Translations under genes and position numbers: made by a program | Part shown: positions 1-64,000 of the stretch, one piece after another | Numbering within the stretch: position 1 is the stretch's first letter | How the letters are laid out: each line of letters opens with the position of its first letter | Origin: Candidatus Kapaibacterium sp. | GTDB lineage: Bacteria > Bacteroidota > Ignavibacteria > Kapaibacteriales > UBA2268 | DNA: 64,000 bases | Assembly (NCBI GenBank): GCA_963665665.1 | Contig: OY762428.1 | Span: 4,064,001 to 4,128,000, forward strand | Reading direction: 5' to 3' | The notes under the pieces: generated by a model | The model's input: the letters and a program-made list of their open reading frames with translations, nothing else | Told to the model about the DNA's origin: nothing | Database searches by the model: none

Positions 1-186
1 ATAGCAGGATTTTATTTTGAATTTGCGAATATCAGGCTAAAGTTAGGTGTTGTTGGTTATTCCACAACCGAGAGAGTAAATATATATACTCATAAAGATA
101 AAAAATGGAAATCCGGTGATATGAAAGCTTTCCCGTTACTGGGAGTCGAGGTGTCAATGGACAAATTGGTCGGTTTTGATGAATAA
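1..186 (+). CDS. C-terminal fragment of a protein entering the window (hypothetical)
   Basis: Frame 1 is open from base 1 (IAGFYFEFANIRLKLGVVGY...LGVEVSMDKLVGFDE*) to TAA at 184-186, followed by a terminator. Confidence 0.55.
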   Translation: MAGFYFEFANIRLKLGVVGYSTTERVNIYTHKDKKWKSGDMKAFPLLGVEVSMDKLVGFDE

Positions 187-216
187 TCAAGTATTTCCTT
201 CGATAGTAAGAATAAT

Positions 217-246
217 AAAAAAAAGCCCCGAAATCGGGGCTTTTTT
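217..246. terminator. Bidirectional intrinsic terminator
   Basis: A-tract, GCCCCG-AAAT-CGGGGC hairpin, T-tract, between convergent genes. Confidence 0.85.
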
Positions 247-266
247 AACATAATCTTTTTGATTGA

Positions 267-965
267 TTACCTTGCAAGTTTAAGCTCAAGTTTTTTGCCG
301 TCTTCAAATTCTATGATAATTGGCTGGAATGATGTTGTCATTTTGATATTCTGTTTCTGAGCCTGGTAAACTTTCTGTGAGTTCTGATCCATTTTATAAA
401 CCTGCTGCATCCTTATGCCTTTGCCGGGTTCTATAGGCTGGTTATCAGCATTGACAGTAAATCTTTTAATATTCTGTCCGTTGATCTGGAAATATACAAA
501 TCCCTGTACCTTTTTAATTTTCTTATCTGAAATGTTTGCAAGGGTGTAAACCAGAGCATCCAGGGGAACGTCTTTATCTTCAACTTTTTTGGTAGTAGCA
601 ACAAGTTTGTCAAGTTTGAATCCAACAGCCAGTTTCATTTCGGCTTTTGTTGTGCTTGTAAGAAGGCTGTTATTGCTGATTGTGCGCCTCAGTTTGTTTT
701 CCATTTCAATAACCTGGCCTACTGTTTTGCCATTCAGGGAGTCTTTATTGAATGATAATCTTTGTACACCGTTTGAGAAAAGGTCAATTTCTTCCCTTGT
801 GACGTCTTTATCGTCTTTCATCTTTCTTGCTATATCCAGCAGGTTCGTGGAATTAATTTTTTCGTTAAGCAGTGGTGATGATGCTTTTTGCTGCCCGCAG
901 GAAATCAGAGTTACCATAAAAGCCGCAATAAGCATAAACGATAAAGCGCTTGAAAATTTTCTCAT
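267..965 (-). CDS. Hypothetical lipoprotein
   Basis: Signal peptide with lipobox-like LISC; 232 aa; no family recognised. Confidence 0.75.
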   Translation of the reverse strand: MRKFSSALSFMLIAAFMVTLISCGQQKASSPLLNEKINSTNLLDIARKMKDDKDVTREEIDLFSNGVQRLSFNKDSLNGKTVGQVIEMENKLRRTISNNSLLTSTTKAEMKLAVGFKLDKLVATTKKVEDKDVPLDALVYTLANISDKKIKKVQGFVYFQINGQNIKRFTVNADNQPIEPGKGIRMQQVYKMDQNSQKVYQAQKQNIKMTTSFQPIIIEFEDGKKLELKLAR

Positions 966-1045
966 GTCAACCTCGATTTAATTGTTTGTTCATAATTACA
1001 TTTACAAAAAAACAAAAATAAGAGATTATAAACACATGGGCAACT

Positions 1046-1957
1046 TTAATTTAATCCCAGCATATCTTTTAGTATGCCATATCTCAATCCGAAAGTCGAA
1101 ACAATCACAGAATCGGTATTCAAATAGCTCAGGGATTCTATCAGAATGATTGCTCCTGCAGTTATCAGGTCGGCCCTGTTCTGATGAATACCATAACGGG
1201 CAGTTATCTGGGAGGCTGTCAGGGTTTTGAAAATATCCATAACCCGATTAACTTCAGTAATCGACAGATTATACCCCTGTACTTTTTCCCAGTCAAATTG
1301 ATGCAGTCCAAGAGCTGCCGAAGCAATAGAGGTTGGTGTTCCCGCTACAGCGTAAAGCTGCGCAGGCTTTTCAATTTTGCCAAATGATGTTAATTGTTCA
1401 CGAATGAAGTTACCCGCGTTTGCAAATTCAGTTTCGGATGGCGGTTGCTTAGGGAAAAATTGTTCCGTAAGTTTAACAGAACCAATCTTTAAACTTTTCC
1501 TGTACTGAATTTGCCCCTTTGCCCCGAAAATCAGCTCGGTACTGCCACCGCCAATATCCAGCAGGGCTGCGTTTTTCTCGAAACCGACTGCGCCGATATA
1601 CCCAAGCCGGGCTTCTTCCTCTCCACTAATAATTTCTACATCAGCATTAATAATATCTGACAGGTATTCTCTGACTTTATCTGAATTCGAAGCTTCGCGC
1701 ATAGCACTTGTGGCACATATTCTTATCTTTTCAACACCGTAATCATCACAAATTTTTCTATAGCCTTTCAGTATATCAGCTGCTCTTAAAACGGCTTTTC
1801 CGCCAATTTTCCCGGTATTATTCAGGTTTTCACCTAATCGGGCTATACCGTGGTTGTCCTTAATTATCTCAAGATTACCGTTCTTTCCTTTCCTGCCAAT
1901 AAGCATCAATATTGTATTTGTACCCATATCGACGGAAGCGCATAATGGTTCTGCCAT
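1046..1957 (-). CDS. ppx: Ppx/GppA family exopolyphosphatase
   Basis: DMGTNT, ATSAMREA, ISGEEEARL, DIGGGSTE and GLRYG motifs. Confidence 0.92.
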   Translation of the reverse strand: MAEPLCASVDMGTNTILMLIGRKGKNGNLEIIKDNHGIARLGENLNNTGKIGGKAVLRAADILKGYRKICDDYGVEKIRICATSAMREASNSDKVREYLSDIINADVEIISGEEEARLGYIGAVGFEKNAALLDIGGGSTELIFGAKGQIQYRKSLKIGSVKLTEQFFPKQPPSETEFANAGNFIREQLTSFGKIEKPAQLYAVAGTPTSIASAALGLHQFDWEKVQGYNLSITEVNRVMDIFKTLTASQITARYGIHQNRADLITAGAIILIESLSYLNTDSVIVSTFGLRYGILKDMLGLN

Positions 1958-1960
1958 TTA

Positions 1961-2812
1961 CTACTCTCCCGGTTTAAAATGAAATGCAACCCATTCATCC
2001 TCGATCAGGGAACCTGCTTTAACAAAGCCGGCTTCTTTCGCAGCTTTTAGAACATCTTCACCGTCGTATTTCAGAATTCCGGATACGACAAGGTCACCGG
2101 AATTGTCTTTCAGAGCCTGGTAAAATTTTGGTAATGCTTCAATAATAAGGTTGCTGTTCAGGTTGGCAGCTATTCCGTCACATTCGGGGAGCTTCATAGA
2201 CTGGATATCTGAATCATCAAGTTTGATTATTTTCTCGACGCCGTTGCGTTCGAAGTTTTCCCGGGCATTATCAATCGACCATGAGTTATTGTCGAATGCG
2301 TAAACAGCCCCCGCCCCGAGCTTTACAGCAAGAATCGCGAGAGCACCGGTACCGGTTCCAACGTCCAGCCAATATGAACCGGGCTGTACCAGGCCTTCCA
2401 TAAGGCGGCAAACCAGGCGGGTGGTAGCGTGATGCCCTGTACCGAAGGACATTTTTGGATTTATTATAATCAGTATTTCCCTGTCAAGCTCCTTTTTTCT
2501 CCATTCCGGGGCAATACCTATCTTCGGGCTGATATCAATAGCAGGAACAGTTTTTTCCCATTCCTCGTTCCAGTTCTTTTCAGTGATTACTTCTTCTTTT
2601 TCAATACTGATATTTTCGTTCAGCTTTTTCAGATCTGCAAGCAGAGCTTTCTTTAATTCCTCGTTCCAGCTTGTAAGTTCAAAGCTGATAATCATTTTAT
2701 CAAATTTTTCCTCGATACCTGTAATCGGGTAGCTATATATTATTCCGTAAGCAGTATCGAAATATTCTTCCATAATATTCAGGGTGATATTTATATATTG
2801 TTGCTTTTCCAT
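1961..2812 (-). CDS. prmA: Ribosomal protein L11 methyltransferase
   Basis: NWNEEWEK, INPKMSFGTGHHATT, LDVGTGTGAL; start placed at the internal ATG (MEKQQ). Confidence 0.92.
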   Translation of the reverse strand: MEKQQYINITLNIMEEYFDTAYGIIYSYPITGIEEKFDKMIISFELTSWNEELKKALLADLKKLNENISIEKEEVITEKNWNEEWEKTVPAIDISPKIGIAPEWRKKELDREILIIINPKMSFGTGHHATTRLVCRLMEGLVQPGSYWLDVGTGTGALAILAVKLGAGAVYAFDNNSWSIDNARENFERNGVEKIIKLDDSDIQSMKLPECDGIAANLNSNLIIEALPKFYQALKDNSGDLVVSGILKYDGEDVLKAAKEAGFVKAGSLIEDEWVAFHFKPGE

Positions 2813-2956
2813 AATAATCTTCCACTTTCTTAATAATTTGTCAAAATCATTACAACTCATAGACGTTTTAAATAATAATTGATTACAAATTTACTTAAAC
2901 TTCACAGATATTTCTTATATTTTCATGAAAATAATTTCAATAATCGAAAAAGAATA

Positions 2957-3478
2957 ATGACACAGGAAGAAAACGAAAAATTAAAAGAAATTAAAATTCT
3001 GGTGATGGATGTTGACGGCACCCTGACCGACGGAGCAATGTATTATTCAGCTAATGGTGAGGAATTAAAAAGGTTTTCAACACGTGACGGTATGGGAATA
3101 ACATTACTCAGCCGGGGAAATATTGAAACAGCAATTATTACAAGTGAGAACTCTGCGATTGTAAGTTCCAGGGCTGATAAATTGAAAATTGCACATGTAT
3201 ATCTCGGCTCGCGGGATAAGACAAAAACAATTAAAGAACTGGCGGAAAAACTTAATTTATCTTTACAAAATATTGCTTATATTGGCGATGATATTAATGA
3301 CGAGCATGTTATGAAAATCTGCGGGTTTTCGGCCTGTCCGTCCGATGCCGTTGAAATTATTCGTAAAACGGCATCATATATCTGCAAAGCAAAAGGCGGC
3401 AACGGGGCCGTCAGAGAATTTTCAGAAATTATTTTGAAAGCTCAGGGAAAACCCGTATCATTGAAAGAAAATTGGTAA
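2957..3478 (+). CDS. kdsC: KdsC-family HAD phosphatase (KDO-8-phosphate phosphatase)
   Basis: DVDGTLTDG, KRFSTRDGMG, IGDDIND, GGNGAVRE; ATG at 2957. Confidence 0.88.
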   Translation: MTQEENEKLKEIKILVMDVDGTLTDGAMYYSANGEELKRFSTRDGMGITLLSRGNIETAIITSENSAIVSSRADKLKIAHVYLGSRDKTKTIKELAEKLNLSLQNIAYIGDDINDEHVMKICGFSACPSDAVEIIRKTASYICKAKGGNGAVREFSEIILKAQGKPVSLKENW

Positions 3479-3498
3479 TTTTTATCAGGAGGTGAATT

Positions 3499-3939
3499 AT
3501 GAGCAACCAGCAAGACAGCGGAGCATATACTAAGGGATTTGTTTTCGGAGCGATGATTGGCGGAGCCGTCGGAGCTTTAACAGCACTGCTGTTAGCACCA
3601 AAAAGCGGTAAAGAACTTAGGCAGGATATTGCCGATAAATCTCTCGATATGTATGACAAGGCGTCAGATTATATGGCAGATGTTCAGGAGAATGTTGGCA
3701 ACAAAGTAAATGACACTTATAACGAAGGCCGCATAAAAGCCGAAAGTATAATAAGTAATGCGAAAAGGCAGGCAAGAGAACTTCTTAACGATGCCGAGGG
3801 AATTCTTTCTGAAGCAAAAGATAAAGCTTATGCTACGAAAGACAATGTTCAGGATAAAATTGAAACCCTGAAGGAGGCAACCAAAGCTGGAGCCGAGGCA
3901 TTTAAAGCGGAAATTAACGCCGATAAAGATGTTTATTAA
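3499..3939 (+). CDS. YtxH-domain protein
   Basis: GAMIGGAVGALTALLLAPKSGKELR signature; AGGAGG Shine-Dalgarno upstream. Confidence 0.88.
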   Translation: MSNQQDSGAYTKGFVFGAMIGGAVGALTALLLAPKSGKELRQDIADKSLDMYDKASDYMADVQENVGNKVNDTYNEGRIKAESIISNAKRQARELLNDAEGILSEAKDKAYATKDNVQDKIETLKEATKAGAEAFKAEINADKDVY

Positions 3940-3953
3940 TTTTAATATTTCTG

Positions 3954-4460
3954 GTGCAAACAATGGATACTGACATGCTGCTGTGGGCAGCTTCAATGCT
4001 CGCCCTGGGATCATTTATTATTCTTGCGATTTTTATTATCGTGTTTCTTTCTAATGCCGGTAAATTTATCGAACAGGCAAAGCTTTCACTGAATAAAGCC
4101 TCCGCCGATCTTTCTGATATCAAGAAAGATGTTAAAACAACGCTAAAAGGCATAGATGTAATGCAGGATGAATTTGTTAAATCCCTGCATCATTTTAATG
4201 ATATGAAAGCCAAAGCTGTTGATACAATGACTAACCTGGATGATTCGATTGAAGCCATTCAGGAAACGACTCAATCAGTCAGAACAAGGGCCGACGCTGT
4301 TTATAATATAATCAGGCCGTTCAATGACCTGTCTGAGCATATTTATAATAAAATTGCCCCGCCGCTTATTGAAACAGCAAACTTTATTACTGCGGCAACA
4401 AAGGCATTTTCCACTTTCTCTGGTATCTTATTCAGGAAAAAACAAAAACCTGAAGAATGA
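3954..4460 (+). CDS. DUF948/YtxG-like membrane-anchored coiled-coil protein
   Basis: Single N-terminal TM helix followed by coiled coil; adjacent to the YtxH gene. Confidence 0.65.
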   Translation: MQTMDTDMLLWAASMLALGSFIILAIFIIVFLSNAGKFIEQAKLSLNKASADLSDIKKDVKTTLKGIDVMQDEFVKSLHHFNDMKAKAVDTMTNLDDSIEAIQETTQSVRTRADAVYNIIRPFNDLSEHIYNKIAPPLIETANFITAATKAFSTFSGILFRKKQKPEE

Positions 4461-4474
4461 ATCTGAAAAAAAAC

Positions 4475-4508
4475 AAACACCCTGCTGAGACCCGGCAGGG
4501 TGTTTTTT
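4475..4508 (+). terminator. Intrinsic terminator
   Basis: AAACACCCTGCTG...CGGCAGGGTGTTT stem plus T-tract. Confidence 0.8.
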
Positions 4509-4597
4509 AAAAAAGGATACTGATCATATTTTAGGTTAAAATAAAATTTAATTAGATTCTTTGATTATAATACGTGATATTTATTCTTGGAAAATAT

Positions 4598-4801
4598 ATG
4601 ATTGAGGTTCAGTACATAAATGATTCAAGCGGAAAGCCGGTAGCTGTAGTTCTCCCTATTGAATTTTGGAGATCTTTATTTCCGGAAGATGAAACTGACA
4701 GGATTCTTTCATCTAAAATTATGAAGAAGAGATTGCTGGAAGCGATGCAAAGAAATGACGGATATTCTATTGAGGATGTTCATGAGAAACTTGGAATTTG
4801 A
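4598..4801 (+). CDS. Putative type II antitoxin (Phd/YefM-like partner of YoeB)
   Basis: 67 aa; QYINDSSGKPVAVVLPIE and ETDRILSS..MKKRLLEA; overlaps a YoeB-like start. Confidence 0.65.
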   Translation: MIEVQYINDSSGKPVAVVLPIEFWRSLFPEDETDRILSSKIMKKRLLEAMQRNDGYSIEDVHEKLGI

Positions 4802-4838
4802 TCATTTGGCATTTCAGGATTTGGCCTGGTGGATTTAA
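4782..4838 (+). pseudogene. Truncated Txe/YoeB toxin remnant
   Basis: ATG at 4782 gives MRNLEFDHLAFQDLAWWI*, resembling a YoeB N-terminus; stops after 18 codons. Confidence 0.65.
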
Positions 4839-4873
4839 TATCGCAGCTGAGCCAAAACTAACCGCAACAAATA

Positions 4874-6391
4874 TTAGCCAAAACCATATATTTCCCCGTA
4901 TTTTTCTTCAAGTATATCAAAGAAATCATTTGTATTTAATCCGTTGCCTGATAATCTGTTAATAAGTTCCGACGGGGTATAAATCTTTCCGTATTGATGA
5001 ATATTATCCTTCAGCCACATACGAATCTGAAAAAAATCTCCCGTTGAAATCAGATTGCAAACATCAGGAATATTCTTTTTCATAGCTTTCCATATTGTTG
5101 CAGCATATAGTTTTCCGATTGTATAGGATGGGAAGTATCCGAACATACCGTCGGCCCAGTGAATATCCTGCATACATCCGATTGCATCATTATCGGGCAC
5201 GATTCCAAGATATTCTTTCATTTTAATATTAAATACGGAAGGAATTTCATCAACTTTCATATTACCGTTAATAATTTCTTTTTCTATCTCATATCGAATA
5301 ATAATATGCAAATTATATGTTAATTCATCTGCTTCAGTCCTGATAAATGAGCTCTCCACCTTATTTATGGCAGTATAAATATCTTCCGGATAATATTGTT
5401 CCAGTTTATCAGGGAATAATTCTTTAAGGCAGGGGAGGCTCCATTGGCACCAGGATTTGGTTCTTGCAATTATATTTTCCCACAGCAGTGCCTGTGATTC
5501 ATGCATACCAAACGAGGCTCCTTCACCTAGGAATGTTCTGTTAAGTTTCAGGTCAATTCCCTGCTCGTATAGTCCGTGTCCGGTTTCATGTATGGTTCCG
5601 AAAATGCAGGATCTCAGATCGTCGTGATTAACCCTTGTTGTTATCCTGACATCATTGCCTGTTATTGGCATTGTAAACGGATGAACAGAGGAATCCAGGC
5701 GACCCCGGGCATAGTCAAAAGCCATTTTGCGTGTGATCTTTTTTGCCATTAAAAATTGCTTGTCAGGATCGAAATATTTATAAAACAATGAATTATCTAT
5801 GTATATGTCCGAAGCTGATATTTTTGTAAGAAGCTTCGATGTTTGACATTTAATATCATTGAAAATAATATCAAGAGACTGGCTTGTAATACCCGGTTCG
5901 AAAACCTCCAGCAGGGAATCATACGGATTATCGAAACTGCTGAAGCAGGAGGCATAATACCTTTTTAGCTGAACCAATCCTGATAGTTCATTTGCCCATA
6001 TCGAAAAATCATTATCAATTCTTGCCTGATGCCAGGCTTGCAGGCACAGGCTGCGTTTACGCGTAATTTTTTCTATCAAATCTTTAGGAACGCAGTTTTC
6101 TCTTTCAAATTCTCTGACAAAATTCCTGTATAGAGCTGTTTCAATATCGAGCCTGCTTTTTATACCGGATTGTATCTCTTGGTAATATTCTTTTGCTTCG
6201 TTTCCTGTTATCATATCGTGATAAATTGCGGATATCGTGGACATCTGTTCGCCCCTGTCCTCAACAGCTGATGTCGGCATATAAGTTTCCTGATCCCATG
6301 ACATTCCGGACTGAATGGATTTCAGGTCTTTCAGTGGGCGGGTAAAATCAAGAAGACTGTAAAAGAACTCATTTTTTCTTGGAAATTCCAT
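4874..6391 (-). CDS. Carboxypeptidase, M32 family
   Basis: WDQETYMP, HPF, DVRITTR, HETGH zinc motif, HESQ, IRTEADELTY, QDIHW, GYFPSY. Confidence 0.93.
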   Translation of the reverse strand: MEFPRKNEFFYSLLDFTRPLKDLKSIQSGMSWDQETYMPTSAVEDRGEQMSTISAIYHDMITGNEAKEYYQEIQSGIKSRLDIETALYRNFVREFERENCVPKDLIEKITRKRSLCLQAWHQARIDNDFSIWANELSGLVQLKRYYASCFSSFDNPYDSLLEVFEPGITSQSLDIIFNDIKCQTSKLLTKISASDIYIDNSLFYKYFDPDKQFLMAKKITRKMAFDYARGRLDSSVHPFTMPITGNDVRITTRVNHDDLRSCIFGTIHETGHGLYEQGIDLKLNRTFLGEGASFGMHESQALLWENIIARTKSWCQWSLPCLKELFPDKLEQYYPEDIYTAINKVESSFIRTEADELTYNLHIIIRYEIEKEIINGNMKVDEIPSVFNIKMKEYLGIVPDNDAIGCMQDIHWADGMFGYFPSYTIGKLYAATIWKAMKKNIPDVCNLISTGDFFQIRMWLKDNIHQYGKIYTPSELINRLSGNGLNTNDFFDILEEKYGEIYGFG

Positions 6392-6828
6392 GATACATAA
6401 ACTCAATTTTCAATGGCATTCTAATTTTCGACTAATTATTCAAATATACAATTTGATTACCGAATTACAAAATAGCTGAATTTTTTAGTAAAGATCCATT
6501 GTCAGGCAGAGTAATAAGAAATTTAGCAGGCGATCATACCGGTAAAAGCTGGCGAGTAAAAATCGATATTTTGTGCTTCCTGCTTCTCCAAATATTTTTG
6601 GTGCCATACCCTTGATTTGAAAAAATGTTTGAGTGATTTCCATTTTAATGGAATTTATAATTACTTTGTGATGTAAGTTCGAATTAAAATATATTGTTTT
6701 ACATGAATTATTACTATTTTCGGAAAAGTAGATTTTTTCATGATTTTATCATGTTCAATATTAAGCAATGTTAAAAAAGCCATGAAATATTGATTCGACT
6801 CCAGAGTCTTGAAAAAAGCAGGCAGTTT

Positions 6829-6845
6829 TGGCAATAGCCATGCCA
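6829..6845. promoter_or_regulatory. Possible overlapping sigma54-type -24/-12 elements on both strands
   Basis: Plus strand TGGCAATAGCCATGC and minus strand TGGCATGGCTATTGC both fit GG-N10-GC. Confidence 0.25.
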
Positions 6846-6909
6846 TAGAAAAGAAACATACTTGTAATCATTTTTTTGTCATTTTAAATTATCGAAAAGA
6901 TTAGCAATA

Positions 6910-9900
6910 ATGAAATTGGTATCCGGATTAAAAATGCTTCAAATATTATCACTTGTAATATTTTCACTTCTTTTGAGTGCAGCATCTCTAAAAGCTAAAA
7001 AAACATATATTGTCAAATTCAAATCACCACCAAAAAATATTGATAATGTACTTGATAATGATTCTTTTTATAAGTTCACAGACAGGATGCCGGCAATGGC
7101 CGGGGATAAAAGCCGGGACTTTAAGCAAACCCCGGAATTCATTGAACTTGATAAATATTTTATTATTAAAGTAGAAGATAACAGCGATTTGCTTTCAATG
7201 TTCGGAAATAATATCGAGTCGGCAGGGCCAAACAGAATATTTCATATTGATGCCGAGGAAATTGACGACCCCGACTATCTGGAGCAGTGGAATATCCCTG
7301 CGGTTAAGGCGAATGAAGCTTGGGAAACGGCCACGGGAAAGGATATACTTGTTGGCGTGGTTGATACGGGAATTGAATACCTTCATCCCGATCTGAAAAA
7401 CCAGCTTTGGGTGAATCCCGGCGAAGATATTAATAACAACGGAAAATTTGATCCATGGCCTTTCAGCCAGACAATTGACGGCGTGACAGGCGATATAAAT
7501 TATATTGACGATGACAAAAACGGCTATGCTGATGACATTATCGGTTATGATTTTGTTGACCAGGATGTGATGAACCTTGGCGATTCAAAAACTCAGGATT
7601 ATGATCCCCGGGACGAACATGGCCACGGTACTGCCGTATCCGGAATAATTGCAGCCGAAAAAAATAATTCCTACGGAATATGCGGCGTAGCCTATAATGC
7701 AAAAATTGTCACGCTCCGCGGACTTGATGCTACGGGAAACGGGGAAACCGACGACATAGCCGCATCAATTATTTACGGTGCTATGATCGGAGTTGACGTT
7801 ATGAATTTCTCATTCGGAGAATCGTTCAATACACCCTTGATCCACGATGCAGTTAAATTTGCCCGATCCAGGGGTTGTGTTATTGCTGCATCTTCGGGAA
7901 ATTCAGGCTGGGACGAAAAGCACTATCCCTCCGATTATGATGAAGTAATATCAGTAGGCGCTATTGATTCTGATCTGGAAAGAGATTACCGTTCTAATTA
8001 TGGTTCCAGGCTTGCCTTAATGGCTCCCGGCACCAATGTTATGTCGGATAATTTTATTGGCGGAACAAAAGCATATAGCGGAACATCCATGGCTGCACCA
8101 CATGTAGCTGCTGCTGCTGCTATGCTGCTTGAATCCAAACCTGGCCTTGGCCCTGAAGAAGTAAAAGGCATATTGCAGTCAAGTGCCCGCGATGCCGGAG
8201 ATAAAGGCTGGGACTTATTTTACGCATCGGGAATTCTTGATATTAATTCAGCGCTAAATGCAACCGGTTCCACGAAATTTAATATTTTATTTCCTATGGA
8301 TCAGGCAAATTTTAACAGGGATAAGGTTCAGTCAATTCCGGTAGTGGCAAATATTATCACGCCTTTATTTGATACTTACCAGGTATTTATTACTGAAGGG
8401 GAAAATGCCAAAGAAAGGCTTGGCTCTTATCCGGAGGACGAAAAAAAATGGATTCCGGTTTCCGATAAAATTGATTTGCAGTGCGTAAATGATACAGTAG
8501 CTGTTATCAATACTTCAGAACTTAAAGATACTGTTTATACCGTCAGGATACTTGTCAGCCTGAAAAATTCCAATACAATTGAGCAGAGAGTTAAGATAGA
8601 ATTAAGCTCTGCTGCCAATCCGTTGAAAATATCGGCATTGTCTTTCGCTTACCCGATTTTTAATGAAAGCCGATCTCTTTTTATTACAGCACAGACCAAC
8701 AGGATATCATCATATCTCCTTAGATACAGGCCAAAATCCTCGGCTGATCCATATAAAATAGTAAATGAAACAGATTACAGATCTAATTATCATTCAATAT
8801 TGCTTACTGATCCTTCAGCTATAGGAATTGAAATGGAAGCCGATGCTATTGCATACCTTGAAACCGGCGATTCGGTTTTTCATAACTTTGAGTTTACAAT
8901 TCCTGAAAAGTCATTCCCAACGAGTGGTTTCGATATGAAAGAATATTCTGCGCCTCCGTCCTATATCAACAACGAGGTTGCAAGCCTTTACGGATCCGGA
9001 AGCGAGGTGTTCGCAGTGAATGATTATAGCTATGGCACATGGGGCTATGCCAAATTATACCAGTTCGAGGATGGAGAATTTAAGAGCAAAGATTCTCTTT
9101 ACGGCTCTTGGATTCCTAATGGTATCGGTGATTCAAATGGCGACGGTATTATGGAGGTTCTTGCATACAAGGGAGGTAAAACAGCCCTTTTCCAGGCAGA
9201 ACCGGGCAGCAGCAATCCCTTTTCATCAATCATGTTTGCCGATACAATACTACAAAATTTCTGGGCGGCCGGGATGAAAGATATTGATGGCGACGGCCTG
9301 GAAGATATTATTGCATTCAACGATACGACCTTCTTCATAATGACATATAAAAACGGTAAATATGAATATATACCGGCTTTGGTAGAATATCCCTACAATC
9401 TGATTGGAACTTTCCCTGGCCTTGCGGTTGGAGATTTTGACAATGACGGCAATATTGAGCTTTGTCATGGTAATATACGGGGTAACCTGATTATCCATGA
9501 ATTTAAAAACGGACAATTCTCCGTTGAGAAGATAGACGGTTCAACGATAACAAGCGGGAGCCAGTATTTATATAGCGCTGATATTGACGGCGACGGAACA
9601 CCGGAAATTATATCAGCAAACTTCGGCCAGAACGTCCTGCTGCCTAATAATGACGGTGGTAAATCTCTTTGGCTTTACCGGGTAATAAAATATACTGATG
9701 AGGATTATAAGGTTATCTGGGATGATTTGCTTTATGGTGTTCGGGGAGGTTTCGGATACAGGAATGCAGCACTCGCCGGAAATCTCGACAGTGATCCTGC
9801 AGATGAAATTATCATATCGGCTTTCCCGAATATTTATGTTATGGAATGGGATGACGAGAAAAATGATATGAAACCAATGTGGACATTCCCCAACGTTTTT

Positions 9901-11202
9901 ACCAACTCTGCACTTGTTTATGATTTTGATAAAAATGGTATCAACGAGTTTGGATTCACCGGAATATTCAATACGGAAAATGGTAACCGGACTTTAATGG
10001 GATTTTTCGAATACGAGCAGTTCTCCGATGCCCCCTTAGCAGTAGCCGGCCTGAACGGTTATGCTATTAATGCTTCGCAGGCATATCTGAAATGGGAAAA
10101 CGTAACTGGCGCAGATCGTTATGATATCTACAAGCTGGTAAATTCCGGCGGACAGTTGTACGCAGAATTGATTGACTCGTCAACAACTGATGAAATTACT
10201 ATCAGTAATCTTGAGAATTATACCCAATACCGTTTTGTCCTTAAAACAATTGACAGCTCTATGAGCCAGATAGAAAGCGACTGGTCTGACATTTTAAATG
10301 TCTACACCCATACACCTTTCCGACCTGTAAATATTGAAACTGTTGACAGCAGGAAATTAATTCTTTCTTATAACGGATATCTTGCCACCAGGCCTGTCGA
10401 ACCGGGATTATTCAGCGTAACAGATGATAATATTTCTTTGATTCCTGAAAGTGTACAATTATTAAACGACAGCGCTTTAATTCTGACATTTCATAGCAAA
10501 ATTCCTGACGGAACATACAGCCTCAATGCCGGAAGTTTTCCCGATTATTTCGGAACGCCGACAGAGGCCGTTTCTTTGAATTTTGAAATGGAAGAAGTTG
10601 TAATCCCTGATGAAATATTCCTTTTATCTTTGAAGGTTGTGACCAATAACAGCCTTTTACTTAAATATTCTGAACCGCCATATAAAGACCAGGCAAAAGA
10701 TATTAATAATTATGAAATAAACCCTTTCGGTTCTGTGGCAAATGTGGACGAAACAAACGATCCTTCTGAGTTTGTTATTAATTTGAGTAGTGATACTCCT
10801 GTGGGCCCGAGAGGAAAAGAATACACACTGACTGTTTCAAATATCAGCGCTGAGTCCGGTAGAAATATTACACAAGGAGCCGGAAATACTCTTGGATTTG
10901 TACTTTCTGCTGAAAACAGCGGCAACGCTTATTTATATCCCAATCCTCTCGATATAACAAAAGGCGATGAAGCCATGTTTGCCGGCCTGCCCTCACGATG
11001 CAGGGTTGTTATCATGACAATCCGGGGAGACGTTATTCGGGAGATTGAAGAACTTGACGGCAACGGAGGAACAGAATGGGATGGCAAAGATAAGGATGGC
11101 AGCAAACTGAAAAGCGGGGTTTATCTGTTCAAGGTAATAGAGTACCTGGACGACGGAAGCGAAAAAGTTTCCGACTTTAAAAAATTTGCTTATATAAGGT
11201 AG
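6910..11202 (+). CDS. Secreted S8 subtilisin-like protease with FG-GAP/VCBS repeats, Fn3-like region and T9SS/FlgD-like C-terminal domain
   Basis: Catalytic triad VVDTG / HGTAVSG / GTSMAAPH; repeated GDxDGDG motifs; C-terminal YPNP...WDGKD...SGVY. Confidence 0.92.
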   Translation: MKLVSGLKMLQILSLVIFSLLLSAASLKAKKTYIVKFKSPPKNIDNVLDNDSFYKFTDRMPAMAGDKSRDFKQTPEFIELDKYFIIKVEDNSDLLSMFGNNIESAGPNRIFHIDAEEIDDPDYLEQWNIPAVKANEAWETATGKDILVGVVDTGIEYLHPDLKNQLWVNPGEDINNNGKFDPWPFSQTIDGVTGDINYIDDDKNGYADDIIGYDFVDQDVMNLGDSKTQDYDPRDEHGHGTAVSGIIAAEKNNSYGICGVAYNAKIVTLRGLDATGNGETDDIAASIIYGAMIGVDVMNFSFGESFNTPLIHDAVKFARSRGCVIAASSGNSGWDEKHYPSDYDEVISVGAIDSDLERDYRSNYGSRLALMAPGTNVMSDNFIGGTKAYSGTSMAAPHVAAAAAMLLESKPGLGPEEVKGILQSSARDAGDKGWDLFYASGILDINSALNATGSTKFNILFPMDQANFNRDKVQSIPVVANIITPLFDTYQVFITEGENAKERLGSYPEDEKKWIPVSDKIDLQCVNDTVAVINTSELKDTVYTVRILVSLKNSNTIEQRVKIELSSAANPLKISALSFAYPIFNESRSLFITAQTNRISSYLLRYRPKSSADPYKIVNETDYRSNYHSILLTDPSAIGIEMEADAIAYLETGDSVFHNFEFTIPEKSFPTSGFDMKEYSAPPSYINNEVASLYGSGSEVFAVNDYSYGTWGYAKLYQFEDGEFKSKDSLYGSWIPNGIGDSNGDGIMEVLAYKGGKTALFQAEPGSSNPFSSIMFADTILQNFWAAGMKDIDGDGLEDIIAFNDTTFFIMTYKNGKYEYIPALVEYPYNLIGTFPGLAVGDFDNDGNIELCHGNIRGNLIIHEFKNGQFSVEKIDGSTITSGSQYLYSADIDGDGTPEIISANFGQNVLLPNNDGGKSLWLYRVIKYTDEDYKVIWDDLLYGVRGGFGYRNAALAGNLDSDPADEIIISAFPNIYVMEWDDEKNDMKPMWTFPNVFTNSALVYDFDKNGINEFGFTGIFNTENGNRTLMGFFEYEQFSDAPLAVAGLNGYAINASQAYLKWENVTGADRYDIYKLVNSGGQLYAELIDSSTTDEITISNLENYTQYRFVLKTIDSSMSQIESDWSDILNVYTHTPFRPVNIETVDSRKLILSYNGYLATRPVEPGLFSVTDDNISLIPESVQLLNDSALILTFHSKIPDGTYSLNAGSFPDYFGTPTEAVSLNFEMEEVVIPDEIFLLSLKVVTNNSLLLKYSEPPYKDQAKDINNYEINPFGSVANVDETNDPSEFVINLSSDTPVGPRGKEYTLTVSNISAESGRNITQGAGNTLGFVLSAENSGNAYLYPNPLDITKGDEAMFAGLPSRCRVVIMTIRGDVIREIEELDGNGGTEWDGKDKDGSKLKSGVYLFKVIEYLDDGSEKVSDFKKFAYIR

Positions 11203-11232
11203 GATAAAATTTTTAAATATTTAAAAAATAAT

Positions 11233-11631
11233 ATGGCAACAGAAAATATTAGTAAAAAGTTAGAGAAATATGATTTCAATTTCGTAAATCAGGAGAAATC
11301 CATAATTATTAAAGCCGGGCTTTCGCAGGAAGTTGAAGTATGGTTTCATGAAAACGGAAAAATAATGATTAAGGACAAACTGACAGGATGGAATCCGTTA
11401 ACCGGACTAATCCAGATGAGCCTAAGAAGTGCCGTGATATATATATCCATTGCTTTCTTTGCTCTTCTTGCAGTAATGATATTTACATCATCAGTAAACG
11501 ACAATATTACCCCCTTTTTCGGCATTCTATATACGCTGTTGACAGTCTGGTCTGTTATGTGGGTAATATATTATACAATAAAGCTTGAAAGTTTGAAGAG
11601 GACCTTGATATTCTTCATAGAGAATGAATAA
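11233..11631 (+). CDS. Hypothetical membrane protein (2 TM)
   Basis: 132 aa with two hydrophobic segments. Confidence 0.7.
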   Translation: MATENISKKLEKYDFNFVNQEKSIIIKAGLSQEVEVWFHENGKIMIKDKLTGWNPLTGLIQMSLRSAVIYISIAFFALLAVMIFTSSVNDNITPFFGILYTLLTVWSVMWVIYYTIKLESLKRTLIFFIENE

Positions 11632-11683
11632 GTTTTTATTCATGGACAATATTCAAAATATTATAATCACCCTATCACAATAA

Positions 11684-12361
11684 TCAGATATTCAGCTTTT
11701 TCCTGTTTGTTTTGGGTTCGAACTCCTGAACATAATGGGGTGTAAAATCTGTAGTAGAAGTCAGTTTTCCTTCCCTGAACATCTGCATCCCGAGAGTTGC
11801 AATATAAGCCGGCGACAGAGTATTAAGCACTTCTACACTACTGTCATCTGACACAAGTCCTGCACCGGGCCCGCAAAGCAATGTATTCCCTGAATCTACA
11901 GCAAATTCAGAAATTGTACCTGTTTGGATTTCACTTTTCGGCTTCGCCGCTTTATCAAATTCCTGATAGTAAATAATATCCTTATAAGCCGGAATTACAG
12001 GAAGAATTTTATAGAATTCAAATTTCCCGTAACTTTGGGAAGCAGCAAGCGCAAGTGCAGATAAAGTAGGTACTGCTATCAGCGGAGGATTATCTCCAAA
12101 ACAGAGCCCCTTTGCCACGGCAGCGCCGATTCTCAGCCCGGTAAAGGAGCCCGGCCCGGCAGAAACTGCAACAGCATCAATATCCTTAACATCAAATGAC
12201 AAATCGCCGAGAAGCCTCCTGATATTTTCGGAAAGGAGCCTGTCGTGCAGATTGCTACCATATAAATTATATTCCCCTAAAAGGCCGCTATTGTCAATCA
12301 AGGCTGCCCCGCAGGTCGACCCGGATGTTTCAATTGCCAGTATTCTTGTATTCTTTTCCAT
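11684..12361 (-). CDS. tsaB: tRNA threonylcarbamoyladenosine biosynthesis protein TsaB
   Basis: ILAIETS and AVSAGPGSFTGLRIG. Confidence 0.93.
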   Translation of the reverse strand: MEKNTRILAIETSGSTCGAALIDNSGLLGEYNLYGSNLHDRLLSENIRRLLGDLSFDVKDIDAVAVSAGPGSFTGLRIGAAVAKGLCFGDNPPLIAVPTLSALALAASQSYGKFEFYKILPVIPAYKDIIYYQEFDKAAKPKSEIQTGTISEFAVDSGNTLLCGPGAGLVSDDSSVEVLNTLSPAYIATLGMQMFREGKLTSTTDFTPHYVQEFEPKTNRKKLNI

Positions 12362-12485
12362 CAGTATTAATCTCTTTAGCCAAATTTATATTTTAGAAAC
12401 CGCTCGTCGTAATATCCTATCCCGACATACAATAGAGAAAGGATATCCCAATCCATTTTTTCTTTCGGATAAGATATCCGAAAAA

Positions 12486-12555
12486 GCATTTTGAATGAAT
12501 TGAAGAATCCGGTATTAGTACTGCATACTGGATTCTTCACTTCGTTCAGAATGAC
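12486..12555. repeat. REP-like palindromic element, family A (degenerate)
   Basis: GCATTTTGAATGAATTGAAGAATCC...GGATTCTTCACTTCGTTCAGAATGAC; relatives at 18466 and 47245. Confidence 0.7.
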
Positions 12556-12600
12556 AAATCGTAAATATTTTGAACAAGGAGACATCGCCTATTAAATTTT

Positions 12601-12921
12601 CTACATTCCAAAATCCATTCCGGGGATTTTCGGGAGCATTCCGGTAACCTTCTTCATTTCCGAATCAGCCATTTCCGAGGCTGCCTGGGAAGCATTATTT
12701 ACAGCAGCCACGATAAGGTCTTCCATCATTTCCATATCTTCAGGATCAACAATTTCCTTACTAATATTTATTGAAACAACCCTGTTCGCACCTGTCATGG
12801 TAACTTTCACCATACCGCCGCCGGATTCTGCCGAAACAGTTTTCTGTGCAATTTCTCCTTTTACTCTTTCCATTTCCTGCTGTACTTTCTGGGCCTGCTG
12901 CATAATCGACTGGATATTCAT
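12601..12921 (-). CDS. ybaB: YbaB/EbfC nucleoid-associated protein
   Basis: MQQAQKVQ, SGGGMVKV, DPEDMEMMEDLIVAAVN. Confidence 0.93.
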   Translation of the reverse strand: MNIQSIMQQAQKVQQEMERVKGEIAQKTVSAESGGGMVKVTMTGANRVVSINISKEIVDPEDMEMMEDLIVAAVNNASQAASEMADSEMKKVTGMLPKIPGMDFGM

Positions 12922-13076
12922 AGTTTTTTCCTTTTAAACATCTTTTTACCAATTTATTGAAACTAAATTAATAAAATCTTTGATTAGTTCTAAAACTTTG
13001 TTTAAATTTCTACGTTATTACATTTGAAAATAATAATTGATTTATATTTTTTGATTCACAATTCTCGAGGACAGAT

Positions 13077-13763
13077 ATGGGAATCTTCTCACGGATTTCG
13101 GATGTATTTAAAGCGAACGTCAACGACGCGCTCGACAAGGCTGAAGACCCCGAAAAAATGATCAAGCAAATGGTTATTGAAATGGAAGAATCGGTAAATA
13201 AAACTACTCTTGCTGTTTCAGGCGCTATTGCTAACGAAAAATCACTGGAAAGAAAAATTGAAAAAGCCCGCAGGGAACGCGACGACTGGGAGAAAAAAGC
13301 TATGCAGGCGCTCCAGGCAGGCCGCGAAGACCTGGCAAAAGCCGCCCTGGAGAAAAAGGCTGTGGCAGAAAGAAACATGAACGATATGGGCCCGATATAT
13401 CAGCAGGCAAAAACTACTGCCACGAAAATGCGCCAGCAACTTGATTCGCTGAAAAACAAACTGGACGAGGCACGCTCACGTCAGAGCACTCTGATAGCAC
13501 GCTCGCAGGCAGCCAAGGCACAAAAACAGATTTCACAGTCGATGAGCGGCGTGGGCTCCGATGCCTTTGGTAAATTCGAAAAATACGAAACTAAAGTTGA
13601 AAAACTTGAAGCTGAAGCTGAAGCTTTTGGCGAACTGGCAGGCGATGCCACAAGCCTTGACGATGAATTCAAAGCCCTGGAAAGCACTTCTGTTGTCGAT
13701 GACGACCTGATGAAGCTGAAAGCAAAAATGGGAATGCTCCCTGATTCATCCAAGGAAAATTAG
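13077..13763 (+). CDS. pspA: PspA/IM30 family protein
   Basis: MGIFSRISDVFKANVNDALDKAEDPEKM, GREDLAKAAL, long coiled coil. Confidence 0.93.
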   Translation: MGIFSRISDVFKANVNDALDKAEDPEKMIKQMVIEMEESVNKTTLAVSGAIANEKSLERKIEKARRERDDWEKKAMQALQAGREDLAKAALEKKAVAERNMNDMGPIYQQAKTTATKMRQQLDSLKNKLDEARSRQSTLIARSQAAKAQKQISQSMSGVGSDAFGKFEKYETKVEKLEAEAEAFGELAGDATSLDDEFKALESTSVVDDDLMKLKAKMGMLPDSSKEN

Positions 13764-13787
13764 TAAGATATTTTTCGGAGAAAATAA

Positions 13788-14285
13788 ATGATAGATGAAA
13801 ATACATTACACAAAGATAACGAGGTTTCAGCAATGGAAACACCTATTGAATTAATTCAGCAGACCAATGAGAAAGTGGAAGCCGTTCTGGCAGAAAATTT
13901 CCCCGGCCACCTGAAATTCGGAGACGGGCAATATACAATTTCACATGGATCTACACAGATAATGATCGTGGTTCGTCCCTTCACCGACGACGAGACCTGC
14001 GTTGAATGTATTAGCCAGCTTGTTTCGGGCGCCACGGTAAATGAAGAACTTTCCAAATTCCTGCTCAGGAAAAATGCCGAGCTTCATTTTGGCGCTTTCG
14101 GCCTTCTTTTTGATGATACTATTACTTTCTCTCATTCCATCGCAGGAAAGAACCTCGATGCGAACGAGCTTCTAACAACTCTTAATTCCGTAGCAGTTAT
14201 TGCTGATTTTTATGATGATGAAATCGTGAATATGGCAGGCGGAAAGAGAGCAGCCGACATCAACGAAGCTGATCTTGAAGATTAA
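13788..14285 (+). CDS. YbjN/CesT-like (T3SS chaperone fold) protein
   Basis: GST, FLLRKNAELHFGAF and VAVIADFYDDEI pattern typical of the YbjN family. Confidence 0.7.
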   Translation: MIDENTLHKDNEVSAMETPIELIQQTNEKVEAVLAENFPGHLKFGDGQYTISHGSTQIMIVVRPFTDDETCVECISQLVSGATVNEELSKFLLRKNAELHFGAFGLLFDDTITFSHSIAGKNLDANELLTTLNSVAVIADFYDDEIVNMAGGKRAADINEADLED

Positions 14286-14315
14286 AGTAAATTATCAGTG
14301 AAATAAATTTCTTAT

Positions 14316-14350
14316 GCGTCCGGCAATAAAAATTGCCGGGCGTTTTTTTT
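14316..14350 (+). terminator. Intrinsic terminator of the pspA operon
   Basis: GCGTCCGGCAAT-AAAA-ATTGCCGGGCGT plus T-tract. Confidence 0.85.
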
Positions 14351-14364
14351 GTATCAAATAATTT

Positions 14365-14538
14365 TCAACTCAATTTTTTGATAATATTTCGGGCTAAAAT
14401 CTCATGAATTTCTTTATGTCTTGGAATCGGTTGAATGACTCCGGTTCTTTTATTTTTAAACCAATCATGTTTTCCACCATGCCGAACAAATTCACACCCA
14501 AGCTGCTGAAGAATTTTTATTAAATCCCTCCTTTTCAT
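14365..14538 (-). CDS. hicA: HicA family mRNA interferase toxin (57 aa, absent from the ORF track)
   Basis: Manual translation MKRRDLIKILQQLGCEFVRHGGKHDWFKNKRTGVIQPIPRHKEIHEILARNIIKKLS; ATGA overlap with hicB. Confidence 0.88.
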   Translation of the reverse strand: MKRRDLIKILQQLGCEFVRHGGKHDWFKNKRTGVIQPIPRHKEIHEILARNIIKKLS

Positions 14539-14726
14539 ACAATTTCTAAATCAATTGTATATCTTTTTCCGGGTATTTCTTCTTTTTCAATATCATGATA
14601 TATATCCTTAAGATTTTCCAGAAGTTCATCAAGAGAAATTCCCTGGGTCATATATTCAGGATAATCATTTAGATATCCAAGATAGAATTTGCCGTCCAGC
14701 CAATATGTTACAGATTTTTTTATCAT
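14535..14726 (-). CDS. hicB: Short HicB family antitoxin
   Basis: YLGYLNDYPEYMTQGISLDELLENLKD; directly upstream of hicA. Confidence 0.85.
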   Translation of the reverse strand: MIKKSVTYWLDGKFYLGYLNDYPEYMTQGISLDELLENLKDIYHDIEKEEIPGKRYTIDLEIV

Positions 14727-14807
14727 TTTTTTCCTGTCACATTCTATCAATTAAAACGAAAAAAACAGTAATTATTTTAGAATTTAAAACAATTGCTTTA
14801 TCAAGGC

Positions 14808-15953
14808 CTACAATTCCACTTCGCACTCGTCCGTTACCCTGAAACCGGTTAGAGGAATATTAGTAATTATAGCGCTAATATCTTTTTTTCTTTTTCCGTT
14901 GTAAATATACAAGCTGCAGAGTTCGTCACCAGCAAGAATTGCTGAAAATGCTATGGCCTTTCCTGATGGCGAGGATTGAATCTTCAGGCTTTCATCTTCG
15001 AAATCCCCAATAGCAGATGCAATTTCAGTGCGGCTTAATAATAATTCTTCCTTTCCTGCCGGAATGCTTATTGAATAAATACTGCCCGACCGGCTATAAA
15101 ACAGATTCGAATTGAGGCAGGCGCACTGTCCGTGTGTAATTTCAACATCACTGTTAACATCAATTTTTTCAGAACTAACGCCGTCAAAAAGCATAATATT
15201 TTCGTCAATATCAAAAAGGGCTTTGCTTTCGGACTGAATTATACCAAGCGAACGCGGAATATTTACCCTGACATCATCTTCGAAATCAATGATCCCATTG
15301 TTGTAATGAAATACCCTGTACAATGTATCCCCCTCGGGGAAGATTCCACCTGCAACAAAATAGGCCACCGAGGCATTCGCATTGAAAAGCGATGGCTGCG
15401 CTGGAAAAAAGAAATCATCCGCCCCGTTGAAAGCCTCTTCAAGATACTCCGTTATATCCTCGCTTTCCGACGAGCCGTCGCAGAACCAGGGGATTGTCAG
15501 CATATAACGATCTTTGTCCGTTCCTGAAGTATCGGTCAGTTTCAGGAATACACAGCTCAACTTACAATTGTAGCTTTGTGAAATATAAGGGTATCGAAGC
15601 ATTTCAACTTCTTTCCCTTCAAATTCGTTCAGGATAATATCAATATCCCAGAGTTTGGCTTCTTTGCAATATTTCCAGTATCTTTTGGATATTTCCGCCC
15701 CGTATTGGAAAAGTACTTTTCCGTTTTCACAGCACTGTGTAATATATTCCGGCTTATTCCAGGCAGCTTTCCTAAGCTGGTTTTGAGAAGTCCTGTAAAC
15801 ATAAAATCCACTTTCGGAACTGTCGGTTACGGGATTATCCCCAAGGCTGAAATACACAATTGTTGATTTACTTTCTTCAGGGCCGCCACTCTCGTCAGGA
15901 CAGGATTGCAAAGAAAATGATAATAAAATAAATATAATGATATTTCTATACAT
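14808..15953 (-). CDS. Hypothetical lipoprotein (beta-propeller-like)
   Basis: Lipobox LQSC; SSPSGKAIAF; apparent paralog of 50854..52059. Confidence 0.7.
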   Translation of the reverse strand: MYRNIIIFILLSFSLQSCPDESGGPEESKSTIVYFSLGDNPVTDSSESGFYVYRTSQNQLRKAAWNKPEYITQCCENGKVLFQYGAEISKRYWKYCKEAKLWDIDIILNEFEGKEVEMLRYPYISQSYNCKLSCVFLKLTDTSGTDKDRYMLTIPWFCDGSSESEDITEYLEEAFNGADDFFFPAQPSLFNANASVAYFVAGGIFPEGDTLYRVFHYNNGIIDFEDDVRVNIPRSLGIIQSESKALFDIDENIMLFDGVSSEKIDVNSDVEITHGQCACLNSNLFYSRSGSIYSISIPAGKEELLLSRTEIASAIGDFEDESLKIQSSPSGKAIAFSAILAGDELCSLYIYNGKRKKDISAIITNIPLTGFRVTDECEVEL

Positions 15954-15954
15954 A

Positions 15955-16332
15955 TTATTGCCTCTGTTTTATTTCAAACATATTGCCCGAATTATCTTTA
16001 ATGAATACAGGATGTCCCTGTTTTGGTATAATCACTTTAAATCCGGATTCTTTTGATAATTCTGCAATTTTTTGGGGGTTATCGGATAGCAGGCATAAAT
16101 GATTTATATTGGGTACAGCTGAATTTATTGATTCAATCAGAAATAGCTCTATCATCAGCTCTTCTTTTCTGATTACCTGAACAGGTATTTGGGCTTTTAC
16201 TTCGAACAGTTCATCTGAAATGCCGGACGGTATTATAAAATCATAATCTTTTTTAAATCCAAGAATATCTATCCATAGTTTTTCTAAGTCGTTTGTATTT
16301 GATATTATTCCTATATGATGAAGCTCAGTCAT
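15955..16332 (-). CDS. VOC/glyoxalase family protein
   Basis: LHHIGI, IELF, INHLCL, FIKDNSGNMFEI. Confidence 0.82.
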   Translation of the reverse strand: MTELHHIGIISNTNDLEKLWIDILGFKKDYDFIIPSGISDELFEVKAQIPVQVIRKEELMIELFLIESINSAVPNINHLCLLSDNPQKIAELSKESGFKVIIPKQGHPVFIKDNSGNMFEIKQRQ

Positions 16333-16470
16333 TTATTTACTCCTGTAATTGTTAAAACACAATTTATAAAAACATTCAGGAATAAAAAAAATTTTCAATA
16401 TTCTAAATCTTTAATCTCTGTTTCCGGATGAATAATTGGGGTAGGGCTTATCAATACAAATGATAAAAAG

Positions 16471-16539
16471 AACGGCGGCTGATCATATCTTTCGCACGTT
16501 GACGCGCATACCCTTTCTGCCAAAAAACCAGCCGCCGTT
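16471..16539 (-). terminator. Long-loop hairpin, probable terminator
   Basis: Perfect 11-bp inverted repeat AACGGCGGCTG/CAGCCGCCGTT just after the 16546 stop; T-rich tail on the minus strand. Confidence 0.5.
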
Positions 16540-16545
16540 TATAAA

Positions 16546-17949
16546 TTATTCAACTATCAGCTTACGAATGCAAACACTTGATTCGCAAGAAATTTCAATA
16601 TGATAGGTACCGGATGATAATTTACCGGCCGGGATTGATATATTGTTTTCAGTTGTAACTAATTCCATCAATATTTTTCCATTTATATCAATTACTTTTA
16701 TAATTGATTTTTCAGATATATTGGAATTATCAATTCTTATGTTAAAATGTCCGGATTTTACCACGGGATTGGGATAAACTGTTGCTAAGTCAGGATTAAA
16801 AGTCTTTTCTACTGAACTTGTTCCGGGAGTGTATTCAATAATACCGTTTTTTGTGCCAAACAGGATTCTGCCGTCGTTTAGATTCTCAGTGGAATAAATA
16901 CCGGAAAAGTCAATCATCGGCCTTCCGGTTTTTGCGTTAACATCAATTGAATAAGTATCTTCATAATCATAATAATACAGGCCGTCGTGAAATTTTACAA
17001 GAAATATACCGTCGTCAGCGTTTATCGCCATGTTATCAAAATATCTCATGGCAACATATCCCTCTTCTTCACCCGGAATAATCCATTCCCCGTCTTCGTA
17101 TTTAGCCAGATAACTCGGGGAAAAATTATAATTATCGCCCTGAATATGCTCGTAAAGTATCCACAGATTTCCGTCTTCATCGAAATCAACGCAGGCTGCA
17201 TCATGGAAATTAGTTTTATCCATGATAATTGGAAGGTCATGAACCAGTATCGTATCCCCGCTTATCTGAAACAAGCCTCCGACAGCGCCTGTATCCTGAG
17301 TATTGTGGAAACTTGCACACCACAGGCTCCCGTCAGGCGCCAGCTTTATATTCGTATTGGAAAAGAATGCCACTCCCATATTACTCACTTCCTGCAGGCT
17401 GAATAAAATTTCGATTTCTTCTCCATTCCAGCGCAGGACTTCGCTGCCCATATTGTTATATATCTTTGTACCGCTATACTCGCCCTGGTAGGCAAGTATG
17501 GCACTTACAAAATAAATATTTCCTTCATTGTCTGCCTCTGCATAATCGGTTTCCCTTATTGCTGTATCGCCGGTAGGAGCTATCATTTTATGCCATTCCA
17601 CACCATCGTACATCATAAAATATTTTCCGGCCATGCAGCATATATTGCCGTTTTTATCTATTTCAGGGGCTGAAATAACAATTTTCGGATCAATATCCCA
17701 ATTGAACTGAGGCCTGGATATTCTCTCCCATTCAACACCCTGAAATTTTTCAATTGCATAGGAAGTTTCAAAACTACTCTGGCTGAACTCATTGGATAAA
17801 GCATAAATCGTTTCGTTATCTTCATCATAGAGTGTTGAAGTAATAGCAATACCGGAAGACTGGCCTATTTCCAGGAATTTCCATTCTTCAGCGTTCAAAA
17901 TACTAAATGAAAACAGGCAAACAATAATAGTCCATACTACGCAACGCAT
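16546..17949 (-). CDS. Secreted beta-propeller protein with T9SS C-terminal domain
   Basis: Signal peptide, DxxGNLW-type repeats, C-terminal VYPNP...DINGK...LSSGTY...KLIVE. Confidence 0.82.
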   Translation of the reverse strand: MRCVVWTIIVCLFSFSILNAEEWKFLEIGQSSGIAITSTLYDEDNETIYALSNEFSQSSFETSYAIEKFQGVEWERISRPQFNWDIDPKIVISAPEIDKNGNICCMAGKYFMMYDGVEWHKMIAPTGDTAIRETDYAEADNEGNIYFVSAILAYQGEYSGTKIYNNMGSEVLRWNGEEIEILFSLQEVSNMGVAFFSNTNIKLAPDGSLWCASFHNTQDTGAVGGLFQISGDTILVHDLPIIMDKTNFHDAACVDFDEDGNLWILYEHIQGDNYNFSPSYLAKYEDGEWIIPGEEEGYVAMRYFDNMAINADDGIFLVKFHDGLYYYDYEDTYSIDVNAKTGRPMIDFSGIYSTENLNDGRILFGTKNGIIEYTPGTSSVEKTFNPDLATVYPNPVVKSGHFNIRIDNSNISEKSIIKVIDINGKILMELVTTENNISIPAGKLSSGTYHIEISCESSVCIRKLIVE

Positions 17950-18338
17950 AATAAACCTCTTAAAGATAATTCATTGATCAAAAACTTTAGATAACTTACC
18001 CGGCTATTTTAATTTGGTTACAATTAAATATGATGAAATTTCGAAGATTGATCCATACCCTCCGGATGCATCAAGTGTTCAGATTTCGAAATAATATATT
18101 TTTAAGAATTCTTTATCATTTTGCTAATTGATTGTAAACCAACAGAATAAAAAAAAGCCGGAAAGGGCATTGTCCGACTTTATTTGTATTGGTTCTAATT
18201 CCAACAGTACCTAACAACTTGGCAGAGGGTACCTTTATTTCTTTTATAACCCGCCAATTGAAAAAAGGCTACAAAAAAAGTTATATTTTTACATTATTCT
18301 TGATAATTAAAATAAAATGCGATAAGAATTCCGGATCA

Positions 18339-18428
18339 ATTCCCCTTGAGGGATGGCCGAAGGCCGGGGGTGGAGTTGCGTAAAATTCCCCTCGTTGAGG
18401 GGTGGCGAGCGTAGCGAGACGGGGTGGA
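18339..18428. repeat. Two tandem REP-like elements, family B
   Basis: TTCCCCT..GAGGG.TGGC..(hairpin)..GGGGTGG twice; inverted copy at 49436-49476. Confidence 0.6.
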
Positions 18429-18465
18429 TTCTTATTCCGGTTGAAGTTATTATAGTTGCCGAAAG

Positions 18466-18556
18466 GTCATTCTGAGCGCCAGCGAAGAATCCATTCTTTT
18501 TTCATCAGCTACTAAGAAAGATGGATTCTTCAGTCGCTTCGCTCCGTCAGAATGAC
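18466..18556. repeat. REP-like palindromic element, family A
   Basis: GTCATTCTGAGCGCCAGCGAAGAATCCAT...ATGGATTCTTCAGTCGCTTCGCTCCGTCAGAATGAC. Confidence 0.8.
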
Positions 18557-18597
18557 AACATAATACTTCCTTCTCCGGCCCTTACCACCCGTTCTTC

Positions 18598-19176
18598 CAC
18601 CCCAATGAACCAACCGCCGGCCTTAATTCACCAACCTGTGGTTTCAATGAATCGAATATTTTCCTTAATTCAATGCTGTTTTGAACCAAAATCCTGATGT
18701 TTGGGCTAAATGCTTTGTTGGCAGGGCTTTATACTGCCTTGTCCGGAGGTATTGAAGCATTGTCCCGCCTTAATGTAATGAAATTCCGCCTCATTGTATG
18801 CTTGTTTAGCCTTATTGTTGCCTTGTTCCGCCTCATTGCTTGCTTGTTCCGCTTTACTGATGTCTTGTTCTGCTTCATTGCTCACTTGTTCCGCCTTACT
18901 GATGTCTTGTTCCGCTTTATTGCTTGCTTGTTTGGCTTCATTGATGTCTTGTTCTACTTCATTGCTTGCTTGTTCTGCCTTATTGAAGTCTTGTTCCGCC
19001 TCATTGCTTGCTTGTTCTGCCTCATTGATGTCTTGTTCCGCCTCAATGCATGCTTGTTTTACCTCATTGCTTGCTTGTTTGGCCTCGTTGATGTCTTGTT
19101 CCGCCTCATTGTATGCTTGTTTAGCCTTATTGACGACTTGTTCTGTCTCATTGATTGCTTGTTTGGCATTGAAATC
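18598..19176 (-). repeat. Left 21-bp tandem array: 18 strong units at 18787-19164 plus degenerate in-register units to ~18600
   Basis: Minus-strand units such as GAACAAGCAAGCAATGAGGCG and GAACAAGACATCAATGAGGCA repeating every 21 bp. Confidence 0.92.
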
Positions 19177-19200
19177 CCGAAGGTAGAGATAAGAATAGTC

Positions 19201-19700
19201 TATAGATAGAACTGATAATCAAATATTCAATCTAAAATATTAAATATTATACTATTTGTATTAAATATATAGTATTTATAATTATTTATCTAATATATCC
19301 AAGCCTTGATATAGTTCATCTAACAAAACTTTTAATATGAATAACTAAATAAATTATATATATAATTAAATAATCAGTATATTTTATTAATTTAATTCTA
19401 TAAACTATTAAATATTAATTTCAACTTATTAATTAATCAGTATATCTAATTTGTTAGGTCAATTAAATATATACTTGGATACTCAATATATTTTATAAAA
19501 GAAGAAGAAGAATTTATAAGAAACAATGATTAATGTCTTGTATGAATTATTTATTTGATTAGTTATATTATTAATATTGTAAATCTATATGATTATTTAA
19601 TAATTTGATAAATATATTTATTACAAACGCTTAAATATTTACTAATTCTTATGATATATTTCATTATTCAAATATTATAAATAATTCAAACACTTAAATA
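19201..19700. other. Extremely AT-rich non-coding core
   Basis: Manual count of 68 G+C in 480 nt (19201-19680), about 14% GC; no ORF. Confidence 0.9.
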
Positions 19701-19705
19701 TTCCA

Positions 19706-20326
19706 GATTTCAACGCTACACAAGCAATCATTACCACCAAACAAGGCAGCAATAACTACAAACAAGGCAACAATTCCTCTGACCCCTCCCAAACCCTCCC
19801 CTAAGGAGAGGGCTTTGAAGAAGAATAAGGCAACAATGACTTCAAACAAGGCAGCAATATCTTCAAACATTGGTGCAATATTCCTGACCCCTCCCAAACC
19901 CTCCCCGAAGGAGAGGGCTTTGAAGAAGAATAAGGCAATAATGACTTCGAACAACGGTATTTTGCCTCCGACCAAAGCAACAATAGGTTAAACCTTCGGT
20001 GCAATAGCGTCGACCAAGGCAGCAATTCCTCTGACCCCTCCCAAACCCTCCCCGAAGGAGAGGGCTTTGAAGAAGAATAAGGCAATAATGACTTCGAACA
20101 ACGGTGCAATAGCGTCAACCATTGGTTCATTGCTTTCGACACTTCCTACCTCCCCCTGCCCACCTCCTTCGAAAGGAGGGGGAGTTAATTCTATGTTATT
20201 TAACTTCTTATCCCCTCCTAAAGTAGGAGGGGAATACAGGGGTGGTTTTCTTGCTTTGATTTGGAACAAAGCAGCAATATCATCAAACAACGGTGTATTG
20301 CTTCGGGACATGGCAGGAATATTTTA
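19706..20326 (+). repeat. Right 21-bp array with embedded REP-like palindromes
   Basis: Units RAACAAGGCAGCAATnnnnnn at 19718, 19739, 19760, 19823, 19844, 19865, 19928...20138, 20264, 20285, 20306; three CCCCTCCCAAACCCTCCCCGAAGGAGAGGG-type copies and one inverted pair at ~20148-20246. Confidence 0.88.
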
Positions 20327-20355
20327 TGATTATGAATAAATTACAACATACGAAT

Positions 20356-20383
20356 AAAAAGAGACGCAGTGTATTGCGTCTCT
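20356..20383 (-). terminator. Hairpin terminator (REP-like) downstream of the VOC gene
   Basis: AGAGACGCA-GTGTAT-TGCGTCTCT with an A-tract on the left, which is a U-tract on the minus strand. Confidence 0.65.
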
Positions 20384-20458
20384 ATAATGAAATCTCGTTG
20401 AAATAATATGGTGATTTCAGGTTATCTGAAGAAAAAAGCCGATATAATTAGCGTCTTA

Positions 20459-21232
20459 TTACTGAACCACGCCGAATGCCGCACCCTGAGGATCGCGAAC
20501 CACAACAAAGTAGCCGACGCCTTCGGCATGAGCTTTTGGCATGAGTATTTCTCCGCCACCGGCAGTTGCTTTTTCGATAAGCAAGTCAATATTATCTGTC
20601 TGGAAGTATGGCATCCAATGGGAAGGAATATCTTTGAGCATTTCGGGCATTATATACAGGCCGCCAACCATTTCTTCGCCAAGAAGGAAAGTGGTGTATT
20701 CCATATCGCCCATTTTTTCGGTTTTAGATGTCCATCCGAAAACTTTTTCCAGAGCAGGTATTGATTTTTCCGGTTCGTGGCTTCCGTGTTCGTTCCAGCA
20801 CATAGCGCCGGGTACGTTTTTCAGCATTGCTCCTGAGTAGTCTTTTGCCTGCCACAGCCCGACAACAGCACCTTCAGGATCCATCATCACAGCCATTCTT
20901 CCCTCGTTCCCAACGTTTGTAGGTTCCATATGGAAAATGCAACCGAATTCTTTAGCTTTGGCAGTAGTTTCATCGCAATTATCAACACTGACATACGGAA
21001 GCCAGTTCGGCGGGATATTCATTTTTTTCATTTCTTCGCAAATCGCATACAAAGCTCCAACGGGCTTGTCATCAAGATAAAGCATGGTGTAAACCATACC
21101 ATTTTGTTCGGGCATGTCTTTTGCCGTCCAGCCGAAAAGGTCTGCGTAAAATTTCTTTGCTCCGTCAGTATCGCTTGTTGCCAAATCCACCCAGCAGAAA
21201 ACGCCGTTTTTGTAATCTTTAATTTCTTCCAT
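20459..21232 (-). CDS. Two-domain VOC/glyoxalase protein (Rv0577/CFP32-like)
   Basis: GVFCWVDL, AKKFYADLFGW, WLPYVSV, DPEGAVVGLWQ and a repeated second domain; GGAG upstream of ATG 21232. Confidence 0.88.
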   Translation of the reverse strand: MEEIKDYKNGVFCWVDLATSDTDGAKKFYADLFGWTAKDMPEQNGMVYTMLYLDDKPVGALYAICEEMKKMNIPPNWLPYVSVDNCDETTAKAKEFGCIFHMEPTNVGNEGRMAVMMDPEGAVVGLWQAKDYSGAMLKNVPGAMCWNEHGSHEPEKSIPALEKVFGWTSKTEKMGDMEYTTFLLGEEMVGGLYIMPEMLKDIPSHWMPYFQTDNIDLLIEKATAGGGEILMPKAHAEGVGYFVVVRDPQGAAFGVVQ

Positions 21233-21361
21233 TATTTCTCCCAAAGTTAAAAAATTAAATATTTTGTTTATAACGATAATCATAAAAAAATAGTTCTGTT
21301 ATTTTTCAATGAGTATCTGGTTCAAATATAATAATGGAACTATGACAACAGAATGTCACAA

Positions 21362-23284
21362 TTATTTCGGGGATGAAAATTTTTCTGCAGGAAGTGTAAA
21401 AATGAAGTTTGAACCTTCACCGGGCTTACTTGTAACCCTGATATTGCCTCCGTTTTTCTCAACAAATTCTTTTGCCAGAATCAGCCCCAGTCCGGTACCT
21501 TTTTCGTTATTTGTTCCGGGAGTAGAAATGTTTTCATCAATCCTGAACAGTTTGTCAATAATATCTTTTTTCATACCAACACCTGTATCAAGAACGGAAA
21601 TTGTTACCATCTTTCCTGTTTCAGCAAAAGATTCCGAAGCATTTAGAATAATACTGCCGTTCACCGGGGTAAATTTTACAGCGTTGCTCAGCAGGTTTCT
21701 GAGAACGGTAATAATCATGTTCGAATCAAAGTAAGCACTGATACTATTATCAATTTTATTTTCAATAATAATATCCTTTTCAGCAATAACCACCGAAAGA
21801 CTGGAAACAACATTGTCAGCTATGAAACGAATATTTGTGATTTCCGGGTTGAATGGTATAACACCTCTTTGTGAGCGCGACCAGTTCAGAAGGTTTTCCA
21901 GAAGGGAATATACATTTTTCGCGGAAGTTTTCATCAGGTCTATCAATTCCATTCGCTCGTCTTTATTCATGTCATCGTAGCTTTTTTCAATATATTCGGC
22001 AAGGCTTACAAAACTGCCAATCGGGTTTTTCAGGTCATGGGCAATAATTGAGAAAAATTTATCTTTTGTTGCATTTGCTTCCAAAAGTTCCTGTTCTTTG
22101 TTGTGATAATCAGTATTGTCGTGAGCAATAAAAATAATTCTGTTTTCGGAAATATATCCAACTTTTGCACGGAACCAGAAATTTTTATTTCCAACGGCAA
22201 GTGGGTAATCTATTACAACCTGATTTTTAGTTTCATAGCATTTTCTGATAGCATTGTGGAAGAGCTCGGCTTTGTCCTTCGGGAAAATTTCATAAACACT
22301 TTTGCCAAGCATCTCATTTCTGGGTTTGAATAACAGGTTTTCATTTGCCGGAGCAATATTTGTGTAAACAGCATCGGGATTGAATTCAATAACCAGGTCG
22401 TTCATGGAAAAGAATAATCCTTTAAGCTCATTTTCATTTTCGCGTATTTTCAATATAGCCCTGATGAGCTGCCAGATCAGAATGCTGATTATCAAAGATG
22501 CAGCAAGAAGGGAATATTTCATGATAGAGAAATTTGTTATTCCCTGATCCCAGCCGTTTACAGGCACAGCTGATAGTACCCAGCTTCCGGTTGGCAACTG
22601 GATTTTAACTGAAATGGGTTCAAGTGAATTGATTCTGGTATCTCCCCAGAAAATACTGCCATAATCACCTTTTCCGTCTTCACCTTTGATTGAAAAATAC
22701 AGGCCATCTTTTTCAGGGAATAATCCTGCCTCACGGAAAAGCTGATCTCTTTTGATAACAATATCTGTCATTCCCCAAAAAGGCTTTCTAACTGAATCCG
22801 TGGCAATAAATATCGGTGTATATGAAATAAAGGCTATACCACCTTCAACAAGTTCAACGGGTCCGGCAACGAATGTCAGGCCGGTTGTAATAGTGTTTTC
22901 AACAATTTCACGCCTTTGGGGATGATCAAGTAAATCGAGCCCGATAGCTTCTTCGTGCCCTTTATATGGGAATATCATGCTGATCCTGCAATCTTTAGCA
23001 ATGGATATGGTAGATATTACTGAATCCCCGGATATCATATTTCCGGCCATCATTGTGAACTCTTCATCGCTGATCTCAGGTTTCATTGAAACATAAGAGG
23101 CTACGCCTTTGGTATAATAAATCCTTGAATAAAGGGCCTTTTCAAGAGCAGACTTTTTTGAAACCAATATATCGGTAACATGCGACTTGAAACTTTTCTC
23201 TGATTTCGACACTGAATATTGATGATATTTATAGATTAATACTGAAGCTGTAACAAAAAATAGTATAGCAACAAATAGTGGCAA
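21362..23284 (-). CDS. Sensor histidine kinase (CHASE-PAS-HisKA-HATPase)
   Basis: VAGPVELVEGG CHASE motif, IIAHDLKNP H-box, NLLSNAVKFT, DTGVG, GTGLGL. Confidence 0.9.
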   Translation of the reverse strand: MPLFVAILFFVTASVLIYKYHQYSVSKSEKSFKSHVTDILVSKKSALEKALYSRIYYTKGVASYVSMKPEISDEEFTMMAGNMISGDSVISTISIAKDCRISMIFPYKGHEEAIGLDLLDHPQRREIVENTITTGLTFVAGPVELVEGGIAFISYTPIFIATDSVRKPFWGMTDIVIKRDQLFREAGLFPEKDGLYFSIKGEDGKGDYGSIFWGDTRINSLEPISVKIQLPTGSWVLSAVPVNGWDQGITNFSIMKYSLLAASLIISILIWQLIRAILKIRENENELKGLFFSMNDLVIEFNPDAVYTNIAPANENLLFKPRNEMLGKSVYEIFPKDKAELFHNAIRKCYETKNQVVIDYPLAVGNKNFWFRAKVGYISENRIIFIAHDNTDYHNKEQELLEANATKDKFFSIIAHDLKNPIGSFVSLAEYIEKSYDDMNKDERMELIDLMKTSAKNVYSLLENLLNWSRSQRGVIPFNPEITNIRFIADNVVSSLSVVIAEKDIIIENKIDNSISAYFDSNMIITVLRNLLSNAVKFTPVNGSIILNASESFAETGKMVTISVLDTGVGMKKDIIDKLFRIDENISTPGTNNEKGTGLGLILAKEFVEKNGGNIRVTSKPGEGSNFIFTLPAEKFSSPK

Positions 23285-23347
23285 TTTTCGAATATGTTTA
23301 GATATATTGATGAAATTACTCCGTTTACACTATTAACAGAATCACAA

Positions 23348-23483
23348 ATATTTATCCCAAAGATGACTTCGGGGACAGATTCCGCAGCAAACCTTTGTGT
23401 ATTTAACCTCCCACATTGGCGGGATCGCCGGGGCTGCCAAACGCCATATATCTGCTATGGATTTGAGCCTCGCGGATAAATAT
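23348..23483 (-). ncRNA. Putative 6S-like structured RNA
   Basis: Perfect 10-bp closing stem ATATTTATCC/GGATAAATAT; inner stem UAGCAGAU/GUUUGCUG whose G-U pairs favour the minus strand; apical UCCCGC-CAAU-GUGGGA; GC-rich island between genes. Confidence 0.45.
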
Positions 23484-23499
23484 ATAAATAATTATTAAC

Positions 23500-23694
23500 T
23501 TATTCAACATTTCCTTTTATTTCAATTATCTTTTGTTCCGCCTTTTCAAGGAATTCTTTAAGTTCTATGGATAGTTTCATGCCCTCTTCATATTTCCTGA
23601 TCATTTCTTCGATAGGAATATCAGCTGATTCCAACTGAGAGACAATCTCTTCCAATGCGTTTATTTTATTTTCAAATGATATTTTCTTTGCCAT
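23500..23694 (-). CDS. xseB: Exodeoxyribonuclease VII small subunit
   Basis: SFENKINALEEIVSQLE, YEEGMKL, AEQKI. Confidence 0.92.
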   Translation of the reverse strand: MAKKISFENKINALEEIVSQLESADIPIEEMIRKYEEGMKLSIELKEFLEKAEQKIIEIKGNVE

Positions 23695-23702
23695 GATATT
23701 AC

Positions 23703-24896
23703 CTAAACTTTATTTTTGGATATTTTTTTTACTTCAACATGGGCAGTTTCGTTCTGCCTGTATATATCAACATTTTTATAATCTGCGAGGCTTTGATTTT
23801 TTCCAATGATAATATTTGATGATTTCAAAATCGCAAAACCATTTTCCAGTGGCCGTAACGGATACAGATTCCTGCATAAAGAATCCAGGTTTTCAAGTTT
23901 ATTCCTCTTTTTTTCAAGTGTCAGGCTGATATTTCTATTCAGCATTGAATGCAGATCATCAATTCTTTGCGACGGGATATTGATCTTATCTTCAAGCCGC
24001 CTGGATATAGCCGGGCTGTTTATTTCGTCAAGTTTTTCTTTCACATCTTCAATTCGCAAAGAAGCTGAATTCTTCATTTTTTCCTGTATGGTTTCCAGGC
24101 CTTTAAGCAAATCACTGGTGGTGAACGGCGAAGCCAGTTCCGCTGCTGCCGTTGGGGTTGCCGCCCTTATATCGGCTACAAAATCCGAAATGGTAAAATC
24201 TGTTTCGTGCCCCACAGCCGATATGACAGGTTTTTCCGAATTAAATATTGCATTTGCAACTTCCTCTGTATTGAATGCCCACAGGTCCTCGAGCGAGCCA
24301 CCGCCACGGCCAATAATTATTAGATCAATATTCTGGCGGTTCAATTCATTGATTGCACGAACAATATCGGGGGCTGCTTCATCTCCCTGCACTATTACCG
24401 GCCGGAAATAGATATTTGCAGCGGGAAACCTTCTTTCCAGGGTGCTGAAAATATCTCTTACGGCAGCGCCGGTTGGTGAAGTTGCAACACCAATATTCAA
24501 CGGGAAACGGGGGAGAGGGCGCTTTCTTTCCCTGTCGAAGAAACCATCGTTTTCAAGTTTTTCTTTAAGTGCTTCGAAAGCCATGAACAGGTCTCCCTGA
24601 CCTTGCGGCAGCATACTGATACAATCTATCTGATAATTGCCGCGAGGCGGATAAACTGTAATCCTGCCACGGATAATGACTTTCATGCCGTCAGTAGGGC
24701 GGAAATTTAATGTTCTGCTTCTCCACATGGTACAGGAAATCTGTGCACCGGAATCTTTCAGGGTAAAGTATCTGTGTCCTGAACTGTGATGTTTGAAATT
24801 TGATATTTCACCGCTGACCGATATTGAAGAAAAACCTTCTTCAAGAGTATATTTAATTCTGTCCGTCAGTTGGCTAACCGATAATGTGCTATTCAT
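23703..24896 (-). CDS. xseA: Exodeoxyribonuclease VII large subunit
   Basis: GEISNF, SGHRYFTLKD, RGGGSLEDLWAFN, SAVGHETD, AATPTAAAE. Confidence 0.95.
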   Translation of the reverse strand: MNSTLSVSQLTDRIKYTLEEGFSSISVSGEISNFKHHSSGHRYFTLKDSGAQISCTMWRSRTLNFRPTDGMKVIIRGRITVYPPRGNYQIDCISMLPQGQGDLFMAFEALKEKLENDGFFDRERKRPLPRFPLNIGVATSPTGAAVRDIFSTLERRFPAANIYFRPVIVQGDEAAPDIVRAINELNRQNIDLIIIGRGGGSLEDLWAFNTEEVANAIFNSEKPVISAVGHETDFTISDFVADIRAATPTAAAELASPFTTSDLLKGLETIQEKMKNSASLRIEDVKEKLDEINSPAISRRLEDKINIPSQRIDDLHSMLNRNISLTLEKKRNKLENLDSLCRNLYPLRPLENGFAILKSSNIIIGKNQSLADYKNVDIYRQNETAHVEVKKISKNKV

Positions 24897-24906
24897 ATAT
24901 TATCCT

Positions 24907-25560
24907 TCATATCTTCCAGCTTTTGTTACAATAAATTGCGTCGATAAATTTGTATTCAAGAAAAGTGGATTGATAATAAATTTCATCCATGCTATATTTC
25001 ATTGATTCATCAGCTTTCGAATATAAACTTTCCAGATATTTAGCAAATTTTCTTGTAACAGCGATATACTCATCCGAAACATAAGTGTTCAGCCAATCAT
25101 CGTATAAGTTATCAGATTCCCTTATCTGATCCATAGAAAGCCCCTGTTCCAGGTAATTAACAAAGCAGGGCAGAAGGGCTGCCGTTGCAACAGGGTATGG
25201 CTTGTATGCTGTGGCATTCATAATGTGGTCTTCGTATGCCTTGCACCATGGCAGCGGGGTTTCGGCGGGTTGAACGCTGAATTGATCGAAAAGCCGGGTC
25301 TGTAATTCCTGTTCCATTTCAATTCCGTCGTTTGCAAGGGTAAACCAAAATTGCATTTCATCATTTCCTGGAGCCCGCGAAGCCAGCATTAACAGTGCTC
25401 GGGAATAAGCCTGAAGATAAAGATTATCCTGGGCCAGATAACGCCTGAAAATTTCAATATCAAGCGAACCCTTTGCAAGTTCAACATTGAATGGATGATT
25501 TATTGTCTTTTCAAGAACCTGCTCTGATTTTTTTTTAAAATGTTCGCTGAAATTATTCAT
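24907..25560 (-). CDS. tenA: TenA (thiaminase II / aminopyrimidine aminohydrolase), Cys-containing type
   Basis: HPFNVELAKGSL, YLAQDNLYL, ALLPC, LEYKF; start at MNNFSEH overlapping the thiD end. Confidence 0.85.
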   Translation of the reverse strand: MNNFSEHFKKKSEQVLEKTINHPFNVELAKGSLDIEIFRRYLAQDNLYLQAYSRALLMLASRAPGNDEMQFWFTLANDGIEMEQELQTRLFDQFSVQPAETPLPWCKAYEDHIMNATAYKPYPVATAALLPCFVNYLEQGLSMDQIRESDNLYDDWLNTYVSDEYIAVTRKFAKYLESLYSKADESMKYSMDEIYYQSTFLEYKFIDAIYCNKSWKI

Positions 25561-26377
25561 CGTTTTTATTCCTGTATGCATAAAAATGATCAACCGGGCC
25601 GTGACCTTTGCCAATATTTTGTTTGCTGCCTGATTCAATAGCAGCAATAATATATTTTTTTCCCTCTCGGACAGCATCTTCAACAGAATATCCTTTTGCT
25701 ATCCATGCTGCTATGGCAGAGGAAAGGGTACATCCGGTACCATGAGTATTTTTTGAATCTACCCTGATGCCGGGATAAGTTGTTTTCCTGAACCTACCAG
25801 CTTCCATGAAGAAAAGAAAATCATCACTTTCTTTGCCTGATGAATGTCCGCCCTTAATAAGAACAGAATCGCAACCTGATCCCATCAGGTCCTGCCCGGC
25901 TTTTTCAATTGTCTCGATGTTGGTAATTGAATATCCCGCGAGTACTTCCGCTTCGGGAATATTAGGTGTAATTATTCTTGCTAAAGGTATGAGTTCTGTC
26001 TTCATTGCGTCAACGGCTTCCTCGCGAAGCAATTTATCACCGCTTTTGGCAACCATTACCGGATCGAGAACAATGTTTTCCACTTTATATTCTTTTAGTT
26101 TGCCGGCGACTTCTGCAATAATTTCGGGCCTGTGCAGCATTCCGATTTTGACTGCATCAGCGCCGATATCTGAAAGAACAGCGTCTATCTGGTCAGCAAT
26201 AAAATCCGGGCTCACCTCGAAAATTGATTTTACCTCAACGGTGTTCTGTGCCGTCAGAGCTGTAATAACAGACATAGCATAGCATCCGTTAGCGGATATG
26301 GATTTTATATCAGCCTGGATACCTGCACCGCCTCCACTGTCCGATCCGGCAATGGTTAGTACTTTTTTATACTGCAT
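25553..26377 (-). CDS. thiD: HMP/HMP-P kinase
   Basis: LTIAGSDSGGGAGIQAD, VKIGML, DPVMVAKSG, THGTGCTLS, GHGPVDHF. Confidence 0.95.
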   Translation of the reverse strand: MQYKKVLTIAGSDSGGGAGIQADIKSISANGCYAMSVITALTAQNTVEVKSIFEVSPDFIADQIDAVLSDIGADAVKIGMLHRPEIIAEVAGKLKEYKVENIVLDPVMVAKSGDKLLREEAVDAMKTELIPLARIITPNIPEAEVLAGYSITNIETIEKAGQDLMGSGCDSVLIKGGHSSGKESDDFLFFMEAGRFRKTTYPGIRVDSKNTHGTGCTLSSAIAAWIAKGYSVEDAVREGKKYIIAAIESGSKQNIGKGHGPVDHFYAYRNKNDE

Positions 26378-26397
26378 TTTTATAATTCAATATTTGT

Positions 26398-27405
26398 TCA
26401 ACTTTTGTTAAAATGATCAAAACCCCTGTAATTCATATTTTCTGTTCCGTCATCAGAAATATATCTTACTTTACCGGAATCATTTATTTTTCCTATAACG
26501 TAGAGTTCCTTGTCAAATTTCTTTTTATATTCGGTTTTTACTATGTCAATTTCATTTGCCGAAATCGTCATCAGAAGGCAATAATCCTCTCCGCCGTTCA
26601 GGGCTTTTTGAAGCGGGTTGATATTATTTATCTCGCAGTGGATTTTTAATTGTTCGGTCATGGGAATTTTTTCAAGATAAATTTCAGCTCCGGCTTTCGA
26701 GCGGCTTGTAATATGTTCTAAATCCGATGCAATACCGTCGGATATATCCATCATCGAATTAACGCTTTTAAAATCCGAAAGAAAGCGCCCCTCGCGGATA
26801 AAAGGTTCGGGCATAAGATGCCTGTTAACCAGATACTGATGAATTGATGACAATTGCTGATCATTATCCATAATAATATCCAGTCCTGCGGCCGAATCGC
26901 CAAGATAATCGCTAACACAAATATAATCTCCGGGTTTTGCTCCGGAGCGATATTTTATGTTGCTGTTTTGCGATTTACCAATTACTGTAACATTTATACA
27001 AATCTTTCCGGTAGATCCTGTTGTATCTCCCCCGAGTAAAGGGCAGGTATATTTCTCTGACAATTCCCGGTAGCCTTTGTAAAAATCATCAATCCAGCTG
27101 ACTTCCACATCTTTGGGCAAGGATAATGATATGAAGCTGCCAATTGGCCTGCCGCCCATTGCTGCAATATCACTTAGGTTAACTGCGAGCGACTTATAAC
27201 CCAATTGAACCGGGCTTATGGATTCCAGTAAAAAATGTACATCTTCAACGAGCATATCGGTAGTTACAAGTATTGATTCATCGTTGTTTATTCGAATTAC
27301 AGAACAATCATCGCCAATGCCTAAAGTATTATCCTTGACTAAAGGATCAAAATTTCCTGCAATCCTTGATATAAATCCGAATTCTCCCAAATCAGAAAGC
27401 TTCAT
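26398..27405 (-). CDS. thiL: Thiamine-monophosphate kinase
   Basis: GEFGFI, GIGDDC, NLSDIAAMGG, GGDTT, MDISDG, GGEDY. Confidence 0.95.
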   Translation of the reverse strand: MKLSDLGEFGFISRIAGNFDPLVKDNTLGIGDDCSVIRINNDESILVTTDMLVEDVHFLLESISPVQLGYKSLAVNLSDIAAMGGRPIGSFISLSLPKDVEVSWIDDFYKGYRELSEKYTCPLLGGDTTGSTGKICINVTVIGKSQNSNIKYRSGAKPGDYICVSDYLGDSAAGLDIIMDNDQQLSSIHQYLVNRHLMPEPFIREGRFLSDFKSVNSMMDISDGIASDLEHITSRSKAGAEIYLEKIPMTEQLKIHCEINNINPLQKALNGGEDYCLLMTISANEIDIVKTEYKKKFDKELYVIGKINDSGKVRYISDDGTENMNYRGFDHFNKS

Positions 27406-28045
27406 TTTCACCTCGGGTTGCCCGAACAATATTCATAAGTTCCCTTGCTGAAGATTCCTGATCCGGAGAAGACACGATTGCTGAAACAACAGCTATTCCG
27501 TCGGCTCCGGCTTTGATAATATCCGAAGCGTTTGTTTTGTTTATACCGCCAATTGCTACGGCAGGATGGCGTGATTTTTTGCAGGCTTTACTTACTCCGT
27601 CAAGCCCAAATGGAGGCTGTGTGTCAGTTTTAGTCGGAGTTGAAAACACCGGGCTGATTCCGATATAATCAACATCAAGATTATTAGCTGATTCAACCTG
27701 TTCAATATTTTCCACGGATAAACCAATAATAGCATCGCTTCCGAGATACTTCCTGGCAATTTCATAGGGCATATCACTTTGGCCGATATGAATACCATCA
27801 GCGCCTGAAGCAAGGGCAATATCCAGCCTGTCGTTGATAATAAGCGGAATATTTTTGTCTTGCAATATTTTTTTAAGATTGATTGCCAATTCCAGGAATT
27901 CCCTTGTGGAACAATGCTTTTCCCTGAGCTGTACGATAGTAACACCGCCGGACACAGCGGCCCGGACGGTGTCCTCGATAGTTCTTCCCAAGGATAGTTC
28001 CCTGTCCGTTACAAGGTAAAGACTCAGGTCGATATCCTTTTTCAT
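27392..28045 (-). CDS. thiE: Thiamine-phosphate synthase
   Basis: LYLVTD, VQLREK, IINDRLD, HIGQSD, TPTK, AIGGI. Confidence 0.95.
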   Translation of the reverse strand: MKKDIDLSLYLVTDRELSLGRTIEDTVRAAVSGGVTIVQLREKHCSTREFLELAINLKKILQDKNIPLIINDRLDIALASGADGIHIGQSDMPYEIARKYLGSDAIIGLSVENIEQVESANNLDVDYIGISPVFSTPTKTDTQPPFGLDGVSKACKKSRHPAVAIGGINKTNASDIIKAGADGIAVVSAIVSSPDQESSARELMNIVRATRGENEAF

Positions 28046-28824
28046 CTCCGGAACTCCGCTATATCCTTCTCTTTAATATTATAAAGGGCATCAAGGAAGT
28101 GGAGTTGCAATGTTCCGGGGCCTTCAGCTTTGACTGCCGCGATTTCGCCGCAAATACCCATAGTAAGCATTGCATGATATGAGGCATCAAGCGGGTTGCT
28201 GTTTATTCCGGCAAAAGCTCCGCATATAGCGGTAGCCGTGCAGCCCATTCCGGTAACTTTTGCCATCATAGCGTTCCCAAATGACACTTCTTTGGTTTCA
28301 TTTTCATTGATAATATAATCCTTTTCGCCGCTTATCACCATTGTAACATTTTTTTCAATAGCAAATTGTTTGGCTGAATCCACGGCCGAGTCTGAACTTT
28401 GCGTGCTGTCAACACCTTTTGTTTTGCCAAAAGAAGATGTAACTGCAAGAATTTCCGATGCATTACCTCTGATAATCGAAGGCCTGCATTCATCAATAAT
28501 TTTCATTGTTGTTTCTGTTCTCAGTTTCGTGGCTCCGGCACCTACGGGATCAAGTATTATCGGGATATTCCTTTCGCTGGCAACCTTGCCTGCTATAAGC
28601 ATTGCTTCAATCCATTTTTCGCTTAAAGTGCCGATATTGATTACTAATGAAGATGCGAAACCGGCCATTTCGGCAACTTCTTCAACGGCATGAGCCATTA
28701 CCGGCGAAGCCCCGATCGACAGAAGTGCGTTGGCTGTGTTGTTCATCACAACATAATTTGTGATGTTGTGAACAAGAGGGGAATTTTCCCTGATAGCCTT
28801 TATATCTCTATATAAATTATCCAT
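28042..28824 (-). CDS. thiM: Hydroxyethylthiazole kinase
   Basis: PLVHNITNYV, GASPVMA, INIGTL, LDPVGAGAT, RGNASEI, VTGMGC. Confidence 0.95.
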   Translation of the reverse strand: MDNLYRDIKAIRENSPLVHNITNYVVMNNTANALLSIGASPVMAHAVEEVAEMAGFASSLVINIGTLSEKWIEAMLIAGKVASERNIPIILDPVGAGATKLRTETTMKIIDECRPSIIRGNASEILAVTSSFGKTKGVDSTQSSDSAVDSAKQFAIEKNVTMVISGEKDYIINENETKEVSFGNAMMAKVTGMGCTATAICGAFAGINSNPLDASYHAMLTMGICGEIAAVKAEGPGTLQLHFLDALYNIKEKDIAEFRR

Positions 28825-28826
28825 GA

Positions 28827-29531
28827 TTATCCTTTCTTTGTTGCCCTGATTGCTACATAATCTCCTTTGTCGAAACCTTCCACAGGTTCTTCGAATTTAT
28901 TATCCGAGTATAGCGGATGTTTTGTTAGTGTTTGTGCAAACTCAAAAGCATCGAAACCGCATTTTTTCAGGAGGTCGATTTTTTCCGATGTTGTCCGCCA
29001 ATTTGCCTGAGAGACAAATTCAATCGGGTAAGCATTCGGAGGCTGTACATCAACAAGTGCAGGATGATCCCATGTTCCGATTTCCTTGGCAAGATTATAC
29101 AGAAGCGCGTAGGAACTTTCTTTAGGAACATCCAGGACAACAATTTTGCCGCCTGTTTTCAGTGCTTTAAAAGCATTCATGAAAGCTTTCTCCAGGTCTG
29201 TGATATAGCTTGGAGTGCCATTGAAAATTACAGTATCATATATTCCGATGCCAAATTCAGTATCTTCGGCTGTTCCCACTCTTACTTCCATTCCTCTTTT
29301 AATGGCAATATCCGCCATGTCTTTGGAAGGTTCAATCCCTTCCTTTATCTGAATGTTGTAATCTTTCTCAAGAATTTTTTCAAAAAGCCCGCTGCCGCAT
29401 CCAACCGATAAGGCACGCCCGGGATTGCCCGTAAAATGAGCCAGGAGTGCCGCTTCGGATTTCAGAACGTTCTCATTTGCCAAAAACCATTTGTCGTATT
29501 TTTCTGCGTATTGGTCGAAAGAATCTGCCAT
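28827..29531 (-). CDS. Class I SAM-dependent methyltransferase, first gene of the thi operon
   Basis: FDQYAEKYDKWF, LSVGCGSG motif I, LKTGGKIVV. Confidence 0.85.
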   Translation of the reverse strand: MADSFDQYAEKYDKWFLANENVLKSEAALLAHFTGNPGRALSVGCGSGLFEKILEKDYNIQIKEGIEPSKDMADIAIKRGMEVRVGTAEDTEFGIGIYDTVIFNGTPSYITDLEKAFMNAFKALKTGGKIVVLDVPKESSYALLYNLAKEIGTWDHPALVDVQPPNAYPIEFVSQANWRTTSEKIDLLKKCGFDAFEFAQTLTKHPLYSDNKFEEPVEGFDKGDYVAIRATKKG

Positions 29532-29550
29532 ATCAATTCCATAAATTATT

Positions 29551-29678
29551 AATAAAATAAAAAAAACCGCTTTCGCGGAAAACGGCAGGTGTTATAATCC
29601 GTTTTCCTACAAGGCTATTACGCCGACAGGTTCGAGGGTGCATTCTCAGCCATTATTCATTAGCGCCCCTAACGAATC
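29551..29678 (-). promoter_or_regulatory. TPP (THI-box) riboswitch with terminator/antiterminator platform
   Basis: Minus strand AGGGGCGC..GCTGAGA..CACCC..GAACCTG..TAAT..GTAGGAA; P1 AUUCGUU/AACGGAU; CCGC-GAAA-GCGG-U8 terminator; upstream of thiMELD-tenA. Confidence 0.88.
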
Positions 29679-29706
29679 TTTACAAATTTATAAAATTTAG
29701 CTGCAA

Positions 29707-29737
29707 CAAAAAAATCCTGCCTGTAATTGGCAGGATT
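29707..29737 (-). terminator. Intrinsic terminator of mscS
   Basis: AATCCTGCC...GGCAGGATT stem followed by a U-tract on the minus strand. Confidence 0.8.
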
Positions 29738-29772
29738 GAATATAAACATACCTTTTTTGGGGCAGTAGCTTA

Positions 29773-30588
29773 TCAATTATTTCCGATAATATGAACATCC
29801 TGCTGCGGGAATGGTATGGAAATACCTGCTGCGTCCATTTCATTTTTAACTTTTTCGTTAGTATCGAAAAATACAGCCCAGTAATCGGTGGCGTTTACCC
29901 AGGCACGGACAACAAAATTGACCGAGCTGTCCGCAAGTTCTGATACCGCTACGAAAGGTTCCGGATCTTTCAGAATTCTTTCATCTTCATTCACAATACG
30001 AAGCAGCAGATCTTTAGCCTTTTTAATATCGTCGTCATATCCAATTCCGAAAACAAAGTCCACACGGCGTTTGTCCTCGGTGGAAAAATTTGTTATCGGG
30101 CTGGCAGCCAACGGTCCGTTTGGGAGAATAATTGTTTTGTTATCCGGTGTTTTCATTACTGTATTGAAAACCTGGATAGAATTTACTGCCCCGGTAAAAC
30201 CCTGTGCCTCTACAACATCTCCGACTTTGAAAGGTTTGAATAGCAGTATTAAAACTCCACCTGCAAAATTTGAAAGGCTACCCTGCAGAGCCATACCAAT
30301 GGCAAAACCTGCTGCGGCAAGTATTGCCACAAATGATGTGGTTTCAACTCCAACCATTGATATTACACTAAGGACAAGCAAAAGTTTAAGAATGATATTA
30401 ACCAGGCTTTTCAGGAAATTCCTTAGAGATACATCAGTATTCTTCTTATCCATGGTTTTTTCTACTAAACTGGTTACCCAGTTAACAATCTTCAAACCAA
30501 TGAAAAGTGTAACTAAGGCAAGAAGAAGATTCGGAGCCCAGGCAACGATGAGTTTTATAATATAATCTGCGTACATGTCTAAATTCAT
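29773..30588 (-). CDS. mscS: Small-conductance mechanosensitive channel
   Basis: AIGMALQGSLSNFAGG, KPFKVGD, RRVD, ELADSSVNF, ISIPFPQ. Confidence 0.93.
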   Translation of the reverse strand: MNLDMYADYIIKLIVAWAPNLLLALVTLFIGLKIVNWVTSLVEKTMDKKNTDVSLRNFLKSLVNIILKLLLVLSVISMVGVETTSFVAILAAAGFAIGMALQGSLSNFAGGVLILLFKPFKVGDVVEAQGFTGAVNSIQVFNTVMKTPDNKTIILPNGPLAASPITNFSTEDKRRVDFVFGIGYDDDIKKAKDLLLRIVNEDERILKDPEPFVAVSELADSSVNFVVRAWVNATDYWAVFFDTNEKVKNEMDAAGISIPFPQQDVHIIGNN

Positions 30589-30614
30589 TATAGCACCTTT
30601 ATAGTTATTAATTC

Positions 30615-31457
30615 TTAAAATATGTTATAAGTAAAGCCAAGCTGAAGAGCCTGCTTGATCTGTGTTTCAATTGATTGTGATTTTTCATAGATAACCAGAA
30701 CAGTTAAATTTACATTTATGTATTTGTTTACCTGCGCTGTTATAGCGTTGTCCCAGCGTACATCCCATGTATCCATTCTGTCGAAAGCCGAAAAAAGTCT
30801 TAGCTTGCTTTTTAAAAGCATGTTGTCATCCAGTGTAAATTCAGCATCTGTAACAGATTCGATACCGGTTTCGAATTTGAAAGATTCAATTTCATCTTCT
30901 GTGTCGGGGTCGTCCGTGTATCCGGTATATTCGTTGGCAAACGTTTCCTGAAATGCCAAACCAATCCTGGATTTGAATGATTCCATTTTATCATAAGTAA
31001 AACCAATCGACTGAGTAATATATCCCGGATCGAATATATTGGCAATTTCTACTTTTGTATTACCATCGTATTGGTAGCCCGGTGCAACAGCTGTTCTTAC
31101 CGTGTTCGAAAAGAATGGGTCAACAGCCCAACCCAGCTTGTGTGAAAGAACTGATTCAAGATATATCTCATTGTCATTGGTTTTAAAATTCTCATCGCCA
31201 AGTTTTGTCTGCCCGTAGGCAATTTTCAGGCTGTTGGTGAATGTCCAGCTTTCAGTTTTGTGGTTAAGGCCGAAATTCCCGACAAGGCTGTAAGTGATAG
31301 AATTATCACCGCCCTGAGTCCAGTTGCTGAAGGCTATCTGGCTAATGTTTATTCCTGCAACTCCTTTGGGTATCCATTTCCCGAGAGTTGAATCCTGCTC
31401 CTTTTGGGCAAAAAGCAGTATTGGTGTGATGAAAAAAATCAGTAATAGTTTTTTCAT
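30615..31457 (-). CDS. DUF3078-type outer-membrane beta-barrel protein
   Basis: Signal peptide, SQIAFSNWTQGG, terminal LGFTYNIF. Confidence 0.8.
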   Translation of the reverse strand: MKKLLLIFFITPILLFAQKEQDSTLGKWIPKGVAGINISQIAFSNWTQGGDNSITYSLVGNFGLNHKTESWTFTNSLKIAYGQTKLGDENFKTNDNEIYLESVLSHKLGWAVDPFFSNTVRTAVAPGYQYDGNTKVEIANIFDPGYITQSIGFTYDKMESFKSRIGLAFQETFANEYTGYTDDPDTEDEIESFKFETGIESVTDAEFTLDDNMLLKSKLRLFSAFDRMDTWDVRWDNAITAQVNKYINVNLTVLVIYEKSQSIETQIKQALQLGFTYNIF

Positions 31458-31873
31458 AGTATCTTCCTTAAATCCATATATTTATAAAATCATAAAATAT
31501 TAATTCCCGTATTTGTCCTTATTAACGAAAAAACTGTTCATGTATTATGATTATATTAAAAATCAGTGGTTTTACTTAATTCATATTTGAATCTTTAAAC
31601 AATATTTAGTAATTTAATATTAATTATTTGAAGCAGATGTTTAAGTTAATCATTGTTATAGTATTATCAATAACTACAATTTTTATAATAAAATCACATA
31701 CTGAAATGGAAAGAAAACTTTCACTAATCAATCCAGGTGAAATCTGGTTGAAAAATACCAAAAAAAATGAAGATAAAATGACAATGGAGAATAAATTTTA
31801 AAAATTCTGCGACCAAATTTGATTTTTTTTGTTATTATAGTCAGAGATATTTGATACTACAACGGGGAGAATT

Positions 31874-33103
31874 ATGAGTTTTAGATTTTCAGTTTATTTA
31901 TTAGCTTCAATTTTACTATTATTCTTCTTTTACGAAGCCGGGGCGGCGATTCCTTTCATCCAAAGCAAAACACAATTCTATTGGAGGGACGGGAACTGGA
32001 AGCCCAACGACAGGAAACGTTACTATTACGATTCCTTATCACGGGAAAAACACGTATTCTATGATTTTTTCGAGAACGGAATTTGGAATGAAAGAAGCCT
32101 TGAAGATTATTATTACTATCCTGACGGCAAAGCCTGCCGGCTTGATAAATACAAAATTGATAATAATGTAAAAAACAGGAAGAATCGGGTTGTTTATGAA
32201 TATTATGATTGCGGGGTAACAAAGTCGGAAATTTACTATTCTGCTGTAAGTTCAGGGTGGGCAGAGACTTTTAAATGGGAATATACAATTGACGATAATT
32301 GCTGTAAGAGTTTTGAATATTATTATCAAAAAGAAGATACGCTCTGGAAGCCAATTATCAAAAATATCAATAATTATAGCCGAAAAAATGTTTTGGATAA
32401 TTATATTTCCCAGATTAAGGATGAATTTGGATACTGGACTAATTCTGAGAAAAAAAATTATGTGTATGATTCTCTTGGAAGGATAGCACTTTCCTACTGG
32501 CAGGTTTGGAAAGATGATGCCTGGAATGATGATGAATTAAGAGAATATTCTTATAACGAAAATGGGCTCTTAGACTCTATCGTTTATAGTAAATATAGGG
32601 ATAGTGCATGGACTTGGAATTATAGAAATATTATTTTATATAATGAATTCAGGCAGATAAAAGATAAACTAACCGATAAATATGTTGATGGCAAATGGCT
32701 GCAGGATACAAAAATAATTAACGATTTTTCAAGGGATACTCTCCTTTGTGAAACTCACTATTACTTTGCAGACGGAGAGTGGGTAAAATCAACGAAGTAT
32801 TATTATGAATTCGGAGACCCTCCGATAGCTGATATTCCACAAAAGGATAATATGGAATTCCATGTCTTCCCGGTTCCGGCATCGGATTTTATCAACATTC
32901 AGGTAAGAACAGATGATTCGGTAACTGGAATTATTAAAATTATTGATATTGACGGGCGAATGAGAATAATACAAAAATCATTTTCCTCAGGATGCGGTAT
33001 GCATATTGAAAAAATTGATATTTCCTCGATGCCGGCAGGAGTATATCAGCTGATATATCAATGTGGAAATAAAAAATATCGAAGAATGTTCATAAAAATA
33101 TAA
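31874..33103 (+). CDS. Secreted repeat protein (W..K..Y.YD..G repeats) with T9SS C-terminal domain
   Basis: Trp/Tyr-rich repeats of ~27-30 aa; FPVPASD...DIDGR...MPAGVY. Confidence 0.8.
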   Translation: MSFRFSVYLLASILLLFFFYEAGAAIPFIQSKTQFYWRDGNWKPNDRKRYYYDSLSREKHVFYDFFENGIWNERSLEDYYYYPDGKACRLDKYKIDNNVKNRKNRVVYEYYDCGVTKSEIYYSAVSSGWAETFKWEYTIDDNCCKSFEYYYQKEDTLWKPIIKNINNYSRKNVLDNYISQIKDEFGYWTNSEKKNYVYDSLGRIALSYWQVWKDDAWNDDELREYSYNENGLLDSIVYSKYRDSAWTWNYRNIILYNEFRQIKDKLTDKYVDGKWLQDTKIINDFSRDTLLCETHYYFADGEWVKSTKYYYEFGDPPIADIPQKDNMEFHVFPVPASDFINIQVRTDDSVTGIIKIIDIDGRMRIIQKSFSSGCGMHIEKIDISSMPAGVYQLIYQCGNKKYRRMFIKI

Positions 33104-33233
33104 ATTTCGGAGTTCTGTACTAACAACGAAATTTTCCAGTACAGGTTGCGGAAAAAGCAATTTTACAAATACTATTCTACCTGAAAATTATTAAATTGCA
33201 TAATATTGAATGTAATTATTAAAGGGTAATAAA

Positions 33234-34145
33234 ATAGAAGAATATCTTGCAATATTTAATCCCGTTTCCGGCAGGGGAGAGGTAAAACACAATTTTGAAA
33301 AGATCTGCTCTGAATTTAATAAACTTAAAATTCCATTTTATCCTGTACTAACTGAATTTCCCGGCCATGCCGCTGATATTGCTGAGCAAGAAGCCCGAAA
33401 AGGGCGGGACAAATTCATCATTATTGGTGGGGACGGTACTATGAACCAGGCCTTGAACGGATTTATGAAATCAGGATCTGACAAGAGAATTACTATCGGA
33501 ATGATACCTTCCGGAACGGGAAATGATTGGGCAAGGTATCACAATATTCCAAATGATTTTATCCGGGCTTCAGAAATAATTGCCAATAACAAAACTAAAC
33601 CGCACGATATTGGCCTGGTAATATCCTCTGATAAAACTGAGGAGAGAAGATATTTCATGAATATGGCAGGGATTGGATTTGATTCCGTAGTTGCCGACAG
33701 GGTTAATATTCTTAAAGAAAGCGGAAAGGCCGGCACAGCTTCATATTTCAAAACTATAATTAAAAGCCTTGTTTCAGCGAAGTCAGATCCTTATACAATT
33801 ACACTTGATGGTATTGAATTCAACAGAGATGTATTCAGCATGAGTATCGGGATTTGTTCTTATAACGGCGGGGGAATGAAACAGGCCCCGGATGCAATTT
33901 TTGACGATGGCTTGTTCGATGTGGTAATTATTAACACACTCAGCTGGTGGGGAATAGTAACTAATCTGCCCAAACTGTTCTCCGGCTCGCATGTAAAGCA
34001 TAGTGCTGTTGAGGTATTCAGGGCGAAAAATATTAAGATTGAAACCAGCGATAAAAACTTCCTGGAAACTGAAGGAGAAGTTTTTACAGGCCAGCCTTAT
34101 AAATTGGAAATTTTGCCAAATGCTGTTGATGTTTTAGTTCCCTGA
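33234..34145 (+). CDS. Diacylglycerol kinase family lipid kinase (YegS/DgkB-like); start uncertain
   Basis: In-frame NPVSG (33258) and GGDGT lie upstream of the first ATG (33441); IPSGTGNDWA, FMNMAGIGFD, YNGGGM. Confidence 0.85.
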   Translation: MEEYLAIFNPVSGRGEVKHNFEKICSEFNKLKIPFYPVLTEFPGHAADIAEQEARKGRDKFIIIGGDGTMNQALNGFMKSGSDKRITIGMIPSGTGNDWARYHNIPNDFIRASEIIANNKTKPHDIGLVISSDKTEERRYFMNMAGIGFDSVVADRVNILKESGKAGTASYFKTIIKSLVSAKSDPYTITLDGIEFNRDVFSMSIGICSYNGGGMKQAPDAIFDDGLFDVVIINTLSWWGIVTNLPKLFSGSHVKHSAVEVFRAKNIKIETSDKNFLETEGEVFTGQPYKLEILPNAVDVLVP

Positions 34146-35462
34146 CCTGTATATTTCAGGTAACTCTTTCTTGTTTTCAATTCCCAGTTCCCTAATCGCT
34201 TCAACCTTATCAGTAATACATCCTTTGCCGCCGCTTATCCTTAATTCGGCAGACCGGCAGAGCTCGTCTGCCTGGGAAATTTTTTCATGTATCTTTGAAA
34301 TATCATTTAAAACAAGGATTATCTTGTCGTACAAAGCACCGCTCATCTCAGCAATTTTTCGGGCATTTTCTGTCTGCCGGGATTTTTGCCACAAAATATT
34401 TATCAATTTAAGAGATGCCAGGAGTGCAGAAGGGCCGCAAATGATAATATTTTTTGCGGCAGCATAGGATATCAGCCCGGGATCGAATTTTATTGCTGCC
34501 TGAATTGCCGGCTCTACAGGCATGAACATTAGTACGATATCAACAGAGTTTAATTCATTAATATCAGGGTAGGATTTTGCTGCCAGTTCGTCCACGTGCC
34601 TGATAATTGATTTGCCATGTTCGCTGAGGAATTCCTTTTTTCCTGTAGAGCTGTATCTTTCATAAGCAGTTAATGATACTTTGGAATCAATAATTAATTG
34701 CCGGTTAGCTGGTAGGTTTACAATTGCGTCAGGCCGGAGACGCTTGTTTCCTTTTATTGTGAAAGAAGGCTGAATAAGATAGTCCCTGTTTCTTTCAAGG
34801 CCAGCAAATTCAAGAATTTTCTCAAGAATTATTTCTCCCCATGCACCCTGCTTTTGGCTGTCGCCCTTCAGGGCCTTAGTAAGGTTTTCAGCGTCGCCAG
34901 ATACTTTAGCCGTAATTTCTCCAAGTTGTTGAATCTCTGTTTTCAGAGTAGCTCTTTCAAGAGCTTCCCTGTGGAATTTGTCTTCAATATCTTTATTAAA
35001 AGCATTAATACTGTCCTTCAATGGATTTAGTATCGTGCTGATCTTTTCTTCACTGACAGACAAAAGTTGTTTGCTTTTTTTATCCAGGATTTCCGTAGCA
35101 AGATTGCTGAATCCTTCCCGCATCCGTTTTTCAATGTCTTTGATTTTTTCCGATTCCTTATCCAGGGCATAGATTGCATTTTCAAGTTCTTTGTCTTTGG
35201 AAGCCAGTAGATTACTAAGTTCCAGAATGGCTGACTGATTCTTTTTCAGTTCATTTTCATTTTTATTATTCAGTTCTTTCAAAATTCTGTTTTCTTCTTC
35301 AAGCCTGGCTTTGTTTTCTTTAAGAGCAATTATATCCTTTAGTACCCCCTCGTGAATTTCACGTGCAACAAATTCCCCGCCGGGCTTCTGCTTAAATACA
35401 AATCTTGCAAGTATCCATCCAGTTGCGGCACTGATGATAGCGGCTAATATCAATGTTTCCAT
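34134..35462 (-). CDS. rmuC: DNA recombination protein RmuC
   Basis: LTKALKGDSQKQGAWGE, RPDAIV, IDSKVSL, LMFMPVE. Confidence 0.92.
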   Translation of the reverse strand: METLILAAIISAATGWILARFVFKQKPGGEFVAREIHEGVLKDIIALKENKARLEEENRILKELNNKNENELKKNQSAILELSNLLASKDKELENAIYALDKESEKIKDIEKRMREGFSNLATEILDKKSKQLLSVSEEKISTILNPLKDSINAFNKDIEDKFHREALERATLKTEIQQLGEITAKVSGDAENLTKALKGDSQKQGAWGEIILEKILEFAGLERNRDYLIQPSFTIKGNKRLRPDAIVNLPANRQLIIDSKVSLTAYERYSSTGKKEFLSEHGKSIIRHVDELAAKSYPDINELNSVDIVLMFMPVEPAIQAAIKFDPGLISYAAAKNIIICGPSALLASLKLINILWQKSRQTENARKIAEMSGALYDKIILVLNDISKIHEKISQADELCRSAELRISGGKGCITDKVEAIRELGIENKKELPEIYRSGN

Positions 35463-36757
35463 CAGCGGCCCTTTACCATTGATAAAATTATCGCCGGTTC
35501 AGTCCTGTTTCTGTAATCCGGGTCGATATGTGAATAAATTATCACTCCATCGCTGTTTATTAAATATGTGGCAGTAACCGGAAGCCTGAAATTATCTATA
35601 CCGTTAATATCTTTAATATCAATTATTCCTTCATATTCCTTTGCCATAATTTCCGGCATTTTGTATTCAATACCAAATAAACGGGCAATTTTATTGTTCT
35701 TATCTCTTATAAGCTTATATCCAAAATTATTTCTCAGGTTAAAATTCTGCAGGTAATTTGATTTCTCCGGACAGAGTGCAAAAATCTTTATTCCATTTTT
35801 TTCAAAATCGGAAAAATATTCCTGGTAGGCATGCATTTGAATTTCACTGTAAGGACACCAGCTCCCCCTATACCAGAATAGCAGTACATAAGAATTGTTC
35901 AGTTGCGCTTTGATGTCAAATGGATTGCCGAATATCCCGGTCATTGTAAACTCGGGTATTGTATCGCCTGCCCTTAAGCATTGAGACAATATCCCTGACA
36001 AAGTTATTTCAGCAATACCGGTATTAAAATTGAAAACAGTTTCGGGTGAAACTCTTTTTTCCCAGTCATATTTGTATTTGTCGAGTCTTTCCTGTAATGA
36101 TTTATCCCGAATATAAATCTTATTTCCAAGAAATTTGGGTTGCTTTCCTATCAGAAAATCAATAAATACTTTAACACGGGCAAACAACTCTCTAACATTT
36201 GTTTTAAAACCGTAATAGGCGCTTACTCCGGAAGCATTGTATCCAATGGCACGTATACCGTTTTTTCTGGCAATAAAAACCGCACGCTTGTTGTGAAATT
36301 CCTGTGAAATAACGGTATAGGTGAATTGTGAAAATATTTCCCTTGCCCTGATAATGGCATCAAGAGTTCTGAACCCGGCATAGTCCTCGTATATCCTTGT
36401 TGCCGGAACTCCAAGAGAAATTAATTCCTTTTTCATTTGCCGGGGTTCATTGTAATTCGCAGCAGCATTATCTCCGGAAACAATTATATAATCAATTTTT
36501 CCTGCACTGTAAAGTTTATAAGCAGCTCGAATCCTGTTCCTGAAATACAGGTTAATATTTCCATTCGTTAAGTATTTACTTGTCCCGAGAAGAAGCCCTG
36601 TCCTGTTATAAGGTATTTCATTTATATCGCTATAAATATATTTTTCGGAGAACTTGTTAATATACACATTGGATAATAATACTACCCCTGTTATCACTAT
36701 AAGGCTCAGCAGCGCTGCAATACCAATCCTTTTAATATATTTTAATCCTCTTTTCAT
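35462..36757 (-). CDS. Fusion of SanA/ElyC (DUF218) and AhpC/TSA peroxiredoxin-like domains
   Basis: LLLGTSKY, SGDN, YAGFRTLD, SQEFHNKRA, then GDTIPEF, YRGSWCPYS, LPVTATY, DYRNRTEP. Confidence 0.85.
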   Translation of the reverse strand: MKRGLKYIKRIGIAALLSLIVITGVVLLSNVYINKFSEKYIYSDINEIPYNRTGLLLGTSKYLTNGNINLYFRNRIRAAYKLYSAGKIDYIIVSGDNAAANYNEPRQMKKELISLGVPATRIYEDYAGFRTLDAIIRAREIFSQFTYTVISQEFHNKRAVFIARKNGIRAIGYNASGVSAYYGFKTNVRELFARVKVFIDFLIGKQPKFLGNKIYIRDKSLQERLDKYKYDWEKRVSPETVFNFNTGIAEITLSGILSQCLRAGDTIPEFTMTGIFGNPFDIKAQLNNSYVLLFWYRGSWCPYSEIQMHAYQEYFSDFEKNGIKIFALCPEKSNYLQNFNLRNNFGYKLIRDKNNKIARLFGIEYKMPEIMAKEYEGIIDIKDINGIDNFRLPVTATYLINSDGVIIYSHIDPDYRNRTEPAIILSMVKGR

Positions 36758-36929
36758 ACTTAAAGATATGAAATAATAAATTAATTTGAAAAATTATCAA
36801 CAAATTTAACTTCCGGAGAACAATATATTTCTGCATTTAAGATTTATCTTGCAGATTAAATTAATCTTATTAATTTATATCTATTGAAAATTTCAATAAG
36901 TTATGTAATTATTTAATTAATAAATCAAC

Positions 36930-37409
36930 ATGCAAATAAAATTTTCGCCCATAGGAATTATTAAAACTCCATTTATATCAAAAGAAGGTATGCCCATTCA
37001 GCCGGGAGGTGCTGAAGGGATAAAAGGTGAAATAGAAATTTTTCCGGAATTTGTACCGGGCCTGGCAGACCTTGATGGTTTTTCGCATATTATTCTGCTT
37101 TATCATTTTCACGAATCCAATGGATTTGATCTGAAAGTGAAGCCTTTTCTTGATAAAAAACAAAGGGGAGTATTTTCCACCAGGGCACCAAAAAGGCCAA
37201 ATCCAATCGGACTTTCGGTTGTTAAACTGATTGAGATAAGAAATAATATTTTAGTTGTTGAAAATATCGATATTCTGGATAAAACTCCACTTATGGATAT
37301 TAAACCATATATACCGGCTTTTGATATACATAAAAGTGAAAAATATGGCTGGATAGAGAACAGAACGAAGGACCTGGACAAAATAAAATCAGATAACAGA
37401 TTCAGATAA
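36930..37409 (+). CDS. tsaA: tRNA (N6-threonylcarbamoyladenosine-37) N6-methyltransferase TrmO/TsaA
   Basis: GFSHIILLYHFH, RGVFSTRAPKRPNPIGLS, DIKPY. Confidence 0.92.
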   Translation: MQIKFSPIGIIKTPFISKEGMPIQPGGAEGIKGEIEIFPEFVPGLADLDGFSHIILLYHFHESNGFDLKVKPFLDKKQRGVFSTRAPKRPNPIGLSVVKLIEIRNNILVVENIDILDKTPLMDIKPYIPAFDIHKSEKYGWIENRTKDLDKIKSDNRFR

Positions 37410-37436
37410 TTGAAACAGCCAATAATATATACCAAA

Positions 37437-37467
37437 CAAGGCCGGTTTTCAAAAAAAACCGGCCTTG
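37437..37467. terminator. Hairpin between convergent genes
   Basis: CAAGGCCGGTTTT...AAAACCGGCCTTG. Confidence 0.7.
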
Positions 37468-37488
37468 ATCTGAATAAAATAGAATTAA

Positions 37489-38037
37489 TTATTTTTTCAA
37501 TGCTTTAACGCACATTCCTGCAAGAGCTATTTTAATAGCAGCACCGGGAATGAATGGAATAAGCCCCATTGACATTAAAGTTGTCCAGCCAGTGTAAGCT
37601 GAAAGCCAGAAAATTCCTGTTGCAAAAATTACCATTGTTGCAGCAGTTAGGCCAAGAAGGATAAATGTCAGGGATTTTGTCCTTCCGGCAATTGAACCTG
37701 CAATAAATGCTGCAGGCAGGAATCCCAGAAGATATCCGCCAGTTGGCCCGGCAAAGTGAAGTAAACCTGCTGCACCGCCTGCAAAGAACGGAAGGCCTGC
37801 GAGTCCTTCGATCAGATAAGCTGCTACTGCAATGGTTCCGCGCACTCTGCCAAGAATTGAAGCAATTAAAAGTACTCCAAAAGTTTGTCCGGTAATCGGT
37901 ACCGGCCATCCCGGAATTTCAATCTGAGCGGAAAGTGCTATCAAAAGGCTGGCTGATAAAATTATGGCAGTTTCTTTTGCCAGTTTTAACGGGCTGTCCC
38001 AAGCTGTTGTTAATGTTGCGATTGCTGTTTTCATCAT
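37489..38037 (-). CDS. bioY: Biotin transporter BioY
   Basis: PVPITGQT, GLPFFAGG, GPTGGYLLGF. Confidence 0.93.
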   Translation of the reverse strand: MMKTAIATLTTAWDSPLKLAKETAIILSASLLIALSAQIEIPGWPVPITGQTFGVLLIASILGRVRGTIAVAAYLIEGLAGLPFFAGGAAGLLHFAGPTGGYLLGFLPAAFIAGSIAGRTKSLTFILLGLTAATMVIFATGIFWLSAYTGWTTLMSMGLIPFIPGAAIKIALAGMCVKALKK

Positions 38038-38055
38038 TTTTCCTGATTAATAATA

Positions 38056-38556
38056 TTAAACATCCGATCTTTCTTCAATTAATTTCTTCCTGGTGTAAGG
38101 AATAAGCCCTCCGGCTTCCATAATCGCTTTTCTTGCTTCTGGTATAGGAGTAACGGGATATTCCTTAGCGCTGATTTTATTAATTACTTTATCATCATAT
38201 ATTTCAAGTTCATCACCGTCTTCAGCTTCTATGCCGGGGCAAATTACAATTTTCAGCCCTAAGTTAATCGCATTCTGCATGAATATCCTGGCAAAATTCC
38301 TGGCCACTATCACAAGCTCGTGACCTTTAATTGTTGTAGCTGCCTGTTCGCGGGAAGATCCGCAACCAAAATTTTTTCCTGCCACAACTATGCTTCCTTC
38401 TTCTATTTCCCCGTCAACAAGCTGTTTGTTCAAAGACGGTATATCCCCGAAGATATGCCTTGGAGTTTCACTCGGCAAAATAGTAGCCATATAGCGTCCG
38501 GGATAAATAATATCAGTGGAAATATCATCACCGAATTTATAAATTACTTTAGCCAT
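38056..38556 (-). CDS. leuD: 3-isopropylmalate/homoaconitate dehydratase small subunit (LeuD/HacB type 2)
   Basis: FGDDISTDIIYPGRY, NFGCGSSREQA, FARIFMQNAINLG. Confidence 0.8.
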   Translation of the reverse strand: MAKVIYKFGDDISTDIIYPGRYMATILPSETPRHIFGDIPSLNKQLVDGEIEEGSIVVAGKNFGCGSSREQAATTIKGHELVIVARNFARIFMQNAINLGLKIVICPGIEAEDGDELEIYDDKVINKISAKEYPVTPIPEARKAIMEAGGLIPYTRKKLIEERSDV

Positions 38557-38557
38557 A

Positions 38558-39847
38558 TTATTTCTCCTTGCCCGGTAGTGTGATAAAACCTGTTATGGCA
38601 CTGGCAGCGGCAACTGCTGCAGAGCTTAAATAAACGAAGCCGTTAGGATTGCCCATCCTGCCTTTGAAATTCCTGTTCGTTGTGGCAATAGCTGTTTCAC
38701 CGTCTCCGAGAGCTCCCTGATGTACACCGAGGCATGCCCCACAGCCGGGATTCATAACCACGGCACCGGCATTCATGAAATCCATCAGGTAGCCGGCTTC
38801 CATTGCTTCGCGGTATATCTTTGCAGAAGCAGGGAAAACTATCATTCTTGTTGACTCGTGAACTGATTTTCCACGAACAATATCTGCTGCAGTTTTCAGA
38901 TCGTCCAGCCTGCCATTGGTACAGGAACCGATTACTACCTGGTCAACTTTTACATTTTCAATATCTGATACAGGTTTAACATTATCAACCATGTGCGGGC
39001 ATGCTACCTGTGGCTCAAGTTCGGAAGCATTTATTTCAATTATTTCCGAATATTCTGCATCTTCGTCGGGAACAATCATATCAATTTCATCATTAACACC
39101 CGCTTCTTCCTTAAGATATCGCAATGTTTCAGTATCAGGAGGTACGATACCGGAGGTAGCACCGGCTTCCACACTCATATTGCATATTGTTAATCGTCCG
39201 GAAGTACTCATATTCCTGATTGTATCACCATGGAATTCAATAACCCTGTAGTTAGCTCCTTCAGCGCTGATTTTACCAATAAGGAATAGAATCAGGTCCT
39301 TAGGTTGTACATGTTTCTGAAAGTTTCCGCTTACAACAACTTTAATAGTTGCCGGAACTTCAACATTCAGTACTCTGCCGAGAGACCAGACTGATGCCAT
39401 TTCCGTGGCTCCTACTCCGAAAGAGAATGCACCGAGAGCTCCGTGTGTTGTAGTATGGCTGTCAGTTCCAACTACCACATACCCGGGCCTTACATATCCG
39501 TTTTGCGGCAATATCTGATGGCATATACCGCCACGGTCGCCACGAATATCATGGAATTTCTTTATACCCTGTTCGTTTACAAAATTTCGAAGTTTTTTCT
39601 GATTTGTAGCAGTTTTGCTGCTTTCTGCAGGAATCCTGTGATCAAAAATTATTGCGATATTATCGGGATTCCAAACTGTCGGCTTCAGGCCTGTTTCTTC
39701 AAAAACCTGAAAAAACTGATGCATAACCTGAGCACCGTTTTCATGGGACATTGCAAGGTTTACGGCAGGTTCAACCACCTCGCCTACCTCAACATGATCC
39801 CTTCCACAGGCTTTAGCCAATATTTTCTGAACAATTGTTTGCCCCAT
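38558..39847 (-). CDS. leuC: 3-isopropylmalate/homoaconitate dehydratase large subunit (LeuC/HacA type 2)
   Basis: GICHQ, GTDSHTTT, IGSCTNGR, PGCGACLG, TTNRNFKGRMG. Confidence 0.82.
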   Translation of the reverse strand: MGQTIVQKILAKACGRDHVEVGEVVEPAVNLAMSHENGAQVMHQFFQVFEETGLKPTVWNPDNIAIIFDHRIPAESSKTATNQKKLRNFVNEQGIKKFHDIRGDRGGICHQILPQNGYVRPGYVVVGTDSHTTTHGALGAFSFGVGATEMASVWSLGRVLNVEVPATIKVVVSGNFQKHVQPKDLILFLIGKISAEGANYRVIEFHGDTIRNMSTSGRLTICNMSVEAGATSGIVPPDTETLRYLKEEAGVNDEIDMIVPDEDAEYSEIIEINASELEPQVACPHMVDNVKPVSDIENVKVDQVVIGSCTNGRLDDLKTAADIVRGKSVHESTRMIVFPASAKIYREAMEAGYLMDFMNAGAVVMNPGCGACLGVHQGALGDGETAIATTNRNFKGRMGNPNGFVYLSSAAVAAASAITGFITLPGKEK

Positions 39848-39945
39848 TACAATCTCCAATTGGAAAATCTACATTTTATAAAATCCAAATCAAACGATTT
39901 GCAAATTAATAAAAAGGCTGATTATTAATAAGGAAAAAATTATAA

Positions 39946-41220
39946 TTATTGTGAAGCCTTTTCCAGTGGTATAGGTAATGTGACAATTATTGTAGTATAT
40001 TTATTCAATGCACTTTTAATATTAATTTTGCCATTGTGCAAAGATGTTATCTTTGATGCTATTGCAAATCCGAGACCGGAACCCTGCTGTTCATAAACTT
40101 TTCTTTCGAATTGAATATAAGCACCTACTTTTTCAATTTGTTTTTCAGTCATACCCCGGCCGTAATCAGTAATTGCTAAATGACAAAAGCCATCTTCAAT
40201 TTTATTGCTTATAAGCAGCTTTGTGCCTTTTTCGGAGTATTTGAAACTGTTATCAAGAATTTCATAAACAGCCTTTGTAAAATATTCACCACCAATAGAT
40301 ACAGGGGTATCAATTATATCGATTGCTATATCATCAGCACGCGATTCGAATTTGGGATGTGCAGCAACCGCTTCGTAAACTGATGATTCCAGTGATTCAC
40401 TGACTTTTTCGCGTAACACATGCAATTCAGCCGGATTCGAGGCAAGGATCTCCAGCGAAGCGAATAGAAGATAATGTTCAAAAAGTCTTTGCAGGCGTCT
40501 TGCATTTTCATGGACATCAGACAGAATGTCTACAATATCTTCATCGCTGGTTCTTTCCAGGTTCTTAATCAGGTAATCAACATTACCAAGCACAAGCATC
40601 AGGGGAGTCCGGATTTCATGCGGGAGCGACATGCTGAGGTTGGCTGTCAGATCGGAATATTTCTCGGTTAGATTTTTTTGTTTTTCAACTAATTTAATTG
40701 TCCTTTCTGCAATACGTTGCTCCATGAATTTTCCGGCTTCATCCTTTTCACTATGAAGAACTGCCGTTTCTATCCTTGCTGCAAAAATACCCAAGGCAAT
40801 ACTTATCAATGTCAGCAAAGACTGCTCAACATCCTCCGGGCAGCGTAAGCAATTAAATACCAACAATCCTACAGGCCCGTTTGTTCCGATCAAGGGAAAA
40901 ACAGAATGGAAATATCCTTCGCTTTTATCAGATTTAGTATATGACATGTTTCCCGTTTGCAAAGCCTTGCCAATTATGCCTGTATTAACCAGTTCAGGGA
41001 ATACTTCTTTTACTAATTGTGCTTCTGAAAAGGGTATGGACAATTGATGATCAAATTCAAAAGTATCCTGGTTTAGTAAAAATAAGGAGGCGGAGTGAAT
41101 GTTGTCGATTTTTAAAAATAATTCTAATCCTTTTTTTATTGTTTTATCTAATTCCCGAACATTTTTATTTCTGGAATAATCATCAATTAAGGCAAGAAAT
41201 TTGTAATTAAAATCATCCAT
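39946..41220 (-). CDS. GAF-like domain sensor histidine kinase
   Basis: PHEIRTPL H-box, DNSFKYS, DYGRGM, QQGSGLG. Confidence 0.85.
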   Translation of the reverse strand: MDDFNYKFLALIDDYSRNKNVRELDKTIKKGLELFLKIDNIHSASLFLLNQDTFEFDHQLSIPFSEAQLVKEVFPELVNTGIIGKALQTGNMSYTKSDKSEGYFHSVFPLIGTNGPVGLLVFNCLRCPEDVEQSLLTLISIALGIFAARIETAVLHSEKDEAGKFMEQRIAERTIKLVEKQKNLTEKYSDLTANLSMSLPHEIRTPLMLVLGNVDYLIKNLERTSDEDIVDILSDVHENARRLQRLFEHYLLFASLEILASNPAELHVLREKVSESLESSVYEAVAAHPKFESRADDIAIDIIDTPVSIGGEYFTKAVYEILDNSFKYSEKGTKLLISNKIEDGFCHLAITDYGRGMTEKQIEKVGAYIQFERKVYEQQGSGLGFAIASKITSLHNGKINIKSALNKYTTIIVTLPIPLEKASQ

Positions 41221-41230
41221 ACCGCTAATC

Positions 41231-42079
41231 CTAATTAATATTCAGTATCTTTACAGATTCGTTATACTCATCAATTATATATTCAAGTGAATCAACAAAA
41301 AAATTATCTTCAAAATCACAAGTATTCCAAATTACAGGATTGGGGCGCCGTATGTGAGTGTTCCCGGATTTTCCAAAATCGAGTATGCCTGCAATAATAT
41401 TCGACAGGTGAATACAATATGTGATTTTATCATTAGGAATATCAGACTCACCTTTTTCATGATAAAATATCGATCTGGATATCGACTCCGGCAAATTCCA
41501 GTTCCTGGTAATATATTCACCTATTTTGCAATGGTTTGTTCCCAGTATCTCATTTTCTGCTTCCACAAGAAATTTATCCTGCAAAGAGGCCATTCTCAAT
41601 GTCTCGATATATTCTTTATTTATTGCTTTGAACAATACTATCTTTCCGATATCATGGAGCAGGCCGGCCAGGAAAAAATTCTCGATTTTTTTCACACCTG
41701 CTTTTATGGCAATATATCGGGAAATAATTCCCGTAGCAATGGAATGCTTCCAAAAATCAACAAGATTGAAATGTGATGTTGATTTCAAATCGCTAAACAT
41801 ATCAATAACAGACAAAGCTATTACAAGATTTTTAATTTCCTTGTAACCTATTTGGAGAATAGCATCACTAAGGCTGTCAATTTTTTTGTTAAGTCCATAC
41901 ATTGTAGAATTTACGGTCTTAAGTATTTTAACTGTGGCAGCCATATCGTAGGAAATAACAGATGCTACATCATTTACCGAAGAATTCGGGTCTGCCATTA
42001 CTTCAAGCAGTTTCGAGTAAACAGTAGGTAATGTCGGGAATTCACCCATCTTTTGAATTATGTATTTTTCTTTATTCAT
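41231..42079 (-). CDS. HDOD domain protein
   Basis: FPTLPTV, ILKTVNS, FWKHS, AGLLHDIGK, WNLPESI. Confidence 0.9.
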   Translation of the reverse strand: MNKEKYIIQKMGEFPTLPTVYSKLLEVMADPNSSVNDVASVISYDMAATVKILKTVNSTMYGLNKKIDSLSDAILQIGYKEIKNLVIALSVIDMFSDLKSTSHFNLVDFWKHSIATGIISRYIAIKAGVKKIENFFLAGLLHDIGKIVLFKAINKEYIETLRMASLQDKFLVEAENEILGTNHCKIGEYITRNWNLPESISRSIFYHEKGESDIPNDKITYCIHLSNIIAGILDFGKSGNTHIRRPNPVIWNTCDFEDNFFVDSLEYIIDEYNESVKILNIN

Positions 42080-42410
42080 TAACTCCGTTTTTCATCATTT
42101 GTTTTGCCCTGTTCAGAATCCCCATTTGATAAATATCCTGTTCAAATTTGTTATCAGGTTTCCATTTAATTCTATTTTTAAGCCACTGTTCTGATCTTAC
42201 TTTAACATCAGTGGAAATAATTTCTTCATTTTCTTCTTCGTTTTCAGATTTTACCCTGACTTTAAGAACGTTCCATGTTTTCAACATAAAAATATGTTTC
42301 TGGCTTAATGTCAGGCCGGCACCTATTAATGTTTGCCCGTAACTGTTAACAACGGAATCGGCAAGCACCATTCCTTCCTCAAGTTGATCGATATTTATAA
42401 ATTCAGCCAT
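42072..42410 (-). CDS. Small protein resembling the N-terminal module of HD-GYP/HDOD-associated proteins
   Basis: IDQLEEGMVLADSV...GQTLIGAG.TL. Confidence 0.65.
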   Translation of the reverse strand: MAEFINIDQLEEGMVLADSVVNSYGQTLIGAGLTLSQKHIFMLKTWNVLKVRVKSENEEENEEIISTDVKVRSEQWLKNRIKWKPDNKFEQDIYQMGILNRAKQMMKNGVNE

Positions 42411-42818
42411 CTAAGCAGTATTTTGATAAAAGAAATTTTCACCAAGGTCGATAGTAATTTTTTCTTTTAGCGTTTCCTTAGTAATTGGTTTGGAAATAAA
42501 GGTTTTTACACCATGTTTAATTGCAATGTTAAAGACATTTCTTGATAAATATGAGGAGATAATTACAACCGGAATATTTGATATGGATTCAATATGCCTT
42601 ATCATCTTCAATAATTTATCCCCACTTATATCCGGGAGCACTATGTCCAACAGGATTAAATCAGGTTTTTCGGAGCTTGCAAGTGATAAGCCGCTATATG
42701 GATCAAGAGCAGGAAATGCTTTGATGCCCCAGGACTCAATATATCCGCATACAATTCTCTGTATCCAGATATCATCGTCAATAACTAAAATCGATTTTTT
42801 GGGGATATTATCTTTCAT
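42411..42818 (-). CDS. Single-domain response regulator
   Basis: LVIDDD, PDLILLDIVLPDISG, ISKP. Confidence 0.88.
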   Translation of the reverse strand: MKDNIPKKSILVIDDDIWIQRIVCGYIESWGIKAFPALDPYSGLSLASSEKPDLILLDIVLPDISGDKLLKMIRHIESISNIPVVIISSYLSRNVFNIAIKHGVKTFISKPITKETLKEKITIDLGENFFYQNTA

Positions 42819-42891
42819 AATAATTTCTATACAAATAGTTTAAATACTTTACGGCAATATATAAAATTTTATTGCAGGGAAAATTAAAAAT

Positions 42892-43341
42892 TTATTTTTC
42901 TATCAATTCGTCGGATAGCGCAGAAATGTCAATATTAATGAAATCATCATCTTCTTCAATTTCCTCATCTTCTTCAGTGCTGATTACACTACTGATTTTT
43001 TCAAATAATGTTTTTTGAGAAAATGGTTTGGATAAAGCCCCTGATGCGCCATAGCTCAGAGCAGAACGCAGGATTTCTCTGTTCAGGTTTGACGAGCTTA
43101 CTAATATTGGAATTTCTTTAGTAGCATCGATTTTCCTGACAACCTGGATAGCGATTAAAGGATTAATATCATTGGCCTGAATATCTATAATTATCATGTC
43201 TGGCACGGAGTTTACAATTCCGGCAAGCCCTTCACTACAATTTGTAAAGGTAAGAGTTTCCATACTCCATTGTATCAAATACGAAGAAACAACCCGCGCA
43301 TTCCATTTGTCTTTATCTATTATAATAATTTTCTTTTTCAT
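42892..43341 (-). CDS. Single-domain response regulator with acidic tail
   Basis: IIIDKD, PDMIIID, LSKPF; C-terminal EEDEEIEEDDD. Confidence 0.8.
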   Translation of the reverse strand: MKKKIIIIDKDKWNARVVSSYLIQWSMETLTFTNCSEGLAGIVNSVPDMIIIDIQANDINPLIAIQVVRKIDATKEIPILVSSSNLNREILRSALSYGASGALSKPFSQKTLFEKISSVISTEEDEEIEEDDDFINIDISALSDELIEK

Positions 43342-43667
43342 TAAAAACTGCTTTGTTATGTATTTGTCCGGTTATTATTGATATAATATAAAAAAATCCT
43401 GACAAATCAGGAACAGATTTTGTAAAAATTTATTAACATTTCCCAACTTCAGGAGTTCATAATCCAATATACATCTGTGAAATACATATTGAATTTATAT
43501 CCAAATTTGTTAAAATAGTGTATTGAAATTGAAAAAATAATGACCACCATAATGCAATTTTTCGTCAACTGATTTCTGACTTTTGATGATATTTTACTGA
43601 ATTGTTTTTTCAGGTTGATATGTAACAATAAAATTAATAAGAAATTTACCCGGTTTTTTAAAAAGGA

Positions 43668-43709
43668 AATTTTTTTATAAATTAAATCAATTTTTTTATA
43701 AATTAAATC
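43668..43709. repeat. Perfect 21-bp direct repeat, two copies, in a divergent promoter region
   Basis: AATTTTTTTATAAATTAAATC twice in tandem. Confidence 0.8.
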
Positions 43710-43746
43710 GGAATTAACAGCAGTTTTATATTCATTCCAGGCAATA

Positions 43747-45093
43747 TTGTTGATAAAGAAAATAATTAATCTATTAAATCTTGAAAAAACAGAGAATTAC
43801 AGTTTTGAACAGAATTTGTTCATCTCAATATCTCTTATCGTTTCAATTTTTACCATTTTTGCATTTTTGTTTGATATTATACTCAGGCACGACCTGTTAA
43901 TGTCTGCAAACTCATTTCTTGCAAGTATCATCTACTTAGTAATATTTATTCTTTCATTCCGGGGCATGGATTATCAGAAATTGATTCCCATATTTATTTC
44001 AGGATTCGTAGTGTTATTGGCCCTTACCTATTTTCTTTTCGGTGGTTACTACGGGGGGACAGTTCTATTTATGCTTGGGGGAATAATTGCTATCACAATT
44101 TTTTCCTCCCGGGCAACATCCATTTTTACATTTTCAATATTGATTTTCCTGACTATGCTGTTTTTTATACTTCAATATAACTATCCGGAATTAGTCATAA
44201 ACTACAATTCAGAATCTGAACGGTTTTATGACTATTTGATATCAACTGCATTATCCATGACAGCAATATTTTTTCTGATTTACAAATTGGTAAATAAATA
44301 CAGAATTGAAAAAGAACTGCTTATAAAAGAAAAAAACATCGTTGAAAATCAGCATAATATTATTCAGGATAAGAATATCATACTTTCTGAATCTGCCAAA
44401 ATGAAAGATAAAATGTTCTCGGTAGTTTCGCATGACCTTAAAACCCCGGTTATGGCTTTTAGTGAAGGTTTGCTGATACTTGAAGAAGACTTTGCAAAAA
44501 TGTCGGATTCGGAAAAGATAGGAATGATTCGTTCACTCAGGCGAAATGCCGGCGCTATAAACGAATTACTTGATAATCTTCTTGCATGGTCGAGGTTTCA
44601 GAAAGGAAAGTTTGAAAAGCATCCATCGTATTTAAGAATCAACGAACTGATAGATTTCTCGATTGAACTATACAGGCAGCGAATTGAAACTAAAAAAATT
44701 ATAATAGAAAAAAAATATCATATAGAACCGCAAATATGGGCCGATTATAACATGATGTCGATAATTATTAACAATCTAATTTCAAATGCCATTAAATATT
44801 CGTTCGAAAACAGCAAAATAATTATTAATATGGAAGCAGATAACGGTTTCCTTGCAGTTTCAATAAAGGACCATGGTACTGGGATTCCTGAGAATATTAT
44901 AAATGATATTTTCAAACTTGAAGGCGAAAAATCCTCGTTTGGAACATCAGGCGAAAGAGGTGTAGGGCTTGGCCTTGTTCTTTGTAATGAATTTGTGTCT
45001 TTGAATAAAGGAAAGATTTATTGCGAAAGTAAAAACGGCGAAGGCAGCATATTTTATTTCACTGTTCCACTTAGTGATAATGATGTAGATTGA
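43747..45093 (+). CDS. Membrane sensor histidine kinase
   Basis: Multiple TM helices, VSHDLKTP, NLISNAIKYS, DHGTG, GVGLGL. Confidence 0.9.
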   Translation: MLIKKIINLLNLEKTENYSFEQNLFISISLIVSIFTIFAFLFDIILRHDLLMSANSFLASIIYLVIFILSFRGMDYQKLIPIFISGFVVLLALTYFLFGGYYGGTVLFMLGGIIAITIFSSRATSIFTFSILIFLTMLFFILQYNYPELVINYNSESERFYDYLISTALSMTAIFFLIYKLVNKYRIEKELLIKEKNIVENQHNIIQDKNIILSESAKMKDKMFSVVSHDLKTPVMAFSEGLLILEEDFAKMSDSEKIGMIRSLRRNAGAINELLDNLLAWSRFQKGKFEKHPSYLRINELIDFSIELYRQRIETKKIIIEKKYHIEPQIWADYNMMSIIINNLISNAIKYSFENSKIIINMEADNGFLAVSIKDHGTGIPENIINDIFKLEGEKSSFGTSGERGVGLGLVLCNEFVSLNKGKIYCESKNGEGSIFYFTVPLSDNDVD

Positions 45094-45370
45094 ATTTGAT
45101 CTGACCTTTCGATAAAACAATCCGGATAGTAACAAAGCAAGATTTTCTTGCTTGGCCCGTAAGAGTTTTTGTATCTCCGGAAGAATTTATGCTGAATTTT
45201 TAAAACTGATTTTCTCGGGCTGAAACCTTGATTATATTGAGGATTCCTTCAGTGGGAAAGTCAATAGAAAGTAATCATAAACTTATCGTCTTATCAATTA
45301 ATTCATTTTGCCGGAATGAATAGTGTTAGTAATTTAGTATATATGAAAATGAATAATTTGAGATTTAAGA

Positions 45371-46108
45371 ATGAAAAAAGTTTTTATATTCGGAGCAGCC
45401 TCTGCAATTGCCAGGGAAACAGCAATACTGTTTGCCAAGGAAAAATGTGAACTTTATCTTTGCGACCTGAAAAAAAGCAGGGTGGAAGCAGTTAAAGATC
45501 ATATATTAACTTATGCTGAAACAACAATTCACACTGATGAAGGTGATGCTCTGGCTTTTGATGATCACAATAAATTCTTCCAACGCGCACTGGATAAAAT
45601 GGGCAGGGTTGATGTTGTACTGATAGCCCACGGCACATTACCTGATCAGGAAAAAACAAGGAAAAGCCCTGCTGATACTGTCCGTGAATTCAATATAAAC
45701 GGCCTGAGTATAATATCACTGGCAACTGTAGCTGCTAATTATTTCGAGGACAACAACAAGGGAACTCTTGCTGTTATCTCTTCGGTTGCCGGAGATCGCG
45801 GAAGACAGAGCAATTATATATATGGAAGCGCTAAAGGAGCTGTAAGCCTGTTTTTACAGGGGCTCAGGAACAGACTGAGCGAAACAAATGTAAAAATACT
45901 GACTATTAAACCAGGTATGGTTGACACACCCATGACTGCAGATATGCCAAAATCTCCTCTGTTTTCCAAACCGGAAATTATCGGAAAAGGTATTTTCGAG
46001 GCCATTAAGAATGAGAAAGATATAGTATATTTGCCGGGTTTCTGGCGATTGGTAATGCTCGTTATCAGGCATATCCCCGAGACAATTTTCAAGAAATTGA
46101 AATTGTGA
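45371..46108 (+). CDS. SDR oxidoreductase (DprE2-like)
   Basis: FGAASAIA, SSVAGDRGRQSNYIYGSAK, KPGMVDTPMT. Confidence 0.85.
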   Translation: MKKVFIFGAASAIARETAILFAKEKCELYLCDLKKSRVEAVKDHILTYAETTIHTDEGDALAFDDHNKFFQRALDKMGRVDVVLIAHGTLPDQEKTRKSPADTVREFNINGLSIISLATVAANYFEDNNKGTLAVISSVAGDRGRQSNYIYGSAKGAVSLFLQGLRNRLSETNVKILTIKPGMVDTPMTADMPKSPLFSKPEIIGKGIFEAIKNEKDIVYLPGFWRLVMLVIRHIPETIFKKLKL

Positions 46109-46122
46109 TATTCAGTATATAA

Positions 46123-46155
46123 AGATGTCCAACACTTTGAATTTGTTGGACATCT
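46123..46155. terminator. Hairpin between convergent genes
   Basis: AGATGTCCAACA...TGTTGGACATCT. Confidence 0.6.
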
Positions 46156-46190
46156 GAGTAGAAAATTATTCTTTTCGAAAACCAAAGCTT

Positions 46191-47093
46191 TTAATTCATT
46201 TTGAATATCGCCTTTACGATATGTCCGGCCATATCCGGATTTTCTTTCAGGCGGCGTGTGGAATAGCCGTACCAGTCCTCGCCATAAGGAACATAAACTC
46301 TCGTCCTGTGGCCATTGGCAATAATTTCTCTTCTTTTATTGTCCTTAACTCCAAGAAGCATCTGGAATTCATATTTATCTTTTGAAAGGCCGCGGGATTT
46401 AATTTCTTCCTGTGCAAATTCAATTAACGCGTCGTCATGGGTTGCTATGCCGGGATACAGATCAAGGTCGAAAATAAGTTTCAGCAGGCGGCGGTAGTTA
46501 GCTCTTACTTCTTCATAATCCTGGTATGCAATATCAATTTCTTCTTTGTAAATACCCTTGCAAAGTCGGATATTCGGTTTATATTCGGCCACGGATTTTA
46601 TATCTTCTTCTGACCTGCGCATGTAAGCCTGGATAACTATACCAACATTTTCATAGCCTTCTTCGCGGAAACGCCTGAACATATCAAGTGTCATTGTTGT
46701 ATATGGAGAATTTTCCATATCAAGCCTGACAAAAAGGCCATATTTCTTAGCTTTGTCCACAAGTTCTTTAATGTTATCATAACCGAAATCGAAATCTATT
46801 CCCATACCGAGGGAAGTAGGTTTTACGGATAAATATGATGGAAGGTTATGATCTTTGATAGCATCAAGCACCCTGCTGACTTCTTCTTTTTCGTGTAATG
46901 CCTGTTCCCTTTTGGTTACGAATTCACCAAGAACGTCAATCGTCGTCATGCTGCCTTCGGCTTCGAGTTCTTTTGTATTACGCACGGCATCTTCCAGGAA
47001 TGGCCCGGCAATATATTTTTTTGCAAAGATGTGAACTATTGGTTTGGGAACCATCGGAAGAGTTTTGATTATCAAATTATTAAATGCCTTCAT
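46191..47093 (-). CDS. Monofunctional proline dehydrogenase
   Basis: DVLGE, RLDMEN, IQAYMRRS, RLCKGIY, ATHD, EFQMLLG, RVYVPYG, RRLKE. Confidence 0.92.
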   Translation of the reverse strand: MKAFNNLIIKTLPMVPKPIVHIFAKKYIAGPFLEDAVRNTKELEAEGSMTTIDVLGEFVTKREQALHEKEEVSRVLDAIKDHNLPSYLSVKPTSLGMGIDFDFGYDNIKELVDKAKKYGLFVRLDMENSPYTTMTLDMFRRFREEGYENVGIVIQAYMRRSEEDIKSVAEYKPNIRLCKGIYKEEIDIAYQDYEEVRANYRRLLKLIFDLDLYPGIATHDDALIEFAQEEIKSRGLSKDKYEFQMLLGVKDNKRREIIANGHRTRVYVPYGEDWYGYSTRRLKENPDMAGHIVKAIFKMN

Positions 47094-47244
47094 CTTTTAT
47101 CACCCGTTTGATTATAAATTTCTTTTTTCACAACACACAATTTAGCAAAAAAAAATATATCTTGTTTCAATCAAATATAAATTTATTAAATTATTTGTTA
47201 CTATTCAATTTAACTTTGAAAATATGTAAAAACTGTATATAACG

Positions 47245-47333
47245 GTCATTCTGAGCGGCAGCGAAGAATCCATTCTTCAATAATTCTTTAAGAAAAAGAT
47301 GGATTCTTCAGTCGCAGGCTCCTTCAGAAGTAC
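47245..47333. repeat. REP-like palindromic element, family A
   Basis: GTCATTCTGAGCGGCAGCGAAGAATCCAT...ATGGATTCTTCAGTCGC; arms nearly identical to the 18466 copy. Confidence 0.8.
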
Positions 47334-47379
47334 ATTTACAGGTTTTTTCTTCAAAATTTAAACCATTGAGTGGTTACAA

Positions 47380-47979
47380 TTATTTTTTTTCTAAATGTAT
47401 AATGATCAAATTAAAAGTATTTTCAATACTATTGGAAGCATCAATACATACCACTCTACCCGGTTCTTTCATTGCAATTTCCCTAAAACCGTCAGCTACT
47501 TTCAAAAAGAAATCATCCCCGGATTTTTCCATTCTGTCTTTTTCCCTGCTTCCTGATCTTTCTTTTGCTATTTTTAGAGGCAGGTCAAGATAAAATGTCA
47601 TATCCGGTTTCAGGCCGCCGGTAGCAATCATGTTAGAATTTATCACCATATCCATATTAAGTCCTCTGCCATAACCCTGGTAAGCGGTTGTTGAGTCATA
47701 GAAACGATCGCAAATAACTACTTTGCCTTCGGCAATGGCCGGCTTTATTATTTTTTCTGTCAGCTGGGCGCGAGCTGCTTCGAACAAAAGCAGTTCTGCA
47801 ACAGGAGAAATTTCATTTTTTGAAGATAAAAGTATTTCCCTTATTTTCTCGGAAACTTCATTTCCTCCCGGCTCACGTATCAACAATACTTCATTTCCCT
47901 GTTTTTGCAAATAATCTTCAACAAGAGTAATTTGAGTTGATTTTCCTGCTCCGTCAATTCCTTCAAAAGTTATAAACAT
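47380..47979 (-). CDS. tmk: Thymidylate kinase
   Basis: FITFEGIDGAGKSTQ, REPGG, CDRFYDSTTAYQG. Confidence 0.95.
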   Translation of the reverse strand: MFITFEGIDGAGKSTQITLVEDYLQKQGNEVLLIREPGGNEVSEKIREILLSSKNEISPVAELLLFEAARAQLTEKIIKPAIAEGKVVICDRFYDSTTAYQGYGRGLNMDMVINSNMIATGGLKPDMTFYLDLPLKIAKERSGSREKDRMEKSGDDFFLKVADGFREIAMKEPGRVVCIDASNSIENTFNLIIIHLEKK

Positions 47980-47997
47980 AATAATCCTGAATATGTA

Positions 47998-48729
47998 TTA
48001 TTTTTCTTTTTTACCTTCAATTATCACAACGAATTCGCCTTTTACAGCTGTTCTTGATTCAAAATTATCAATTAATTCTGATGCCGTACCACGATTGTAT
48101 TCCTCGTGTATCTTGCTGATTTCTCTTGCCGTACAAATCAGCCTTTCGGGTTCACATATTTCCGATAGCTGTTTCAATAATTTTATTATTCTGTATGGAG
48201 ATTCGTAAAGTATAATTGTTTCCCCTTTTTCCACAACATTTTTAAGGAAGGTCTGCCTTCCCTTCTTCTGCGGAGGAAATCCTGCAAAGATAAAACTGTG
48301 TACGGGCATTCCCGACGCTGAAAGAGCTGGCACAAAGGCTGTAGCCCCCGGCAGGGCTGTTACCGTTATATCATTTTTAACAGCTTCACGGACAAGACGG
48401 TAACCGGGATCGGAAATGCAAGGCGATCCGGCATCACTAATCAAAGCACAAACAAGATTATCTTTTTTTATCCTGTCGATAATTTCCGGTGCTTTCTGTT
48501 TCTCATTATGCTCGTGATAGCTTATAAGTTTTTTCCCCGACAAGCCGATTAGCTTAAGAAATTGACCGGAATGCCTCGTATCTTCACAAGCAATTAAATC
48601 TGCCGAATTTAATATTTTCAGGGCCCTGACGGTAATATCATCCAAATTGCCAACAGGTGTGGGAACAAGATAAATCCCCGGTTCGGGTTTTTCGAAATCC
48701 TGATTAAAAAATGAGCTGAAATCGGTCAT
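47998..48729 (-). CDS. rsmI: 16S rRNA C1402 2'-O-methyltransferase
   Basis: LVPTPVGNLDDIT, ACEDTR, SDAGSPCISDPG, YESPYR, KGEFV. Confidence 0.95.
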   Translation of the reverse strand: MTDFSSFFNQDFEKPEPGIYLVPTPVGNLDDITVRALKILNSADLIACEDTRHSGQFLKLIGLSGKKLISYHEHNEKQKAPEIIDRIKKDNLVCALISDAGSPCISDPGYRLVREAVKNDITVTALPGATAFVPALSASGMPVHSFIFAGFPPQKKGRQTFLKNVVEKGETIILYESPYRIIKLLKQLSEICEPERLICTAREISKIHEEYNRGTASELIDNFESRTAVKGEFVVIIEGKKEK

Positions 48730-49205
48730 TTATTTTTCCTTTGTCTTAATTCCCTGAAAAAAACTTTTAAAATTGATGAACATTCTTCCTGAAGCACTCC
48801 GCTGACGACCTTGCACCTGTGGTTCAGCCTTGGTTCCGTGCTTATATTAAAAATACTTCCGCTGCCGCCTGCTTTCGGATCAATTGCTCCGAAAACAAGC
48901 CTTGGTATCCTTGCAAGTACTATTGCTCCCGAACACATGGCGCAAGGCTCCAGGGTAACATATATTGTACAATCTAACAAATGCTTATACTCCTGTTTAT
49001 TCAATGCGTCTTTAATAGCCATTATTTCAGCATGGGAAGTTGCGTCACTGTCCTTTTCCACCCTGTTGTAACCACGTCCGATAATTTCATTATTTTTTAC
49101 GATCACTGCCCCGATGGGAACATCATCATTTTCAAGAGCTTTTGCAGCTTCATCAAGAGCCGCAGCCATATATTTTTCGTCAATATTCTGTTCTTTTTCT
49201 ATCAA
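48726..49205 (-). CDS. tadA: tRNA adenosine(34) deaminase
   Basis: VPIGAVIV, HAEI, TLEPCAMC, DPKAG. Confidence 0.93.
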   Translation of the reverse strand: MIEKEQNIDEKYMAAALDEAAKALENDDVPIGAVIVKNNEIIGRGYNRVEKDSDATSHAEIMAIKDALNKQEYKHLLDCTIYVTLEPCAMCSGAIVLARIPRLVFGAIDPKAGGSGSIFNISTEPRLNHRCKVVSGVLQEECSSILKVFFRELRQRKNK

Positions 49206-49435
49206 TGATAATCTATAAATATTAAATTAGATAGTTAACTTACTCTACTCTCCAAAACAACTTGCAAAGTTGTGCTTTCAAAAGAATGGTATATTTAATA
49301 CCTTGTCCGGATTTCCGTATCAGGACTAATAAATAAAGGAAAAAATTTCAAAAAACATTTTTCTTTCGGATAAAAGATCTGAAAGAGCTTTTCAAGATGG
49401 TTTTACTTAATTTCACAGACAATTGGTAAATTTTC

Positions 49436-49476
49436 ACCACCCCGGCCTTCGGACACCCCTCCATTGGAAGGGAATA
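49436..49476. repeat. REP-like element, family B (inverted)
   Basis: CCACCCCGGCCTTCGGACACCCCTCCATTGGAAGGGAAT, related by reverse complement to the 18339 elements. Confidence 0.6.
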
Positions 49477-49552
49477 GAAAAACTATTTCGATTTTTAACG
49501 ATTGAAAATTACAATTTCTTTCATTTAAAAATAACTCTCCAATAGAAAACTC

Positions 49553-50731
49553 CTACAAAGCTCCTAACAATTTTTCAATTCCCGCTTTAAGTGTTTCATC
49601 TTTCTTGGCAAAGCAAAGCCTGAGCATAGTTTTGCCTTCATCGCTTTCGGAATAGAACACTGAAGGTGGAATTGTTGCCACTCCGTGCTCTTTAACAAGA
49701 TATGAAGCTGCTTCGATATCATTTTTAAAACGTCCATCCGGCAAATCAATCATAAGAAAATAAGTCCCCTGCGGCAGATGCGGCTTCAAATCCGTATCTT
49801 TCAACGCATTATACAGCAAATCCCTTTTGCGTGAATATGTGCTGCGGAATTCCGGCAGATATTCGTCGATCATTGAAAAAGCATAGGCCATAGCATGCTG
49901 CCCCGGCGTATTTACTGCATAAGTCGTCCACTGGTGCACTTTCCTGATCGATTCAGTTAACTCCTGCGAGCAGATGGCGTAGCCTATTTTCCAGCCCGTC
50001 ATACCAAAAGTTTTTCCTGTTGAAGATATTGTAATAGTCCTGTCCTTCATTCCCGGTAATTTTGCAATTGGATTATGTTTATTGCCGTCAAAAAGCATGA
50101 ATTCATATACTTCGTCGCTGAGAACAAGCAGGTCAAATTCGTTGGCAATATCTGCAATTAGCTGTAGCTCCCCGGCGCTGAGAATTTTACCTGTGGGATT
50201 GTGTGGAGTATTCAGTATAATCATTTTCGTTTTAGCCGAAACAGCATTTCTCAGTTCGTCAGGATCGATAGTGAAATCAGGCTTGTGAAGAGTTACATAC
50301 CTTGGAATGCCACCTGCTAAGATCACGTCAGCCTGATGTGAGTCATAGTACGGTTCGAACAATATTACCTCGTCTCCCGGATTTATAAAAGCAGTAATTG
50401 TACTGTAAAGAGCTTCGGTAGCACCGGCGGTAATTGTTATTTCAGTATCAGGATCCCTGTCAATATCATAATATTTTTTTATGGTTTTGGCAATATTCTT
50501 TTTCAGTGAATAGATACCTACCGTCGGGGCATACTGATTTTTCCCCTCTTCCATAGCCTGGAAAGCTTTTTCCATAATCCACGGAGGGCCGTCAAAATCG
50601 GGGAAACCCTGCCCGAGATTAACGGCTTTATAGTCAACAGCCATTTTACTCATTGTCGAGAAAATCGATGTGGGCATACCTGCCAATCGCGTAGCTCTGA
50701 AATTTTTCATATCTTCTGCTGTTATTTTCAC
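49553..50731 (-). CDS. PLP-dependent aminotransferase class I (YbdL/kynurenine aminotransferase-like)
   Basis: VNLGQGFPDF, NTPHNPTG, SDEVYE, STGKTFGMTGWKIG, LRLCFAK. Confidence 0.9.
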   Translation of the reverse strand: MKITAEDMKNFRATRLAGMPTSIFSTMSKMAVDYKAVNLGQGFPDFDGPPWIMEKAFQAMEEGKNQYAPTVGIYSLKKNIAKTIKKYYDIDRDPDTEITITAGATEALYSTITAFINPGDEVILFEPYYDSHQADVILAGGIPRYVTLHKPDFTIDPDELRNAVSAKTKMIILNTPHNPTGKILSAGELQLIADIANEFDLLVLSDEVYEFMLFDGNKHNPIAKLPGMKDRTITISSTGKTFGMTGWKIGYAICSQELTESIRKVHQWTTYAVNTPGQHAMAYAFSMIDEYLPEFRSTYSRKRDLLYNALKDTDLKPHLPQGTYFLMIDLPDGRFKNDIEAASYLVKEHGVATIPPSVFYSESDEGKTMLRLCFAKKDETLKAGIEKLLGAL

Positions 50732-50853
50732 AAAAACATCATACTAAGATATGAAATATTAAGAAATTTATTTCAATGAACTGACAATTTTATTATATTC
50801 AAAATATTTGAAAATTGATGAAATGTATTCCTACACAAGTTTCCGGAGGGGAA

Positions 50854-52059
50854 ATGAAGAAATTCCAAAGTTTTACGACCGTTATATTTTTACTGAGCCT
50901 ATTTTTTATATCATCATGCAGCGATGATGATTCAGGCCCGTCAACAAAAAAAGTCAGGTATATTTATTTTCCTGTAAGTGTAAATGATGGCGCTGATGCC
51001 AATCAGGCAGGCTTCTACAGGATAAATACAGATGATTTCCAGATTGAACGTCTTGCCGTAAATTCTGTTTCAAATACAACGGGAGTTGGATCGAGCAGTG
51101 TGATAATTTTCGAATACGACAACGGGATAGAAAGCAAACTCTGGGCAAAATGTGAAGACGGAAGCCTTATTCCCGTTCCCCTGCCCAATCCCGAGGCCGG
51201 ATATGAAAAAGTTGAATACAGTATGCCGCCTAATGTTTCACTTTCTGCCGACGGACATCATGCCGCTTATTTTGTAAACAAAATTCCTGATGGCGCAACG
51301 GAAATGAAAGATTATATGCCATCAATGGTTGTCCTGGACTGTTCACAGGGATTGAATTATATTACTGTTGACCTGAAACAGTTCCTGATTGATAATTTCC
51401 CCGATATTGACGTGGAAGGCGGCCAGGCTTGGGGCGAATATATTGTACAGAATGAGAACGGATCAAAAATATGGTTCTCGGTCAGGGCGCTGAATTATAG
51501 CTGGAGCGGCCAGATCCGATATGGATTGGTATCATGGACCAAAGAGGACGGGCTAAAACTGGAATCACAGGTTTTAACAGGAGAAGTAAAAATCTGGGGA
51601 TATAATCATCTTACCAAAGAGCTGCTTGTAACTCATCTTGATACTGCTAATGGCGGTATAACAGTAGCAAAGAATTTTGATGACGGTTTCCTAACTTATA
51701 TAACACTCAACAAAGACAACCTGAGCGGCCCTGACCAAATCGCAGTTAAAAGGTCTGAAATGGCAATAATTAATGAAACCGGAATTGAACTTTTCCACCC
51801 TGACAATGGAAATTATTTATCAACTGTTATAACGTTTGACAAAATTGATCCGAATAGTGAGTATATACACGACGACGGGCAGCTGATAACAATGTCGCCC
51901 GATGCGCAGGTTATTGTTTTTGCTCTGACAGATAACACCCAGGACAGGGACAGAACACTGTTCATGGTAAATCGTGACGGAACAGGGCTAAAGATTTTAG
52001 CGCAGGGCTATAAAATGGGAATCCCTGTAATTTCCGATGAATTTGAAGTAGAACAATAA
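50854..52059 (+). CDS. Hypothetical lipoprotein (beta-propeller/TolB-like)
   Basis: Lipobox ISSC; SADGHHAAY, MSPDAQVIVF, NRDGTGLK. Confidence 0.75.
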   Translation: MKKFQSFTTVIFLLSLFFISSCSDDDSGPSTKKVRYIYFPVSVNDGADANQAGFYRINTDDFQIERLAVNSVSNTTGVGSSSVIIFEYDNGIESKLWAKCEDGSLIPVPLPNPEAGYEKVEYSMPPNVSLSADGHHAAYFVNKIPDGATEMKDYMPSMVVLDCSQGLNYITVDLKQFLIDNFPDIDVEGGQAWGEYIVQNENGSKIWFSVRALNYSWSGQIRYGLVSWTKEDGLKLESQVLTGEVKIWGYNHLTKELLVTHLDTANGGITVAKNFDDGFLTYITLNKDNLSGPDQIAVKRSEMAIINETGIELFHPDNGNYLSTVITFDKIDPNSEYIHDDGQLITMSPDAQVIVFALTDNTQDRDRTLFMVNRDGTGLKILAQGYKMGIPVISDEFEVEQ

Positions 52060-52068
52060 AGCCAGATT

Positions 52069-55000
52069 ATGACAATAAAAAAGGTTTTAATTATATTGAT
52101 TACACTTTTCGCCATCTGTACTGCGGATGCGGAAAGTTATTTTTATTCCAATCCGGGATTTCTTCCCGACTCGGTAATGTATTTCAGCAGAACGCCGGGA
52201 TGCAATATTTTTGTGTGCGAAAACTCAATAATTTTTGATTATTACAAAATACATTCAAAACTGACAGACAATAGCCCTGATTACCTGAAGGGAAGTATTG
52301 AAGGGCAGGTTGTGAAGATGTATTTCCCCGGTGCAAATTCAGGCAAACAGAAATTTGAAATAAGTTCACTCGGAGTATTCCCGGAGAGATCAAACATACA
52401 TTATATTATGGGCGGTAACAATCCCGATAATATAAAATATCGGGAAAAAGGCCTGATATTGAAAGATATTTATATAGGAATTGGCCTGACTCTCTATTTT
52501 GACAATGATAAATTCCGCTATGATTTTTATATTAAACCCGGCGCTGATCCGACTGATATTGAAATTGCTTTTGAAGGCATTGATCAGTCTTATGCGGATA
52601 ATAACAGGATAGTCCTGTTGGCTGACAAGGGCGAGATTATTCATTCCGATTTGAAATCATATATTCTGTCGGATAAAAATGCAAAGAATATCTCTTTATC
52701 AAAAGTTGGATTTACAGATATTGAAATCGAATCCCATTTTATTAAGAAAGCTGAAAATTCTTTCGGTTTTGAACTTCCTGAATACGACGGTGAGTCTTTT
52801 TTAAGAATAGACCCGCTTGTTTATTCTACTTATTTCGGAGGGGAAAAATACGAATACGCCAATGATATGGCCCTGGATGATGAAGGGAATATATACATAA
52901 CCGGCTATACTGCTTCGGTTAATTTTCCGGTTACTCCCGGCGTTTACCAGGAAGATATGATGGCCGGCAGCAACGGCTACCCGGATATATTTGTCAGCAA
53001 ATTCGACGCTACCGGACAAAACCTTATATTTTCTACATTCATCGGCGGATTTATGGATGATTTCGCCGAGGGAATTGCCGTTGACTCCGATAAAAATGTT
53101 TTCATTACCGGCTATACCAGTAAGTCTTCTACTTTTCCTTTCACGAAGAACGCTTATGATACAATTCCTGAAGGCGGTTATGATGTTTTCGTAATCAAAC
53201 TGGACAGCAGCGGAAGTAATTTGCTTTTCTCCACCTATCTCGGAGGTGAAAAGGACGATTATGCACAGGATATATGCCTTGATTCAAAGGGCAATCCCTA
53301 TATAACCGGTTATACTACCTCTTTTGGCGGTTTTCCTGTTTCCGATTTTGCCTTTCAGCAGGAATTTAAAGGCGAATATGATATATTCCTGGCAAAATTG
53401 ACGAGCACCGGCGACAGCCTTATGTTTTCATCAATTTACGGAGGTTATGACGATGATTTCGGCCAGGCGATTAAAATTGCTCCTGACGGCAATCCTTATG
53501 TCATAGGTATAACCAGATCGGACAACATCGACATTACCGAAATTTCATACGACCGTTCGTTCAATGACACTTCCATTTTTCTGCAAAGAAACGATGTTAT
53601 TTTATTTAAAACATCCTCCAACGGCGCCACATTGAAATATTCAACATATCTCGGAGGCGCTGCAAGAGACGGAGCTTATGAGATTGCAATTGACAATTCA
53701 GAAGCAGTATATATTGCAGGATACACGGAATCGAAAGATTTTCCTGTAACTACCGGGGCGTTCGACACTACTTATAACAGCAAGGGCACTAATAACGGAG
53801 AAGGCGATATTTTCGTTACTAAACTCAATCCCGGCGGACTTACGCTTGCATGGTCAACCTTCATTGGAGGAAAAAGTACTGAAAGAGCTTTGTCCCTGGA
53901 TATTGACGAGTTCGGCAGCCCATACATTACAGGATACACTTCTTCCATGGATTTTCCTTTAAGCAAACACCCCTATGATGACAGCTATAATGACACGGCC
54001 AAATCCGATGTTTTCCTGGTGAAACTTACTCCGGACGCTTCTAATATTTATTACTCAACATACTTTGGCGGCAACAGGGCAGATATTGGCAAAACAATAC
54101 GCCTTGCCGGAGATGAAACAGTGTGGATTTCCGGTTCAACCGAATCGCAGGATCTACCGGTAAACAATGAATCATACGATCAGACCTATAATGATTCTGT
54201 TGCAACTGATGTTTTCCTGGCCAGGTTCTATCCCAATGTTCTATTTATTGAAGCAGGTGACGATATTCAATTGTGTTCAGGCGAAAGCGCAACTTTATCT
54301 GCTCCGGCATTTGGCGGTTCAGGAAGCCTGACATATACCTGGCTACCTGATCAGTGGCTTGACGATAATCATTCAACAACACCTGTCTGTTCTGCAGAAG
54401 AATCGATTACATATACTATTCTTGTAAAAGACCGCAGGGGAAATATCGCTGAAGATGATTTAGCCGTAGAAGTTCTGCCGGTTCCCGAATATAAGATATA
54501 CGGCGCAAGAAATGTAGAAAAATGGTATAAGCATACTTACAGCGTTCTGGGCGAAGCAGATTACAGCTACTCCTGGACTGCTTTTGCAGGGCATATAATC
54601 GGGAGCAGAACCGAACCGGTAGTAGAGGTTTGGTGGGATGTGGATATTTCCGACGGTGACATTTACCTTGAAGCGGAAAACGAAAATGGTTGTAAAACTT
54701 CGCAATGGGTTAACATAAAAATATCTGATACTGATTACTCCCCGGAACTTGTTCCCTACGGGCCGCTATCTTTTTGTAAGGGCGACAGCGTAGTGCTTGA
54801 TGCCGGCTCGGAATTTATTTTCTTTTTGTGGTCCGACGGTACAAGAAGCAGGTTCGATACAGTATTTACAACCGGGAACTACTGGGTTGCAGTTACTGAT
54901 ACTGCGGGTGTTAGCAAAATTAGCGATACGCTTGCGGTTACAGTTAACCACCTTCCGCCCAAACCCACAATTGACACGGCTAACGGAATGCTGATCTGTA

Positions 55001-55437
55001 TGGAAATAGTGAACAATTACCAGTGGTATTTTTACGGAGCGCCGATTGAAGGAGCTACATCCAAGGCATATCAGCCTACTCAGAACGGTGAATATAACGT
55101 TGAGGTGATCAACGACCTGGGATGCAGCCAGATTTCAGACACATATTACCTCGGTGTAGCAGGGGTTAAAGAAACTTTAAAAAAAGGGGAAATAACTGTC
55201 TATCCCAATCCGGGCGACGGAATATTTACAATTTCCTGCCTGGGATTGGATCTGTTTAATCCCACAATTGAAGTCACGGATTTGCAGGGGAATAAATATT
55301 TTTCCAGCCGGAATATCATTCCCGACGATGCTAATAGTATTCGGATAGACCTGTCCCAGCTAAATTCCGGAATTTACCTGCTGAAATTGAAGGACAGGGA
55401 ACATATTTATTTCAGGAAACTTATAATATTGAAATAA
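52069..55437 (+). CDS. Secreted SBBP beta-propeller repeat protein with T9SS C-terminal domain
   Basis: IDPLVYSTYFGG, repeated D..GN.YITGYT.S..FP and STYLGG, C-terminal VYPNP...LNSGIY. Confidence 0.9.
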   Translation: MTIKKVLIILITLFAICTADAESYFYSNPGFLPDSVMYFSRTPGCNIFVCENSIIFDYYKIHSKLTDNSPDYLKGSIEGQVVKMYFPGANSGKQKFEISSLGVFPERSNIHYIMGGNNPDNIKYREKGLILKDIYIGIGLTLYFDNDKFRYDFYIKPGADPTDIEIAFEGIDQSYADNNRIVLLADKGEIIHSDLKSYILSDKNAKNISLSKVGFTDIEIESHFIKKAENSFGFELPEYDGESFLRIDPLVYSTYFGGEKYEYANDMALDDEGNIYITGYTASVNFPVTPGVYQEDMMAGSNGYPDIFVSKFDATGQNLIFSTFIGGFMDDFAEGIAVDSDKNVFITGYTSKSSTFPFTKNAYDTIPEGGYDVFVIKLDSSGSNLLFSTYLGGEKDDYAQDICLDSKGNPYITGYTTSFGGFPVSDFAFQQEFKGEYDIFLAKLTSTGDSLMFSSIYGGYDDDFGQAIKIAPDGNPYVIGITRSDNIDITEISYDRSFNDTSIFLQRNDVILFKTSSNGATLKYSTYLGGAARDGAYEIAIDNSEAVYIAGYTESKDFPVTTGAFDTTYNSKGTNNGEGDIFVTKLNPGGLTLAWSTFIGGKSTERALSLDIDEFGSPYITGYTSSMDFPLSKHPYDDSYNDTAKSDVFLVKLTPDASNIYYSTYFGGNRADIGKTIRLAGDETVWISGSTESQDLPVNNESYDQTYNDSVATDVFLARFYPNVLFIEAGDDIQLCSGESATLSAPAFGGSGSLTYTWLPDQWLDDNHSTTPVCSAEESITYTILVKDRRGNIAEDDLAVEVLPVPEYKIYGARNVEKWYKHTYSVLGEADYSYSWTAFAGHIIGSRTEPVVEVWWDVDISDGDIYLEAENENGCKTSQWVNIKISDTDYSPELVPYGPLSFCKGDSVVLDAGSEFIFFLWSDGTRSRFDTVFTTGNYWVAVTDTAGVSKISDTLAVTVNHLPPKPTIDTANGMLICMEIVNNYQWYFYGAPIEGATSKAYQPTQNGEYNVEVINDLGCSQISDTYYLGVAGVKETLKKGEITVYPNPGDGIFTISCLGLDLFNPTIEVTDLQGNKYFSSRNIIPDDANSIRIDLSQLNSGIYLLKLKDREHIYFRKLIILK

Positions 55438-55482
55438 AATAGCTTAAACCCGCCTGCGTCTGAATGAAAAAGGGATTAGATG

Positions 55483-56073
55483 ATGTTAGAACTTTCGGGA
55501 AAATATAATAAAGAATATACTTATAACGACCTCATGCAGCTTGAGGAGGGTACGCTGTGCGAACTTATCAACGGGGTTATTGAAATGAGTCCTTCGCCAT
55601 CTTCCACTCACCAATGGATTATCGGAGAGTTATACATGAAACTCCGAAACCATCTAAAAAATATTAAATTAAATTACAAGATTTTACTTAGTCCTCTGGA
55701 TGTAAAAGTATCTGACAGGACTGTACTCCAGCCGGATATGCTTGTCATTTCCGAAAAGAACAAACACATTATACGCGAAAATGGGATTTTCGGGCCGCCG
55801 GATATTGTTATTGAGGTTTTGTCAAAAGGCAATATAGTTAAGGACAGATATATAAAGAAGGAGATTTATCAGAACTTTGGCGTGCAGGAATATTGGATGA
55901 TAGACAGCAATAATGAAACAATCGAAATACTCATCCTTGATTCTGAAGGTGTATATAATCTATATTCTTCGGGTGCAGCAGATGAAAAAGTAAAATCGCA
56001 GGTTCTTGAAAAATTCGAATTCTGTTTCGATGATGTTAAACCGGATGCGGAATTATTTAAACGGAATCAATGA
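55483..56073 (+). CDS. Uma2 (DUF820) family endonuclease, copy 1
   Basis: ELINGVIEMSPSP...HQ, QPDML, PDIVIEVLS, GVQEYW. Confidence 0.9.
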   Translation: MLELSGKYNKEYTYNDLMQLEEGTLCELINGVIEMSPSPSSTHQWIIGELYMKLRNHLKNIKLNYKILLSPLDVKVSDRTVLQPDMLVISEKNKHIIRENGIFGPPDIVIEVLSKGNIVKDRYIKKEIYQNFGVQEYWMIDSNNETIEILILDSEGVYNLYSSGAADEKVKSQVLEKFEFCFDDVKPDAELFKRNQ

Positions 56074-56074
56074 A

Positions 56075-56665
56075 ATGTTAGAACTTTCGGGAAAATATTA
56101 TAAAGAATATACTTATGACGACCTCATGCAGCTTGAGGAGGGTACGCTGTGCGAACTTATCAACGGGATTATTGAAATGAGTCCTTCGCCATCTTCCGCT
56201 CACCAGTGGATTATTGCCACATTACATATTTTACTATGGCAGCATATTAAAGATAATAATTTAAACTACTTAGCTATGCTCAGCCCATTGGATGTTAAAA
56301 TATCCGAAAGGACTGTACTCCAGCCGGATATGCTTGTCATTTCCGAAAAGAACAAACACATTATACGCGAAAATGGGATTTTCGGGCCGCCGGATATCGT
56401 TATCGAAGTATTGTCAAAAGGCAATATAGTTAAGGACAGATATATAAAGAAGGAGATTTATCAGAACTTTGGCGTGCAGGAATATTGGATGATAGACAGC
56501 AATAATGAAACAATCGAAATACTCATCCTTGAATCCAATGGTGTCTATAATCTACATTCTTCGGGTGCGACAGATGAAAAAGTAAAATCGCAGGTTCTTG
56601 AAAAATTCGAATTCTGTTTCGATGATGTTAAACCGGATGCGGAATTATTTAAACGGAATCAATGA
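56075..56665 (+). CDS. Uma2 (DUF820) family endonuclease, copy 2
   Basis: ATG at 56075, 592 bp after copy 1; nearly identical outside one variable block. Confidence 0.9.
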   Translation: MLELSGKYYKEYTYDDLMQLEEGTLCELINGIIEMSPSPSSAHQWIIATLHILLWQHIKDNNLNYLAMLSPLDVKISERTVLQPDMLVISEKNKHIIRENGIFGPPDIVIEVLSKGNIVKDRYIKKEIYQNFGVQEYWMIDSNNETIEILILESNGVYNLHSSGATDEKVKSQVLEKFEFCFDDVKPDAELFKRNQ

Positions 56666-56666
56666 A

Positions 56667-57254
56667 ATGTTAGAACTTTCGGGAAAATATAATAAAGAAT
56701 ATACTTATGACGACCTCATGCAGCTTGAGGAGGGTACGCTGTGCGAACTTATCAACGGGATTATTGAAATGAGTCCTGCTCCACTTATTATTCACCAGAT
56801 TATTCTGAAAAACCTTAGCAAAAAAATTGACGATCGCATTCAGGAGAGCAATAAGGGCCTGCTTCTGCCTGCCCCTGTTGACTTGATAATAGATGAAAAA
56901 AATGTTGTTCAGCCTGATCTTTTATTTATCAGTTTGGAAAATATTCCTAAAATTCGCGATAAATATATTGACTTCCCACCTGATATTGTGATTGAAATAA
57001 TATCTCCTTCTTCAGTTGTACGGGACAGATACGGCAAAAAGGAATTATATCAAAAGATGAAAATCCAGGAATACTGGATGCTTGATATAATTCATGAAAG
57101 TATCGAGATATTGAGATTAGATAATGCCGGACATTATCAGCTTTCTTCTTATGGAGCAAAAAATGAAATAGTAAAATCGCAGATTCTTGAAAAATTCGAA
57201 TTCTGTTTCGACGATGTTAAACCGGATGCGGAATTATTTAACAAATTAAAGTAA
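56667..57254 (+). CDS. Uma2 (DUF820) family endonuclease, copy 3
   Basis: ATG at 56667; ends nearly identical to copies 1 and 2, middle divergent. Confidence 0.9.
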   Translation: MLELSGKYNKEYTYDDLMQLEEGTLCELINGIIEMSPAPLIIHQIILKNLSKKIDDRIQESNKGLLLPAPVDLIIDEKNVVQPDLLFISLENIPKIRDKYIDFPPDIVIEIISPSSVVRDRYGKKELYQKMKIQEYWMLDIIHESIEILRLDNAGHYQLSSYGAKNEIVKSQILEKFEFCFDDVKPDAELFNKLK

Positions 57255-57259
57255 TAATC

Positions 57260-58759
57260 ATGAAACTTTCAGCCTTCTTATTATTTATGTTTCTAATCGG
57301 TGAAATTGCTCTGGCCGATATTCTGACCGTGGGCGACGGCGGTGACGGCTACCAATACTCAACAATAGAACAAGCCGCTGAATATGCCGTTCCCGGAGAT
57401 ACCATTATGGTTCATACCTATGTTTATCAGGGAGGAATGACTATTACCGGATTAAAAGGCAATGAGGATAATTATATCACTATTATGGCAGCGCCCGGAG
57501 CCGAGGCAATAATCTCAGGTGGCTCTTCAGGAATTCATTTTATTGATATTGCTTATGTTAATATCATCGGGTTTAAATTCAGAGACCAGACCGGAAACGG
57601 GGTGAATATTGATGACGGCGGCAGTTATGATACGCCTTCCCACAATATCCATATTATCGATTGCCAGTGGCTGGGAATGAACGCCACCGGAAACAACGAC
57701 GAACTGAAAATGTCCGGAGTTGATGTATTTACAATTAAGGACTGTTTATTCAGAGATGGTTCGCCCGGAGGAAGTCTGATTGATATGGTGGGCTGCCACA
57801 GCGGTAATATCTATCATAATGAATTTATTAACGGAGGCTCCAATTCAATCCAGGCAAAAGGCGGATCGCGGAACATTCTCATCACCAGGAATAAATTTCA
57901 GAACGGCGGGCTGCGCTCAATTAATATTGGCGGTAGCACTGGGCTGGAATTTTTCCGTCCTCAGGGCGTAAGCTACGAGGCAAACAGGATAATTGTTCTA
58001 TCGAATTTATTTCTGCATTCTCAAGCTCCGATAGCTTTCGTGGGCGCTACGGAATGCCATGTTGAAAACAACACTCTTATCATGCCGGAAAAATGGGCTG
58101 TACGAATACTGCAGGAAACTACGCTTCCGGAATTTGACCCGTGCGGTAACAACTTTTTCAGGAATAATATCATCTATTTCAACAACGCCGCTTCGGCATA
58201 TTCTTTCAATATCGGGCCGAATACAGCCCCTGAGACTTTTACGATCAGCAATAATCTCTGGTATAATATTGACAACGCAAACTGGAGCGGGCCCAATCAG
58301 CCTGTTAACGACCCTGATATGATATTGAATCAGGACCCCTTGTTCAAAAATTTCAGTGAAATGGATTTCTCGCTTCAAAGCAATTCTCCTGCTATTGGAA
58401 ATGGCTGGTATGATTTGTCAATATCGTCCGTCAGGATTGATTTTATCGGCAATGAATTCAACAGGCCTCCATCCATCGGAGCCATAGAAGGCAATCCTCC
58501 GGGGACTTCATCTGAAGATGGCAAATCAAGGATTATGCTCATTTATCCCAACCCTGCCGCAGACATTCTTTCAATAGATTATTCAGGAAATAATGGCCGC
58601 ATTGATTATGAAATTTATAACCTGATAGGAAAGAAACTTTTACGAGGAAAAATGGTTGTTGGATTGAATAGTGTTGATATACGCAACCTAAGTCCCGGAG
58701 TTTATTTTATAAAGTTCCCCGGTACGAAAATCAAAAGCAAACGCCTTATAAAGTATTGA
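57260..58759 (+). CDS. Secreted right-handed beta-helix protein with T9SS C-terminal domain
   Basis: TIEQAA...PGDTI, Asn-rich stacked repeats, SPAIGNG, IYPNPA...LSPGVY. Confidence 0.85.
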   Translation: MKLSAFLLFMFLIGEIALADILTVGDGGDGYQYSTIEQAAEYAVPGDTIMVHTYVYQGGMTITGLKGNEDNYITIMAAPGAEAIISGGSSGIHFIDIAYVNIIGFKFRDQTGNGVNIDDGGSYDTPSHNIHIIDCQWLGMNATGNNDELKMSGVDVFTIKDCLFRDGSPGGSLIDMVGCHSGNIYHNEFINGGSNSIQAKGGSRNILITRNKFQNGGLRSINIGGSTGLEFFRPQGVSYEANRIIVLSNLFLHSQAPIAFVGATECHVENNTLIMPEKWAVRILQETTLPEFDPCGNNFFRNNIIYFNNAASAYSFNIGPNTAPETFTISNNLWYNIDNANWSGPNQPVNDPDMILNQDPLFKNFSEMDFSLQSNSPAIGNGWYDLSISSVRIDFIGNEFNRPPSIGAIEGNPPGTSSEDGKSRIMLIYPNPAADILSIDYSGNNGRIDYEIYNLIGKKLLRGKMVVGLNSVDIRNLSPGVYFIKFPGTKIKSKRLIKY

Positions 58760-58901
58760 TCATTAAAAATTAAAATTTTTGGATGAAATATTTTAGCAAG
58801 CTGTTGATGAGTAAATACCCCATAGCAAACTACTGAATTTGTTCTAAAAGTTTACTTTGGGGTATATACCCGTTAATATTATTGCAATATGAAATTATTT
58901 C

Positions 58902-60464
58902 CTACTCAATAATTTCTTTTCTGATTCTTAATACTTCCTCCTGCATGTACCTGTCTTTGTCCAGAACAGGGAAAATATTTTCAATTTTTTTAATAAATTC
59001 TTTTCCACAGTCACCCGGAATAAGCTTGGAATCAGGGGCAATTTTGTTTTTTGATTTGAATATTTCTTCTGACTGCTCCAGAATATAATATCCCTGGCGG
59101 ATCATTGCTGCCTGAAGAGCCAACTGCGTATACCACAAGTCAATCGCATTTTTCAATGAAATAATTACTGTGGGAGCATGTGAAACGTGATCTTCCTGGT
59201 GGCTGGCGCTGCTCTGTGAATGCAGAAAACCTGTGGAATTCATCGATAGTATCATATTTCCGTGAGCAGTATGGCTGTATTCAAGTAGCATCATGCCCGA
59301 GCTTATCGCGTGGTTGGCGTTGGGGGCTATCAGGCAGCTTAAGCCGATCCTGTTTTTATCTTTATCAACCAGCCTGCGGACAAGCGCCATGTTCACAGAT
59401 ACCGTTGCACTGAAAGCATTGAATAAATTTGCGGCAGCAATCGCGATATACATGCCGTGGAAATTACCACCGGATATTGACTGTCCGTTTACAACAAGAG
59501 GATTATCCGTAGCGGAATTCATTTCGATTGTAAGCTTTTCGCGGGTTTCTTTCATTGCGTCGAATAGCGGGCCGTAAACCTGTGGCAGGCATCGCGACGA
59601 ATATGAATCCTGCACGTTAACGTCGTAATCAAAGCTTTCGTGAGATTTGCGGATGTCGCTGTTTTTGAAAACATCAAGAAGTATTTCTGCGGCTTTCCAT
59701 TGGCCGGGATAGGGACGCAGGTCATGCAGGTCTTTGATATATGGAAGATCGGAAGCAAACATTATTTCGCTCATCATGCCGGCATGGCGCAGAGCCATTT
59801 CGCTTTTTTCCTCCAGGGTATATACCAGCCATGCAAGGTAAGCTGTTGACCACTGCATACCGTTGTTCAGTCCCAGCCCTTCTTTGGCTTCAAGCTCAAC
59901 AGGTTTCAACCCTGCTTTTTCAAGGGCATCCGAAGCGTCGATTAATTCGTCTTTGTAATAACATTTGCCTTCGCCCATTAATGCAAGCGCAATATGTGAG
60001 AGAGGGGAGAGGTCTCCGCTGGCGCCGAGGCTTCCAATCTCGGGGATATAAGGGTAGATATCCCTGCTGTTAACAAAATCAACGATAGACTGCAATAATT
60101 CAAATCTTATACCTGAAAATCCTTTAGCCAGGGCGTTGGCTCTGAAAAGCATTGCCATCCTGGCTATTTCTTTGGGAGTTGCCTCGCCGAATGAAATAGC
60201 GTGTGTTCTGATCAGGTTCTTTTGCAGTTCGATAAGTCCCGCTTCGGGCACTGCTACGTCCTGGTTCTGGCCGAACCCGCGCGTAAAACCGTATATCGGT
60301 TTGTCGCCTTTAGCAAGCTTAAGAATTGATTCACGGTTTTCCTCAACTTTGGCTTTAACGTTTTTTTCAATTTCTACTTTTGCCAGCCCTTTGGCAACGA
60401 GAACTGCCTGGTCGAAAGTCAGGTCATTTCCGTTTATTATCACTGTCTGTTCAAATTTTTCCAT
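58902..60464 (-). CDS. hutH: MIO-dependent aromatic amino acid ammonia-lyase, probably histidine ammonia-lyase
   Basis: IYGFTRGFG, NLIRTHA (His at the HAL position), GSLGASGDL MIO motif, QDSYSSRC, GGNFHG, QEDHVS. Confidence 0.78.
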   Translation of the reverse strand: MEKFEQTVIINGNDLTFDQAVLVAKGLAKVEIEKNVKAKVEENRESILKLAKGDKPIYGFTRGFGQNQDVAVPEAGLIELQKNLIRTHAISFGEATPKEIARMAMLFRANALAKGFSGIRFELLQSIVDFVNSRDIYPYIPEIGSLGASGDLSPLSHIALALMGEGKCYYKDELIDASDALEKAGLKPVELEAKEGLGLNNGMQWSTAYLAWLVYTLEEKSEMALRHAGMMSEIMFASDLPYIKDLHDLRPYPGQWKAAEILLDVFKNSDIRKSHESFDYDVNVQDSYSSRCLPQVYGPLFDAMKETREKLTIEMNSATDNPLVVNGQSISGGNFHGMYIAIAAANLFNAFSATVSVNMALVRRLVDKDKNRIGLSCLIAPNANHAISSGMMLLEYSHTAHGNMILSMNSTGFLHSQSSASHQEDHVSHAPTVIISLKNAIDLWYTQLALQAAMIRQGYYILEQSEEIFKSKNKIAPDSKLIPGDCGKEFIKKIENIFPVLDKDRYMQEEVLRIRKEIIE

Positions 60465-60619
60465 GCCATTTATTCTTTTATTACTAATAGTTCAGTTCGT
60501 TCTTCGGTTTAAATTTAATTGTCTTTAAACAACCTGCAATATAAGAAATTTATAGATTCTACTGTTTTAATTCATGCATGATTTTTCGGTATAAGTCAGA
60601 ATATGAATTAAATATCCTC

Positions 60620-61777
60620 CTATAAAAAATAATTTTCCATTCTGTCGAAAGCTGTATTTATCATATCTTCAGGCACACAGAAAGAAAGCCTGATATGACT
60701 TTCACCGGTTGGCCCGAATTCAATGCCAGGCGTAGTTGAAACCTGGATATCCTGCAGGAGCTTTTTGCTAAATTCCAGGGAGTTCTTGCCTGAGTTACCT
60801 AATATCCTGGGAAACATAAGATAAGATCCTTCCGGCCTGACATATTGAAAAATCGATTCCAATCTGTCGAGCCGTTCACACATAAGGTTTCTTGCTGTCA
60901 GGTAATGCTGCCTGTATTCTGAAATACAATCCTGGCTGCCTTTCAACGCTCCGATTGCTGCATACTGGGATGCAACGGGTGCACAGATTGCAAAGGGAAT
61001 ATGTGCTTTCTTTATTTGGGCTATCATTTCCTCATCTGCATGTAAATAACCTATTCTCCAGCCTGTCATAGCATAAGATTTTGTGAAAGTATAATTTGTT
61101 ATCACATTTTTCCTGATTTCAGGGATAGAGGCAATACTAAAATGTTTAGCATCGTCGAATGTGAAATATTCATAGGCTTCATCTGTGATAATTGTAAGGT
61201 CATTTTCCAATGCAATTTCAGCAAGTTTTCGCAATGTTTTCTCAGGAAAAACAGTACCTGTAGGATTACTTGGAGAACAATACATTATTGCTTTTGTTTT
61301 TGGGGTAATTGCTTTCTTAACAGCTTCAATATCCAAAGCAAAACCATCTTCTTCAAGTAAGGGTATTAAAACCGGTGTTCCGGAGGCAAGCTTTACCTGT
61401 GTGATATGAGTTGAATATGTAGGTGTTGGCAGGATAACTTCATCGCCGGGATCAATAACTGCCATAACCGAAGCCGCCAATCCCTCGATAGCACCAATTG
61501 TAACTATTATCTGTGAAGTTTCAGCTTCAATATTGTTATCTCTTTTTAGCTTTTTAACAATTTCTTTTCGCAATTCAGGTAATCCCTCGCTTTGAGAATA
61601 TCCTCCGGTAAGACCTTTTTTTATGGCGTAGATCACTGTTTCGTTGATATGTTCCGGCGTGTCTGTGGTGGGTTTGGCCCAGGATAAAAAAGCAACATCA
61701 TCGTATTGTTTTGATAGCCTGGTCATCTCGTGTATTGCTGATTTCCCGATCTGATTAACTCTGCTTGATATATTCAT
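60620..61777 (-). CDS. PLP-dependent aminotransferase class I/II (AspC-like)
   Basis: SPSNPTG, TDEAYE, TKSYAMTGWRIG, HIRLSF. Confidence 0.9.
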   Translation of the reverse strand: MNISSRVNQIGKSAIHEMTRLSKQYDDVAFLSWAKPTTDTPEHINETVIYAIKKGLTGGYSQSEGLPELRKEIVKKLKRDNNIEAETSQIIVTIGAIEGLAASVMAVIDPGDEVILPTPTYSTHITQVKLASGTPVLIPLLEEDGFALDIEAVKKAITPKTKAIMYCSPSNPTGTVFPEKTLRKLAEIALENDLTIITDEAYEYFTFDDAKHFSIASIPEIRKNVITNYTFTKSYAMTGWRIGYLHADEEMIAQIKKAHIPFAICAPVASQYAAIGALKGSQDCISEYRQHYLTARNLMCERLDRLESIFQYVRPEGSYLMFPRILGNSGKNSLEFSKKLLQDIQVSTTPGIEFGPTGESHIRLSFCVPEDMINTAFDRMENYFL

Positions 61778-62244
61778 TTTTTTAATCCCTAAAAATGTTG
61801 ACTAATAAAAAATTATGTTGAACCAAAATACTATCTATTGGTTTAATGCATTAAAATACATGAAGATATATCTTTACTTCAAATTTGTCGATTATTCAAA
61901 ATATTCAGAAAAGCATTTTATTCTAAATACACCTTTTCTCCAGATATTTTATTCAATATTGAAATATAATGATTTTTATCTGAAAATGGAACTACCTGGT
62001 AAAAATGGTCCAAATATTTAGTTTGTTTAAGCTCCGGAAAAGCAGTAAAAATTGAAATATGTAATTTGCTTTTTTCAAATATTTCCTGTTGTAATAGCTA
62101 TATCTCGACGCACCAAATTTTATCCTTTTGCAGCTGCTGAAATTATTGGATAAAAAACACAATTCATGCTTTTAAGTTGCAATGATTTTACTACTATCTG
62201 CTATCATGAGAAACAAACTGTGCTAAAGTAAAATCAAAAAACAA

Positions 62245-63741
62245 CTAAGATTTCATTTCTTTGATTTTATTGTCTTTTTTTAGAATTTCAACTACTTCCT
62301 TAGCCTTATCCATTTCACCATAGGGTATTGGAATATTTAGTTTGTAATCGTATCTGACTCCTCGCCGTCCTTGGTAAGTATAGATAATAAAGAGGATTGA
62401 TTGCTCTCCATATTCGATACCGGCATCTTCAAACCTGTTCCCGAATGATGTCCATGTGTGGAACTGTGTTCCCAGTATTACCCCGTCATTGGATATTACA
62501 CAAGCCGGTTTCGAATTTGATAATTTATTAGCCTGTATTCTGGGGACTATTATTGCAAAAAAAGCTAAAATTATAATCAATCCGATAGCAAAATAAATGA
62601 TTAATGCATTGTCAGTATCGTTCAGGATAATTATTACAGAAAAAATTGAGATGGTTAAAAAACTTACCAAAACCAACATTTTTGTATTAGTCTGAATTCT
62701 TTCTTTTAGATCGTGTTCAACAAAGTCTTTCCAGAAACTATCACTATAATTCCAAAGGGTCAGGTTATTATCATTGCTCTGGATTCTATCAAAAACGGAA
62801 GTTCGTCCAAGATAGTAGAATGAAAGATACAAGAAAATGAGCGCAAAAAAAGCACCCAGAAATATCATTGCTCCTCCGCCACGGGCTATATTAATTTCAA
62901 AAATAAACACGCTGAAAATTGAAAATATAGAAAGACAGGTTAAGATAATAAAAATCAAAGCCGGGATTCTTTGTGTATTCCTGAAATTCCTTTTTTCATT
63001 TGGGAAGAGTTTCTTTTTGGCTGATAAAAATACCGGGCTCAGAAGGATAATAAAAAATAATCCAATAACGTAATTCTTATAAATTGAGAAAGGGTGAAGA
63101 ATAAAATCTGGTACTGCCCTGCTTGTTTGGGTCAGTTTTCTTTGATAAAATTCTTCATTTCTGGAAAAGAATTCATTCCATTTTTCAATTTTTAGTCCCG
63201 TTTCAAATTGATTGTCGAAAATACAATATAACTTGTTCTTATTTTTAAACTTATCAAGGTACTGTTTTAACGGGAAATTTTCTTCGGGAAAAAACAGGGG
63301 GCCGTTGTTATATCTGCTTTCAAATGCAAATTTTTTGAAATTATCAGGTAAATTATTGTAATATTTAATGTTTTTAACCATAAGAACGGATTGAATTTCA
63401 TCGTCAGGTTTTAGTATAAGAAGTGAATCGCCTTTGGTTTTTTCAACATATTCCTTGATTGGTAAAGCAGCTAAAAACCTTATGCTATCAGGCAGTCTGC
63501 TTTCCTTAATGCTATCCAAAAGTTTACCTCTGGCACTGTGATTTCGAACACTGATTCCTCTTTCTTTTGCTATATCGTACATTTTTTCCTGATCATTGTT
63601 GTTGGGGAGTTTTAATGATTCCTGTTCATACGAAAAACTATATAAATCAATAACATAGATTGGCGGAGACTGACGGTAAGTGTTAAAAAAGAAGTAAATT
63701 GCAGCTATTAGAACCAATGAAGCAAAATAAATAATCCGCAT
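62245..63741 (-). CDS. Hypothetical multi-pass membrane protein
   Basis: N-terminal anchor, soluble domain, about five further TM helices; start placed at MRII. Confidence 0.7.
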   Translation of the reverse strand: MRIIYFASLVLIAAIYFFFNTYRQSPPIYVIDLYSFSYEQESLKLPNNNDQEKMYDIAKERGISVRNHSARGKLLDSIKESRLPDSIRFLAALPIKEYVEKTKGDSLLILKPDDEIQSVLMVKNIKYYNNLPDNFKKFAFESRYNNGPLFFPEENFPLKQYLDKFKNKNKLYCIFDNQFETGLKIEKWNEFFSRNEEFYQRKLTQTSRAVPDFILHPFSIYKNYVIGLFFIILLSPVFLSAKKKLFPNEKRNFRNTQRIPALIFIILTCLSIFSIFSVFIFEINIARGGGAMIFLGAFFALIFLYLSFYYLGRTSVFDRIQSNDNNLTLWNYSDSFWKDFVEHDLKERIQTNTKMLVLVSFLTISIFSVIIILNDTDNALIIYFAIGLIIILAFFAIIVPRIQANKLSNSKPACVISNDGVILGTQFHTWTSFGNRFEDAGIEYGEQSILFIIYTYQGRRGVRYDYKLNIPIPYGEMDKAKEVVEILKKDNKIKEMKS

Positions 63742-63831
63742 AATATAAATCCCAATAAATATTTTTTTTAAATTAGCTAAAAAAACAATTTTATCAAAGA
63801 ACATAAATTTATAATTATGCTTTTATAATGT

Positions 63832-63865
63832 AAAAAATGCCCGCAAAGATGTCTAAGCGGGCTTT
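63832..63865 (-). terminator. Probable intrinsic terminator
   Basis: GCCCGC...GCGGGC with an A-tract on the left. Confidence 0.55.
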
Positions 63866-63889
63866 AAAATTATATATCAGATTTTGTTT

Positions 63890-64000
63890 CTACAATTTTT
63901 TGTTATTATATTCTCCTGTTAGAGTACTAAGAAAATCAACTACCAGCGCAATTTCTTCTTTGCTCAGTTTTGTTTTAACCTGGTAGTTATTCATAATTTC
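63890..64000 (-). CDS. C-terminal fragment, probably cytochrome c peroxidase
   Basis: EIMNNYQVKTKLSKEEIALVVDFLSTLTGEYNNKKL* resembles the M..YQ...L...E....V.FL.TLTGE end of di-heme peroxidases. Confidence 0.6.
   Translation of the reverse strand, partial: EIMNNYQVKTKLSKEEIALVVDFLSTLTGEYNNKKL

Follow-up and report, generated by a model that had tools for sequence, protein, structure and literature searches.

Dispersed intergenic repeats of bacteria, such as REP, BIME and MITE sequences, are usually short palindromes, and REP units are palindromes of 20–40 bp that occur singly or as doublets. Iteron origins and parC/sopC-type centromeres typically have phased direct repeats of about 20 bp, arranged as two sets on either side of a promoter region or AT-rich stretch, and hold few of them (3–12). 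In eukaryotes, Foldback and Galileo elements carry two long inverted arms of short tandem sub-repeats, which are thought to act as multiple protein-binding sites. The closest described element is BrickBuilt, found in Porphyromonas gingivalis and characterized as a MITE that bears a minisatellite (Klein et al. 2015, PMC4596501). The element analysed here lies in a 64-kb window of a Candidatus Kapaibacterium genome (the window being the whole stretch of DNA that was analysed) and by its layout resembles eukaryotic foldback elements and the Porphyromonas BrickBuilt. With a probability of roughly 0.55, it is one of many copies of a non-coding mosaic repeat that is specific to this lineage and is built over its entire length on a 21-bp lattice, mirrored around a central dyad.

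The preliminary description of this DNA reported outward-facing repeats phased at 21 bp, which the present counts bear out. The strict unit RAACAAGNNNNCAAT matches 17 times in the 64-kb window, compared with 0.13 expected, a number reached by none of 100 shuffles. All 17 matches lie inside the element in a single 21-bp phase, those of the left arm on the minus strand (14, at 18793–19164) and those of the right arm on the plus strand (three, at 19739–19858). The reported counts of about 27 lattice positions on the left and 29 on the right are likewise correct, though many of these positions are degenerate or palindromic. The left arm, referred to as X, contains 18 contiguous units with at most one mismatch (18787–19164, minus strand; consensus GAACAAGnnAGCAATGAGGCG), which carry EQASNEA-type heptads in the outward frame; besides unit-by-unit alignment, TRF over 18784–19163 returns a period of 21 (18.1 copies) and also one of 42. 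The outer nine of its 27 positions (18598–18786) are degenerate, with two to seven mismatches, and past the good units a conserved degenerate 21-bp lattice forms a tail (18557–18786, minus strand) that can be aligned with other X ends. Approximately 225 nt of this tail are alignable in all 41 X ends examined, and a 40-nt piece of it has 45 genomic copies, every one of them beside an array.

The right arm, Y (19718–20326, plus strand), consists of 29 lattice positions with KQGSN/DQGIN-type units and carries a 105-bp higher-order repeat; unit-by-unit alignment gives at most one mismatch in seven positions and at most two in 12. Palindromes interrupt this arm without loss of phase. Six positions are three 42-bp palindromes (REP1; 19781–19822, 19886–19927 and 20033–20074, plus strand), recognized by sequence reading and unit alignment, and six more are a GC-rich hairpin pair of exactly 126 bp (20138–20263, plus strand). 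The same unit had been assigned to both arms; the common 21-bp phase stands, but the arms are composed of different unit types.

Between the arms, lag identity and stacked rows reveal about 26 AT-rich units of a WATATTTAATA-type 21-mer, mirrored around a dyad near 19388 (19165–19717). Mean identity within the middles of 14 copies is 0.49, 0.47 and 0.47 at lags of 21, 42 and 63, compared with approximately 0.36 at other lags. The GC content of the middle is 0.14–0.16 (102 G+C in the 574 nt of 19165–19738), in keeping with the low value noted previously, although the exact figure given, 68 G+C in 480 nt, needs correction, the minimum 480-nt stretch (start 19221) having 66. The separate core of about 500 bp that had been proposed does not exist as such: the middle is composed of AT-rich 21-bp units, mirrored and in phase with the arms. 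The middles of 13 other listed copies (14 candidates scored) are 88–91 % identical to that of the window, and all frames of the AT-rich lattice are closed. This middle belongs to the 21-bp lattice, as a stretch peculiar to one subfamily, and is no origin unwinding element. A hypermutated (deaminated) array was also considered as its source and rejected, as the stacked rows show an AT-rich unit that is not transition-derived from the arm unit.

The X-side flank is a mosaic of REP-type palindromes identified by sequence reading (18386–18556), including one of about 90 bp at 18466–18556. Two REP types of this flank cluster near arrays (49 of 60 and 36 of 68 genomic copies within 1.2 kb of an array), as does the GC-rich hairpin pair (64 of 69 within the same distance), which is conserved at the Y end among copies. 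For REP1, 76 of 98 strand-wise genomic matches fall within arrays or close to them and share a single orientation with respect to the array, and the outer REP3 modules are direct, not inverted, repeats in every copy that has them. The accessory palindromes belong to a composite element, and their orientation is fixed. The genes neighbouring the window element encode a T9SS-tailed protein, two glyoxalase-fold proteins and a histidine kinase, in agreement with the earlier statement that no Rep, Par, Cas, integrase or transposase gene is adjacent. Short-read contigs from two studies (four runs, compared over 17800–21300) end at 18410 and 20240, and none spans the element; the inner locus-specific pieces agree with these contigs at 0–1 differences. 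A second strain, present in two runs, diverges by about 1.3 % in the flanks. The fact that the element edges break short-read contigs calls for caution in assembly.

The array-centre-array layout, whose recurrence the preliminary description had set as a check, was found at 53 paired loci with outward-facing arms, out of about 55 loci overall. Strict units number 469 genome-wide (approximately 10 expected), and a PWM scan of the genome detected 57 plus-strand and 56 minus-strand arrays, with pairs sought in the minus-then-plus order only. The inter-arm distance equals 7 modulo 21 in all 53 pairs. The arms abut at a short centre in 37 loci, and in the remaining 16, the window's included, an AT-rich middle of 553–700 bp separates them. 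Across copies, the arms contain 3–76 units and the middles measure 28–700 bp, the length of the copies changing in 21-bp steps. The conserved X end is present on exactly one arm in 41 of the 53 loci and on both in none; every copy has one X arm ending in a conserved tail and one Y arm with small palindromes. The family totals about 54 kb, or roughly 1 % of the genome. A 21-bp family scattered over the genome with no link to inverted geometry had been named as counter-evidence to a dedicated element. The family is indeed scattered; however, only half of that description applies, because outward-facing phased geometry is a constant family feature.

All 53 loci are intergenic, and 20 of them lie between convergent genes, compared with 522 of the 3386 intergenic gaps genome-wide (p = 6e-5). 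No recurring neighbour gene family was found across loci, save a few IS transposases, and the only genes between or within arms are copies of unrelated IS. No target-site duplication, empty site or autonomous copy was found among the family loci, whose ends sit within REP chains. A locus whose arms stand 1.6 kb apart and two 'single' arrays were considered as an autonomous parent, but the locus and the first of these arrays proved to be ordinary copies hit by IS, and the second array is a regular copy whose X arm scores low. The most similar locus pair, the only near-identical one, was discarded as a guide to the ends of a mobile unit, its segmental duplication extending past the element into non-repeat sequence.

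The range of the family appears to be narrow. The two-unit pattern has 809 matches in this genome, whereas among 40 relatives drawn from its own family and order it was absent from 39 and matched once in the remaining one. No arrays were found in 185,579 species genomes, which gave just single chance matches, and an exact 26-mer of the AT-rich middle had no match in the metagenome contigs scanned. The three-unit pattern matched 16 metagenome contigs, 13 of them once, one twice and two six times each. The two six-match contigs were rejected as relatives: one is a 21-bp satellite that runs in a single direction and is built of another unit, and the other is alike by ORF translations. On the strength of these exact-pattern scans of genomes and metagenomes, which diverged relatives would escape, the family is apparently lineage-specific, having been detected in this genome alone among those scanned. 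An Rfam search of 17500–21500 with E up to 1 gave two matches, far under gathering scores. That no named element can be recognized here accords with the Rfam, Pfam, NCBIfam and literature searches, and in the literature searched the mirrored 21-bp lattice architecture was not found described for prokaryotes.

Among described elements, BrickBuilt shares a spacer-less tandem array whose unit spans about two helical turns (23 nt there and 21 here), conserved non-repeat 'leader' and 'tail' pieces (here the X tail and the Y-end hairpin pair), an exclusively intergenic location in tens of copies (19 there and approximately 55 here), and confinement to one species or lineage of the Bacteroidota–Chlorobi group (PMC4596501). 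As described, BrickBuilt has one array between small inverted ends, whereas here two arrays of different units point outward from a dyad, one third of the copies carry an AT-rich lattice stretch, and the ends are embedded in REP-type palindrome chains (PMC4596501).

Foldback and Galileo elements are similar in their two long inverted arms of short tandem sub-repeats, in the variable arm length, in a middle that ranges from almost nothing to several hundred base pairs, and in that most copies are gene-less. They are, however, eukaryotic, and a bacterial counterpart was not found in the literature search; moreover, in contrast to Foldback-type elements, no copy with a transposase or target duplication was seen here. 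The arms of the present element are inverted at about the unit level only, and fold-back pairing appears weak because X and Y are different unit types; folding the single-stranded DNA of one copy yielded −69.1 compared with −54.4 kcal/mol (z −3.56, from 20 shuffles only). The REP, BIME and REPIN sequences of proteobacteria are alike in being dispersed, intergenic and enriched at gene 3′ ends, with palindrome chains in fixed order, and a Y1-transposase gene is also present in this genome (at 1.82 Mb). In contrast to REP, the bulk of the family consists of non-palindromic 21-bp tandem arrays of 3–76 units per arm, the REP-like modules being accessories.

The strongest competitor of the non-coding repeat, although itself unlikely, is the view that X arms are genes. 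About 40 paralogous coiled-coil proteins would then be encoded by the family, small ones of approximately 90–140 residues with perfect heptads, whose lengths would vary by steps of seven codons; the Y arm would serve as an upstream leader or a second divergent ORF sharing a palindromic CATG start, and the window copy a start-less relic or variant. This view is favoured by the presence of GGAGG 8 nt upstream of the heptad-frame ATG in all 26 GAACATGTTC centres (the abutting-arm class), a distance that fits this genome's genes, 33 % of which have SD-like 4-mers, with a peak at −12 to −9. However, the heptad frame of class-B copies, the window's included, has no ATG, GTG or TTG start; in the window this frame runs from stop to stop over 170 codons (18706..19218) without any of the three. 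In 41 loci, X frames extend between the centre and a conserved ...FHY(I/N)KAKQ end, TAG and TGA both serve as stop at one codon position among copies, and REP hairpins lie downstream of the frame, like 3′ stabilizers or terminators. Nevertheless, the stop is not fixed, about 10 copies reading through 17 further codons, and a promoter could fit only within the opposite arm.

Variation among units argues against coding as well, since it lacks 3-base periodicity, the three codon positions having mean entropies of 0.51/0.67/0.68 in class-A X units and 1.28/1.24/1.17 in Y units. In X arms, three of the six frames (s0, s1 and a0) are equally open. Both analyses, entropy and frame openness, cover 41 loci in which an X end could be identified, the other 12 having been dropped. 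The Y arms have stops in every frame, and their lattice continues beyond in-frame stops; in the window, the outward frame of the Y arm closes after 39 codons. In the opposite direction, an inward-facing ORF (18697..19209, 170 aa, ATG start) was considered and rejected, as it has no family match and TAA closes its frame in the consensus of the other copies.

All five X subfamilies keep hydrophobic a/d and polar b/c/e/f positions without Pro or Gly; one class-A copy reaches 33.2 bits on the Pfam Alanine_zipper profile (cut-off 23.1), and generic coiled-coil profiles match. The window X arm, on the other hand, falls below every curated Pfam/NCBIfam cut-off. The regular a/d heptad of the X outward frame recalls coiled-coil lipoproteins (Lpp/OprI alanine zipper, PF11839, NF040598), on whose profiles it scores, but the X frames here have no signal peptide or lipobox, and the match is compositional, dozens of unrelated coiled-coil families scoring alike. 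Among 5.8 billion proteins no homologues were found except for one weak match, a 130-aa protein sharing the repeat only; longer proteins in the database gave no match to the X frame, and the ESM Atlas recognition score was low (796). In class-A X arrays, four of six frames stay open (class B differs), and because of this gene callers will be prone to emit long, spurious 'hypothetical proteins' there, which calls for caution in annotation.

It is rather improbable that the family serves as a host cis-acting platform, with bent or wrappable DNA bound by a nucleoid-associated protein, gyrase or a condensin-type loader at about 55 places. A comparable role has been proposed for the BIMEs of E. coli. 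The exact 21-bp phase held through arms, core, tails and inserted palindromes speaks for such a platform, as does the distribution of the copies across the entire chromosome; their spacing, however, is no more regular than random (CV 0.94, compared with 0.98 for random placement), and their orientation agrees with the direction of replication in 25 of 41 (p = 0.21), a weak tendency. The arms also display strong power at 10.5 bp, amounting on the left to 22.6 for AT-rich (WW) and 40.5 for GC-rich (SS) dinucleotides (2.4 and 17.4 at 21 bp) and on the right to 17.6 and 11.5 (6.0 and 2.5 at 21 bp). This signal is missing from the AT-rich core and is non-discriminating, because coiled-coil coding sequence gives the same 10.5-nt signal. 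Furthermore, the family was not found as such in any of the 40 relatives, and therefore no conserved host machinery can depend on it.

More improbable still is the proposal that the centre, above all the class-B AT-rich lattice (16 copies), is a bidirectional promoter producing two non-coding repeat RNAs, for instance sponges for RNA-binding proteins. The AT-rich middle has many −10-like hexamers, and the outer GC-rich hairpins could terminate such RNAs, but the 13 promoter-like sites in 18000–20800 are not above the 10.0 (sd 3.2) of shuffles, and the middle is missing in 37 of the 53 copies. Bidirectional promoter activity is reported for BrickBuilt (PMC4596501). In the present family, the search for known RNAs gave no substantial Rfam match, and the middle folds no better than shuffles on either strand (z −0.19 and −0.45). 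The tail has no supported consensus fold: that of 39 distinct X tails was unconvincing (−12.8 and −6.4 kcal/mol), and although a lenient test flagged four pairs per strand as compensatory, most of them need G–U intermediates.

An iteron-type replication origin or plasmid-type partition centromere, the leading idea of the preliminary description, was suggested by phased repeats of about two helical turns flanking a stretch of 14–16 % GC and can be dismissed as highly improbable: the element is one of about 55 intergenic copies (53 paired loci, 16 with an AT-rich middle) and therefore no replication origin or centromere. Whereas iteron origins and centromeres are single sites per replicon beside rep or par genes and hold few repeats, the sites here are randomly spaced, have up to 76 units per arm, and have no rep, par (parA/parB, parM/parR) or dnaA gene beside the window copy or the others. 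Within 18598–20326 there is no TTATCCACA DnaA box with at most one mismatch, and the element, at 4.08 Mb, is 2.3–2.5 Mb from dnaA (1.55 Mb) and from the cumulative GC-skew minimum (1.73 Mb), the skew showing no inflection at the element. An 'iteron plus AT-rich core' appearance is thus, on its own, no indicator of an origin.

If the family is a non-coding mosaic repeat, the element would have spread as a unit, since position-specific unit variants, tails and accessory palindromes are common to different loci. The arrays would then lengthen or shorten by replication slippage or unequal recombination, and the element may persist because 3′–3′ intergenic sites tolerate it. The phased units, with their two helical turns and 10.5-bp AT/GC alternation, could provide repeated binding or bending sites for a putative protein that moves or maintains the element, a role also assumed for the inverted repeats of Foldback and Galileo, which are internally repetitive. 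A speculative extension would make the family a bacterial counterpart of foldback elements, that is, gene-less mobile DNA whose mirrored lattice is cooperatively bound or wrapped by a dedicated lineage protein; the AT-rich lattice of 16 copies might then be a melting or entry point, and the abutting-arm lattice might double as the shared, palindromic CATG start of a heptad micro-protein.

In contrast to the short palindromes usual among dispersed bacterial repeats, the family is one mirrored 21-bp lattice, with its phase kept through arms, middle, tails and palindromes. If this lattice is a protein-binding scaffold or a micro-protein family, it would offer a tractable case of the birth and spread of tandem repeats and palindromes in a bacterial genome.

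The element at 18598–20326 is built from a degenerate 21-bp unit that is read outward on both sides of an AT-rich middle. Matches to the strict unit RAACAAGNNNNCAAT number 17 in the 64-kb window (0.13 expected), a count reached in none of 100 dinucleotide-preserving shuffles, and all 17 fall inside the element in a single 21-bp register, 14 on the minus strand (18793–19164) and three on the plus strand (19739–19858). Tandem Repeats Finder identified a 21-bp array of 18.1 copies, with a 42-bp reading of the same array, at 18784–19163, as well as a 105-bp higher-order repeat at 19738–19954. The left arm (minus strand) comprises 18 contiguous units with at most one mismatch each (18787–19164), continued out to 18598 by nine degenerate positions, and the right arm (plus strand, 19718–20326) has 29 positions, with seven units at up to one mismatch and 12 at up to two. 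Twelve right-arm positions are filled, exactly in phase, by palindromes (three 42-bp copies and one 126-bp hairpin pair). GC content reaches its minimum of 0.14–0.16 at 19200–19700, and the lowest 480-nt stretch contains 66 G+C. The neighbouring genes encode a T9SS-tailed protein, glyoxalase-fold proteins and a histidine kinase. The preliminary description of mirrored 21-bp arrays with an AT-rich middle was thus accurate with respect to strict-unit counts, position-by-position layout, GC content and neighbours; no reads spanning the whole element were found. Elsewhere in the window, a HicA-toxin gene (14365–14750, minus strand; 57 aa, Pfam HicA_toxin, 52.7 bits) adjoins a gene for a 71-aa partner without a Pfam match, which by its position is probably the HicB antitoxin, and positions 43668–43709 are occupied by an AT-rich tandem repeat, AATTTTTTTATAAATTAAATC, of two perfect 21-bp copies whose sequence has no relation to that of the family.

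The window spans 4064001–4128000 of the source genome (5.46 Mb in a single contig, 38.6 % GC), in which the strict unit RAACAAGNNNNCAAT occurs 469 times, as compared with about five per strand expected from composition. A position weight matrix derived from these 469 matches, and so fitted to the family, yielded 516 plus-strand and 594 minus-strand units at a score above 16 (five in the reversed genome), which were chained into 57 plus-strand and 56 minus-strand arrays. The sole pairing looked for, in which a plus array comes no more than 800 bp after a minus array, was found at 53 loci of the same outward geometry, and the dedicated single chromosomal site proposed earlier therefore gives way to a family. 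The inter-arm distance equals 7 modulo 21 in every pair, being short in one group (28 bp in 25 loci, 49 bp in eight, and 70, 91, 112 and 217 bp in one each) and long in the other (553 bp in four, 574 bp in nine, 595 bp in one and 700 bp in two). Another three arrays, which lack a partner or stand far from it, proved to be ordinary copies (two struck by an insertion sequence, one with a low-scoring arm); the merged loci total 55, and the spans of the 53 pairs sum to 53,887 bp. The one pair of loci that are nearly identical to each other represents a segmental duplication. Two whole elements stand in direct tandem, approximately 1.4 kb apart, at 1775380–1777538 of the genome contig; the surroundings of these 1.775- and 1.777-Mb copies are 100 % identical over 5346 bp, which indicates a recent tandem duplication of the element together with its flanks.

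The AT-rich middle, present as the centre in 16 copies, is homologous among them and fixed in orientation relative to the arms, with the 4.99-Mb example aligning poorly. Searched against the genome, the 574-bp middle of the window has 13 other near-full-length copies at 88–91 % identity (14 candidates scored), and against 40 related genomes it gave short AT-rich chance matches only. Its self-identity at lags of 21, 42 and 63 is 0.49, 0.47 and 0.47, versus approximately 0.36 at other lags (14 copies), and in rows stacked to the arm register the right half shows a WATATTTAATA-type unit on the plus strand and the left half shows it on the minus strand, with a dyad near 19388 as judged from the mirrored landmark units. 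This period and these mirrored units rule out a foreign insert and make 18598–20326 one mirrored 21-bp lattice whose composition shifts outward from the middle. The AT-richness of the previously described core was confirmed, but not its status as a separate part.

The two arms differ in kind. A conserved stretch, ...NEAKFHY(I/N)KAKQ in the heptad frame, closes exactly one arm, read outward, in 41 of the 53 loci; this arm, termed X, lies on the left in 20 loci and on the right in 21, and in no locus do both arms end in this way, the remaining 12 loci lacking the X end because of truncation or early stops. X units form five subfamilies (NQVFSKV, KQVLSKA, KQAWDEV, NQAVSKV and, in AT-core copies, EQASNEA), and all 41 X ends are followed by a degenerate but alignable lattice of approximately 225 nt, outside which lie chains of REP-type palindromes. 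The other arms, termed Y, combine DQGINDF/KQGSNNS-type units with conserved variant units. Of the 98 strand-wise genomic matches to their 42-bp palindrome, 76 lie within or close to arrays and all of these share one orientation, and of the 69 genomic copies of their terminal hairpin pair 64 are no farther than 1.2 kb from an array. Four REP-type modules cluster around the array loci, with 61/84, 49/60, 36/68 and 64/69 copies inside that distance, although such zones amount to only a few per cent of the genome. The REP3 module occurs on the X side and is often repeated past the Y end in constant orientation relative to the X-to-Y direction, so its two copies are direct repeats and the composite is polar rather than a simple palindrome. 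Short centres are GAACATGTTC in 26 copies, TAATGAGTAAC-type in eight and a TGATTATAATCA-type palindrome in three. One insertion sequence, with an ORF of 308–370 aa that starts MEKYNK... and has no Pfam match in its 308-aa reading, is present in almost identical copies inside the hairpin-pair palindrome of Y arms at five or more loci (near 997182–998294, 2209988–2211100 and 2483304–2484416 of the genome contig, L069:1933–2859 and L070:1858–2685), and this insertion sequence therefore appears to target that palindrome. A Y1-transposase (RAYT/IS200-like) gene is located at 1821817–1822161 of the same contig.

The two-unit pattern was counted 809 times in the source genome; among 40 relatives from the same family and order, one contained a single match and 39 contained none. 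A scan of 185,579 species genomes (one each), which may omit records of the source genome, returned no arrays and 26 stretches with a single match apiece, and no related sequence was found in metagenome contigs; since these scans use exact motifs, diverged relatives could escape them. A one-directional 21-bp satellite, TTTAACAAGAACACAATACAG, on two metagenome contigs (L062:560–1100 and L066:1880–2300) shares the AACAAG...CAAT spacing by chance and was rejected as unrelated, being devoid of mirrored arms or tails. The locus itself is present in two studies, one with identical flanks, which may be the source sample, and one with flanks approximately 1.3 % different, in which locus-specific inner pieces differ by 0–1 letters; the window's copy is thus common to two strains.

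The most economical account, to which we assign a probability of roughly 0.55, is that of a lineage-specific non-coding dispersed repeat. Relative to a crude, ORF-based gene set (3387 ORFs with a minimum length of 150 aa, array-derived and nested frames removed), all 53 loci are intergenic, 20 between convergent, 26 between tandem and seven between divergent genes, compared with 15, 69 and 15 % genome-wide (convergent excess, p = 6e-5). No recurrent family was detected among the flanking proteins across loci; identical IS transposases border a few of the loci, and paralogous genes border some. Neither end of the element favours a particular gene orientation. Locus spacing is random (CV 0.94 versus 0.98 ± 0.12), and of 41 loci 25 have the X strand running with replication (p = 0.21).

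As 21 bp corresponds to seven codons, coding potential was examined at length. The X arm might represent a micro-protein gene family, with the window's copy as a start-less member, a reading that we consider doubtful. It draws on the outward X frame, which in each of the five subfamilies is a clean a/d heptad and matches many unrelated coiled-coil profiles, on a GGAGG located 8 nt 5' of the ATG opening this frame in all 26 GAACATGTTC centres, and on the ending of the frame at one codon, TAG or TGA depending on the copy. SD-like 4-mers accompany a third of this genome's genes, with a peak at −12 to −9; among ORFs that start with ATG and are 150 aa or longer, approximately one-third have one at −18 to −4, versus 10 % inside genes, and the lineage thus relies on Shine–Dalgarno pairing more than is usual in the Bacteroidota group. 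However, in entropy and stop counts that cover the 41 loci whose X end could be identified, with 12 excluded, unit variation lacks 3-base periodicity, mean entropies by codon position being 0.51/0.67/0.68 for X units of short-centre copies (n=397), 0.66/0.85/0.82 for those of AT-core copies (n=138) and 1.28/1.24/1.17 for Y units (n=803). In X arms the heptad frame is matched in openness by two others: among the 33 short-centre X arms each of those two has no stops, versus 10 in the heptad frame, which we take to be mostly natural stops. Y arms carry 42–83 stops in four frames and 549–581 in the remaining two, their lattice continues past the in-frame TAA of each 42-bp palindrome, and about ten X copies read through for 17 codons past the usual stop. 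In AT-core copies the X heptad frame lacks ATG, GTG or TTG, including the window's 170-codon frame (18706–19218), and the inward ATG-started ORF at 18697–19209 has no family matches and is closed by a stop in the same frame of other copies. Recognition by the ESM Atlas reached a score of 796, about nine in ten known-family proteins scoring at least 2300. The protein database returned one 130-aa match, sharing the repeat only, and none among longer proteins; this protein (P0001, from a 1.05-Mb ENA contig) contains ten KANQVFS/KANHVFS heptads between unrelated ends and may be either a relative of the family from a different organism or a repeat that arose by chance.

In both arms AT-rich and GC-rich dinucleotides also alternate with a strong 10.5-bp period, a signal that is compatible with bent DNA and with an amphipathic helix alike and does not decide between them; a host DNA platform is improbable. 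A divergent promoter yielding repeat RNAs is more improbable still; RNA folding of the AT-rich middle beats shuffles on neither strand (z −0.19 and −0.45). The earlier suggestion of an origin-like site or centromere can practically be discarded, as the element (4.08 Mb) shows no local GC-skew inflection and no DnaA box at up to one mismatch, the skew minimum lying at 1.73 Mb, its maximum at 5.11 Mb and dnaA at 1.55 Mb.

For the dispersed repeat, we infer mobility; no target duplication, empty site or autonomous copy was found for the family. Folding of one copy as single-stranded DNA gave only a modest gain over shuffles (z −3.56, from 20 shuffles). The direct REP3–REP2 modules on both sides would, speculatively, also be consistent with a circle that recombined into the chromosome at a module of this kind. 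BrickBuilt, a minisatellite-bearing MITE of Porphyromonas gingivalis (PMC4596501), is among the closest described things, and the eukaryotic Foldback and Galileo elements are close in architecture. On the favoured account, the family would be a non-coding mosaic repeat that spread as a unit in the Kapaibacterium genome, with arrays that lengthen and shorten in 21-bp steps.
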